A DNA stretch of 62,874 nt, the filler included, from Atractiella rhizophila (Eukaryota), in NCBI GenBank assembly GCA_021432655.1. It is 17 parts of 17 records of this genome, joined end to end, with 100 filler letters (N's around TTAATTAATTAA, not from the genome) between each part and the next. Parts side by side here need not be neighbours in the genome. Positions count along the whole stretch, not along the records: positions 44,781 to 48,343 come from MU272526.1; 16 more parts are not named here. One strand, 5' to 3'. The position numbers and the translations under genes are program-made. This document shows positions 1 through 62,874 of the stretch, piece by piece. Under the pieces are notes generated by a model that was not told where the DNA came from, ran no database searches, and saw only the letters and a program-made list of their open reading frames with translations. Positions within the stretch are counted from its first letter, which is position 1, and each line of letters opens with the position of its first letter.

Positions 1-309
1 ACTGAATGAACTGGTGTCCCAAACTCGCCATAATAGCAGCTGGCCTCCTTTCGATCGTTCTCATATGTTCTGAGCCAACGAAACTTGATTGAGGGTGCGG
101 CAATGTCGAAACTTTCGGTGGTTTTCGAACTCGACGCAAAGGCCAAGGTACTTTGAACTGCAATAACTCAATCAAACGACGGGTCGCCCGCATGATGCCT
201 TACCTGTGACGGTAGTCTTTAATTTTTTCACCAGCTTCCCATCCTCTTTGGTTTCTTGGACTTCTTCGCGCATTCGTTTCCTAGTTTTCTCAATGGATCT
301 TTCAGTCAT
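1..309 (-). CDS. 5' part of a spliced gene, possibly polynucleotide kinase 3'-phosphatase (runs off the window start)
   Basis: ATG at 309, MTERSIEKTRKRMREE...TTVT, GTAAGG..TTGCAG intron, then QSTLAF...IKFRWLRTYENDRKEASCYYGEFGTPVHS. Resembles the segment before the AAFDLDGT motif of fungal PNK3P, but that motif is outside the window. Confidence 0.35.
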
Positions 310-1598
310 GTCAGCACAACGAGTCGAGTCAAGATATTTAACCACGTGACTCTTAGGCTGAAGACGGCACCTTAACTTACTTTGTCACCTTTAAAATGCG
401 GCTTTTTTTGGTTGGAAAATTTTCTTTTCATCGAAAGTTATCTGTCTAACGATATTAGAGGTGCTTCCTTTATGTGGACGTTCCTTGAAGATTAGACATA
501 GAGCACCAATCGCTTCCCCAAGAGGATATCGACTTTATCGTGTCGATGCTGTTCCCCCGTAGGAGCGAGACATTCTTTCATGGCTGTCAATTCTTTCATG
601 GCTGTCAATGGTTTGAGAGCAGAATGCTGCAGCGCTGAATATCGGCGATTTTGGAGGATGAAAGAGAGTTTGATCGGTGAGGGAACACTTGTTGTATGGG
701 GTGAAATGCTGGGGACCGCGGAAGGCACGGATGCAGGGAAGGATATTTGTGCAAGAAATTTGCCGAAATTATCACAAACGGTGTATCAAATCAACATACC
801 AGGTCTGAGGGCAATCTCACCCTGAAAGCTATCGGTTGAATTTTGTGTACATGATTGTCGTGACAATCCATGAATGAAATTACCCTGCAAAGCGTTGGCA
901 GCTGCTTCCTGTCTCTTCCTTCTTCCGTCCTCCTTTTGCGGGACTCGTGTTCAACCTTGCATTTGTCGAACCATTCGAAAGAGCGCATAAATAGAATTGT
1001 CGCAGTTACAAACAGTGGGCAAAGATCAACGTGTCTGCACTATGGTCACCTTCCCTTTGTGGAATCCACTCAGATCGAAACATGAGCTGAAGTCAGAATC
1101 TTCGAGATTAGAAGTCTCGATATCTGCTTGTCCTCCTGCACTGAAAACAACATAAAGAGCTAAATGGTAAGCTTTGCACTACTATCTCCTATTCCGAAGG
1201 CTAACGCAGCTGCATGGCCATTGCGCAACTCACAGTACACATCAAACCCAGAAGAAATAGTTGCCAACGTCAAAACGCATTGTAATAATTACCTCCTGGA
1301 TGACGCTTGGAACGTCAAGTTATGTTGACGCAATGATTTGTGAAGGTTGGAAGTGTGAGAATGTGCTAGCATGAAATTGAGATATGCTGTGAGAACGAGA
1401 ACAAGCAGAGCAGAAGAAGATAAATGATCGGCAGCTTGCCCCCTAAGGTGTTCCTGTGGCTTTTGTTGTGTTGACTGATTGAGTTGCTGCTATTCTGATA
1501 AGCGTTTCTAGAGCAAGGGAAGAACTGAGAAGGCTTATCTTACCCAACGAATCGAAGGACGCCGTTACATCTGTGGCTGTGGCTTTCCTGGTAACACG

Positions 1599-3690
<2,092 letters not shown>

Positions 3691-3790
3691 NNNNNNNNNN
3701 NNNNNNNNNNNNNNNNNNNNNNNNNNNNNNNNNNTTAATTAATTAANNNNNNNNNNNNNNNNNNNNNNNNNNNNNNNNNNNNNNNNNNNN
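3691..3790. other. Artificial contig linker N44-TTAATTAATTAA-N44 (first of 16; others start at 7453, 11215, 14974, 18714, 22453, 26190, 29918, 33618, 37312, 41002, 44681, 48344, 51994, 55637, 59269)
   Basis: Identical 100-bp blocks with stops in all six frames. The internal contigs shrink from 3662 to 3532 bp. Confidence 0.99.
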
Positions 3791-3990
3791 CTCAGACCCC
3801 TCTACACGAGGTGTCGATAACCTATCGACATGGACCACTTTCAACAAAATTGCTCCCCTCAGACCCCTCTACACGAGGTGTCGATAACCTATCGACATGG
3901 ACCACTTTCAACAAAATTGCACCCCTCAGACCCCTCTATACCTGGTGTCGATAACCCATCGATCTGGCACAGTTTTGCCAAAATTGCACT
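3791..3990. repeat. 67-bp tandem repeat with an internal hairpin, truncated at the contig edge
   Basis: Units start at 3791, 3858 and 3925. Each has TGTCGATA-ACC-TATCGACA; the third is degenerate. Mirror copy at about 33427-33617. Confidence 0.9.
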
Positions 3991-4279
3991 TATCGTTAAT
4001 AACGTACAGAGAACACATTTCTAAACTGTTATAAATTAATTTTGCAACTTTGAATGTACTTTGTTTAATTGGACATATATGCCAAATATGAACCAGCGCT
4101 ATCCAATGAAGGAAGGATTTCAATAGATAAGTGTTTTAAGATGTGTCTTAGAGAAGACGTTGCCTGTGAGTGTTTATACGTACATGACATTTTGACTGGA
4201 TTGTTATTCCTATCTATGGCAGGGTTCTATCCTGGTTGACTAAGAGCCAACAGTTTCGTACTGATGCTGTTTTTATTGG

Positions 4280-4800
4280 GGCAGGGTTGCACCTTGGTGC
4301 CTAGGAGGCAAGGATATAGCCAGGATCCTGTTCCTGGCAGAGGCAGGGTTGGAACCTGAGCAGCATGAAGGGACAAGGATATAGCTAGGATCCTGTTTGT
4401 GACACAGGCAGGCTTATACCCTAGGCAGCGAGGAGGCAAGGATGTAGGTGGGATCCTGTTCCCGACAGCATCACAGTCGTACCCTGGGTGCCTAAGAGGT
4501 AAGGATGTAGCCAGGATTTTATTCCTGACAGAGGCAGGGTTGTACCCTGGGCTGCCAGGAGGCAAGGATTTAGCCTGGATCTCATTCCTGAAAGAGGCAG
4601 GGTTGTACCCTAGGCAGCGAGGAGGCAAGGATGTAGGCGGGATCCTGTTCCCGACAGCATCAGTGTCGTACCCTGGGTGCCTAAGAGGCAAGGATGTAGC
4701 CAGGATCTTGTTCTTGACAGAGGTAGTGTTGTACCCTGGGCAGCCAGGAGGCAAGGATTCAGCCTAGGTCTCATTCCTGAAAGAGGCAGGGTTGAACCCT
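4280..4800. repeat. 63-bp minisatellite with a 189-bp (3x63) higher-order period
   Basis: GATGTAGG(T/C)GGGATCCTGTTCCCGACAGCA recurs at 4441 and 4630. The translated track shows 21-aa units in an A-B-C-A-B-C order. Confidence 0.9.
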
Positions 4801-5016
4801 AAAGTACTGTTATTAGTTATTTTGCGCGACAGGGGGTGGGTCACAGTCAGCTGCTCACCCGAAGTGGTAATTTCGCACCTGGAGGGCATTTCGCAAGTTG
4901 TGGCCCATTGCTGATCCAAAATGTAAATTTCGTTACTGCAGTTGAACTTAGCAGGTTACGGCCTGTTGCTGATCTGACCTTGCTATTTTGCTACTGGAGG
5001 TACACTTCGCAGGTTG

Positions 5017-5530
5017 CAGCCAGCCAGCCACCCGAAGTGGCCATTTCCCGACTGGAGGGTTTACTGTCTCACGAGTGTGCTCTCTCGCATTTGCAGTCTC
5101 GCGTTTGCAGTCTCGCGTTTACAGTCTCGCGAGTTTGTTGCAGTCTCGCGAGTTTGCATTCTCACTGGTTTGCTCTCTCGCGTTTGCTGTCATGTGAGTT
5201 TGCATTCTCACGGGTTTGCCATCTCGCTAGTTTGCTCTCTTGTGTTTGCAGTCTCGCAAGTTTGCTATCTTGCGAGTTTGTTGCTCTCTCACGAGTTAGC
5301 TGTCTCATGAGTTTGTTGCTGTCTCACGAGTTTGCAACCTAGTGTTTGGGTTCACCTCACAAGTTCGCTGTCTCGCGCATCTACTCTCTTGCAAGCCTGC
5401 TCCCTCACAACTACAGGGGCACTTCGCACATTGCAAGCTATCGCTGAACCAAACTTGACCTTTTGCGACTGGAAGGCACGTCGCACCTTGCAGCCAGCCA
5501 GCGACCCGAAGTGCCCACTTCGCGACTGGT
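5017..5530. repeat. Degenerate ~14-18 bp TCTCGCGAGTTTGC-type array bracketed by ~40-bp direct repeats
   Basis: Many TCTC(G/A)CGAGTTTG variants at about 5065-5400. GCAGCCAGCCAGC(C/G)ACCCGAAGTG..CGACTGG occurs at about 5017 and 5490. Confidence 0.8.
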
Positions 5531-5920
5531 AGGGAACTTGCCTCCCTCGTGATGAACCTCGCATGTTTGAGCGAGTTCGCGTCGGGGCTGATCCCACCTC
5601 GCAAACCATTTTGGCCGTAGCGTCCGAGCTGACGGGACTCAATGATGTGTTCCGTCCCGTCAGTCAGAGCCTCGCGACTGGGCTGACAGGACTCACCCTG
5701 GCCCTGACCCTAACTCCGTTCCCCAGCCAACTTTGACTGACGGAACAGTTCCGTTGCGAAGGAATAGTAGTAGAGTCTAGGTGTCAAGGGGTGCTGTGAT
5801 AATATAGTTGGGAACCCAGTACATTTCCTCCCAACTTGGCATTGACCAAACTAAAATTGCAGACTGACTCCCACATCAATTTTTTTTTCTATCTTACTAA
5901 TTCTCAACACCATAGTACAA

Positions 5921-7452
5921 CTACTTTTTCTTCAAACTCTCTTTTCCGTCTTTCAAAGCCTTGACCATCCTAGCTACTATCGTGCTAACCTCAGCCTTCT
6001 GATCAGTGCCTTCCAGGAAGTTAGAGGCAAGACTTCTAATGCTTGCAATTGGAATGAAGAGCGGTTGAGAGACTTTCCAGAGCAGTGATAATATCTTCTC
6101 TCGATCCCATTTCCAATTGACATCTTTGCTGCCTAGAAGTTTAGCAGCATTTGCATTAAACATGGCTTGGGTTTGGGCAGTGTCCAGAAGGAAACATTTC
6201 GAGTGAAAGGCTTCGTCCGTCGGGCCGAACCAGGTAGAAAGCGGTGAGTGGCCTTTTTGAGGAAGAGGTGGGACACCCAAGACGGATGTGGGATCAGTAC
6301 CTCCCACAAGCATTCCAGACGACTGCCCCAACGATGTGTCGTTCTTGTTATCCCAGGTCCGCAGGTAGAATGGCCCAGTCTCTCCCGTCACCTGTGGGAC
6401 AAAATCGCAGAAAAAACGATAAATGCAGAGGAGACACGACTCCAAGTCATCCAAAATCGTTTGATTGTATAAAGGAAGGATGTTATCCTCCTTGTTTATG
6501 ATTGCCTGCAAGGCACGTCGAGAAAGATAAGGGTACGTTCCCTTGAGCGAGCAATGTCAAAATATGCACTAAATGGATTGTAACATGAAATGTACTGACG
6601 GAGATCTCGATGTGAGCGTCCTCCTCGTTATCGCGTTCTGTTTCTGCTGATCGGGCTTGAGTGGATTTGGCTAAATTGATGGAAAAAATCAAAATCGTTT
6701 AACCAACCAATGGTAGGGAAGGTTTCATCTTCTTTTCCGGGTGTGAACTGGCGCATGAAAATATTCGCATAAGAAACATCACGGTGGACGAAGTCTTGAT
6801 TATTTAGAGTTTCAAGTTCTGTCGGAGTTTCTGAGTGACGGCAGTAGCAGACAAAAAGAACCCACGCCATAGAACCCCAATGAATGTATCCAAAACTTCG
6901 TCGACATTTTTCGCTGCTCCAAGAGGAAGGCCGACAGTTGAGTGGTACATTAAGACAGGAATAAGCTCTTTCATCTCAATCCTCGGCTTTTTCTTCTTGT
7001 CCCACGCTGCGTAGTTTTCGAAAATCTCGCTCGTCGAGTACCCGGGGAATGAAAGCAGAACGCGCAGAGCATGTTCTAGCCACCCCCATTCTTGCTTCTG
7101 GCCTTCAAACTCTGGCAGCTGGCCCTTCTTGACGTCCTTCCTCCAGCGATTGAACAACTCGATGTTATCCTTCACCCTTTCCAGAAGAGTTTCGTCCAGC
7201 CATACGTGCTTGATAACGCCGTACGTCCCATTGTCGGACTTGCATGCCCAAACCTGTGTTCCACTACCCGTGATAGCGTACTTTTGAAACAGCCCTTCCA
7301 CCACCACGTTGGGGGGGAATCCACCTCCCGTAACTTCGCAGCCTTTCAAGCGCCCTTTAAGATCTAATTTAAATCCTGGTGGTGGACATAGCGGACCAGG
7401 CTCCGAAAGGGAAGAAAGGGAAGAAAGGGAAGAAAGGGAAGAAAGGGAAGAA
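5921..7452 (-). pseudogene. Fungal-type protein kinase (FunK1/Pkinase_fungal), 5'-truncated, with a +1 frameshift
   Basis: ITGSGTQVWAC, VIKHVW, VGLPL, VHRDVSYANI, GWLNDFDF, (intron) GTYPYLS and QTILDDLES. An extra base in a 6-nt homopolymer after DFDF breaks the frame. The 5' end lies in a (GAAGAAAGG)n tract read as SSL repeats. Confidence 0.85.
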
Positions 7453-7552
7453 NNNNNNNNNNNNNNNNNNNNNNNNNNNNNNNNNNNNNNNNNNNNTTAA
7501 TTAATTAANNNNNNNNNNNNNNNNNNNNNNNNNNNNNNNNNNNNNNNNNNNN

Positions 7553-7933
7553 TCTGCGACACCTTCATTTCCTCAACATCCTTCGTCAGGGACTTCACAT
7601 GTGCCAATAGTTCAGAGAATAAATCCCATTGCCTATCAGCATCTAGCAAGGTAGACTGCTCCCTTCCCATCTCCACAAGCTCCAGCTCCTCACCACTCGT
7701 TGCGGCCTTCCTCTTCTGGGTTTTCGCTTTCTTTCGAGGGGACGCACCAATCAGCGATGGGAGGGCGCGTGCTCCTCTCCCTGATTCCCATCACGAACAC
7801 TTCCACCCGCTACACTCGAAGATCACGAACCGACACCCTCCATAATCCCAAACACTCCTTCGCCACCGCCACCGCCGCCAGCGCTTTGTAAGTTAGATAA
7901 GGATATCGGCTGAGCGCCACCACTCGCCGCCAT
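7553..7933 (-). pseudogene. Degenerate coding fragment of unknown family
   Basis: MAASGGAQPISLSNLQSAGGGGGG... is interrupted by TGA codons and a frameshift, then resumes as EELELVEMGREQSTLLDADRQWDLFSELLAHVKSLTKDVEEMKVSQ up to the gap. Confidence 0.3.
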
Positions 7934-7989
7934 GATGAATTATAGAAGGATAAGATAGTGAGTAAAAGTTAAAATGTCAAGAAGGCTGC

Positions 7990-8200
7990 ATCATCTGTTC
8001 CTATGAACAAATTGATTAATATCACCGACAATCACACATAAAGCAAATGCCGCCGTAATACGATGTGTCCACTCGGCTACAACGGACGGAACGGCACTCC
8101 GAGTCGTCCCGTAGCGTACCGTACCAGAGAGCTCAAAGCAAGTCCGGACGGGTACGAGTACACGTATCGTACCCGTACGTCCTGGCCGGTACGACACAGG
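7990..8200. mobile_element. Dispersed repeat, subterminal region of a hAT-like DNA transposon (copy lacking the TIR)
   Basis: Homologous to 48444-48674 and rich in CGTAC/CCGTAC motifs. Confidence 0.65.
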
Positions 8201-8553
8201 ACACGTGGACGGGTCTACTACATTCCTCATTCCTCGTTCCTCCTGTTGACGATCTCATCGTTTTTGTTTCACTTCTCTTCGTCGAGCCTTAATGGTTCAA
8301 GCTCTGGATGATGCAATGGAGGCATGATTGGATCTCATTTCACTTTCGTGTCTTCTCATCGTATTGATGGCGGGATGCAGTCGGCCGTCTTATCTCCGAC
8401 AACAGTGCAGCAGGATCCAGATCGTCCAGACCTGAAGGTTCTGATCCATCTCATCGAGCGAGGCTGGAGGAAGAAGACTTTGGTGCACCTCTCCGTTCTG
8501 CCCTCAGTCCTAACCGCCTGTCTCCGTCAATCCACACGCTGCAATTTACTTTT

Positions 8554-10089
8554 GTGCTCCGTTCTACATTCCAGCATATAAGTGTCACGTCGCATCTGTC
8601 GTGTTTCTCAATTGAATGCCTTGAAACTACGGTGGAAAACGAAGGTGTAGTGCCTCTTTACCTTATCTACGACGAAAGGGAAAATATTGTGGTCGCCGCT
8701 CGGGCAGACAGTGTGGACGATATGCTTTTGAAGCAGTCCTTCACTGGCGTGCTCACTAGCGTGTGGCCTCTCCCTCCAGGTGATCGTTCTCAAGGCATCT
8801 TCGCTCCAGTTACCATGTTCTCCGAAGACACGTTAACCTATGTCCCTATCAGTGAAGATGAATTGACATCCCTTTCTTCCCTCAATCAGAGCGAAGGAGT
8901 CACGATCCAACTCTCGCTCCCTCTTGCTTCAGAATGCTTTATCTCACGCTTACCTATCGAGATTCTCTCTCATATCTTTGATTTTCTCGGACCTCGACCC
9001 CACGAAGGCCAATACAGCCTAGATTCCATCCCAACCCGTCGACGCGACGCATTCATTGACCGACCCCTATTCAGCCGCAACGATTTGACGGAAGTCTGCC
9101 ACCTCTGGGAGGCTCTTTCAGTTGCTTATCAGCAGGAACCTATTTTCGCATGGGATATGCATGACATCTTGAAATTCTATCCTGGAGCTGGACGCCTATG
9201 GAGCAGAGTGATGTTTGATGAAGATATCAGTGCTGGAGCAGTGAAAGAGGTTATTGAGGGCTCGCCAAATGTCACTGAAGTGTGGGTGGACGCACTGTGG
9301 AATGAAGAGGAGGCGAGTATCGTCCTGAGATTAATTGAACGCTTGAAGGCAGTGGAGGCAGTAGTTTTTGGAGAGGGTAGTAGGAAGTGGAGGAAGGAGG
9401 AAGTGGAGAGCTTTATGTGGAGGATGAGTGGGAGGATCAAAAAACTCTTCGTTGAAGGAGTGGAGGACTCTTCAACCCCGTCTTCGGTATCGTCATCAGG
9501 GGGTCTGCACTTACCTACTGGCTTCACATCTCTGGTCCTATTTTCCTACCCACCTCTCCCATTACTATCCCTCCCAGGCACCCTCCTAATGCTACTTCTC
9601 TGCTGTCTGCTCCCTGCTGGCTTTTCAAGCTATCCTCTGCCGCCTCTTCTGCAACGTCTCACAATCGGCCTCAGTGGGAAGACTTCAATCCTGACCGACC
9701 CGCTGGACCTATCACACCTCAAACAGCTCACATACCTGCGTCTGGATGGTGGGGATGAAAATTCAAACCTTGTTTCCAGCCAGTTTTTCAACACTCTGAA
9801 AAATGCAATGGACTTGCGGGAGGTTACGGTTTGGTACTGTGTAGTGGACCAGTTCCATTTCCTAGAGTTCATCACATGGTTCTTTGGTCGGCTGAAAAAA
9901 GGCCAGTGGTGGGATTTGGATGTTTGTTTGTTCTTTGGACAGTGGCTGGATGAGGATATTACAATTGCCACAACAAGGATGAGAGAGTGTGTTAGTGAGT
10001 GTAGCTTGAGGGAGGACATTACATATAATAGGCTTCGGGCATGGGTGGGAGAGGAGGACATGAGGCGGTTGGAAGATTGTTATGAATAG
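8554..10089 (+). CDS. F-box protein with a degenerate LRR/RNI-like C-terminus (start uncertain)
   Basis: 511-aa ORF. FISRLPIEILSHIFDFL...LTEVCHLWEAL is the F-box; LPPLLQRLTI and LSHLKQLTYLRLDG are LRR-like. Confidence 0.8.
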   Translation: MLRSTFQHISVTSHLSCFSIECLETTVENEGVVPLYLIYDERENIVVAARADSVDDMLLKQSFTGVLTSVWPLPPGDRSQGIFAPVTMFSEDTLTYVPISEDELTSLSSLNQSEGVTIQLSLPLASECFISRLPIEILSHIFDFLGPRPHEGQYSLDSIPTRRRDAFIDRPLFSRNDLTEVCHLWEALSVAYQQEPIFAWDMHDILKFYPGAGRLWSRVMFDEDISAGAVKEVIEGSPNVTEVWVDALWNEEEASIVLRLIERLKAVEAVVFGEGSRKWRKEEVESFMWRMSGRIKKLFVEGVEDSSTPSSVSSSGGLHLPTGFTSLVLFSYPPLPLLSLPGTLLMLLLCCLLPAGFSSYPLPPLLQRLTIGLSGKTSILTDPLDLSHLKQLTYLRLDGGDENSNLVSSQFFNTLKNAMDLREVTVWYCVVDQFHFLEFITWFFGRLKKGQWWDLDVCLFFGQWLDEDITIATTRMRECVSECSLREDITYNRLRAWVGEEDMRRLEDCYE

Positions 10090-11314
10090 AGGCCAGACCA
10101 ACATCGACACAGGAGGGCAGAACCAATCGAGTCCAACAAATTGGGATTCCAAAGCAACCAAAGATGAGACACTCATAGTGTAACTTCTTCCTTTTTGATA
10201 TGTTCCTCTCATACACTTCCAACAGCAAATCTATTCCTCTAAGATTCATCAGTTCTTGGTGTAAGTCATAAAACACACTTTTGAGCCCTCATACCTCCCT
10301 TACCAGGCACCTTGAAATGAAAGGAAGTACAACATCTTACTGCATATGTTTGCTCCTTTCTGAAAGTGTAAGGAAATTTTATTTTAAAGTCATGAAAAAA
10401 AAGTATTCCCTCTGGATTTGAACCAGTGAACATAGTAGCCCTGCAAAATTTCATTGCCGGAAGCAATGTACTCTGTTTCATGCTCCTTTACTCCATGAAC
10501 AATCTTTCTGCTGGGTCATACAGACTCCTGAATTTCTACTTTTCCCAACCATATTAAAAGCCCTTTGACTTCTACAAGTTCTCTCATTGCTGCTTGTTTA
10601 CAGTGCTCATGAAGTTAGCAGACAAACCATGTTTGTTTTCCAATTATTGCTGGATTGGCAGGGGATTATTTATTTTACCCGCTATCGCTATCAACATCAA
10701 AAAGTACTTCTCACTGTCTTGCAGGATCCTAATTGACACATGAGTCTTGATAAGGCAATGACACTTGCACAGAGCATGACCTTGAAGGGTTGGATGATAT
10801 AAGGTGTTTCTATTCCTGATGAATTGGAACTGACTTTGAAGGCACAAATGAGGGTGGAATAATGACATTGTTTTCTATCTGTGTACTGTTCTCCATCAAA
10901 ACAGCTTGAAGCTTGATGAAAACATCCCATACTGTGCTCCAAGTTATGACCAGATCTTCAGAAGAGAATTGAGCACATGTGCATGGTATCGTTCTTTAAA
11001 GGAGGCAGGATAGAGGTAGAAGCATTGATGATCTGGAGGACATATTTCGGCTTGAACTGCATCGACAATATTTCTGGGTACTTGAAGCTATAACCCCAGG
11101 AGAAGTCAGTTTACTATAGACTATAATGAGACACACAGTTAGATCAAGACCGCCAAATCGATCAGCATGATCATATATTGTATTTGGAGCATGACCTTGT
11201 GGTAAAGCCTTATGNNNNNNNNNNNNNNNNNNNNNNNNNNNNNNNNNNNNNNNNNNNNTTAATTAATTAANNNNNNNNNNNNNNNNNNNNNNNNNNNNNN
11301 NNNNNNNNNNNNNN

Positions 11315-11539
11315 AGAGAGATGCAGTCTTACCAATCCGACGCGTCCTCAGCCGCTATTCCTTCTCCAGGTGCAGGAGCTGAAGACACGATTGCGCTCTT
11401 AAATGCCTCTCCCGTCCAATCGGAGGAGACACCATACCTCAATTCGTCGCCAGACTCGGTGCAGTATGTTGGATTTGGAGATGAGTATTTTGCTAGGAAT
11501 GAAGAGAACCAGTCAAAAGGTAATGTGGTCGATTCGTGA
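11315..11539 (+). CDS. Probable C-terminal fragment of an unknown gene
   Basis: Frame is open from the contig start to TGA at 11539 (…FARNEENQSKGNVVDS*). Confidence 0.4.
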   Translation, partial: REMQSYQSDASSAAIPSPGAGAEDTIALLNASPVQSEETPYLNSSPDSVQYVGFGDEYFARNEENQSKGNVVDS

Positions 11540-11944
11540 TTTTTGACTTTTTTCAGTGTATAGTTGTTTTGGCATTCACGTTTATTCTTTGCTTTCATTA
11601 CATCTGTGAACAGTTGACGGCTCTATCATTCGTATGGACTGCTGTAAATATTTCAAGGACTAATATTATTGCTCATGCGGTAACACATTTTAGCATGCCA
11701 AAGTAGGCCGTCCGTGGAGCACTATGTGAAAAGACCCACCCCAGTGAGCGTCGTATTTACAAATAAGAGTTTACAAATAAGAGGGTCTCTACCTTCCCGT
11801 GTTCATCTTGACGACAAATCACACTGAGGTCAGTATGGAGCCGAGATGTTGAACAATGTGACATCATGTTAACAAGAGTGGCTCGTATTAAGATCCATTA
11901 GCGACGTGCGATAAATTATTCCAGGTGTGCAATATCTATCCTTT
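11390..11944. repeat. ~550-bp direct repeat, copy 1
   Basis: Aligns by eye with 13909-14447 from ATTG(C/T)GCTCTTAAATG through GCGATAAATTATTCCAGGT..TATCTAT, with scattered substitutions and indels. Confidence 0.9.
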
Positions 11945-12486
11945 CTTAAGCAAATGTTGAACCAAACCGTTCCATTCGGTTGGTTTGCGGACGAGCGGTC
12001 ACGAAATAATCTACTTTCGTCGCATTTGTGAGATGCTCGGTTGGCTCTGCTCTAGATGGTGAACGACCATTAGAGCAGGAGAGGAGGAAGTGGACTATAT
12101 ATATGTGGAATCGGGGCGAAGTGGGGGAAAGCACGAAGACAACGGTGGGCGGTGCGGTGAGTGCCACGCTCCCACTCTCAAAGCATTCTATGCATTGCTG
12201 TTCTTCTTCAGCAGCATACACAACACATCTATGTTTTTTACAACTTACAACTGTCCTCTGAGCCAAAATATGTCTCAGCATGACCGTTACAACCAGCAAT
12301 AATTGTGCGGCGCGTAAATTGGAAACAATGTTAACATGGAGAAGCTTATTTGACTTCGTTCCCTTCATTACACAATTTAGCGCCAGCTGGAGTTTTACTC
12401 AGAGCCTCAGGCATTGTTTGCGGAAACAACTTTGCACTTTGATTGTTTGAAGAGTACGTCTATCTTAATGTTCCGACTACTGGATT

Positions 12487-13398
12487 TCACTTTTTATGTG
12501 CCGTGTTCTCCCAATCTCTGTAAAGTTTCCACATAGCAACTTCCGACTGCTTCGTGTTTGCCATGTGCTTCTTGGCCCAAGGGGTTTCAAGTACAGCCTT
12601 CCATTGTTCAGATTCGACAACATCAGGACCAAGTTGATCGTATTCTAAACATTTGCTTTAACCAAGTGATTGCTCAAGGTGGAAATCACGCACCATAAAG
12701 GGCCAGAAACTGAGGCGCTTTGCCCACTTCATCTTCTTTTCCGGATTGATGAAGCTTAGAGTCAGTGACTTTGAACCTCATGCCACGTCTGAACGTTTCA
12801 AACTGTCACCATTACAAATGGCAGTAAGGGAAAAGGAACCAACCTAAAATGAGGGATTTTAGAAATCATCGATAGATGTTCTTCCCTATACCACTTCTCT
12901 AGATCCTCTTCTTCTCCTCCCGGCGTTAGAGCGACCGATACGAGGAAAGGTGGAGCGCCTTTCGTCTCGCGGACACTTCCGGTGTCTTGAAGCTTCTGGC
13001 CCCCTCTCCTGATATCAACTATCGTATACTTCTTGAGGAGCTCTTTTTCGCGCTGGGAAGCGGAAGTGAGGACTGAAAGCAATCTCGGATCTTCAAAGAA
13101 GGAGACGCTGGAGATCTCGTAGACGATCAGCCACTGGGCTGGAGGATCAGACCCCAGCGAATGAAAGAGGGTGCAGGTGAGAAATTCGGGCAGGTTACTG
13201 TTTTGCATTGGCCGAGGAAGCTGGAAGGAAGAGGAAGACAAACTTGTCCATTCTCTTGGGTACATGCTCATTAGCAAACCAATCTGCAAAGAAGTGTCAA
13301 CATTAATCGACTGCGTTTCACAAGACCATACCATGAAATTCTGCTGGTTTTACTTTGTCACTAGGCTCACAGAGCACGTAAATGAGGCCGCCTTCCAT
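12487..13398 (-). CDS. EthD-like tandem dimeric alpha+beta barrel protein, multi-exon
   Basis: Spliced: MEGGLIYVLCEP..EFHDWFANEHVPKRM..WLIVYEI..; second half EDLEKWYREEHLSMISKIPHF..PQFLALY-EYD..ETPWAKK..HKK*. The WxxxEH motif occurs twice. Confidence 0.75.
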
Positions 13399-13908
13399 GC
13401 TTGCTTTTCTCTTTCCTCCTCTTGATTTGAGAAATTTCTGTCTGCACCACAGTGGCCTTTACAGAGGTATATATACCTGTGAGTGACAACGGGAGGCAAT
13501 GTTATGTCACCGCTGCTACCGCTCCTCTCCTTCCTCCATTCTCTACGAACACTTCGCTGCCGTCTTCGGGCGCGTCTTTAATTTTACTATCCTTGGAGGT
13601 AGTAATATGTTTAGGGAGACGCTGTTAGTTGTCCATGTCTAAGGAAATCCTATCATGCGCTGTCACCACAGCGACATCGTTCTTGTTGCCAAGTGCGGAG
13701 GGAGAGCTTGTAGTCATCAGATGGCAGTGGCTGCCATTCTGCATTCAGACAGGAGAACATGGAAGGAAGAGTTGCATACCTGCTGTATTGAAGAACCGTG
13801 ACCAAGAACGGTTACTCAGGTTGACAAGGGTGTTACTTTCTCAGTACATTCTCCGTCATCCGAAGATACGACATGTAAATACGCAAACGCATCATCACCA
13901 TTCACATC

Positions 13909-14447
13909 ATTGTGCTCTTAAATGACTCTCCCGTCCAGTCGGAGGAGACACCATACCTCAATTCGTCGCCAGACTCATTGCAGTATGTTGGATTTGGAGA
14001 CGAGTATTTTGCCAGGAATGAAGAAAACCAGTCAAAAGGTAATGTGGTCGATTCGTGATTTTTGACTTTTTCAGTGTATAGTTGTTTTGGTATTCACGCT
14101 TTTCTTTGCTTTCATTACATCTGTGAACAGTTGACACTTCAATCACTCGTATGGACTGCTGTAAATATTCCAAGGACTAATATTATTGCTCATGCGGTAA
14201 CACATTTTAGCATGCCAAAGGCCGTCTGTGGACACTAACTTCGAGTGAAAAGACCCGCCGCAGTGAGCGTCATATTACTAATAAAGGGGTCTCTGCTTCC
14301 CGTGTTCCTCTTAACGACAAATCACACTGAGGTCAGTATGGAGCCGAGATGTTGGACAACATGGCATCAAGTTAACAAGAGTGGGTCGTATTAAGATCCA
14401 TTAGCGACGTGCGATAAATTATTCCAGGTATGAAGTATCTATACTTT
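13909..14447. repeat. ~550-bp direct repeat, copy 2
   Basis: See copy 1. The right end overlaps the stop codon of the mL44 gene. Confidence 0.9.
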
Positions 14448-14973
14448 TTTAGCACTGAAAGCGACCACATCCGAATCTCCAATCGTCGGAGGCTTATACG
14501 GCTTCTCGTTACCCTCAATCATCGTATCAGAATACCTGCTCATGCCGTCCGCCCATTCGTGGTATTTGCCCTTCTCTGGCGCTTCAGCTTTGCTCGGAGT
14601 GAGATATATGCGTAGAAGTGCGTCCTCGAACGCTCGTCTGGTAGCCATCTTGAGCGAGGATCCGACTCCTTCTCCAATCCTTAACGTTCCTGAGTACACA
14701 CCGATCAAGAATGTAGGTGATCTAGAAAGTCGTCCAGTTTCTTTCATGAGCCTATTCACCGCAACGTTAGAACCTTCATAAGACAGAAGAGATACACGTA
14801 CCGAGGAAGAGGTGGCGCTCTTCCGTATTTAGTCAGGGTATGAGTCAAGACCTCACGTGGATTATCGAACTTGAGAAAAGGGGCGGGATCTATTTTTCTC
14901 GAAAAGAAATTGTCTCTAAGGAACTTCCGAGTTCCCTCAATACCCTACAAGTACGCGCGGTCAAACAGCAGCC
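14439..14973 (-). CDS. MRPL3: Mitochondrial ribosomal protein mL44 (RNase III/dsRBD-like), C-terminal part
   Basis: RKFLRDNFFSRKIDPAPFLKFDNPREVL..., intron, then LMKETGRLSRSPTFLIGVYSGTLRIGEGVGSSLKMATRRAFEDALLRIYL. Confidence 0.85.
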
Positions 14974-15073
14974 NNNNNNNNNNNNNNNNNNNNNNNNNNN
15001 NNNNNNNNNNNNNNNNNTTAATTAATTAANNNNNNNNNNNNNNNNNNNNNNNNNNNNNNNNNNNNNNNNNNNN

Positions 15074-15780
15074 TTGGGATGGCGAAAGAGCTCATCGCAG
15101 TCTAACCGAAAGCGACGACGGTGTGGATGCGTGCATTTTGGAATGAAGAGGAGGCGAAGATTGCGTTGAATGCAATCGAAGGCATGAAATGGTGGATGAC
15201 GTATGCTTTCGACGATGGGATTCGAGAAAGTGGAGGAAGGTTAGGATTGAGAACTTCATACGGAGGATAAGAACATTCAGAGCTCACAAGGTGGAGAACT
15301 CCCCCTATTCGAGGTCTTCAATTATCTTCTCGGCTCGAATGCCTAGACCTTGACAAACACCCGCTCTCCCATCACTCATCCTCCCACACACCCTCCGCTA
15401 CGTGTGTCTCACACGCCTGTGTCCTTCCGTCCTCCATCTCAGACCATCCTCTGCGGCCTCTTCTGGAAAATCTCATGGTCGAGGAAGATCTCCATCCTAC
15501 CCACTCCGTTCGTCTCATCTGTCACGATTTGAGCGTGTCCGTTGCCACCAAGCGGCCATTTATTCGTGAACTTTCTAGACTTACTGCGATTACTCATTTT
15601 GCCACCTGTCTTGAAGTATATAAAGCAGTGTGTTGAGTACTGTGTGGTGGACTCATCCAACTTTCCCAACTTCATCCGCTAGTTCTTTGGAGATTGGCTG
15701 GTGAGGGGAGCTGAGAAGGGGGATCGGGAAGATGGGAGAGACATGAGGGGTTATCTTGAGGTTTGTTTATTCTTTGGAGG
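15074..15780 (+). pseudogene. Pseudogenised paralogue of the 8554-10089 F-box protein
   Basis: AFWNEEEAKIAL versus ALWNEEEASIVL; EYCVVDSSNFPNFIR*FFG versus WYCVVDQFHFLEFITWFFG; EVCLFFG versus DVCLFFG. Contains stops and frameshifts. Confidence 0.85.
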
Positions 15781-16856
15781 TACCTACGTGGTAAGGAGTA
15801 GACTCCAGGCGGTTCATCTGGCACTTTAGCTCATCAGACCTTCAATTCTTCCAACGATCAAGCGACAATCCTTCATAGAGATATATGTGAAGGCAACATT
15901 CCTTTGACGACAACGGAGGCGGTTCCCTCGGTGATTGGGGGAGTCGGCAGGATGGCAGAGGATACTGAGCGCGAAGTGTAAGTGGTGTTTGATGCGAATG
16001 CCATTGTTGACAACTGGGTAGGGAACAGAGGAATTCATGTTGCTGCGTGTCCCAGAAACATGGTGCATGATTCGCCAAAACAACATGAAGCGCAGAAAGA
16101 GACTACGAAAGAGGATGGGAAAGGAGTTATTATCCAGCCAACCCAAAAATTGAAAGGACCTGGAAATGGGAGCATGCTGAAGTAAAGCTAACTTGTGTAT
16201 GCAAGTTCCAAAGTCGTTTGTTGTCAAAAGAATCGTGACTCCAAGCTAAAAATTGTGTTGCCCGCTCCCAAGATTGAAGTCGCAATTGCCCCCAGCAAGA
16301 CTCATCCTTTCTCACCCTCCTACAGGTACTTAAGGGTCGTCAGACAGGATCTGGGGTTCTGGCCCGGATGAAGGATCTAGGCCCAATATCTAAGGATAGC
16401 CGTGTCTTAGTGGGATTGTTAAAACAACCAAGCTTTGCCGAAGTGGATGAAGTTTACGATAGTAGATTTAAGTTGATAGATGTTGATAGATGCCAACAAT
16501 AATTGCTGAACATGAGCGATCAAAATCAGTACAAAACCCAGAATGAACAGTATAATGACTATGATGTTCCGCCCTCTATGTGAGGTACAGGTGAATCGAT
16601 CATCCGCATCGTGGAGGTAATTGCTGTAAGGGAGAATACAACCTCGCCAAGCTTCAGTGACTACTTTATTGGCCAGGAGGGCAGCCGACAATCTGCTGAA
16701 ATGTCAATCCTTGTGGTTTAGTAGGGAAATCCCCCAGTTGAAGCCAGTGAGATACCTGTACTGATCGCATTCACATTCACAAATTTCCTCTTCCTGTATG
16801 GGTCCGTTGGAGCTTTCAAATGTAAAGGTCATACGTTAGGGTAACGATTCAGAAAG

Positions 16857-18420
16857 TTAAACAGTATCGTCCCATGCGAGAACACCTGTAATCAAAAATG
16901 ACACCTTCCGGTAAACCCATTTTGATAACCGCCCGTCCGTGCGATGTCTTCCGTCTTTCTTGAAAAAATGCGTTTGGATTTGACACAACGGAATGGTAGG
17001 ATCGATGGTACTCGAGTCACAGCAAATAAACCTCTGAAGCTCCGACTCCATGAGGAAGAAGGTGTCTCCATCGCTCATTTGCGTCGTCACGTTTGCATTC
17101 GAGGACGTCAAGGCATTAAGAAGCTCCAAGCCTTCCACGAAACCCCAACCATGCCCAAATAATCGTAATCTCCTCAATCTCCTCAACGCTTTCTTCTCTC
17201 TCTCCCCAGACTGGCCCTCCACTGCTTTCAGGACGACCTCCGCTTTCCATTGTTCATTATTCCCCATGCGGAGTGCCAACGTTTCTAAGGTATCTGGCAG
17301 ATCCTCAAGTGCATCCCTTTCGTCTAGAACATTCCCTCCGAGATCTACCAGAGCCTTAAGGCTCTTCATCTGCCCCAACAATGGGCCTAAGAAGCCGACG
17401 AAACAGTCGTCGTCCCAGGAGGCTTTCCAACACAAGGTTTCGAGGCGAGGGCAGAGAGGCTCGAGAGCCATTGGAAGATGCGAGGCGGAGTAACCGTCGG
17501 ACGAGAGGTGAATGAGTGCCAAGCATCGGAGAGAGGCCGCCACTGAGAGGAAGAGGGAGGAGAGATCGGACGGCCGAAGCTTGCACTCGTAGAGGGCGAG
17601 ATGGGTAAGCGGAGCTAGACACCCCACCGGAGGGTTCGAAGGGGAGGAACGAAGGTAGTGGACCGTCAGTATCTGTAGGTTCGGAGCGACTTTTGATATC
17701 CTTTCCAGATCCACCAAGCCAATCCGTCCAAGGTGAGTGTTTTCATCTTCCCCGTCGTCTGGATTCAATGTCAACTGTTTTAGGTTGTCCATCTTCCTGC
17801 CCTCGCCGTCGTCAAAGCTGAAGATTAGAGGAAGATGGAAATCCATGATATCAGCTGCGTGCCAGCTGATCCACAACCCCCTCAGGCTTGGAAAGGAAGC
17901 CAAAGTTTTCCCTAAAACTATTGAAGCGACTTTTCCGCGCGTCGAAGTGCCTTCTTCAGTTAGTTCCTCGGAATCCTTTTCGAAAATCCAAGAAACATTT
18001 TTCACTCGCTGCCTCATCTCCTTTCCTCCGTTGATGACTCCTACCTGCGTTAACCACTCAATCGCTTTGAAACTGGGATATCCCTCCCGCGTAACCGTTG
18101 TACTAATAGACATACAAATAGTCAACCAGCATTGCAGTGCTGCCACTCGGAAGCGGCTGCAAACAAGTGAAAGTAGTCGGAATGAGGTGTACGAATAGGA
18201 TCGCGGCCAGGAGGAGTACCAAATTGGAGGACTAGCCTGTACACTTTTGTTAGTAAGGTGTGTGTGATGCCACTATTGACAGTACCTCAACCTGGCCAGG
18301 TGACAGAGAGGGAACTGAGGATCCTTGCGAAACATCGGGAAGCCTATGTTGAAGGTCAAGGAGGAGCAGCCTGATGATATGCGAGAGGAGTTCGATGGGA
18401 AGAGACTCAATGGACGCCAT
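16857..18420 (-). CDS. F-box plus RNI-like LRR protein
   Basis: ATG at 18420 MASIESLPIELLSHII, GTACTG..CTAAC..ACAG intron, RLLSLVCSRFR, then the 429-aa ORF with APNLQILTV, LTHLAL, CPRLETL and LPDTLETLAL. Confidence 0.8.
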
Positions 18421-18589
18421 CTGTGTTTCCCGTCAGCATACCCCTCACTAATGGAGCAGCTCGACACTACACACGAAACTCGAAGTGGAAGACCGAAGGC
18501 GGATCGCCACTCCTCAACTTTCTAAGTTGGACGACTTTGATTTCTCGCTTCTATTCCCAGAATTTATTAGAATCAGTTTTGGCGCCGTT

Positions 18590-18713
18590 GATGCGGTCAT
18601 CCGTCAGCAAAGCGCGTTTGATCCAGCGCACCTGCATCAGAAATGATTTTGATCCAGCGTATTATGAAACTGACCATTTGATCCAGCGTATTATGAAACC
18701 GTTTGATCCAGCG
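18590..18713. repeat. Short tandem TTTGATCCAGCG(TATTATGAAAC) repeats at the contig end
   Basis: Four TTTGATCCAGCG cores spaced 25-31 bp apart. Confidence 0.7.
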
Positions 18714-18813
18714 NNNNNNNNNNNNNNNNNNNNNNNNNNNNNNNNNNNNNNNNNNNNTTAATTAATTAANNNNNNNNNNNNNNNNNNNNNNNNNNNNNNN
18801 NNNNNNNNNNNNN

Positions 18814-20042
18814 CCTTTGAGGAATGGACTGAACAAACCTTCTGAAGCACCCACATATCGTGCATCTAAATACTCTTTAATCTCATCCACTGGCTCTCTT
18901 ACTCCACTGAAATCTGATTCTATGACTAATTGTGCTCTATCCGGCCCTTTGTATACGTATTTGAATATATACTTGAGTGAACGAATTGAGATACAGATCT
19001 CAGTGTTGATATGAGCCAGAAACTTCCTCAGGACCCAAGCATTAAAAGGCACTACCCATCGATTATCATATATAAACTCTTGGCCCCGTATCATCTTGTC
19101 TCATGTTGAGGTGGAGTAGGTGGAGTAGGATTAAAACAGGTGGGGCGTCGCCTCTCTCTTACAGGTTGACCATGGTGTAGTGGTGCCTCCTGCTGCAGAG
19201 ATTGATGCTGTTTGGATCGGCGCTCTCGATTTCTAGTTTGATTTCTCTGAATTGCACGTGGCATGAGAGTGTAGCTTGCTGCACATAACAAAATGATATG
19301 AGTGAAGAATATATAAGCCAGAGTCCACACACCTATTCTTTTTTTGCTTGATTTGATGCTAACGGGCTCAGGGATACTATGGTAGACTGTTAGGAAGCAT
19401 ATTTGTGGTGAAAGAAACTGTTTCACTTGCATGAATTGCTCACTTTCCCTCATAGTTGGCAAACAACAGTTTTTGGCACATGACATGAGAAATCACAGAA
19501 AGCCCTGAAGAAATTGTGGCCACACAGTTTGCACACAACAGGATTTGCCAGTGACAAAATGTGACATGACTGAGACTCAAACCCACACCAGCACCAATCA
19601 GTCAAGATTCAACTACCAACCATTCGCCAACTACACCATCACACGAACTCTTTACCCTGTTGGCTTATTTGAATAGGTAAGGAAATTTTTGTCAAGGTGC
19701 CGAAGTCGGTCACTTGACTCAGTCATGGAAGACAACTATTTTTTGTCCTTTAAATAAGCTTTATTGTATACGGTGGGAAAGGTGCTGACACACGTATTCT
19801 GGTGGTATGCTCAGAATTTTAATGGGGTTGTTGTGGATCAAGAAGTCACCTGACTCAGGTGTGAAAACAATATTTTTTCGTGTTTCAAATGGTCTTTGCT
19901 GTATACGCTGCGAAAGGCGCCGACACGCATATTCTGGTGGTATACTCAGATTACTGGCAGCGTTGTTGTGGGTGGTGAGGGAAGTGCTCAAAAGTACATG
20001 CGTGAGTCATGCTAAAAACCCGTCGCGCTTTATATATAAGGA
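18814..20042 (-). mobile_element. Helitron 5' portion with a degenerate RepHel fragment
   Basis: YDNRWVVPFN..AHINTEIC.SIRSLKYIFKYVYKGPDR..DEIKEYLDARYVGASE (18814-19094) is the Rep catalytic-Tyr region. The minus strand reads A|TCCTTATATATAAAG at 20042, a typical 5' end. Two ~135-bp subterminal units lie at about 19705-19975. Confidence 0.85.
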
Positions 20043-20231
20043 TACAATGGTCAACCGGCTCAAATGTGGCAATACGTTCCTATTTTGGAAGCGGCTCCTG
20101 CCTAACTTGGAAAGCACATTGACCATTGTATACCTCACAACTTCCCCGTCTCTCTACATGTCTCCTGCCAGATCCAAGCGCATACAATCGATCGGCAGAA
20201 GAGGGGAAGATAACTGTATGGTATTTTAGCA

Positions 20232-20253
20232 CGTGCTGCACGACGTAAAGTAG
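20232..20253 (+). mobile_element. Possible Helitron 3' terminus
   Basis: CGTGC-T-GCACG hairpin followed within 11 nt by GTAG|T (canonical is CTAG|T). Confidence 0.35.
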
Positions 20254-20325
20254 TTATGTACCAGTTTTACTAGGTATACTTTACCTATATTGGTATAGTA
20301 CACTTGGAAAGGGGGGTTCCTTACC

Positions 20326-21365
20326 ATGAACGGCGAACACTGGAGAATTGTACAACCGGCCCTGAGGCTTGGAAGAGGCTGAAAGGCAAGTATGAAAAAT
20401 GAGCATAGCCAATCGAATTACCCTCAAATGTCAACTCCACAATACGAAGCAAAAATCCTGAAGCACGCATCGACGTCTATATCAATGGAATCCTTATGAG
20501 TATGTCAAGTCTCAATGCAATCGTAGTCAAGACTGAAGATGTGGACATTATGGATGCATTGATTATTGGATTCTCGTAGGAGTGGGGGAATATTGCTGGG
20601 AGCTTGATGACAAAGACGGATTTGAAGTCAGATGATGCTGTGGGAACTCTCAGGGATGAAGAAGCAAGGAGGATGGCTGGAGGGATTGGTCCTGGGTTGG
20701 AGGAAGCCATGTTTGCGAAGGCAGAAGCTAAGGGAGTGGGATATTTTGCTTGAACTGGAAAGCGAATTTCACTCATAGTCAAGCGAGTCAAGGAGGAAAA
20801 GGTCGACATTGCTGGACTTGTGGTAATGAAAATCACATTGCTCGAGACTGCCCAAAGAAATTCAATGCGAATCAAACTTCCCATGAACAAGCAAACTTTG
20901 TGAACGAAAGCCTGTCAGATTACACATTTTGAAGATGAAACGATTTACTGGAGTCGAAGAGTAGTGGAATGGTCAGGCAGGATGTATTGAACAGAGGTGT
21001 GTGAGGCCTGATCTATGCGAGTTAGGCATGAGATCAATTCAAGGAGTATTCTGGGACAACTACTGGCTTATTGAAATAATGATGAAGCTTAGTATCGGAA
21101 GAAGCTATTGAATTGGAGAAAGGATAGAAAAGTCTTGTTTCTTATTTCATTTCTGGAATGATTACCTTACATTTTGGCGGAAGTTTGGAGATGTGTAAAA
21201 TGTTAGTAATACTTTCTTCATGACCATTCTGGAAGTTTCTATTTGCCACAGCTGTCATGTATATAAACACCTGTTCTTGTATTGCTGCTGCTTATGCGTT
21301 TGCAAGAGCTCAGCCAAACGTAATATATTGGTTTGAGATTAACAAAGCAGCAGAAAATAACAACA
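20326..21365 (+). mobile_element. Degenerate Copia-type gag with zinc knuckle, followed by a short LTR; no pol
   Basis: EAWKRLKGKYE, ANRITLKCQL, DALIIGFS*EW, LRDEE and CWTCGNENHIARDC. LTR copy at 21183-21365 has TATATAAA and ends AATAACAACA. Confidence 0.75.
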
Positions 21366-22552
21366 CTTTTGTTATGTTTTGTACATAAATGCTACAATCT
21401 CTGGTGAATCTTGGACATTTCAAGGGTCAGGATTTGGCATGTTGAGCGTCATTCATTGCCACCAGTTCTGTGGCTGTTCTTCTTGAACGTTCTGGACTAT
21501 CGTGCTTGCCAATGTTTGCCACTTACTGTAAAGGTATAAAAGCACTAGATTCTTTATCGTAATATCATGAACTTGTAATTTCATCATCAAGGATCATCCA
21601 ATCTAATCAGACGCTTCTGCCAATAACGGTACGGACAACATTTTTAGTCGCTCTCAGGGTCAGAATGCCGTCCCATCCCGAGTCCTGATTGGGAATAATC
21701 TGCCCTCATTTACATCCACGCGATAGGACGAACGAATTCTGAAACCTCCTCGACCTTACACTGTTGCACACAACTGTGCAGGAAGTTTCATGTTTCAAGT
21801 TCCAAGGTCCCTTTTCTGAGCCCACATCTTGATGCTAAGAGAAGATACTATGTGTTATCAGGATCCTTAACACACTTCCAGAAATTTTGATGAGGATCCT
21901 TAACACCGCATGATTACAAGACCACTTCCCAGGCGAGCTTCATCGGCACACATGGATAACCTCATTTAAGCTCTCAACTAGGTGTCCATAAATTTATACA
22001 GTCATCATGTCTCATTGCAGTGGTACAACGTTCCCAAAGGAGGACCTTCGAGCATATTCAGTGGAATTCTTGATGCCCACCAAAGCGCACAAAATTGTGT
22101 GATGAGTATTGATGAGTGTTGATACGATTGATGCGTCAATGATGATCTCCATGTTCCTTGTCAACACCCCTTTCGTACTTTCTCCTGTCTTCCACTCCAG
22201 CAGTACAGTTTACGTGATTATATTAGATAACTGGTACTATAATGTGAGTATTCTAACTTATTTTCAACCGAAATTAACCAAATCTATAGGATTACTTTGG
22301 CCAACTGCCACCGTCATTCCATACGACGACGGGTGATCTTGATGGATTTGATGTTGAGATAGTGTGACATTCTGCGAAGCCGGTGGAATGACACAGCCGG
22401 ATTCGTGGAGCTGTGATTGGTGAGGTAGAAAGGCACTGGATTGTGGGTATTGNNNNNNNNNNNNNNNNNNNNNNNNNNNNNNNNNNNNNNNNNNNNTTAA
22501 TTAATTAANNNNNNNNNNNNNNNNNNNNNNNNNNNNNNNNNNNNNNNNNNNN

Positions 22553-23031
22553 GATAATCTCAATGGAACAGCGTCCCTAACGTCATCAACCCAGTTCTCA
22601 ACACACCTCTGTCCCTGATATTCACGACCATGATGGCATCTCGCATCGTTCTCCATCTTCGGAAAGTCGCTGTTGTCATAAACTCGCAGGAAGAAGGCCA
22701 TTCAAGCGGAAGTGGAGCCGGACGACGAAATAATGTGATTTCAAGATTTGGGAGCCATAATCAACCTGCTACAGGCGGAGGCCGGGAAGCACGCCTGCAG
22801 AGCCTAGGAAGAAGAATAGAAGGAGGTTTATCCATCAACTATGGATGTGTGGTCGTCAACATTGAAACAAAGACAGAGTTAGAAAAAGAGTTCGTTGTTC
22901 GCTCGTCCTCAATTAAAATTCTTAATGTCCCGATAGGATCTCATCAGATGCGAAAACTCATGATGAGTACCATTCGGAGTACAGAGTTCATGTTGCAGCA
23001 TAGAACCGGTAAAAGCCACCTCTTTAATTAG
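22553..23031 (+). CDS. 3' end of a fungal membrane protein (DUF6533-type family, tentative)
   Basis: LNVINPVLNTPLSLIFTTMMASRIVLHLRKV matches the SRxxLxLR C-terminal motif. Confidence 0.45.
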
Positions 23032-23457
23032 ACCTTGTCGCACCATTGTGCTTTCAGCTTTATGCATTTGTGATTTCTCGTCACAGGTTAGAAAGACTGC
23101 AATGACATTTGTGAGTGATCAAGCAAGCAGGAATATTGAGGAAAAGCTTCGGACGAGGATTGTATACAACGAGCATAAATTTGGTAGGTTCATAATCCGT
23201 GAACGCTAACCTATTACTTTTATGTGACGAGTACATACACAAATCAGATGATGATGTGACAATTCAGCAAAAGTTGCAAAATGCCAAAAAAGAAAAAGAA
23301 ATGTTGGAAGGCCAAAGTAGGGTTCAAGGCTAAAACAAATCGCCTGTATCTATTGCCTTCTCGCCACAAAAGAGTACTCATCATGACCTACGGCGTCTGA
23401 CAATGGCACGAACCTAGGTTCCTGTCTGGCCCATTCTGCGCCGCCAGGCTCACGATT

Positions 23458-23634
23458 TGTTGTTTTTCTCTGCTGATTTGTTAACCTCAATCAAATGTAT
23501 TACATTTGGCTGAGCTCTTGCAAATGCATGAGCAGCAGCAACACAAGAATAGGTGTTTATATACATAAGAGCTGTGGCAAATAGAAACTTCCAGAATGTT
23601 CATGAAGAAAGTATCACTAACATTTTACACATCT
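23458..23634 (-). mobile_element. Solo short LTR, one end eroded
   Basis: Homologous to 34087-34256 and, as reverse complement, to 21183-21365. Confidence 0.8.
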
Positions 23635-24851
23635 TATTGTTTGAACATTGACTACTTCCCAAAGATGTAACTCCAGACCTCCGATGTAAGCATATTGATT
23701 TTGGCTGGCGAACCTTGGAAGCGTATTGTTCCGTGGTCCAGAATCACCGCAGTTGGACTTGGCTCCATCTTGCAAATTTGCGCCAGGCCGACAGATCGAA
23801 GATGGAGAACAAGGCAAGAGGCCATCGTCGGTGTGAATGTGAGGGGAAGCGTCGCGTTAGAGCTGGATAGCTACTGTAAGTATGCTGTTTTATTCAGGAC
23901 AAGTAAGTTAAGGAGAACGGAGACCATCAGAACTGGAGCAATAACAATAATGACAAACCAAACCTGGAGTAAACGACGTTGACTAGGTGGCAGAATGCCA
24001 CAGCGAAATAGATGACTCTATCGCGCGCAAAGATTGTGAGCAGGTGGGTGCGAGATGACTGGGTTTACTGGTCTGTGCTCCTACAGAAACTTAGATCAGG
24101 GGGATGATGGGAAGTCAGGATTCTCCAACTGCTCCATGATACCCCAGCTACATTACTGGTGCTCATGTATGTCGTATGAGATCTCTCCATCTAACTCCAG
24201 GATTGGCTTGTTGCTAACCATCATACAGACCGCTCATTTTGCATTGGTGCCACTAGCGCTTGGGAGACATCAGTTTTGTTGATGTCAGAATCAGGAATAA
24301 AACAAATACTTCTAATTCCGTTGCCAGAGATGCACCCTCTCAAACCCGGCTGTCTACCAAGAATGTCAACGTCTCTCATAAATCCTGAAAACGTACAAAT
24401 TCAATGGCACATTCGGAACAACAATCCAAATCTGAACCACAGCACCACAAAGCGCAAATACTCAGACACCGCACATATACCCTAGCGCCAAGCAGGAACT
24501 CATAGCTCACTGCATCATATTCACGCTGGTCAGTCATTGAGAGATAAATTGGGAGCAGGGATATGCATGATGGAGAATGTTGCTGGCGATGGGTTGATTT
24601 TGAACGGGATGAAACTCATCCACATGACACAGTCGAGGAGCCGGTGGTAACTTCATATATTACTTCAGCTTTCACATTTCTCCTGGATAGCCTTAGGGGC
24701 AATACAATTTTGGGTCGTGGCAGAACATAAGGTATTGCCATGGCAGAAGGTCAGAACGCTAAATTGCAGTTTCAGAGGATTGTAGGCATACCTAGCAGTC
24801 AGGCCATATCATTTATTTCAAAGAAGCATATAATAAAGGGATTCCCAAGGC

Positions 24852-26095
24852 TCAAATGGTCAATTTGAGACGGGCACGCTTGCTCACGACATCTGATCCT
24901 GAATCTTCCACTCTTTGAACCATCGGGAAAGCTGCAGGAATGTGTACCACAGAAGATGACCCTCCTTCACTCCTTGAGAAGTGCTCTTCGTTGCCGTGTC
25001 GCTGCTGAGACTTCGCGAGATTCACTTGAAGAATTTCGTTTACTTTCCATGGCGCCGAATCTGTGGTGTCTTGATGTTCCGGCAACGACGGTCTCATCAT
25101 CTTAGCTACTGTTCCATTCTGAAGCATCACGTCGTAAGCGATGAGATCGTAGCAGTCAGAGGGTCGGGGAAGGTGCTCTCGTCCAAGTCGTGTCGCTTCG
25201 GCCCTTTCCTCCTTTGCCTTCTTCAACTCCTGCTGCAAGTTGGATACAAGATCCTCATCGGCAGATACAGCTTCCTCAAGGTCTCCAATGATATCCAGCT
25301 CGTTGCATCTACGGTATTAATGTAAATAGCTTGCAAGATCATCAAGAAATTGGAAAAAGCAAACCTTCAATCTCCTCGACGGTTTGCGTCTCAAACTCGT
25401 CTTGCCTTCCACCTTTTCTCTGTTCAAATTCTTTCCCTTCTCCTTTCTCTCTCTTGTTGTAAGTGGTCCATCGCTTGATCACGACCAATTGCTTGAGCTT
25501 GGAGACTGTAAGAGGTTTGTGATCTCGAGTATGAATGTGACTGAGAACAGAAAGGTACTTTCAATAACCCCAGCATGTGGAACCACGCTGAAGATGCGAA
25601 TGGCAACAGAAATGAGTGGATATTGCGATGGAGGAAGGGCCAATCCCTCCCAATACTTCAGGGCATTAACGGAGGTTTCCGCAAACTTCCCCTCAAAGTT
25701 ATGATACTTGTCGACATTGTCGCAAAGAAGGGCGGAGGCTTTGCTGGAAAGCTTCCAGCGCTCCGCAAGTCAAAGTAAGAAGGATTTGACATCGGTGAGG
25801 TTGCGAGAGTTCGCTATGTGTTGGGAGACGGCGATTCCATGGCACATTGGATGAAGGTAAAGGGCGACGAAAAGGAGGTCGGAATCGATGGTGTGGAACC
25901 GGTTCTTGAAACACAAAACTGCATACTCGACAAATAAGTTCTCCCAGCCGATATCGGAGTCTTCCTCTTGCTCCAAATCCATTTGATCGAAGTGCTTTGC
26001 AAGACGAAGCAGCTCAAGCACAGCATCAGCTAACATGCAGTCGGACCTCTCCAGCTTTCCAATCGTATCAACTATAGGACCGACAACACCTTGTG
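24852..26095 (-). mobile_element. Degenerate hAT-family transposase, C-terminal half
   Basis: PIVDTIGKLERSDCMLAD, FKNRF, VALYLHP and ALKYWEGL..LISVAIRIFSVVPHAGVIE (dimerisation domain). In-frame TGA at about 25770. Confidence 0.75.
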
Positions 26096-27135
26096 ATCTG
26101 TTGCCTCTGAATGCATGCTAATCTTTCCAAAAGCAGACCTAATACCAACATTTACATTAGTGGATCTGTGAGTAAGTGAAAAGATAGACNNNNNNNNNNN
26201 NNNNNNNNNNNNNNNNNNNNNNNNNNNNNNNNNTTAATTAATTAANNNNNNNNNNNNNNNNNNNNNNNNNNNNNNNNNNNNNNNNNNNNTGTTCGGACTT
26301 CGGAACTGCTTTTGGGGTGAGCCTTTCGTCTTGCTTACCACCTCATTTGGGGTCCTTTCAAAGCTCACAAGCTCTCGTTGGGTCGCAGAACCCTCGCAAG
26401 CCAAACCTCAACGCGTGAGCCTAGAAACCAAACACAACCACGGAGCAGTTTGAGCACCTGAGTGCCCGAAGTGTTGGCATAAAAGACGAAATGCGTTCGA
26501 ATTTCATATAGACCCCGACTCAGACCTTCGAACGCACGTCCAGTCAGAGCGATACCAGAACTGGATCAGCGTGCTTGGACCGCACGCATTTTTTACTGCT
26601 TAGCGGGAAGTAATCTCAACGCCTTTGGTCAAGCGTACCTGTAAACCCATCCCTTCGCCCTAGTTTCTCGCCTCGCCTATCCGCGCCTAGTAGCAAATTG
26701 CGCTCGCAGCGCCTTCCTTCCCGGCTTAGGTACAACGACAACATAATGAATTGGTAGGCGGTCCCTCCCGCTTGAAGAGTCTATGCCGACTCTATTCCTT
26801 GGGTTAGACGACTAAACCAGGACGGCAATGCCCCGAAACCTTGTGAGCTGAAAACGAAAACGGCAAACTGGTTGGCACAGGGTTTTTGCGACAGCGGCCA
26901 AATGGTTTTGTGCATAGGCCTTGAGCAATTTCACGCTTAAAACTAAGTCGCATGTTTATGCAAATGGCAATATCGTACCCGATTCTGAATCTTAGCGAAG
27001 CCTGTAATTATTTTGGGTCTGCTTGCGCGGTTGGAGTAAGATTTCAGCTCGAGATTAGAAGGCTAGGGTCAAGTATTCGCATTTTATTCGTCCTCAATCA
27101 AACAATCAATGAAATTTCTGAGTCGTTCATTTCTT

Positions 27136-28685
27136 TCAGCGGACCAGATGTAGCGCTTGCAAGGTATCTAGGAAGCGGCTCCATGTCTTGTGTAAAGTTT
27201 TCTTTTGTACCCCCTTTCCGAAGCAATGGGTAAGGGCCAATTCTTGTAAACTGGCTGTAAAGGGACCAGTGCAGGGGAACTCCCAATCTGCCAAGGGGAA
27301 GTAACGTAGCTCGAGGACTTGCAAGTGGGATGTTTGTGCAACGAGGTCATAGAACTCCTTGGTGAGACACAAAGGATGTGTCTCTGAGTGAGCATTCCAG
27401 CTGGGCTGCTCCTCCAGGGAGAGTCGCAGAATCTTCAAAGTCCCCTTACAAGCTCGCAAAATTGGGTACAGGAAGGTGTCCAAGGATTCGTTGGGAATGA
27501 AAAGTTCCAAAAGTCTGAAAGTTGGTAGTGGTCGGTTTTGGCGGATGGTGTTGGTTAGGACTCTGCTCACAAATGAATCTCGAACAGTAACTGCCTCGTA
27601 GTCATCATACAACATGCGCAAATCTTGGAGTGAGCTTGGCAGAGCTAGATCTGGAGGGAGATCCATATGGCTTTCAGACATATCGCGCAAGCCTCCGAAA
27701 GATAGCACGAGATCAGTGCGGGCTAAGTCGTAATGTTCGGTATTTTGTGAAGACCAAAGCCTCTCCTCAGAGTCCTCACACGGACTGTGACCGTCAAAAC
27801 TATTGATTGTTTTCAGTCCGTCCATGCATTGGATGAGCTTGATGAATTGTGGTTCAACATCATCAAGAACTTGAAGCTCCGCCAGTGTGGTCTTTCCTTT
27901 CAGCAAGGCGTAGCCGTCACAAACATCGAGGTTGTCGAAAATCGCGGTGAGATTGCTGAAAACTGACAGGATCTGCAGAGAGGTGCACTTTAAAAAAAGC
28001 TTGTAAATCGAAAGACGCTGTAGCAGGTCTGTCTGCGCGGAAGGTATGGCATATCGGAGGTGTTTAACAAATGCAGTGGTCCTAGGGCACTTTTCGAATT
28101 TTCGCAGTAAGGAATGGACGTCTCCCCAGCTGGTAAGGGCCGGCGGAGTGTGATATAGTGCTGTTTGGACCTATGTAACGACGTTCTCTGCTTCAGTAAA
28201 ATTGCCCCACCATTTGAAAGAACACACACCACTCGATACAACGGTCGAGATAAACACAAGAGTTCGAAGGTGTCCTCCTCCCATTCCTGTATGACTTTGT
28301 CGAATATCATTTGTAAAATTTCCGCAGGAAGGTTTTCTAAGCTGCTTGGTGGAGAGGACGCTTGCCCTAACTTCGGTCGAGAAGGGTCAAGGGCTAATGA
28401 ATCAGCTGGGTGCCCAAGTGACATCCGTTCATAGTTCCAGTTCTCTTGGCGCTTTTGACTTGATTCTGACAATCGAACTTCTGCTGGCGATTGTATTAGC
28501 TCTAGCAAGGACTGGTTTTGAATGACGTACTGGAGTTTGTGAGCAAACCGCGACACCAGAGACCAAACCTTTTGCAAGGTTTGGTCTGGCTCCGTACCGT
28601 CAAATTCGACTACTTTCCCCCATTTGAGAAGCCAAGGATCAACCAAAGCGGTGAATTCTGCCAGTGCATCCGCCGCCGAAGTCAT
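27136..28685 (-). CDS. F-box plus LRR-like protein, spliced (3' end uncertain)
   Basis: SLENLPAEILQMIFDKV..LLCLSRPLY; second large exon LPSSLQDLRM, TLKILRLSL, SHLQVLELRY and SLQELAL. Confidence 0.7.
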
Positions 28686-29165
28686 TGTATGGTCAAGTCG
28701 AAAATAAACAAAATGAAAGTGAATCAAAATATGCAGTAGAAAAGTCTCGCCAGCAGCTGCTCTTAAACCCTCCTGACGGCGGACATTCTTTGACATCCTT
28801 GTTTCTAAATCTTGAAAGGGCGCCTTCTCCTGCTCCTTCTATTCAATGACAAGTTTGTCGCTGGAGGTCTTTCAGACAAAGACTAAATTTATCAACAAAA
28901 TGCATCCAATTACAACGATGAAACATGCAGGAAGAACAAGGGCAGAACCTCGATCTACAACGATAGTGGCATGTCAAGCATTGGTGATTCAGGTTATTAA
29001 TCCTCCTGACGCCGGCGTCCACAGAGCCATAGATCCTGTCAATGAGATCCAGAGGCAGATTTCGCTTCCAACCCACGCCATTTGAGCAATGAGATGGGGC
29101 GAGTCTTCCACTGCCCTAACCATCCGGAAACCACACAACAAGTGGCATAAAACACAAATGATATT

Positions 29166-29470
29166 AGGGCTTTGCACCATCACTGTCGAGACGGGTGACG
29201 GGTCCAGGACGGACGGCATTTTTGGCCACCCGTCCCGTCAGCGTCTCAACTTTTAATTTTTTGAAGACGGACGGCATAAATGGACGGGTCTTACCCGTCC
29301 GTCAGCCCTCTCTTGGGCAAACTGGTCGCCCCCAGGGGTTTGTGTAAGCGGCCGGAGGCTGCAAGCGAAAAATGGTTTTGCGCTTCAATTTTGAGAAAAT
29401 TTGCAGCCAAAAAGCAGGTCAAAACTGGTCGACCAGTTTTATCGCCGACCAACTCCGACCCCTTGGGCGA
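29166..29470. repeat. Clustered GACGG/CCGTC motifs and palindromes, likely DNA-transposon terminal sequence
   Basis: About 10 GACGG/CCGTC motifs between TAGGGCT (29166) and AGCCCTC (~29310). Perfect 20-bp palindrome AAAACTGGTCGACCAGTTTT at 29421-29440. Confidence 0.5.
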
Positions 29471-30017
29471 CGGGTCTGCTCAAAACCCTTGGGTGATCGC
29501 TGTACAAAAGTTTAATACCCTCAGGGGCAGCTTGCCTTGCGTTCGTCCACCAATGCCACAAAACTAGACGCAGAGATGCATAATCCGATCGATCAGACTT
29601 TTGTGACAGGTGCCTTGGTTTTAGATAACCAAGAGCAGGATGGGAAGACATGTGCGTTGATTTCCAGCCAACTGGCATGAAGCTAAGTCGTTTCGTCAGC
29701 CGTGGCGCCAAGCACACTGGCAGGAGGGACTGGTTGTGGAAATCATCTGACCATATTTTTAAGCAAATCATTTGTAACCCTAGCCGGTGCTCGCATGTTA
29801 AACATATTTATCTCCCACGATGTATCAGCTCCGTCGCAAAGTCTTTTTCACGAATTTTTGACCTTCGAGCAAGTGCGAGTGTTAAAACCGAAAGGATTTG
29901 GTTTTCATATCGGACCGNNNNNNNNNNNNNNNNNNNNNNNNNNNNNNNNNNNNNNNNNNNNTTAATTAATTAANNNNNNNNNNNNNNNNNNNNNNNNNNN
30001 NNNNNNNNNNNNNNNNN

Positions 30018-31496
30018 CTGGTCCGCTATGTCCACCACCAGGATTTAAATTAGATCTTAAAGGGCGCTTGAAAGGCTGCGAAGTTACGGGAGGTGGATTC
30101 CCCCCCAACGTGGTGGTGGAAGGGCTGTTTCAAAAGTACGCTATCACGGGTAGTGGAACACAGGTTTGGGCATGCAAGTCCGACAATGGGACGTACGGCG
30201 TTATCAAGCACGTATGGCTGGACGAAACTCTTCTGGAAAGGGTGAAGGATAACATCGAGTTGTTCAATCGCTGGAGGAAGGACGTCAAGAAGGGCCAGCT
30301 GCCAGAGTTTGAAGGCCAGAAGCAAGAATGGGGGTGGCTAGAACATGCTCCGCGCGTTCTGCTTTCATTCCCCGGGTACTCGACGAGCGAGATTTTCGAA
30401 AACTACGCAGCGTGGGACAAGAAGAAAAACCCGAGGATTGAGATGAAAGAGCTTATTCCTGTCTTAATGTACCACTCAACTGTCGGCCTTCCTCTTGGAG
30501 CAGCGAAAAATGTCGACGAAGTTTTGGATACATTCATTGGGGTTCTATGGCGTGGGTTCTTTTTGTCTGCTACTGCCGTCACTCAGAAACTCCGACAGAA
30601 CTTGAAACTCTAAATAATCAAGACTTCGTCCACCGTGATGTTTCTTATGCGAATATTTTCATGCGCCAGTTCACACCCGGAAAAGAAGATGAAACCTTCC
30701 CTACCATTGGTTGGTTAAACGATTTTGATTTTTTCCATCAATTTAGCCAAATCCACTCAAGCCCGATCAGCAGAAACAGAACGCGATAACGAGGAGGACG
30801 CTCACATCGAGATCTCCGTCAGTACATTTCATGTTACAATCCATTTAGTGCATATTTTGACATTGCTCGCTCAAGGGAACGTACCCTTATCTTTCTCGAC
30901 GTGCCTTGCAGGCAATCATAAACAAGGAGGATAACATCCTTCCTTTATACAATCAAACGATTTTGGATGACTTGGAGTCGTGTCTCCTCTGCATTTATCG
31001 TTTTTTCTGCGATTTTGTCCCACAGGTGACGGGAGAGACTGGGCCATTCTACCTGCGGACCTGGGATAACAAGAACGACACATCGTTGGGGCAGTCGTCT
31101 GGAATGCTTGTGGGAGGTACTGATCCCACATCCGTCTTGGGTGTCCCACCTCTTCCTCAAAAAGGCCACTCACCGCTTTCTACCTGGTTCGGCCCGACGG
31201 ACGAAGCCTTTCACTCGAAATGTTTCCTTCTGGACACTGCCCAAACCCAAGCCATGTTTAATGCAAATGCTGCTAAACTTCTAGGCAGCAAAGATGTCAA
31301 TTGGAAATGGGATCGAGAGAAGATATTATCACTGCTCTGGAAAGTCTCTCAACCGCTCTTCATTCCAATTGCAAGCATTAGAAGTCTTGCCTCTAACTTC
31401 CTGGAAGGCACTGATCAGAAGGCTGAGGTTAGCACGATAGTAGCTAGGATGGTCAAGGCTTTGAAAGACGGAAAAGAGAGTTTGAAGAAAAAGTAG
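30018..31496 (+). pseudogene. FunK1-type kinase, second near-identical copy with the same frameshift
   Basis: Reverse complement of 5921-7399. L>P (HALR/HAPR) and K>N differences are visible. Confidence 0.85.
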
Positions 31497-33617
31497 TTGT
31501 ACTATGGTGTTGAGAATTAGTAAGATAGAAAAAAAAATTGATGTGGGAGTCAGTCTGCAATTTTAGTTTGGTCAATGCCAAGTTGGGAGGAAATGTACTG
31601 GGTTCCCAACTATATTATCACAGCACCCCTTGACACCTAGACTCTACTACTATTCCTTCGCAACGGAACTGTTCCGTCAGTCAAAGTTGGCTGGGGAACG
31701 GAGTTAGGGTCAGGGCCAGGGTGAGTCCTGTCAGCCCAGTCGCGAGGCTCTGACTGACGGGACGGAACACATCATTGAGTCCCGTCAGCTCGGACGCTAC
31801 GGCCAAAATGGTTTGCGAGGTGGGATCAGCCCCGACACGAACTCGCTCAAACATGCGAGGTTCATCACGAGGGAGGCAAGTTCCCTACCAGTCGCGAAGT
31901 GGGCACTTCGGGTCGCTGGCTGGCTGCAAGGTGCGAAGTGCCTTCCAGTCGCAAAAGGTCAAGTTTGGTTCAGCGATAGCTTGCAATGTGCGAAGTGCCC
32001 CTGTAGTTGTGAGGGAGCAGGCTTGCAAGAGAGTAGATGCGCGAGACAGCGAACTTGTGAGGTGAACCCAAACACTAGGTTGCAAACTCGTGAGACAGCA
32101 ACAAACTCATGAGACAGCTAACTCGTGAGAGAGCAACAAACTCGCAAGATAGCAAACTTGCGAGACTGCAAACACAAGAGAGCAAACTAGCGAGATGGCA
32201 AACCCGTGAGAATGCAAACTCACATGACAGCAAACGCGAGAGAGCAAACCAGTGAGAATGCAAACTCGCGAGACTGCAACAAACTCGCGAGACTGTAAAC
32301 GCGAGACTGCAAACGCGAGACTGCAAATGCGAGAGAGCACACTCGTGAGACAGTAAACCCTCCAGTCGGGAAATGGCCACTTCGGGTGGCTGGCTGGCTG
32401 CAACCTGCGAAGTGTACCTCCAGTAGCAAAATAGCAAGGTCAGATCAGCAACAGGCCGCAACCTGCTAAGTTCAACTGCAGTAACGAAATTTACATTTTG
32501 GATCAGCAATGGGCCACAACTTGCGAAATGCCCTCCAGGTGCGAAATTACCACTTCGGGTGAGCAGCTGACTGTGACCCACCCCCTGTCGCGCAAAATAA
32601 CTAATAACAGTACTTTAGGGTTCAACCCTGCCTCTTTCAGGAATGAGACCTAGGCTGAATCCTTGCCTCCTGGCTGCCCAGGGTACAACACTACCTCTGT
32701 CAAGAACAAGATCCTGGCTACATCCTTGCCTCTTAGGCACCCAGGGTACGACACTGATGCTGTCGGGAACAGGATCCCGCCTACATCCTTGCCTCCTCGC
32801 TGCCTAGGGTACAACCCTGCCTCTTTCAGGAATGAGATCCAGGCTAAATCCTTGCCTCCTGGCAGCCCAGGGTACAACCCTGCCTCTGTCAGGAATAAAA
32901 TCCTGGCTACATCCTTACCTCTTAGGCACCCAGGGTACGACTGTGATGCTGTCGGGAACAGGATCCCACCTACATCCTTGCCTCCTCGCTGCCTAGGGTA
33001 TAAGCCTGCCTGTGTCACAAACAGGATCCTAGCTATATCCTTGTCCCTTCATGCTGCTCAGGTTCCAACCCTGCCTCTGCCAGGAACAGGATCCTGGCTA
33101 TATCCTTGCCTCCTAGGCACCAAGGTGCAACCCTGCCCCAATAAAAACAGCATCAGTACGAAACTGTTGGCTCTTAGTCAACCAGGATAGAACCCTGCCA
33201 TAGATAGGAATAACAATCCAGTCAAAATGTCATGTACGTATAAACACTCACAGGCAACGTCTTCTCTAAGACACATCTTAAAACACTTATCGATTGAAAT
33301 CCTTCCTTCATTGGACAGCGCTGGTTCATATTTGGCATATATGTCCAATTAAACAAAGTACATTCAAAGTTGCAAAATTAATTTATAACAGTTTAGAAAT
33401 GTGTTCTCTGTACGTTATTAACGATAAGTGCAATTTTGGCAAAACTGTGCCAGATCGATGGGTTATCGACACCAGGTATAGAGGGGTCTGAGGGGTGCAA
33501 TTTTGTTGAAAGTGGTCCATGTCGATAGGTTATCGACACCTCGTGTAGAGGGGTCTGAGGGGAGCAATTTTGTTGAAAGTGGTCCATGTCGATAGGTTAT
33601 CGACACCTCGTGTAGAG
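30018..33617. repeat. Whole-contig duplicate (reverse complement) of 3800-7399, including all satellite blocks
   Basis: Paired ORF coordinates sum to 37417 throughout. Only about 7 substitutions were spotted and no indels. Confidence 0.98.
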
Positions 33618-33717
33618 NNNNNNNNNNNNNNNNNNNNNNNNNNNNNNNNNNNNNNNNNNNNTTAATTAATTAANNNNNNNNNNNNNNNNNNNNNNNNNNN
33701 NNNNNNNNNNNNNNNNN

Positions 33718-34330
33718 CTTCTTGTGACAATAATGGTGAATCAGCCTTCAGCGTGCTGAGGGGATCTTGAAGAATGAACTCCAGCGTGTTGCCTCCAAAG
33801 CCGCATTTGCAAACCCCCCCCTCATGTCTGCCTCCTCAGCTTTTAATCTTGACATGGACAATGCGGATGAGGATGAGGATGAGGATGAGGACGATGACTT
33901 CCGGCCAAGAAGAGGCTTAGCACCTCTCCCAAGCTCCACCACACCCTTTGTGCCAGACCTTGAGCATGAAATCAATCAGTTCAACAGAACTGCCCAGCTA
34001 GAAAACAAGCAATCTGCTCTTAAATGGTGGAAGGTATGTTTCTGCTTGGATTGAGATTGCCACCTCATGTTTCAGCACAGGAAAACTGTTGTTTTTCTCT
34101 GTTGGTTTGTTAACCTATGTTTGGCTGAGCTGTTGTAAACGTATGAGCAGCAGAAACACAAGAACAGGTGTTTATATACATGAGAGCTTGTGGCAAATAG
34201 AAACTTCCAGAATGTTCATGAAGAAAGTATTACTAACATTTTACACATCTCCAACAAAAACCACCCTCTCTTCCCGACTCTCTCAAAGATTGCACGCAAT
34301 GTTCTCACTATCCCTGCAACCTCTGTAGGT
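33718..34330 (+). mobile_element. hAT transposase C-terminus interrupted by a solo LTR
   Basis: EINQF..SALKWWK, intron, ENHPLFPTLSKIARNVLTIPATSVG once the insertion is removed. Confidence 0.85.
34087..34256 (-). mobile_element. 170-bp solo LTR with a 5-bp TSD
   Basis: TGTTG...CAACA termini, flanked by AAAAC on both sides (34082-34086 and 34257-34261). Confidence 0.9.
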
Positions 34331-34631
34331 CTCTTTTCATGGGCCTGACATATTAACTCTGAGATGCAAATGGCAATACAGGAGTGCACACTGGCTGAGA
34401 CACTTACAAGCAAGGCTTGCATGCTACATGGAGTTGGGATCCCAGATGAATGGTGTAATTTAGGCATTATAATGCTTAGAATCTAATGTAATTACATTTA
34501 CAGTAAAGCGCATAGCGGAAAGTAATCTTGATTAAATTATAGATAGGGATGGCTTCCGAATTGTATCAGATGCGGAATGGGTCTTTCCGTTTGATGCGAT
34601 TCCTGAGCCGTAATTGAATTGTAGCTGCTAT

Positions 34632-35104
34632 CGTAAGGTTGACGAGATACGGATCTGTAAGCACTGCAAATGCGAGCCACAAAAGCGATGAGAATACATT
34701 TCATTGTTGCTTAAGAGAAATAACTTTGCCTGCAAATGCGAGCCACAAAAGCGATGGGACTCACACTGCAGGGGTCTTGCATATTTGTGAGAAAATATCA
34801 CCGTAGCCCGTCGCCATTCCTTGAGCCAATTATCAAGCAATAGAAGAAGGAGAAAAAGAAAGAGAAAAAGTCACAAGACCAAAATAACGTAGGAAGTAAG
34901 AAATGGGAAGGCGCAAATGTCCATCAAAGGGGAGGGAACTGTTCAGTGGATACGCCTTCGATTGGCTTTCCGGCGGGACCATTTCAATAGGTACGGGTCA
35001 GGCATATCATAATATTTATTATAATGCATTGCAATACCACTAGCTTGTAAGCAGAACACCACAATCCTTAATGGATAGAATGCGCTAACACGAAGGTAAT
35101 TACG
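34632..35104 (-). mobile_element. Candidate solo LTR with an internal 27-bp direct repeat
   Basis: Termini CGTAA...TTACG (TG..CA expected). Flanks GCTAT/GGTAT match at 4 of 5. Repeats at 34664-34690 and 34730-34756, with a pyrimidine tract on the minus strand. Confidence 0.45.
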
Positions 35105-36354
35105 GGTATCGCAAGCTCGTCAACTCTTTCATGTATATTTCACCTCAGCTATCCTCCACCGTCCTCTTTTGCTGATGTACCCTCCTAGACTACTGGTGAT
35201 GGAGTCGGTAGCGGTGTGCACAAGTGACGAGCGGACAAGGACAATCAGCAAGAAGAAGGAAGGGATAGGATGTATTGCGAACAAAATGGTGGATAGTGGA
35301 ACGCGGAGCGTGACAGTGATGGAAAGGGAGGAGGGAAGCAGAGATGTACGAGAGAAGAGGTGACCATCCAGTTCCCTGTCCCTCTTCGCATTTGCGCTTA
35401 ATGAGATGGGTATTAGGTTCCTCCACCCCTCACCCTTCTCCTGCTGCTGCCCGGTTTTGCCTTGGCACTGCTCGACACTCCCACCTTCCCGACTTTCCTT
35501 CACCGCCGGGTCTACGAAGTGATAGAGAGCAGTGTGAGGGAAGCGTGGCAGCCAAAAGGAGAAGCGGGAGCATCGTGTAAGCGCCGTCTTGCATCAGTCT
35601 CAATAACCTCCTTCCGACCTATCCCGCTTTCCTGTAACCCTTGCCCTGCTTCTCTCGCTGCAGCATCCCTCTCTCCGTGCCTCTGTGCTACTCTTGTCAT
35701 CCACCATCCTCTGCTCTTCCAGCAACTTCTGTGCCCTCCGAAAGAAGGGCGAGTAAAATTTGGTGTCAGATCGAGGATGGAGGTGAGACCACGGGTTGGG
35801 ACTGTGAATGGACGTCGCAGAAGCACGAGAGGTTTCTCTCACCCACCTTTACCCTCCCGTTTCACCTGCTCTCCAACATCCCCAAACCAGCTTTAGCCGT
35901 CCCTCACCTCTAATCAACTCGCTTCGGAACTCAACCTCGAAGCGTAGTGAGGACGTGTGATGCGCAAATTGGGCCAGACAGAAGGAAATTCGCCCATCTT
36001 CCAGCCGTGCTGCCGTCTTTCACGCACTCACCCATTCTCTTGCTCTCCACCATTGCCTAGGAACAACTCGGCCTCCACCAAGTTTATCCACCTCCTGTCG
36101 CAGAATGCCCATCTAAAATCTAAAATCATCCCCAGAGCAGGAGAGGCACATCAAATGGCGAAAGGTGAAGAGGGTACGAATTCGAATTCGGTTGGTAAAA
36201 GAAGAAGAACGCCCCAAGGGGTCGGAGTCCATCACAGTTAAACCTGGGCGAAATTGCCCAAAACCAAAAACCCCAGTGGCAAAACGATTTTGGACCTGGT
36301 GGCACTTTTGCAAACCCCTTGGGGCAGCGGCACACATATACTGGAACCGCCATA

Positions 36355-37311
36355 TGTGACCATTCACATCCCTCATCCCTAGTTAGCTGGTGTCCCCTGT
36401 TCTGAAAGAGAATGAGCAAATGGCTCTGCAACATGCCATAAACCCTCCTTGGTCTCAATTGGTAACAGATGGCTTTGAGATGACGGAGTGTATGTGTTGG
36501 AGGTATCCAGTGTGGTATGATCACCGCACACAGGTGTACGTACGAATGGTCAATGACCTGCTCTCCCTAGGTGCTTACCACCAGGGATGAGCAGGTATGA
36601 GTCTCGGATAATAGTCATGCTAGGTGCTTACCACCAGGGATGAGCAGATCTACATGGTAGCGAGAGCAGGTTGGGGAAAAATTTTTCGAAAACGCTGTTG
36701 AATGAACGTTGACAAGTTAATATCTCTGCCCCCATCACCAGCTCCAACCCCTTTTCCTGAGCAGGAAACCGCATCCAGTGAGACCCTGGATCTCATCTTG
36801 GACCACGAGAAAGAGAAGGCGGCGACCGCGACAATGGCGAAAAACTTGATGAGTCCTTGGAGTGGCAGAAAGCTGGAGGCAGGGAACTGGAAATCTTGGT
36901 ATGAAGAGGTTATTCGCTTGGTGGTAGGGAGTGGTTTTGGGGATGTTGTTCTTGAGGAAGGGAGTGGAGGTACACCTAAACCAGAACTTCCTATTTTCGC
37001 GATCGGCGGTTTGAAGGAGAATGCAACCTCGTTTACCTCTAAGATGACCACCTATCAGAAATGAATCTCAAATGATGCGGCTGCCAATACTCGTGACGGA
37101 GAGTGATTGGGATTCGATGGCGAAATTCGTTCTTCCTTGACCTCCTGAAGGCTCAATCAATCCCGCCATGGACGGGGTTGATGGAGAAGGTACTTAATGA
37201 TCCGAAATGGGTGAGGGATTACACCAGTCCGACGTTAAGGGATAAGAAGTTTGAGTCCATGTTAGACGAAATCCTGGATTTCTGTATCAAGCAGTGGGAC
37301 ATGGACTTAAA
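36355..37311 (+). mobile_element. 5' LTR, PBS and gag-like start of an LTR retrotransposon (left boundary uncertain)
   Basis: ...TCTACA at 36654 is followed directly by TGGTAGCGAGAGC (TGGTAGCG is the tRNA-iMet-type PBS of Ty1/Ty3). ORF from 36702 contains KLEAGNWKSWYEEV and an in-frame TGA at 37064. Confidence 0.7.
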
Positions 37312-37465
37312 NNNNNNNNNNNNNNNNNNNNNNNNNNNNNNNNNNNNNNNNNNNNTTAATTAATTAANNNNNNNNNNNNNNNNNNNNNNNNNNNNNNNNN
37401 NNNNNNNNNNNTGGGTTGCGCCTGGCCTTCTGCGACTATAATACTCTGCAACGCGACAGACGACC

Positions 37466-39271
37466 ATGTTCAAGAAATTCGTGCCCAAGGAAGACATCGC
37501 CTCTTCGACCAGCATCAAGTCTTCAGTTCAGCGCGGCATCCGTACCAAACTGCTCGAACAGATGCCACTCCTCGCCGCGCAAGTCAAGAGAGATGAAGCC
37601 GCAGAGGGTGGCGCAGAGGCTGAGGCGGAGGGCGGAGAGACACTGTTGGAGAGGATTTGGGGGAAGAAGGAGGGGATTACACTCGTCAAATGGTGAGTGA
37701 GCTTGCCGTGTTTGTTCTCTTCGAGAGGTGGAAAGATGGGGAGGATGTCAGGTTTCAGTAAGAGCATCTGCATACGAGCGAAAACTCTTTCTGCTTTAAA
37801 TGGAAGTTTAAAATGCTTGCCCTACAAGGCTCCACAAGCATACTTTCTTACTTTCTTTAGATTTATAACGCTAGCCCCTCCATCCATGCGATAGGCCAAT
37901 GGTATCTTGGTCTCCTAGAGTGGACATTCCCTTTCGTATACTCTTTCGACGCTTGGACGGGAATAATCCAATTCAGGCCTGGAGGATGTCTCTGTTGCTG
38001 TATTATATTTTGTCATTGTGTCCTGCGGTTAACACCCTGAAGCCAGAGGAAAACACCGTACAAACGACTGGAATCGCAATACCTCGTCGTTTGCGTGATG
38101 AGATCGCGTGATACTGTGCTACCCTCTTGCTTTTACTCTTACCTATTTGTTTTCATTTAAGACTGTATTACCAGTGCTGGATGCATTCGATCGGATCAAA
38201 TTGAGAAGAATATAATGGCAAGGATAAGCGAGCTAAACTACTCGCTTGCGTGCCCTTCCTTCTGGACGCTTCTTCTTCTCTTCGCTTCTGACCAGCATAT
38301 CAACCAAAATTTCAAAGGATGAGTCGATGTGTTTTGACACCTATTCGCAACACCTTGTCGACCGGATCTGTTATCTTTGAACACCGAAATGCATTTCCCA
38401 ACTCAACTAATCGACTGGTTACATGTTCAACTTTGTGTTTCTCTTACGTGTTATTGTGTCGGCGGATAATTTCGTTGATGACCATTAAGGTTCAAGGTTT
38501 CATCGAAATGAAGCTTCTGGGCTTGATTTTGGCTCACTGCTCTCTTACAACAGTCATATTCGTTTGCGACTGTACTTGCTCAGTTGAGGGGGCCGAAAGC
38601 TCTATCCATGATAGAGCTTTGGCATTTCAGACAGGAACACATGGAAGGAGAGCTGAGTACACATTCACACGTTCTAATAGAAAAATATGCCTGACGAATG
38701 CTGATATTCGCCATCCAGTCGCGAACATGTTTCCATCCTAGTACTAAACGGGGAGCCTCTCTTCTTCCAACACTTCGACGGACCGTACTACCCAACGCTC
38801 CGTTTACTCCACAAATGTAAATCTGCACATGCCTCGACTGGCTACTCCATTTAACTCTGGTGAACGCTTAGATCCCGATCTCCTGCCTAAAGTCCAAGTC
38901 GACACAGGCGCCATCAAATTCGTACTTTCTGGCGCAAACATCATGTGGTCCGTACCAGACTTCTTCGCCTCTTCAGGTCGCCACTAAGAAGTGGCGCAAT
39001 AGTCCTGGCCTCTTGACACCAACAGCAAAACTCCCGGATGCACCTGGAGTACCTCAAGACACACCTGTAGCAGTAATGGCGTACGGTCCGTACCTACTTT
39101 CGTCTCTTCCTTTCGCCTCCCGCTCAGAGGGAAGGCATAGGCAAACAACACGCATGCGCGATTGGGAAAACGCTAATGAGTACTGAAGGAATGAAAGAGT
39201 CACGGAAAGGCGTCGGAGTTGAGAATCTCAGTTGGGTAGGAGATGATTTATGGATGGTCAATAAGCTGTAG
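37466..39271 (+). CDS. TMA20: Translation machinery-associated protein 20 / MCT-1 (PUA domain)
   Basis: [20 protein letters not shown], intron 37693-38718, [58 protein letters not shown] and [16 protein letters not shown]. Confidence 0.95.
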
Positions 39272-39806
39272 TCGTGGGAAAAGAAGTAAACTCGAGCAAA
39301 ATGTAAAAAATAGACTGTTGTATTCCTTCGTTCAGCGCTGAGGACTGCATCACTTGTCAGTGATAAATAAGAGTATTCATTCCAACGGGATCTATTGTAA
39401 ACGACACGAAACAAACGACGAGAATTCCCAGGGCATGCACCTTCCAGATGCGCCAAAAGAAATCTGAGAACATCAAGGTAGGAACAATATGACCTTTCAA
39501 ACATTTCAAACATTGATTCAGGGAACAAACGCACCCGACAAAGGAAGAATGCGGCATGCAAACAAGGCAAGTTAACAATCACGAACGTGAACACAGGGAA
39601 ATTGAAATTGAATGTGCTGAAACGGGCTGAAAAGTTGATTTGTAACCGGGGCAGACTAATAATGCATGTGCCATCAAAGCAATAGGGAACAAACGGAAAT
39701 GAACGTATCGTGGCATCTCCTCCAGAGGAAGAGAGCAATGAAGCTGGAGAGCATGGTAAAAAAAAAAGTCGTGCATCGTGAGGAAGTTGATTTTCGCTTC
39801 CGTTCC

Positions 39807-41001
39807 TTAAGCTTGAACTGAGAGGGAAGCATTGCCAGTGGGCTCTCCCATGGTTTCCTCTTGTCCCTGTGCCTCGGAGTCAACCATGCAGATTGCTCCC
39901 CTCCTCTTCCCCCATTGCTTCGAGTAACTCTTCGGCAACCACTTAGGTTTCCTAGGTCCAAATCCATCCTCCATAGTAGGCGAAGCGACTCTCGGAGTCG
40001 CGCTGGAGGAAGACGCCTGGGATGCAAAGCTCGAGCTTCTGCTGCCTATGTCTCCGGGCATGGAACGTCTGTTTTCGAACCTGAAAGGTAAGTCGACGGT
40101 GAAGATCTTCCCTTCGGCCAAGTCGTTGTAGCTGAGTGTAGGAGATTGAGCCCGTGAGATAGAGATGTCGGATTCTGCAAGATCTTCTTCGGAGAGGCAG
40201 AAGGAGGACATAGAAGTGGTAGAGCATCTCGAGCTGGACGAAATCGGGGTATTAGGACGCGTCGGAGGTATATATTGATATTCAAGGGGACGAGCTGCAG
40301 GAGGGGGGATTGATGTCGATTGTGTGGATAGAGGCAGTGGTCCATTCCCAAATTCTGCCAGGGATGGACGACGGTCAAAAGATGGAGGAGGGATGGGATC
40401 AACTAACCGCCATCAAATAGGTCAATTCAGTAGAACAGACAATTAAGGAAACCAAAGAAGACGCACTAGATTCGTTCCAGTGATTCCTCATCAAATCACG
40501 TGTAATGTCGTTTGTATATCCATCATCATATCCTTCTCCAATTTCGTCTTCAAATTCATAATGGAATGCTGCATAGGAGGAAGCGCCGGCAGAAGTGCTG
40601 ACGGTATTGAATTGGTTTCCCAGGAAGAAACAGATTGGCTGTCGACTGTTCATGTCCACAATATGTAACCAAATCCAAATTATTGTTGCTAGAACTTGGT
40701 AGAACTGGGCGTTGGACGTTTGTTTGGAGCAGCGTCTTCCGCTTTCGTCGAATTTCGAAGGCCCAAGGCTTTATATCTGCTCGCCGTTTGAGACGCGTGA
40801 GAATGACAGCAAGAACAAAGGACCATTGTAACCTGCGCCCAGTGGCTGCGATCATAACGGAAAGAATGCTTCTCTCCAAGGCCCATGCTTTCAAAAGGAC
40901 CTCACTTCTACTTCCAGACATCAATCGCAGCTAAAGAAAAGAAAAACAAAGGAAGGTTAAACAACTTGGTGGCTCCATAAACCTTGAGAACAAAGGGACC
41001 T
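39807..41001 (-). CDS. Hypothetical multi-exon protein, 5'-truncated
   Basis: Consecutive minus-strand coding-like blocks (40556-40924, 40399-40659, 39807-40211) with splice-like junctions; convergent with TMA20. Confidence 0.5.
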
Positions 41002-42161
41002 NNNNNNNNNNNNNNNNNNNNNNNNNNNNNNNNNNNNNNNNNNNNTTAATTAATTAANNNNNNNNNNNNNNNNNNNNNNNNNNNNNNNNNNNNNNNNNNN
41101 NAGACGACGAAGTTGTTCATCCGCCAACAAGAGATTTGCAGCCAGCTCGTCCACTATTGAAGGTCAGTATGATAATATTCCTAGTATCAGTACGTATGCT
41201 CATTATTTTCCCCTATTTGCTCACTGTTCTCTTTTTCTCCATCACATTACTCTTCCTCCTCTTTCTCCCCTACTTCCTCATCCTCTTCATCTTTCTCCTG
41301 CTCATTCTCACTTAAATCATCTAGGGGTTCCTCTTCTCCCGGTTCTCCGACTATTGGACGTGCCAATCGGTCTCGCACAAGTCGACGATGTTCAACCCGC
41401 TCAAGCTCGTTCAGAATGGTTTGGATCGGGTCATCCCCAGGCATAGAACTGCCGTCGCGGCCGGAAGGAGGTTGCGAAGGAATATGGTGTGAGAGGTTGA
41501 TGTTATGTTCGTTGTTGTTGCTCTAAAGCTCTCTTAGGCTCTTAGGACAATTAATCTGAAATAACGACATACCAGCGGCCCAACCTCAGATCCATCCAAG
41601 AAATCATCCTCCATTTCTCCCTGTTCCTCCATATCTCTAGCAGAGACACGCTACCCTACCCCAACACCGAGTAGTCGGGTTAAATCACAATCTCACCATT
41701 CTTCTGCCATTGCCTCTCGAGAAAAAATAACAGAAAAAATGGTCCCGCCTCGTCGTGTGTTTGTGCTTTATTTCTACGTCTTCCGTTGTTTGCATTATTA
41801 GTTAAATTGTCTTCTTCATCATTTTTATCTCTTCAGAGTTTTGCTTCTCCACCTTTTCATTTCTGCTTCCCGGAATTAAATTTCAGTGATTGTTTGTGAC
41901 AAATATGCGTTCAGACTATATTTCCCTTTCAAATAACTTCATGGGCCCTTTATAATCATTTCCACGATGAACGCCGATTAGAGGCCCTAATGAGGCAGCG
42001 CCGTACAAGGAAGCAACCCAGCCATTCACATAATCCCTCCAGATCCAAAAGCATCACGCTTTAAGGCTCTTCCACTTCTTCCGAAACAGGCTTCTGAGGC
42101 TCAAAAGCGACAAAAGATTCCTGTTTACATTTTTGCACCAGACTTTTTTAACCGTCTGCCG

Positions 42162-42653
42162 ATGTCTTTGCGAATCCGTTTAAACGTCTGCTACGATCAG
42201 GACTTCACTTTTATCCCCCGAAAATTCTTCACCGCTGAACAAGAAGCTGAGCTCGCACCTTACGAGGAACAACTCCGTTCTGGCGCCATGGATACATCAT
42301 ACGACATGCCCGATAGCGATGTGGGATCTGTGGATGTGGAGAATAGCAACGCGGAAGAAAGTGAGGAGAGTGAGATGGAAGGGATAGAAGAGGAAGAGAG
42401 TGAGGATGGAGATGAAGATGTAGATATGGAAGATATGAGTGGGGGGTCGGGAAGGGATCGCGGAGCTGGAGGGACATCGCCAGTGTCACGAGAACGGGCG
42501 AAACAACAGGACGATGCAAGACGAAACAGGTTCCAACGTGAATTAACGGTGCTAGTGTCCGGAAGGACGGTTGTTGGAAATGATTCCGATGTGCAGGGAC
42601 CAAGGGACTCGGAGTACTTAGGAAGTGTAATCTCGTCTGAGGATGAGTTGTGA
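42162..42653 (+). CDS. Acidic low-complexity ORF of unknown function
   Basis: 163-aa E/D/S-rich ORF; upstream frame has stops. Confidence 0.35.
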   Translation: MSLRIRLNVCYDQDFTFIPRKFFTAEQEAELAPYEEQLRSGAMDTSYDMPDSDVGSVDVENSNAEESEESEMEGIEEEESEDGDEDVDMEDMSGGSGRDRGAGGTSPVSRERAKQQDDARRNRFQRELTVLVSGRTVVGNDSDVQGPRDSEYLGSVISSEDEL

Positions 42654-43493
42654 GCACGAGAGAGAGATGACATCAAGATGTAGTCAGTATTGGACTTGAA
42701 TGTTTCTCTTCAGTTTGATTACATGCAGTTGAGAAACAGCTGCGTAAGTGGCCGTCTAGTGAATTGTGCTCCAGTGGTTAATTTCTTATCATGTTTGAGA
42801 TTCCAGGGTTGATTGTGTAAAGTTATCAAAGCAATGCACAAGTTGAAAGTTGAACTTTATCGAACACAGCTCACAAAGACAGGGTTCCTCCATTACACAA
42901 AGTTCAACTTTCTTCCTCTGATTAGTCCACATTATTTAACATCAATGGTCATGTCAACTTTGAGGCCATCTGAGTTTAAACTGAAGCCTGATAAAGGTTT
43001 TGCTCTATGTCCTTGCGACCTCTGTCAAGATCCAAATCACAAGAACCGTCACCTGCAGTGGAGATTCAAGTACTGTTGCTTTGCATTTGAAACAACAGCG
43101 GGAGAGAGAGAGAGTACAACTTCAACAAAGAAGTCTAGATCCTTCTCAGGCTGATCCCGCTATTTCTGGAACGGGACATACAACTTCACTTCAATCCTCA
43201 AGCCGAACAACTCGTCAAACCGAACAACTCGTCCAAGAAAGGAGAAGCAGCTAGTCCAGGAGGCGATATGTGCTGAAGCAAATGCCAACACAGCCAAGTA
43301 TAATAGTGGTAAGTTTTTCAATTATCTAAGCTGTAAAATGGTACAAATGGAGGGAAGCATTTCGTCGACATTTACAAGTAGAAGAGAAGACAACATTTAC
43401 GTTGCTTTATTTCACGTTGATCGGATTTCTCAGTTTTTACTGTGGATTAAGTCGTGCTCGAATTGCTACTGCAAAACTTCTGCACTTCATGTT

Positions 43494-44120
43494 TCACCTT
43501 GCGATCTTTCTGGGGATATCAGTTGCGGCATCAGTATTTTGGTCATCTGCTACCTCTGACACTATACGACCCCCACTGATCGATTTCACATTATTGCGAA
43601 GTGCCATTGCCGATTTCTTATCTGGTCTTCCGATTGACTTGTGAACAATCTCCGGGCATTTAGACATTGAACCATAACCAGTTGGCACTAGCCCCTGCTT
43701 TTCAACTTTCGCCATGCAGCCTGTGACCGGACATTTCTCCATATTATAGCCAGGAAAGTATTCGGGAGTTAGGATAAGGGGAGGTTCAACGAGAAATTTT
43801 TCCGGACAGTCAGAAACACTTCTTTGCCGTAAATGGTCATAATCGGCAGTGGGAGGAATGAAAAGAGGTCCATAGAGAGGAAAGCCAGTGGGAGCGGCTC
43901 GTTGGTCAATCGACATTTCGCTTGTAACCCAGAGATTTAAAATAAGTACAGAATAGCATACCTCTCTGTCAAGGACTCGATTAACAATTTTCCTATATTC
44001 TAACACTTGGACAGCAAAGAATAGTTGCCCCTCTTTTCCCATAATAATTTTATTTTTCTTCCATTTCTCCACTGTATCATTGACTGATCGCCTTGTCCAC
44101 ATTGTTTTCCCAGTCCACAA
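43494..44120 (-). CDS. Hypothetical, possibly transposon-associated protein fragment with a CPxxxC motif
   Basis: CPEKFLVEPPLILTPEYFPGYNMEKCPVTGCMAKVEKQG; the ORF probably contains an intron. Confidence 0.3.
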   Translation of the reverse strand: MWTGKTMWTRRSVNDTVEKWKKNKIIMGKEGQLFFAVQVLEYRKIVNRVLDREVCYSVLILNLWVTSEMSIDQRAAPTGFPLYGPLFIPPTADYDHLRQRSVSDCPEKFLVEPPLILTPEYFPGYNMEKCPVTGCMAKVEKQGLVPTGYGSMSKCPEIVHKSIGRPDKKSAMALRNNVKSISGGRIVSEVADDQNTDAATDIPRKIAR

Positions 44121-44780
44121 GCCAGTTTCCCTTCTTATTCCCAGCCTTCTGTCGAGTGTGGGTCTCTAGCACCTGTTTGCACAGTGCCTTCACACAGGGG
44201 GATCGAAGATGTTGGAGGAAAGTGCAGACATGACGATTGAATAAGGTCCAATGAGCTGGTACTCTGCTGTAGGAAGGCGTGAAGGGTGGGACAGAGTGGA
44301 TGCGATGAGGAGGGGCGGGGCACAAGAGAGCAGTGGCCGTGGAAGTTGGTGGACGGAAGGTGAGAAGCAAGTGGAAACAGAAAATACTGGAAGATAAATA
44401 TTAGTACGACATTCAACAAGAGAGGCGCACCTTTTTGCCGTGCTGTAGAAGCATACTCACAGATCAGAGAATAGAGGATGTCGGAGGAAGCTAGGTGGAT
44501 GAGAAGATGGGGAAGGAAAGGGTGGCGGATGGGTAGATGGAAGAAGAAGGAAAGGACTTGTACAACTACACCAGTCCTTTCCTCTGCCTTTGCTTAGGGT
44601 TTGTGGGTCCATCCTTCTTCCTTCTTTTCCTCATTCCATTCATGCTTTCTTCTGAGAACTCTTCTCTTCTTTCGAAGGAANNNNNNNNNNNNNNNNNNNN
44701 NNNNNNNNNNNNNNNNNNNNNNNNTTAATTAATTAANNNNNNNNNNNNNNNNNNNNNNNNNNNNNNNNNNNNNNNNNNNN

Positions 44781-45903
44781 GTTTCTGGGAACCAATGCCC
44801 ATCTGTGCTCCACATCAACTTTCCCTCCGCCCAGCTCGCAAGCTCCAGGACTTCCTTCAGAACCGCTTTCTGTCCACCTTTACTAAGAAAGGGAAAAATT
44901 TCTCCCACATCCAACGCAACGTTCTTGTACATTGTCAAATACGCCGCTTCTCTGTGAAATGGCCATCCTGAATGGAGAAGCACGAAATTGACGCTAGGAT
45001 AGTTACGAATGAGGGGCTGCAGATGGGCGGGAGAGGCGAGTGTAAGTGTGAGATCTGTATCCCCGAGACCCGTGTGGAATTGAATGGGTTTGGAGGATTT
45101 TTCGACAGTGAGGAGCTGGCAGAGGAAGTTGAGTAGGGCATCAATCAGTGGCTTGTTTTGCTCGCCATCGAGACGAAGGACGCCCGTGGATTTGTAGGAC
45201 GCTTGAAGGCTAGAGACAACATTCTGCAGCGTGGAAATACGAGTGGCCCTGTCCTGAGGTTCCATAGGTGTGACGTTCAAACCTGTTCTGTCCAACACAG
45301 TGAGCACAAATAGAGTATACCAGAGTGGAGATGTTACCGATAACAGGCAATGCTTTTGAATCCCATCACCTCTTCATCTGCGATATATCTCCTCATCTCT
45401 TCGCGAAACTCATCCACAAAATGACTTGCTCCCATCCCATTCTTCAAGAGAGTCTCAGCCACAATCTCCACCCTCACGATTCGCTTGCATGACCTTTTAA
45501 CGTAACGATCGTGCGACGAGTACGATAATATTTTCTGCTCTTCTTGAGCGTCACCGACACCAAGTCCATCGTCTAAAAGTAGCGTCTCGATGCCTTCAAA
45601 ACACCTCGCATTCCAGGCCTGCCACACTTTCTCGTCACCTCTCTTCTTCACCAACTCCGCTGAGACTGCTTCCCAGCTATGTTCACATCCCAAAATGGAC
45701 GATAAGATGGCGACAGAACGGTGATGCGCCAAGGTATGTTTGGAATCGAGCAAGGACGAGGCAGATGCTTCAGACGTGATCTTCAGGAGTTCTGTACGGA
45801 GCTCTTCTCCAAGTTGAGAGGTACGGGAAAGGAGAGGATGGCAGTGATGGTCGATTATGGGGCATGTTTGAATCAGCTGATGGAGGTCTTTGACAGACAC
45901 CAT
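44781..45903 (-). CDS. fluG: FluG-like protein, N-terminal amidohydrolase domain (truncated by the contig end)
   Basis: PIIDHHCHPLL, LLLDDGL, GFKSIACYR, (intron) TGL, PIQFHTGLGDTDL, PAHLQPLI, FVLLHSGWPFHREA, LDVGEIFP and KLMWSTDGHWFPE. Confidence 0.85.
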
Positions 45904-46384
45904 GGTATCGAATCGAAATCGATTGATTCCCTGGTATCGAATGGATCGTTAAATTGATCAAGTTTCAGTCCCTTTTATATCCCTTCACCCTCACATTGGC
46001 TGGATGAGTTCCTCACTACCTTTTTATTTATGATCAGTCCGATGCACTCGCACTTCCGCTTCCGATATAACGCAGCCCTAGGGTGCCCGTCGACGGGGTA
46101 CGTCCCTTCAACTCCGTGGTCAAAGTGAAAACGCGGGGGGACCGAGTGTAGCAACTTTTCCACGACCCGGCGAATTGCACCAATTCGCCATTATTGCTAC
46201 TGTAACAGAACGACTCGGGAAGGTTACACACTGTTCAAATGGCAGTAAGGACAAGCTAAGAGAGCTGTCTCGGCTGTTGTATGAGAGTACAATGAAATAT
46301 TCAGCCTTTTTCGTCTACTTGGCTTTCATCGAGTCCGAGAAAGTTCCTTCTACTCTCATTACGAAGCTTCAGCAATGTTCGGTG

Positions 46385-47237
46385 TTACTTAAAGAGATCA
46401 GGGGCCTTCATGACGACACTGAATCCTGTGGAAGAACATCAGTTCAGCAGGAACGTTGGATGCGTAACCGACCATCCCAACCCCTCCCCAGCGTCTGGCA
46501 AGCCATTCCGCTCAGTTTTCCCTCCCTCATATATTTTGCCAACTTCTCGTTCATTTGTACCACTCCTAGAGTCGGTCCAGAATCTGGTGAAGTGACCACC
46601 TTTCCGTGTCTCACAACATTGTCCACGACGATCAATCCGCCATCTCGTAGGAGATCGTAAGCAAGGTCAAGGTACACGGGGTACCCTTCCTTGTCTGCGT
46701 CGAGGAAAACGAAATCCGTCTTCCCCTTGAAGGATGGGTCGGATAAAAGTTCCTTCATAACGTCCTCACCAGCGCCATGTCGAACTTCGATGACGCTATC
46801 GAGACCTGGCTGCCGCAAAATATTGTCACGAGAGACTTTGGCATGCTTCTCTTCGTACTCGATAGCAACGAGCTTTCCTAATGGCTCATTAGAACCTGAA
46901 AGGAGCGCTCTGCCAAGCCAGATGGCTGAGTACTGATGCAGAAGTCAGTTAGAAGAGCGACATTGATCTGGGAAAGACGGACACCGGCTAAAACTCCAAC
47001 TTCAACTACACGGCACTGCTTGTTTGGGAGGTTCGGTGATCCAGCAATGTTCTGTCTGAGCAGGATTTGCATCAACTTGCCCTGTTGGGCGCCGACATTG
47101 ATGTTTGGGATATCTAGCTCGTTCTGGGATGCGAGAACAGCATCCAAGATCGAATCACTAGAGGGAAAGACGCTGTTGTAATACTTGTCGACCGATTGGT
47201 GCAGCGCGCGGAATTCTTCTGAATATGGCAACGACAT
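46385..47237 (-). CDS. SAM-dependent O-methyltransferase (Methyltransf_3, CCoAOMT/MdmC-like), three exons
   Basis: NVGAQQGK, VVEVGVLAG-YSAIWL, DFVFLDADK, GGLIVVDNVVRHG and QTLGRGWDGFSVVMKAPDLFK*. Confidence 0.92.
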
Positions 47238-47595
47238 TTTTGACGCAGTAAACTCCTCTTGATCTGATAACTCCCTCGTACCTATAACGCATCCTTATAT
47301 AGACAATCAGGCTCCCGTCTGAACCGCTTCATCTGAAAGACCACGCCGCGTCAACCGTCCGCAGTGGAGTGGAGGAGGGAGGCATGTGGGATCCCGCCGA
47401 CGAGGACTGGTCACCACCGCAATGAGTTGTGGAGTTGTCCAGCTAGCCTGAATGCGTGGTAAACAAAACAGTGAGACGGTTTGTTAATATCTAATTATGT
47501 AGGAATTCCAGCATAAGCTGCTAATACCGTTCCTGTTCCTCAGACATTGGCAGGCAAGGGCACAAAATCTCAGGGGAGCATTGGGGAGATCCAAA

Positions 47596-48343
47596 TGATA
47601 TCAGGTTGCTCTTCATCAAGTATTATAGATTGAGTAGGCTTACAAACAGTGAGAATTTGGCTAATCGAGGGAGCTAAATTCCCCAGCCACGTACAAAACG
47701 ATACGAGTAAGATAAACGGAAAGTGGTTTCATTACAATAGATATGCGTACCTAAATTCCCCAGCCACGTACAAAACGATACGAGTAAGATAAACGGAAAG
47801 TGGTGGGGGAAAAGGAAACGAATAAGAAAGGAAGAAAAGCTTTAATAGTGCTGCAGAGCGGAGGAGTGAAATGCAAAGATAAATCCGCAATAAACAAAAC
47901 ATGCATAAGTTAGTGTGGTGTGTTCCAGTCTGTCGTGTCCGCTTCCCGATTCACATTTCCATCTCCAACACTCCCCCTCACTCGAACGCTCTGTCAGCTT
48001 CCCAGTCCCATATCGTGGCAGAAAATTGTATGTCGTTTAGCGGCCAAACCCTTCGTGAGTACATCTGCCACCTGCAGATGAGTGGGAACCCATTCTAGTG
48101 CGACGGCTCCATCTTCGACTTTCTCCCTGGTAAAGTGATAGTGTACCTCAATGTGTTTCGTCCTCCCATGAGCCGCTGGATGAGAGGCAAGAGTGAGCGC
48201 GCCACGGTTATCCCCTCGTATTATGGTGGGTGAGGTGGGCGGGAATCCTAGGTCGGAGTATAGGCGACGTAACCAGACTGCCTCCCTCGTGGCGAGCGAT
48301 AATGCAACGTATTCAGCCTCCGTGGAGGAGATCGCGACAGCCA
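47596..48343 (-). mobile_element. Copia retrotransposon 3' end: RNase H, PPT and 3' LTR
   Basis: VAISSTEAEYVAL..IRGDNRGA..HGRTKHIEVHYHFTRE..QVADVLTKGL (stop at 47994). PPT GAGTGAGGGGGAG abuts TGTTGGAG at 47970. The LTR probably ends ..GATATCA at 47596. Confidence 0.92.
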
Positions 48344-48443
48344 NNNNNNNNNNNNNNNNNNNNNNNNNNNNNNNNNNNNNNNNNNNNTTAATTAATTAAN
48401 NNNNNNNNNNNNNNNNNNNNNNNNNNNNNNNNNNNNNNNNNNN

Positions 48444-48674
48444 ATCATCTGTTCTTATGAACAAATTGATTAATATCACCGACAATCACAACTCTTTAAG
48501 CATAAGGCAAATGCCGCCGTAATACGACGTATCCACTCAGCTATAACGGACGGAACGGCACTCTGAGTCGTCCCGTACCGTACCGTACCATTGAGCTCAC
48601 AGCAAGTCCTTATGGGTACGAGTACACGTATCGTACCGTACGTCCTGGCCGGTACGATACGACAGCCATCCCTA
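48444..48674. mobile_element. hAT-like element end with TIR
   Basis: CCGTAC-rich region ending GCCATCCCTA (reverse complement TAGGGATGGC, Ac-like TAGGGATG). Homologous to 7990-8200. Confidence 0.7.
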
Positions 48675-49323
48675 GCAGCCTGCTCTACTTGCTTGGCAAT
48701 CTTGCCGGATCCCCTTGAGGGCATACTGATTTCAAAAGTTCTGGGTTTGCCCTGCCTTCAGGCCTTGCTCCAGGCTCTGCTTAAGTGCCATTGTGAGTTG
48801 ACCCTGCTCAATCTTCCTCAGTTTCTCCGCAGTGATATTTTTCAGATCGGGACGATTGGGACAAGGTTATGGTTGGTTAGGTCCTCGAACCAAAGAGAGC
48901 AAGCACAAAAGAGACCGACGCCTCAAGGACGCCATCACAATTTCATCCCCTTTTCCCCGCTTCACGATGCCGAACAAAGTAGAGGTGAGCTTGGCCCCGA
49001 AAAAACGGCCCAAATTCAGGTGCCATTTCTCTCCTCTTCCGCATATTGATTGCAATGTTGATACCTGGTGACAGCTGTTTGGTTCGTGGAAGCGACGGGT
49101 ATGACTGTTACTGAATGGGGAAGTAGGAATGCTCACGAAGGAAGATGAAGTGTTTGAGGCCCGGAGGAACTACGTTACCGTGTACTTCCTGTGCAAAGTG
49201 GGTAGATCATTTCGATCGCATCTGTTTTGAGAAGGGTTGCAGGAAAGGTTTACAGGAGAGTTGCATCCGCGGTGAAGGAATTATCTACATGACCTATTCT
49301 GGTAATTCACAATCCACTCTGTA

Positions 49324-50049
49324 ATGTCGCTGATCAGCTCTGCAGACCACTGCGCCAGGGAGGAGCGGGTCAAAGATCTAGTAAAAGAAATTGAACGGTT
49401 ACAGAAGGATAACATCGTTCTGTTGCGTAGGCTTGCAGCAGAAAAAGAAAATGAACGGTTACAGAAGGAGAACATGGCTCTGTCACGTAGGCTTGCAGAG
49501 GCAGAAAGGTGGGGGGGCTGCAATCGGCCACACAATCACTCCAACCACGTTGTAACTGACCAACCTCAAGCACATGCTCATTCGTCATCCGGCTCTACAT
49601 ATAATCTCAGGCAAGATATCCTCAAGGTTGGACGAGAAGGCGGGCAGACAGAATTCCTCGCCCTTCACAACCCCCGTCAGGCCCTCCTTTGTCCTTCACA
49701 TAACTTTGTCTATCAAGATGAAAATGAATCCCAAGCCCTCTTAACCGTCGACGAGGCATCTGTTCAACCACACAGTAATTCGGGTTGGCATCAATTTGGG
49801 CTCGGACTGCCACCTCAGCCACCAGCTCCCGTTCAAGATCAGTCCTCCTGTGACACCTCTTCTTCGGCATGGATGCCGACCGATGGCGACACCTCCTTTC
49901 AACTCCAGGCGGATCCTCGTTGTCAACAATTTGGGCTCGGACTGCCGCCTCAGCCACCAGTTCCCATTCAAGATCAGTCCACCTTTGACACCTCTTCCTT
50001 GGCAAGGATGCAGACCTTTGGCGACACCTTTGATAAGGTCTCTGTGTAA
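49324..50049 (+). CDS. Hypothetical protein with coiled-coil and internal tandem repeats
   Basis: 241-aa ORF with a 60-bp ERLQK(D/E)N..RRLA repeat and a 135-bp QFGLGLPPQPP repeat (49792 and 49927). Confidence 0.5.
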   Translation: MSLISSADHCAREERVKDLVKEIERLQKDNIVLLRRLAAEKENERLQKENMALSRRLAEAERWGGCNRPHNHSNHVVTDQPQAHAHSSSGSTYNLRQDILKVGREGGQTEFLALHNPRQALLCPSHNFVYQDENESQALLTVDEASVQPHSNSGWHQFGLGLPPQPPAPVQDQSSCDTSSSAWMPTDGDTSFQLQADPRCQQFGLGLPPQPPVPIQDQSTFDTSSLARMQTFGDTFDKVSV

Positions 50050-51295
50050 CAACACTTTGAAAGAATTTGCAATGTTGATTTGCTTGGGATTCAGTTTCAC
50101 CCCCCTTTTGAGCACAAGGGTAACTGGAGTCCAGTGCTCTTCTGTGGTCCATTGAGTAGCCGACAAGTCACTTGTATCCAATCTTCACTACCACTCGGGC
50201 ACGCCTCCTTTCTATTGCTATTGAATCTGGTTGAAGCCCTCCGTAGATATCAAATGCAACCGTCTTGAAATATGGAAGGCGAACTGTCATTCTAAAAAAT
50301 ATTAGGTAAGTTACTGAGAAAATGAATGTGAAATCTCAACTTTCCAAAGTAGACAACTTGGAAACTCAAAAGTAGACAACTTGGAGGCAACGGAGAATAC
50401 AATCAACAGGATTCGAAAATCAATGACTAGTGAATATGATGTCACACATCCAAAACTTGATTGGAGCCTTACTTATTGCATCAGCCATATTCATCGGCCA
50501 GAGAATTACCTTGGCTGCCAGTAGCAAACTTATCTGTCTCCAAAACATGGAGCACCATCTCCACAATATCAGGTTCAGTGGATGTCTGGTGAACCCTTGT
50601 TTCACAATCTAGTACTTCTTGCTGAATCCCGTTGCTGGGCATGTATTGTCGCAAGTTGACGGGATGACTTGAGCAATGATGGTAAGAAGGGTTGCGAGGT
50701 TGAGTTCAATACTGAAATAGACAGCAAACTCAATACTTGCCCGATGATGTATATCTTGGGGGTGAGAATGAGAACTATATCGCATAAGTCAGGCCTTGAT
50801 GTGAGGACGACACGTACTTGCAAATCATATGTCGTATCTGGAAATACCAAGGAGGAGGATGAGTTCGAGGATTTGAAGGGATGCGGTGAGCAGGTTAGTT
50901 CCGATGCCAAAGTGGATAAAATGCGTCAGCAATATTTGCACTTCCGCACCTGTAACAGTAAGAAGCGTACGCGTAACATCCGATCTGCTGTCGTCTACCG
51001 CTCTGTCAGCTGTGCATAGATGCGGTGAAGAGACGAACCGGGAAATTATGCGATGCTTCTTGACAGCGAGAATGGAAAGGAGTCCAAGAAGGCGATCGAT
51101 AAAGGCGGATCCACAAGCTGCAACGAAACATCTGCGCCGGTTTCATTATAGTGCCTTCGAAACAAAATTAGACGTACTAGGAATCACGGTAGAGGTCCAT
51201 TCTCTATGAAAATGGACTCAATCTTTTGTCAGTCAGAAAGTTAGTAAGTATTCAGCCCCTGAATTTTGATGGATTCTGACTCCTTGGAACCTTGC

Positions 51296-51570
51296 AGGGC
51301 TGGTCTAGTGCTGACCTAGTCACTCAAGGCACTACTACTCAAAACAGTGCATGCTTTGAGCTGGTTTAGGGCCGATTTTGGCTCCACAGCAGTGACGGCT
51401 CAGTGCTTTTAGTGCCTTGCCAGTGCCCCTTTGGTGCTTTTGTGTAAATCGCATATTTAGTGCTTTTAGTGTACGGTGAGTGCATTGTAGTGCTGCTTTG
51501 GTGCTTGAAAACAGTGCACGTTTAGTGCTATTATAGTCGTGCTCCAGTGATGGCTCTGGTGCAGGAGAAT
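51296..51570. repeat. (A/G)GTGC(T)-rich array starting CAGGGCTG, probable DNA-transposon subterminal region
   Basis: More than 12 AGTGC/GGTGC motifs in about 270 bp. Confidence 0.5.
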
Positions 51571-52093
51571 TTCTGTGTTATGGATAGAATTGCACTCCAT
51601 TGTACCCCTAATCAACACTGGCTGCTGCATGTTCAGTGCTAGTCCTTTCGCTCACGTTTCCCCAGTACGTGCCCCTGCCTAAATCCTTCCCTGGACCCTC
51701 TTCTCCCTAAGACACCTGAAAGCCACGCCGTGTTATCTTTGCCTTCATAGTCGACGTCCCTCTGTTGTCCCTGCACCGTTACCTGCATCACTCCTCCACC
51801 ACTTCCACTAGCAAGGCCCCTTTGGTTGCCCTGGTCCACCTTGAGCAGTCGAAAAGTTCCAGTATCCTTTTGTCGATGGAATTGAATTTTGTAATACCAA
51901 CTCCTACATTGTACTCCTAATCTATGTTGAGAACTTAGCTAGGCAGACAGGGGTGGCTCACTTGGTTTTGTAGCATTTTCTTCCAATGCTCTGNNNNNNN
52001 NNNNNNNNNNNNNNNNNNNNNNNNNNNNNNNNNNNNNTTAATTAATTAANNNNNNNNNNNNNNNNNNNNNNNNNNNNNNNNNNNNNNNNNNNN

Positions 52094-53051
52094 GAGACGA
52101 TGATTGGTGCGCCGTGAGCGGGGACGGGGAGTTGGGGGTGTGGGTGTGGGTGCGTGGAAGCGAGGAGAGGACCGGAGAATCCGGCAGCTGGTTGTGGTTG
52201 GGCCATATTTGTCGTTTGTAGGTTCCTACGTCGGTTGACTTCCGGTCGGTAGGCGAGTAGGTCGGTAGGGATGAGGGAAGAATGGGGTTGTTGGCGGCAG
52301 AAGGAGAAAGATTAAGGATTATCTCGTTCTCTCCTGGCAGGCTCCAGGCAGGCAGGCTGGGAAACTGAGTCGTACTGTTTCCGTCCCCACAAGTATCGTC
52401 AGTGAGTGAGGCGAGCGAGATATGTAGAGCTATGGCGGAGAGCGGAAGATTCAAAGTGGAACCAAAAGAGGAGGAACAAGGAACCGGTTCATATTACCCT
52501 CGCTCGGCCGTTCACTCTGCACATCGCTGATCCCCTCCCAACGCTCCAATTTAACATTGTAACATTTGAGGACGAATACGTCAAAAGTCGGACATGGACA
52601 ACATGTTACGTTACTCCGCACCATGATTGCGCCGCCCAACCCCAGTATTGTGAAGATCGGAAAACTCACTTTTGGGAGAATAAGTAAAAGAGTTAGTGGT
52701 ACAATTTCCCTTATTCAGTATATGTCGGGTACAATCTGATCTCCCTTCTTCTTTGGTGGGTGACTCTGAGTAGATGAAAGCGAAAAGAGCGGTGTGATTT
52801 GGACGGTAAGGAAGGACGAGAAGGGAAGAAAAGAGTGTCAGAGCGAGGAGTCCCGCTTTTTGTCGAATGTGAGTCTCGTGGTGGTTCGCAGGGGCGTTGG
52901 GCTGGAGGGAGGGGCTGAGTTGCGGGGGAGGAAGAGTGGTCGTTGGGCGGATTGTCAGCTCACTGGGATTCCTCGGAAACGAGATGGAAGCGACACCACG
53001 GACCGGGTATCCGTACGTCTTTGCCGCTCGGGTTCTTGCATTGTATGCCAT
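52094..53051 (-). CDS. Hypothetical spliced protein with a hydrophobic segment, 3'-truncated
   Basis: ORF blocks 52611-53051, 52451-52669 and 52094-52454; AGLLALTLFSSLLVL is a hydrophobic stretch. Confidence 0.45.
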
Positions 53052-53126
53052 GTTCTCAGGGCGGAGGCTATTTACTACGCAACAGGCAGAGCAAGCAAGC
53101 AGAGAAGGGAGGGGAGAATGGGTATT

Positions 53127-54741
53127 TCATTTCTTCTTATTAGGCGTCTTCCTTTTTATCGTCTCGTCGCCAATAAAGATCCCTTTGCCCTGTCACACGC
53201 CCACCCAGACGCGTCGCACCAGAAACAGTTAGCGATTTCCATCCTCGGCATATTGAAGCATGTGAGAGAATAATTTGGGGGGAAGGAGGTAAGGTGTCAG
53301 GTCTCTGACAAGCCCCGGGATGTGAAAGTACGAGAAAATCATCTCGAGTTTCGCGTTTGCCACGTTGTCCTATGGGATCAAACGCGTCTAGCCTTGACGC
53401 ATCAAGAGGACTGAACAAAAACACACACATCGAAATCCGAATGCCCTTGGACGCAACGCATCGGAATATTGTCGGGCACCCAAACACCTCCATGACATTT
53501 GAAGCAATAGATGAATAGAATGGGTCAGAAACGTGATATTGATAAGAACTGAAGGTTTCAAGTTCACCAGTCAGCAGCTTAACACGTCAGAACAAATATT
53601 AATACAGAAGTGAGAGACGCGCAAATCTACATGTGAGCGAGAGAAAAACACTGTTGGATAAAATAAAAAGGAAAAATGATAGTTGGCAGGGACGATACCA
53701 CCACAACGCTACAACCGAACCTTGAGACCCAAGAGTTTACCCATGGTGTATAAAACAACCGTCTTTTACGAAAGAGTCTTTTCAAGAGGATCCATAATAA
53801 GTGCTCACACCTTGACTAGGGAAAGACGGTTTTCTCATGGACATGGACACCAAACAATTCATAAACACAAACAGAAGTCACACTTGAGCCATTACTGGAT
53901 ATCTCCTTTAGAGAACGAGAACATTCTGGACACAACAACCCAATCGCAAAGATAGACCATAAACCATAGAGAAGGGAACAACTCCGAAAGGATGAACAAG
54001 ACCCGAAGAAAGAGAAGAGGAGGAAGGACATACCTTGTACGGCTCTGGTTTCCTCCACTTCTGGACGTAGCGACACCACTCCCCAACCCTCTGTTTATCG
54101 ATGCCAGCGACCTCTATAGCAGTCGTTCCCTGTAGGGTGACTCTCAAATCGGAAGGTATGTCAACAAGGACATCATGACTGAACCCGAGTTTGAAACGCA
54201 ACCTCTTTACACCTTCCCTCAACGGATCATCCTCCATCGCTACCCTATACCCAACTCCAACCAGCTTAATGACGATGTAATACCCCCTCGTGGTCCCCAC
54301 CACCGCATTATGTATAAGAGATCTCGTGGTACCCCACATCTGTTTCTGAGCCTTATCCTCCGGGTCCACCACCGCAATACAAAGCTCGACCTCCTCCCCA
54401 ACCTCCTTCGCCCTCCCCACCGCGTCCTCATACCTCTTCCCGCCAAGCACAATTCCCTTCCTCCACCCCACCCGCGGGTCCTTCGGCGCATACTTCTGTC
54501 CCTCCCCCCGCGCAGACCAGGCGAAGCGCACGTAGGGAGGGATGACGACGGGCAATGAGCCCAGGGGACCGGAGATGAGCAGTGTGGACGCCTTTTGTAG
54601 GTGTGAGAAGGGAGGAAGCGGGTGCACGGAGGGTGGAGGAGCGCTGAGCGTGATGGAGGAGGGAATGGGGATGGGCTGGGACCCGATGTAGGAACGTAGG
54701 TGCGGGGTGGTGCTGAAGAGACGACGCTGCATTGTTGCCAT
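53127..54741 (-). CDS. MRPL6: Mitochondrial ribosomal protein uL6m
   Basis: SYIGSQPI, GPLG, QMWGTTRSLIHN, LVGVGYR, KLGFSH, GIDKQRVG and WRKPEPYK, then intron 53190-54033, then GKGIFIGDETIKRKTPNKKK*. Confidence 0.95.
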
Positions 54742-54956
54742 TTCGCAGATTAGCGAGGAGTGGTCGGTGGTGGCTGATGGGATGCAGAGGTGCAGGTGAT
54801 TAGGGAGGTCTAGCGGTACTTTTGCTTGCTGTTGTTCTGAACTGTGGTTGTTGGCCTTGGGTGAACAATTTTGAATTTCACGGGAGCCGCATTTGTATGT
54901 TTGACCTTGACTTCAACCACACCCAATAACTTGGAGGACGTAGGAGAGGAAGCAGG

Positions 54957-55636
54957 ATGAGCACGAGCAGGGCATTGTGGGCGATAGTCTACTCTGGAGC
55001 GAACATAGGCAAGCGTGTGCTCAGGCATTCCATAGCGAACAGGACGCCAGCTTCCTCCACAAGGCACTTTGAAGAAGTAAACAGGCCTAAGGGAGGGATA
55101 CACGATGTAGGGCCATCCTCATCCAGCCCGCTTTCTCATTCAAAACCTTCGCCTGAACCACTTACACCATCTCCTCCCCCACCGTCACCACCACCTCCTC
55201 CTCCTTCTCCTCCACCACCTCGAGCACCAGCGCCGTCCTCTCCAGCACCTCCAACACCCACCGAGCCAGAGCCCATCCCGCCACCTCCTCCCACTACGGC
55301 CGACGACCCACCGCGCCCAGCCCTCCGTCTCTCTCCTGTCCCAACATCACGTCTCGCGCGCCTGCTCTCCTACTCCTCCCTCTCCCTCTCCCTCCTCCCC
55401 GGTCGCTCCTCCCAATCCAAAGCCGACGCACTGGTCCGCAAACTGTCGCGCATGAGAGGCGCAGCATTGAAGTTGGGCCAGTTCTTGAGCTTGAATGAAT
55501 TCGAACGGAGAGAAGGCGGAGGTGGCGTGTTGGATGGAAGTATTGGAGATGAGAAGGCACGGCAGTTGAGGGAGGTGTGGGAGAGAGTTATGGATCAAAG
55601 CGAGGGCATGGAGAGATGGCAAGCCGAAGTACGTCT
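54957..55636 (+). CDS. COQ8: ABC1/UbiB atypical kinase COQ8, N-terminal part
   Basis: Pro-rich linker, then VPTSRLARL, LVRKLSRMRGAALKLGQFLS (KxGQ motif) and MERWQ. Confidence 0.88.
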
Positions 55637-55736
55637 NNNNNNNNNNNNNNNNNNNNNNNNNNNNNNNNNNNNNNNNNNNNTTAATTAATTAANNNNNNNN
55701 NNNNNNNNNNNNNNNNNNNNNNNNNNNNNNNNNNNN

Positions 55737-57033
55737 CCAGACGCACCTGGTCAACCTGCAACCGATTGGCGGTATCCGTGGGGGTAAGCGGTCCCGTTGG
55801 GGTGAGTAATACTGTAGGAGGTCCAACGTCTAGCAATCTCGGCGTGATTCCGCTAGTGGTCCCAGCTCTCCTTCTAGCCAGAATCTGAATGTTATCGTCA
55901 AGCATGCCCACAGTAGACGCCCTGGGTCTAATATTGAGGGAAGGGGGGTGCAGCTCTTCGGTCGGACGCTGACTGGAATAAAATAGTCTAGAAGAGTCAG
56001 CCGTCGAAGCCTCTGAATCTTGACGATCAGAATGAGTATACGGGGAGGCGAAGTGTTCCTCGGAATCTAGCAGATTTTCGTCTTCCTCATGCACCTTTTC
56101 GCTGAGACTCGAGAGATTTTCCATTGAGGGGACATGATAGGGAGAAGTTCGCCTTCCGATGATGGGCTCCCTTCCGACTCTAGCGAGGCCTGCCACGGTA
56201 TTCGATCTCATTCTCGTAAGGTGACTCTGATTCTCAAGAAAGGTCGATCTGAGGTTCGAGTTTGAAGCAGAGAGGAGAGATTGAGGGTGTCCCATCGGAG
56301 AGGAGGTGGCGAAGCCTTGGATGGGAGAATCGTCTAGTCCGAGGTAGTCGAGCGTGCGAACCTGATGAACGTCTTCCCCCATCATTGACGAGTGAGAGGA
56401 GAAAGACTCGTTCGACCTGAGTTCCTCTGGAATTCTATTCTCGCCCGAGGAACCCCAGGTTGACCCAAAGACATTTCCGAAAGGGGACGAGAGGGAGTTG
56501 GGAAGGGTCAAGGAGCCAGATCTCAAACGATTGGGAGCATTTCTGTCCGAAGCTGAAGCTCTCAAAGCTTGGGTAACCAAATCCAGTGAGGTGGCAGCAC
56601 CCAACCTTCCCGACAGCCTTGCAGCGTTGGAAAACTCTTGGGTAGATGGAGATGTTCCACGTTGGGACTGAGAAAGCCCCGACAGCTTCCGGACCAAGCC
56701 GTTGTCAGGTCGTGACAGACCTAGCACGTTTGCCCCATTCGTTCCTCCAGCTCCGCCTAAGTGAAAAGTGGACGGTAAAGTTCCAGCCCTGGGTCTTCTG
56801 GAAAGACCAGGTGGAGAAGACAGCCCTGGGTTGATTGATGTTTGCTCCGAGACGGTATTGATGGAAAGACCGGGTGAAGAAGGATTCGTTGAAGTCGTCG
56901 TGGATACATAGGTGTCAACACCATCAATATTCGAGAGCCTTTTTCAACAAGCCCCGTCACTTCCCGGATTTCAGGTATCATGACCGACTCACCTTCGAGG
57001 CAGAGGACTTGGATTCCTTGCGTTTGAAGCCAT
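55737..57033 (-). CDS. Probable Jsn1/Puf1-2-type Pumilio protein, low-complexity N-terminus
   Basis: MASNARNPSPLPRR, intron, RRPRAGTLPS, RLRSGSLTLP, TLDYLGLDD, RPRAST and RRRAGT motifs recalled from this family. RRM and PUF domains would lie beyond the contig. Confidence 0.55.
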
Positions 57034-57930
57034 TTCTTGCAGTACAACCTCCGACTGACAAAATTACAGTACTACAAGGTGACTGCGCCTGATTAATTCC
57101 CTTTACAGAATCGAATAATCTTCGCAGGGCCAGACCCAAAGAGAGATGAAGGAGTTTTGAGAATTTGCGTGGATATCGTACGTTGGCGACGGCTGACGAT
57201 TAGGACGAGGAGGGATTGAGGGACGTAAAAGTAAAGCTGATCGGAAGAAGATTATGGCCCTGGGAGACGTTTTATACCCTATAACATGAAATTATAACTG
57301 AGTATTGGGAAACTCGTATGGAGAGCTTTCTGCCGACAGAGGTGGTCGTTCTCTTCCAGCTGAAGCACTTTAGTAGCCCCAACCTTAGCAACCTTTCACG
57401 CCGCCCATTCAAAAGCACCCGTGCTTATGTTCCTGGCCGGTTTGCCCTTCGCACATATTTGGGATGGGTGCCTTGGATATGTTACAAACAATCAGGATGG
57501 AAATAATGTTTGATTTGATTCGGCTTGATTGCAAAAAATTGACAGTGGCACATGTTGGACGCATTCAACAGAACCACAAACTTCACCCATGCTCTCTGGC
57601 TACGTGTAAAAGGCACACAGCTGCAACGAAACAAACGAAACAGATCTACAAAGAAAGCCAACTAATAACTTGATAGGTTCTCTTTCTTGTCCCTTTTCCA
57701 CCCAAAAAGGGCAATTATTTTCCCCTCATTCGGCTTGGAATTCGTACGGTACCTTTTCAGCGTTTATAAGATATAGCTGAGAGGTGAGCAAAGTTGAAAA
57801 GTTAATAACTGTTAGATATGGCATGGTCTGACTTGGTGTTCATAGGGTACTGCGTCGTCCTAAGGTTGATTATCTGTCCAGGCGAAAGCGAGGTTGTTGA
57901 TTGTATGGCAGAGATTGAGTGGGCGAATTA

Positions 57931-59268
57931 TTAGAATGTTAGCAGCGCCTCGGACGTTGTTTCAGTATCGATAATGGCATCAAGCTATTGCAACTCTTTC
58001 AGTACACAAACATCAACAAATGACTCCAATGACACACCTCAACACCTTCTTGGTCGGTAGCCTCCAGGGGTTCAAAACGAGCAAGCTCCTGCTCCTTCAT
58101 GCACGGCGTGAAAGGCTCTCGACAAATTGGTACGTAGGTTTGAGTAGTCGGGAAAGAAACATCTCCTTCTCCGCCAATCTTTTCCTTCATAGGTTCATCC
58201 TTATCTCCCATCAGCTCCGCCGAACCGACTGAGCATTCCGGATCAAGATTCCAAACTTGATCGTCTAGCTCTTCTAGATCATCAACGGGGGCGATCATCT
58301 CGTCTTCTTCCTCAGTCGTGAAGCCGGTACCAGGAGAGAGAACGTTGGAGATGGGTGACAGTGAATCAAAACTCTCATATTCGCTTGGGGCTCCAGGAGA
58401 GAATGAGACATCTTCTTCCTCAATCTTGATGGCTACATCATCATCGAGCGGGGTTCCAAGGGTCATTCGGCCAGCATAAGCTGATAGACCAGTAACTGGG
58501 GAAGGCGAATCCTCATATTCGTCTTCATCTTCCTCCGCATCGTATCGTGTCTCGAAAATTCCAACACGAGATAGCTCACGATGTTCGATGTCCTTCAACG
58601 AGAGGCCGAAAAACGATAAAAAGACAGGGTCGTCGACCATTTTCGACGGAACATCTCCATCAGCTGCAGGTAGCAGAGCGTCGAGCCGTTCGAGTTTGTT
58701 CCAGCTATTCCCTTCCTCATCTTCTCCAAAGACACGAGATGATAGCATTGGGTTGTCCTCTTCCAGCTTCACCATATCGCTGTCGATACTGCTGCTCTCT
58801 TCCTCCTCTTTCTTGATCTTGATCTTAGCCTTCTCCTCCTCGCCCCAATCCAGATCATCCACATCAAAATCCTCTCCAGCAAGGTCCAATTCAGCCAGGT
58901 CATCTCTCTCGCTCAGTTCCCCGTCATCCTCCTCGTCGAAATCCAGGGACTTTATTTGGGCTTCGGTGTCTTGACTCCTTGGAACCTGCTTGGAGAAGAG
59001 CCCAACGATGAGGTCCGAGTGTGGGAAATCGCTCTGGATATTCATAGCACTCGGCGGAACGATGTCGTCTGGACGAAAGCCTAGATCGGTCGTTTCCCAA
59101 AGGAACTCGTCTTCGGAAGGAGCGGACAACTTCAACTCTCCATCCCACATCTCCAATCTCGCCAGTGTTGCTCTTCGGACCTCACTGAACCCATATCCAT
59201 CTGCTTCCTCTCTTGATATGCTTAGACACTCGTCCGCCGAAAGCTTGCGTCTCTTTATCGCTTCCTCC
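57931..59268 (-). CDS. Very acidic hypothetical protein, C-terminal part
   Basis: Long D/E-rich ORF open from the contig edge; last exon LDAIIDTETTSEALLTF* follows a GTGTGT..ATAG intron. Confidence 0.65.
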
Positions 59269-60202
59269 NNNNNNNNNNNNNNNNNNNNNNNNNNNNNNNN
59301 NNNNNNNNNNNNTTAATTAATTAANNNNNNNNNNNNNNNNNNNNNNNNNNNNNNNNNNNNNNNNNNNNACATCCTTTTATTCCGGCTACTTCGCTAATCA
59401 AAGGAGCTTTGTTACCATAAACATTCAGAGGCAAGGCTTTTGCCTTCAGAACAATAAGATTTCAGATTTCAGACTTCAGATCCCTTTGTTGTCTCCAACA
59501 CCTCGCTCTCAAGCTCCCCTGTCACCTCGTTCGCGGTTAGAAAGCCAATAGTGTGGAACAACCTTGTCATAATGTCGTTGAAGAATTAAGCATTGGCACA
59601 CCATACAGGCCAATCTAGATGACATGTTGCTGACTGCGTTATCCCACCGAATGCTCAATCATATCTGGCCTCAGCCATCAGCTGGAAGTGTTGTTCGTAT
59701 TTCATCTTATCAATACCTGCATCGTAAAGGCGCAGAAGCGCCCGTCCCCGACCTGCCTAAGTGGTGGAAATTGAATATTGAATGTTAATGAGCTGCATCT
59801 GCTTTATCATATCGTTGTTGGGATGGCATCAAATTAATATGCATGGGATATGTATCGCCGCAGGAGCTTGTTCAATTACGGGTTAAAGTCCATCCCAGGC
59901 GATTGTGCACATTTCCATATCGAGTCTGTCTGTTATGCCAACTTTGAAATATAGAGCTAACACTTACAGTATTTTTAAGGCTGCAAACGATGGAACGGTG
60001 GGAAATGAAGGTTATTTTCATTGAATTGCTTGAATTCGGTTTGCATAGACAGAAAGTTGAAAGACGATATTAGAGATCGCAAGCAGCCGTTGTACGTTTG
60101 AAAGCGAAATATAAAAGAAAAGCACTAGCGGTTATTGCTGTAAATGCGTTGTTTAGAATCGACTCGGAATCAGCGAATGCTGACATTACATTCTTTATGA
60201 AG

Positions 60203-62413
60203 TCAGTGTTTCGTTCCTGCAGAATAGGTGGGCGATAAGTTACGGATGGCGTGTTGGTCTTTTTTCGGTTTGTCGATGGTTATTCCATTGCTTTCGAAGC
60301 GTTTCACTTTGCATAAGAGGTGTTCGACATTGGTTGGAGAAGGATCAAACCAAGCTTTGACTTCAGGACAGACACCTTCGTCAGATTGGAGATGCGTAAC
60401 AACAAATGCAAAGAGCTGTCCTATGTCGACGTTTTGATCTAAAGGAAGAATGCGTCGAAGCATTTCTTGGGATCCTGGATTGGTATTGCGGCTAGTAGAA
60501 GATAGGAGGTCGCCTAAATCATTGATTTCCGCTGGCTGACAGAGATGAAAGTCCGCCATATCGTGACAGAGGTGCATGAGGCTGAGACCAGAGCCAAATG
60601 GATGGAGATGAAGAGAGACTATCCACTTTCGCATGGTCTGCCAAGTAGGGAGGCGGTTGGCCTCGCGCGGTCGCTCACTCCAGCGACGACTGGCATCCCA
60701 CGTTTCCTGCACTTGACTTGCGAATCGCTTTTCTCCTCCAATCCAGCTGCTTGGTTGACCGTAGATGGAGGTGTTGGAATATTTTTGCTTCTGATGAAGA
60801 TAAGCGTCTGTTGTCGACCACGCGCTGATAGCATTCATTACATCGTCAACTGATTTAAACGGGTCGGGATGTGAGTTGAAAAATTCGCGAGTTTTGTGAC
60901 CTTGACCTGTTCCACGTAGAAAGAGCAGGTTAAAAAAGAATAAGGACGAGTCGCGTTCAATCGACAATAACCGATGTCGAAATATTCGAGCTTGCGCACT
61001 GTCAGCTCTTTTCGGTTGGTACCAATCAGGATTTTCTAAAATCGCTTTTGTAACGTTTGAAGAGGTAGAAGTCGTATTTCTGCCCATAAACGCATGGATC
61101 AAGTAGGCGTCTACAGAGCGTAAGTCAATAGTAAAAGATGACAGCGCCACGGATGGGAGTCCAAATAAGGAGGTTTTGACATAGTCCTGAGTTCTGCTTT
61201 TTGACGACCTGACTCCAAAAGACTTCGTTGAGGCGCCGCTACAAATTTGTCGGCTGATGCTAGCTAGTTTGGATACAGCATTTAGCACCTCCTCGTTAAG
61301 AAGTCGATGTGCAAGTTGATTGTACTCGGCGTCTTCAGGGTCGTTCTTCTTTCCTAACACTTGAGATTTTGCTTCGCTGGAAGCGAAAAGTAGTGGGCAA
61401 GGGGCGAAGCAGATATTTTGAATAGCTGAGCACCAAAAAATGTCACTGTTCCTCCCAGCCATATTCCAAAACGCAGCGACGAGGCGCCACCGAGGGAGTT
61501 CTCTAGCAAGCCAGCCGTCGAAGTCACACTGTTTGCGTAACGGTTGACCAGTATCGGTACGGTCTTGGGTTTTCAGTGTGGGATACACGAAACCTTGGAG
61601 GAGTGAGTTGACGAACAGAGAAATGAATGTTTGACGAAAACGTGAATCCTTGAACGCCTTGTCACCACGTGGGAGGTTTGCAATGGATTTGAGAGCAATT
61701 GTAGCGTCAATGGGTGCCCTAACGTGACCCATTGCTGCAGGAAAGAGAGAGAAGAGGTCCAATGTTGATGAAACTGAACGACGTTTCCGACCTGGTCCAC
61801 GGCACTGGTCGAGATGGTGAAGAAGTTGACGGCCGTATTCTAGATACTGAGAAAGCGGCCCTTCGGAATATTTTTCGAGCTCTCGTCGAGTCACTAAGAC
61901 AGAAAATACCCAACTGGCAAGCAGAGGGGCCTGAATGGATGCCCAGTGATGAAGTCGACATCGAAAGGATAGTTGAGCATATATTGCAAAACGATATAGA
62001 AGTTGGCCAGTTGATTCCACCTTTTGCGCAGTTTCGATGTGTGCTGCAAGGGTGAAAAGATGAACGGGAGAATGAAATGTGCCAATGGATGCTTCGGTAA
62101 GCGCAATATCCCCTTCTACGATATCCTCCCGGAGCAAGTTGGACAAAGCAGGAATGTTATCAAGTGTCGCAAGTGATCGATCAAACGCGATAAGGTGATC
62201 GAAATCCTTCAGTTTGCTAGTTTTGAATGTCTTTCCGGCAATAAAATATCGTTCAACAATCTGTATTTCTTCTTTAATGGATTCCAATGTGAATTCGTAA
62301 GCAAAGAATGCCGGATTGATGGGATTTTTGACACGAATTGGCGCATTTGGTGCCGGCGTAACAGAGGATTGTGTTTCAGTGTAACTGATTCTAGCTTTCT
62401 TTCGAACGAGGCC
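60203..62413 (-). CDS. Large terminal exon of a hypothetical protein with a C-terminal aGPT-pyrophosphorylase/HhH-like helical domain (tentative)
   Basis: 694-aa ORF extends upstream to a GTAAGT..GCTAAT..AAAG intron. C-terminus has PFGSGLSLMHLCHDMA..NPGSQEMLRRI..NVEHLLCKVKRF. Confidence 0.7.
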   Translation of the reverse strand, partial: GLVRKKARISYTETQSSVTPAPNAPIRVKNPINPAFFAYEFTLESIKEEIQIVERYFIAGKTFKTSKLKDFDHLIAFDRSLATLDNIPALSNLLREDIVEGDIALTEASIGTFHSPVHLFTLAAHIETAQKVESTGQLLYRFAIYAQLSFRCRLHHWASIQAPLLASWVFSVLVTRRELEKYSEGPLSQYLEYGRQLLHHLDQCRGPGRKRRSVSSTLDLFSLFPAAMGHVRAPIDATIALKSIANLPRGDKAFKDSRFRQTFISLFVNSLLQGFVYPTLKTQDRTDTGQPLRKQCDFDGWLARELPRWRLVAAFWNMAGRNSDIFWCSAIQNICFAPCPLLFASSEAKSQVLGKKNDPEDAEYNQLAHRLLNEEVLNAVSKLASISRQICSGASTKSFGVRSSKSRTQDYVKTSLFGLPSVALSSFTIDLRSVDAYLIHAFMGRNTTSTSSNVTKAILENPDWYQPKRADSAQARIFRHRLLSIERDSSLFFFNLLFLRGTGQGHKTREFFNSHPDPFKSVDDVMNAISAWSTTDAYLHQKQKYSNTSIYGQPSSWIGGEKRFASQVQETWDASRRWSERPREANRLPTWQTMRKWIVSLHLHPFGSGLSLMHLCHDMADFHLCQPAEINDLGDLLSSTSRNTNPGSQEMLRRILPLDQNVDIGQLFAFVVTHLQSDEGVCPEVKAWFDPSPTNVEHLLCKVKRFESNGITIDKPKKDQHAIRNLSPTYSAGTKH

Positions 62414-62874
62414 TTTAAAGAAGCAAATTAGCCCTTAGGAGGACGGTATGATTGAATCCTACTTACGGCCATGAGAAAATGATATATCAGTTGAAGGAAC
62501 ATCTTGTTCATCCGCTTTTCTCTGTGCAGCATTTAGCGTTTAGTCCTGTTGAAGATGCAATATGGATACCTTTTTTGGCTGAGCTTTGCAATGTGAGTGG
62601 TTATTAATTTCCAGCTAAGACAGATTTTGTCATCTATCATCAGTTGTGCGTTGGAAGCAAATCGTATACATACCGTGGCAGTTCTAGTCTGTTGGCTATG
62701 TGCTTGAAAGAGTACCTCACGGCAGTATTTCATCTTATCAATACCTGCAATGCCTAGAAATGTTGAACCGACCGTTTTTTATGACGAGTTACGAAAACCA
62801 GTCCCACACTGGCAGACAGGACTTGCGTGACTGTCAATCAACCCGCCATGTGAATTGAGAGACATGCACAGTAT

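Follow-up and report, generated by a model that had tools for sequence, protein, structure and literature searches.

Genomic context and the Copia fragment

The DNA analyzed here, a stretch of 62,874 nt from Atractiella rhizophila referred to below as the window, carries amidohydrolase and O-methyltransferase genes at 44781-47543 on the minus strand, with three RNA-verified introns of 47-50 nt. Contigs from four public runs were compared with the window, namely, X1 (DNA), X4 and X5 (RNA), and X3, which bears no label as to kind. The X3 contigs skip 45288-45337, ~46425-46471, and 46933-46982 (50, 47, and 50 nt, respectively; GT-AG, minus strand), and each of these skips was seen also in X4 or X5. 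Given that all three of these introns of the neighboring genes are kept in X1, X3 was treated as RNA. The 5′ ends of the verified introns are GTAACA, GTCGGT, or GTCCGT, and their branch-like motifs are CTCAC, CTGAY, or CTAAC. The contig of the O-methyltransferase transcript reaches 47543, ~105 nt short of the end of a long terminal repeat (LTR1), which thus lies just upstream of the O-methyltransferase gene on the same strand. The Copia fragment that carries LTR1 comprises the following features:

47997-48343, minus strand: C-terminal 115 residues of a Ty1/copia pol (RNase H end), recognized by translation; stop codon at 47994-47996
47971-47983, minus strand: polypurine tract GAGTGAGGGGGAG, abutting LTR1, downstream of the pol stop codon
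47650-47970, minus strand: 3′ LTR (LTR1), ~321 nt, TGTTGGAG...TTCTCA, consisting of U3 (166 nt), block (54), spacer (23), block (54), and tail (24)

When 25 of 29 metagenomic pol ORFs of at least 500 aa were used as tblastn queries, 20 matches were obtained, all at 47928-48341, with 43-55% identity. A Pfam scan of 137 ORFs of the window detected neither reverse transcriptase nor integrase, the 115-residue end being the only pol remnant in the window. LTR1 has TG...CA ends, is preceded by the purine tract, and is repeated in the genome, as seen from contig breaks and a jump in depth. In particular, breaks occur in both X1 and X3 contigs at 47647/47648 and 47970/47971, with loose ends running into other flanks, and the summed depth of X1, which is not a copy number, is ~243 in the flank, ~7,800 across 47637-47993, and ~1,200 in pol. 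The breaks and the depth jump together fix both edges of LTR1 and hence its length of ~321 nt. The original prediction that this segment is a Copia LTR is borne out by the succession of the RNase H end of pol, the purine tract, and TGTTGGAG, with the edges set by these assembly data. The purine tract GAGGGGGAG also precedes the LTRs of L040, L061, and L007, Copia loci from metagenomes.

No second copy of LTR1 was found in the window. The 5′ side of the element is cut off near the run of Ns at 48344-48443, and the full set of two LTRs, primer-binding site (PBS), gag-RT-integrase, and target-site duplication is absent from the window; the copy at hand is a 5′-truncated, dead fragment, a relic itself incapable of replication. 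Beyond the N run, next to the Copia fragment, begins a repeat (48444-48660) that is 88% like 7990-8197 in the same orientation.

Structure of the repeat in LTR1

A direct-repeat search of the window identified in LTR1 two identical 54-nt copies, 47674-47727 and 47751-47804, which are 77 nt apart from start to start and are separated by a 23-nt spacer. Listed in the direction of the element, the parts are:

47840-47847, minus strand: TATA-like TATTAAAG, 43 nt upstream of block 1
47751-47804, minus strand: block 1, 54 nt, ending TTTAG; putative first exon and start of R
47728-47750, minus strand: spacer, 23 nt, 70% A+T, beginning with the 5′ splice-site-like GTACGC and with GTAATGAA at its close
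47674-47727, minus strand: block 2, 54 nt, identical to block 1, with CTTAC inside and a terminal TTTAG
47674-47750, minus strand: candidate 77-nt GT-AG intron (spacer plus block 2), the sole period-exact GT-AG placement
47650-47673, minus strand: tail, 24 nt, from block 2 to the LTR end; putative rest of U5

Both the coordinates of this repeat and the layout of the splice unit had been proposed from the sequence, and they are right to the base, with the minus strand being the element strand. The spacer closes at its 3′ end with TGTAATGAA, that is, with the poly(A)-signal-like AATGAA, and the CTTAC in block 2 is a candidate branch point located 34 nt before the AG. The candidate intron (GTACGC...CTTAC...TTTAG) thus has GT-AG ends and a branch-point-like motif, at a length of 77 nt compared with 47-50 nt in the three verified local introns. 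The position of the TATA-like TATTAAAG would fit a transcription start near the beginning of block 1, and a TATA-like or A/T-rich motif lies 30-45 nt before the block in four of the five LTRs with this layout described here (LTR1, L040, L061, and the 34.7-kb site, not LTR2).

A search of the window for the source of the LTR1 spacer gave best local matches with scores of 21-22, within the range of 30 shuffles (19-26), and a 22-mer of the LTR1 block had 0 matches in metagenomes. Two origins of the repeat were considered and rejected. A plain tandem duplication is at odds with the location of the GT in a unique spacer and with the 24-nt tail and the U3 end, both of which are unlike the spacer, and for a transposon footprint or target-site duplication, inverted ends are absent and the blocks are too long.

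Recurrence of the layout in the window

The same block-spacer-block layout had been noted in two other LTR-like segments of the window, and it is present at both:

36495-36654, plus strand: LTR2, 160 nt, TGTTGGAGGT...ATCTACA, consisting of U3 (72 nt), block (36567-36594), spacer (36595-36619), block (36620-36647), and tail (7 nt)
36655-36667, plus strand: PBS-like TGGTAGCGAGAGC, directly 3′ of LTR2, a single exact match in the window
36702-37061, plus strand: ORF starting with ATG, weakly resembling the N terminus of copia-type Gag (nearest Atlas cluster 0.86, Retrotran_gag_3, a lead only)
34656-34756, minus strand: third site (34.7-kb site), consisting of block (34730-34756), spacer (34691-34729; GCAAAG...AATGAAATGTATTCT), block (34664-34690), and tail TGCTTACA

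For 36567-36647, the description holds in full, with GT-AG ends in an LTR that is followed by the PBS-like site and the gag-like ORF, whereas 34664-34756 shares the layout but is GC-AG and only putatively part of an LTR. LTR2 has 28-nt blocks, a 25-nt spacer, and a CAG/GTATGA edge (the slash here and below marks the boundary between block and spacer). PBSs begin with TGG, complementary to the CCA end of tRNA, as does TGGTAGCGAGAGC; no tRNA genes with which to compare it were found in the window. The third site has 27-nt blocks, a 39-nt spacer, a CAG/GCAAAG edge, and an 8-nt tail ending in TACA, and its status as an LTR depends solely on a possible start, GGGGA followed by TGTTGGAGAG, at 35878. 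Pfam searches of the ORFs around LTR2 and the 34.7-kb site gave no match below E = 0.03. Across the layout, spacers have an A+T content of 60-78%, compared with 53% in the window as a whole, and AATGAA occurs in two of the three window spacers.

A fourth LTR-like family, ~185 nt long and without the block-spacer-block layout, is represented by three copies, 21185-21370 (plus strand), 23458-23634 (minus), and 34082-34254 (minus), which are probably solo LTRs of another Copia family. These copies are 84-91% alike, begin with TGTTGGAGATG, contain a TATATAAA box, and end in AACAACA.

The layout was set against chance by a census of all exact direct repeats of at least 12 nt in the window, with a spacer of at least 5 nt and a period of up to 200, tandem arrays being excluded. 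The census comprised nine repeats, three long (27, 28, and 54 nt) and six short (12-17 nt). The edge between block 1 and the spacer reads YAG/G(T/C)A in all three long repeats (TAG/GTACGC, CAG/GTATGA, and CAG/GCAAAG) and in none of the six short ones. In the window, AGG(T/C) occurs at a frequency of 0.0075 per strand, which translates into ~0.015 per repeat and ~3 × 10⁻⁶ for three of three. At these edges, A stands at +3 in all three long repeats and G at +5 in two. The anticipated enrichment of duplications with an AG/G(T/C) edge over chance was therefore recovered, at three of three long repeats against ~0.015 expected for each, and the block-spacer-block layout is not a chance occurrence.

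Metagenomic relatives and the origin of copy 2

A protein-guided scan of metagenomes yielded 542 relatives, of which the best 80 Copia loci (42-55% identity, 249 kb) were analyzed. Among these 80 loci, the edge YAG/G(T/C)A occurred in none of 15 repeats of at least 20 nt with a spacer of at least 8 nt, and the block-spacer-block layout was absent from 78. At repeat edges, AGGT was found in seven of 455 cases in the sense orientation compared with none of 450 in antisense, and among the seven sense edges, only those of L040 and L061 count, because four represent a single coincidence of pol coding and the edge in L080 lies outside an LTR. Specifically, the matches at L021 813-882, L035 697-766, L059 598-667, and L070 804-873 were rejected as introns, given that each is a 12-nt near-repeat ending AG/GTGAGA in a continuous pol frame (KVL... 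twice); the L080 edge was rejected as an LTR intron on account of its location, and a match in L007, a 60-nt tandem array in the flank, was rejected as an LTR layout.

L040 and L061 are 67% identical to each other in pol DNA and ~70% in the LTR. In both, the order of parts is more elaborate than in the window, with the first copy of the block split by an intron into A and B, followed by a spacer that begins with GTAC and by a second copy in which A and B are joined (A-intron-B-spacer-A.B):

L040: block A, 21 nt, at 2976 and 3093
L040: first intron, separating A from B in copy 1, GTAAGT...TTTAG, 53 nt
L040: block B, 15 nt, at 3050 and 3114
L040: spacer, beginning with GTACAT, 28 nt
L040: copy 2, 3093-3128, A and B joined directly
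L061: block A, 24 nt, at 3044 and 3155
L061: first intron, separating A from B in copy 1, GTGAGT...AGTAG, 50 nt
L061: block B, 19 nt, at 3118 and 3179
L061: spacer, beginning with GTACTA, 18 nt
L061: copy 2, 3155-3197, A and B joined directly

To the base, copy 2 of each element equals copy 1 minus the GT-AG intron. Lacking the first intron, copy 2 of L040 and L061 is therefore derived from spliced RNA. Furthermore, copies 1 and 2 are identical within each element (36 of 36 nt in L040 and 43 of 43 in L061), whereas between the elements A differs at six of 21 positions and B by indels. The expectation that the two copies would covary, that is, be identical within and different between elements, was thus confirmed for this pair. 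Under independent drift at ~30% divergence, the probability of zero differences is ~1 × 10⁻⁶, and a duplication that predates the split of L040 and L061, yet shows no differences, points to repeated renewal of copy 2. Such renewal calls for strong-stop DNA made on a leader in which spliced copy 1 abuts the tail, which would mean that the second intron, consisting of the spacer and copy 2, is removed as well. As a separate observation, L040 2501-3676 reads pol, LTR, and a gag-like ORF (from ~3400), an arrangement that could reflect either tandem elements sharing one LTR or collapse of two LTRs in assembly.

A candidate self-renewing leader intron

Taken together, we consider it somewhat more probable than not that this segment of 131 nt makes up the leader portion of a Ty1/copia LTR with the order U3-block-spacer-block-tail and functions, or functioned in active relatives of the dead fragment, as a self-renewing leader intron. 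In this scheme, transcription would begin close to where block 1 begins. The splice site at block 1/GTACGC would, in the 5′ leader, be joined to the AG that ends block 2, so that splicing would remove the A/T-rich spacer with its AATGAA along with one block and leave block-tail-PBS. At the 3′ end of the RNA, the LTR copy would retain block 1 and the spacer and be cleaved in or near block 2. Minus-strand strong-stop cDNA synthesized on the spliced leader would then end in the complement of the block, anneal to the terminal piece of block 2, and be extended through the spacer, block 1, and U3. Strand transfer onto block 2 would make the new LTR again block-spacer-block, with block 2 a fresh copy of the parental block 1. 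In this scheme, the transcription start site, the poly(A) site, splicing at LTR1, and the choice of acceptor are inferred.

The idea of a self-restoring LTR intron, which formed the core of the original prediction, accordingly stands in part. It is upheld by the anatomy of the LTR, the recurrence of the layout, the match between copy 2 and the spliced form in L040 and L061, and the covariation of the copies; against it stand the GC-AG edge of the third site, the length of the candidate intron relative to the verified local ones, the lack of the layout in 78 of 80 metagenomic Copia loci and in the ~185-nt family of the window, and an X3 contig without a spacer branch, which is discussed in the next section.

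The spliced-RNA origin of copy 2 would be explained equally well if the elements possess an ordinary leader intron and strong-stop cDNA made from spliced RNA is sometimes joined out of register, giving rise recurrently to block-spacer-block LTRs that are dead ends or neutral and do not represent the replicating master. The origin of the structure requires such an aberrant jump in any case. However, three of the four LTR-like families of the window show the supposed product form, as do L040 and L061, whose shared layout spans a pol divergence of 33%, and a copy with an ordinary intron at that place was not seen among these sequences. We therefore regard such a by-product origin as unlikely.

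Contigs of public DNA and RNA runs

A 247-nt contig of X3 (depth 104.5) joins 47648-47728 to 47806-47971 and so represents the whole of LTR1 minus exactly 77 nt, a skip that appears in none of 67 X1 contigs. Compared with the exact splice product of the window copy, this contig differs at the base beside the block and at three further bases, and X1 and X3 carry different organism labels. Moreover, the contig reads U3-block-tail without a spacer branch, whereas the self-renewing intron model places the spacer at every RNA 3′ end; sparse coverage of transcript ends could hide such a branch. The contig is ambiguous on account of these base differences, the organism labels, the missing spacer branch, and the length of the block, which exceeds the 31-mers used by the assembler and leaves the single-block form without a word of its own. 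It fits splicing and, equally, unduplicated LTR copies or another strain. Stretches without RNA cover (47544-47647 in X3 and LTR1 in X4 and X5) were excluded as evidence.

In X1, a variant of the LTR1 spacer was found with one change that produces AATAAA on the element strand (loose end at 47804), which indicates that the duplication occurs beyond the window copy or strain. In addition, one X1 contig seems to read spacer-block-spacer.

These observations bear on the possibility that nothing is spliced at LTR1, and that the repeat is a neutral, local duplication produced recently at the DNA level together with filler, its AG/GT edge being accidental and the RNA contig originating from a majority of unduplicated LTRs. 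The perfect match of the copies could reflect a young duplication, ~110 offsets are available in a 54-nt repeat for an accidental AGGT, the X3 contig departs from the exact product of the window copy, and that copy is a dead fragment. Nevertheless, AG/GY falls exactly at the edge of block and spacer in every long repeat, at the probability and with the A at +3 and G at +5 given above; the spacer, with one change, is present in the DNA of another strain; and L040 and L061 are left unexplained. This makes a neutral duplication quite unlikely.

Least probable, and very unlikely in our estimate, is that the repeat forms part of an ordinary R (block 1 into block 2) copied from an unspliced template, with misaligned minus-strand transfer shifting the copy number and the 5′ splice site serving only to silence the nearby poly(A) signal via U1 snRNP, because, although a poly(A)-signal-like motif follows just after the 5′ splice site, as it does in HIV-1 and foamy viruses (PMC12789967), and the X1 contig that apparently reads spacer-block-spacer may hint at a change in copy number, an unspliced template copies the blocks independently and can neither strip the first intron from copy 2 nor keep the copies of L040 and L061 identical.

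RNA folding around the 5′ splice site

A self-renewing leader intron must be treated differently at the two ends of the RNA according to the scheme above, being removed from the leader and retained at the 3′ end. Folding of the five LTRs showed that, when U3 is included, its end pairs with the 5′ splice site and the terminal part of block 1 next to it. The folding energies and the number of 200 shuffles that fold as well are as follows:

LTR2 with U3: −29.4 kcal/mol, z −4.1, 0 of 200 shuffles
34.7-kb site with U3: −24.1 kcal/mol, z −3.1, 0 of 200
LTR1 with U3: −19.5 kcal/mol, z −2.3, 4 of 200
L040 with U3: −18.4 kcal/mol, z −5.5, 0 of 200
L061 with U3: −21.3 kcal/mol, z −5.9, 0 of 200
LTR1 block 1 without U3: −8.2 kcal/mol, z +1.2, 179 of 200

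Between L040 and L061, 11 pairs of the stem are kept, with one compensatory change and a diverged loop. The start of the block sits within the 5′ arm of the stem, and an RNA starting at the block would miss that arm. The predicted folds suggest the hypothesis of a hairpin switch that would conceal block 1 and the splice site solely in the LTR copy at the 3′ end. However, the mean pairing probability of the 5′ splice sites differs little between the 3′ and 5′ contexts (0.65 vs. 0.64 in LTR1 and 0.89 vs. 0.77 in LTR2), and for this reason the hairpin-switch idea is weak.

A more general version of the proposal holds that a group of Ty1/copia elements replicates from spliced-leader RNA, that a duplicated first exon at the 3′ end of the leader intron takes the place of R such that the first strand transfer rebuilds the intron in each cycle, and that a U3-dependent hairpin over the 5′ splice site separates the 3′ copy, unspliced and polyadenylated, from the 5′ copy, which is spliced. 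We advance this version tentatively, as one that falls somewhat short of an even chance.

Relation to known systems

That introns are lost on retrotransposition serves as the textbook proof of an RNA intermediate, which is why retroelements are thought to need packaging of unspliced RNA to keep introns; to our knowledge, this is the only way by which they have been thought to do so. Reverse transcriptase, moreover, normally deletes perfect direct repeats. If the proposed mechanism is correct, it would be a new solution to the conflict over intron loss, with an LTR using a spliced template to restore the intron it carries, and the elements would be the first retroelements known to inherit an intron in this way. 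Expression dependent on splicing and the removal of a promoter-proximal poly(A) signal would be combined without either being lost, and the perfect direct repeats in the LTRs would be explained. In one library of full-text literature that was searched, nothing was found on the regeneration of an LTR intron by strand transfer.

Huff and colleagues reportedly described, in 2016, introner-type transposon insertions in which one splice site comes from the target-site duplication. As in introners, splicing here would remove the insert along with one copy of the flanking duplication; unlike introners, the structures have blocks of 27-54 nt, spacers of 18-39 nt, no terminal inverted repeats, an LTR context, and an RNA-mediated origin.

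The HIV-2 leader contains a spliced intron. Retroviruses, which package unspliced RNA, lack an exon copy in the intron, whereas in the Copia proposal the spliced leader would serve as the template of strong-stop DNA. There is, nevertheless, a resemblance to the retroviral R-U5 region: the poly(A) signal of the 5′ LTR is suppressed in HIV-1 and foamy viruses by U1 snRNP bound to the major splice donor (PMC12789967), and both there and in the Copia proposal, a 5′ splice site neighbors a poly(A) signal in an LTR portion carried by both ends of the RNA, with end-specific RNA structure invoked.

Creation of introns by tandem duplication of an exon segment containing AGGT is known from the Rogers model (Hellsten et al. 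2011, PMC3265369) and from the potato RdRp (PMC4974935). The duplication-born introns are similar to the candidate intron in that one repeat period is exactly what splicing takes out, bringing back the preduplication RNA, and in that the 3′ end of the intron copies the end of the exon. In the same sources, both splice sites stem from one AGGT, unlike LTR1, whose 5′ splice site belongs to a unique spacer that is not repeated after copy 2. A further difference is that copy 2 in L040 and L061 was made from spliced RNA.

Spliceosomal introns in LTR retrotransposons have precedents as well. Ogre and EVADE are LTR retrotransposons with introns (PMC12786077), and in maize, spliced transcripts contained in LTRs have been reported, with introns within LTRs claimed as the first such evidence (2026 preprint, PMC13192763). 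Within the available portions of these two sources, the introns of Ogre, EVADE, and maize persist via an unspliced template or in noncoding transcripts, in contrast to the Copia proposal, and an exon copy or regeneration by strand transfer is not described there. A signature by which genomes can be screened follows from the layout: a block ending in AG, a spacer starting with GT, and the same block again, near the 3′ end of an LTR.

Other repeats in the window

The window contains several further repeats. An inverted pair, 3800-7399 and 30018-33617, is 3.6 kb long and 99.8% identical, with its members ~22.6 kb apart along the stretch and both ends meeting N runs; it contains tandem arrays of 63/189 nt, 67 nt, and ~14-62 nt. 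A direct repeat of ~560 nt (88% identity) is located at 11390-11948 and 13909-14451. An open frame of 247 codons without a Pfam match (49306-50046, plus strand) contains two diverged tandem duplications, 49380-49507 and 49744-50029, with periods of 60 and 135 nt, which are 79-89% identical. Finally, thirty-two runs of 44 Ns, which are not assembly gaps, occur in regular pairs every ~3.7 kb (for instance, 48344-48387 and 48400-48443), with one pair located at the 5′ break of the Copia fragment.
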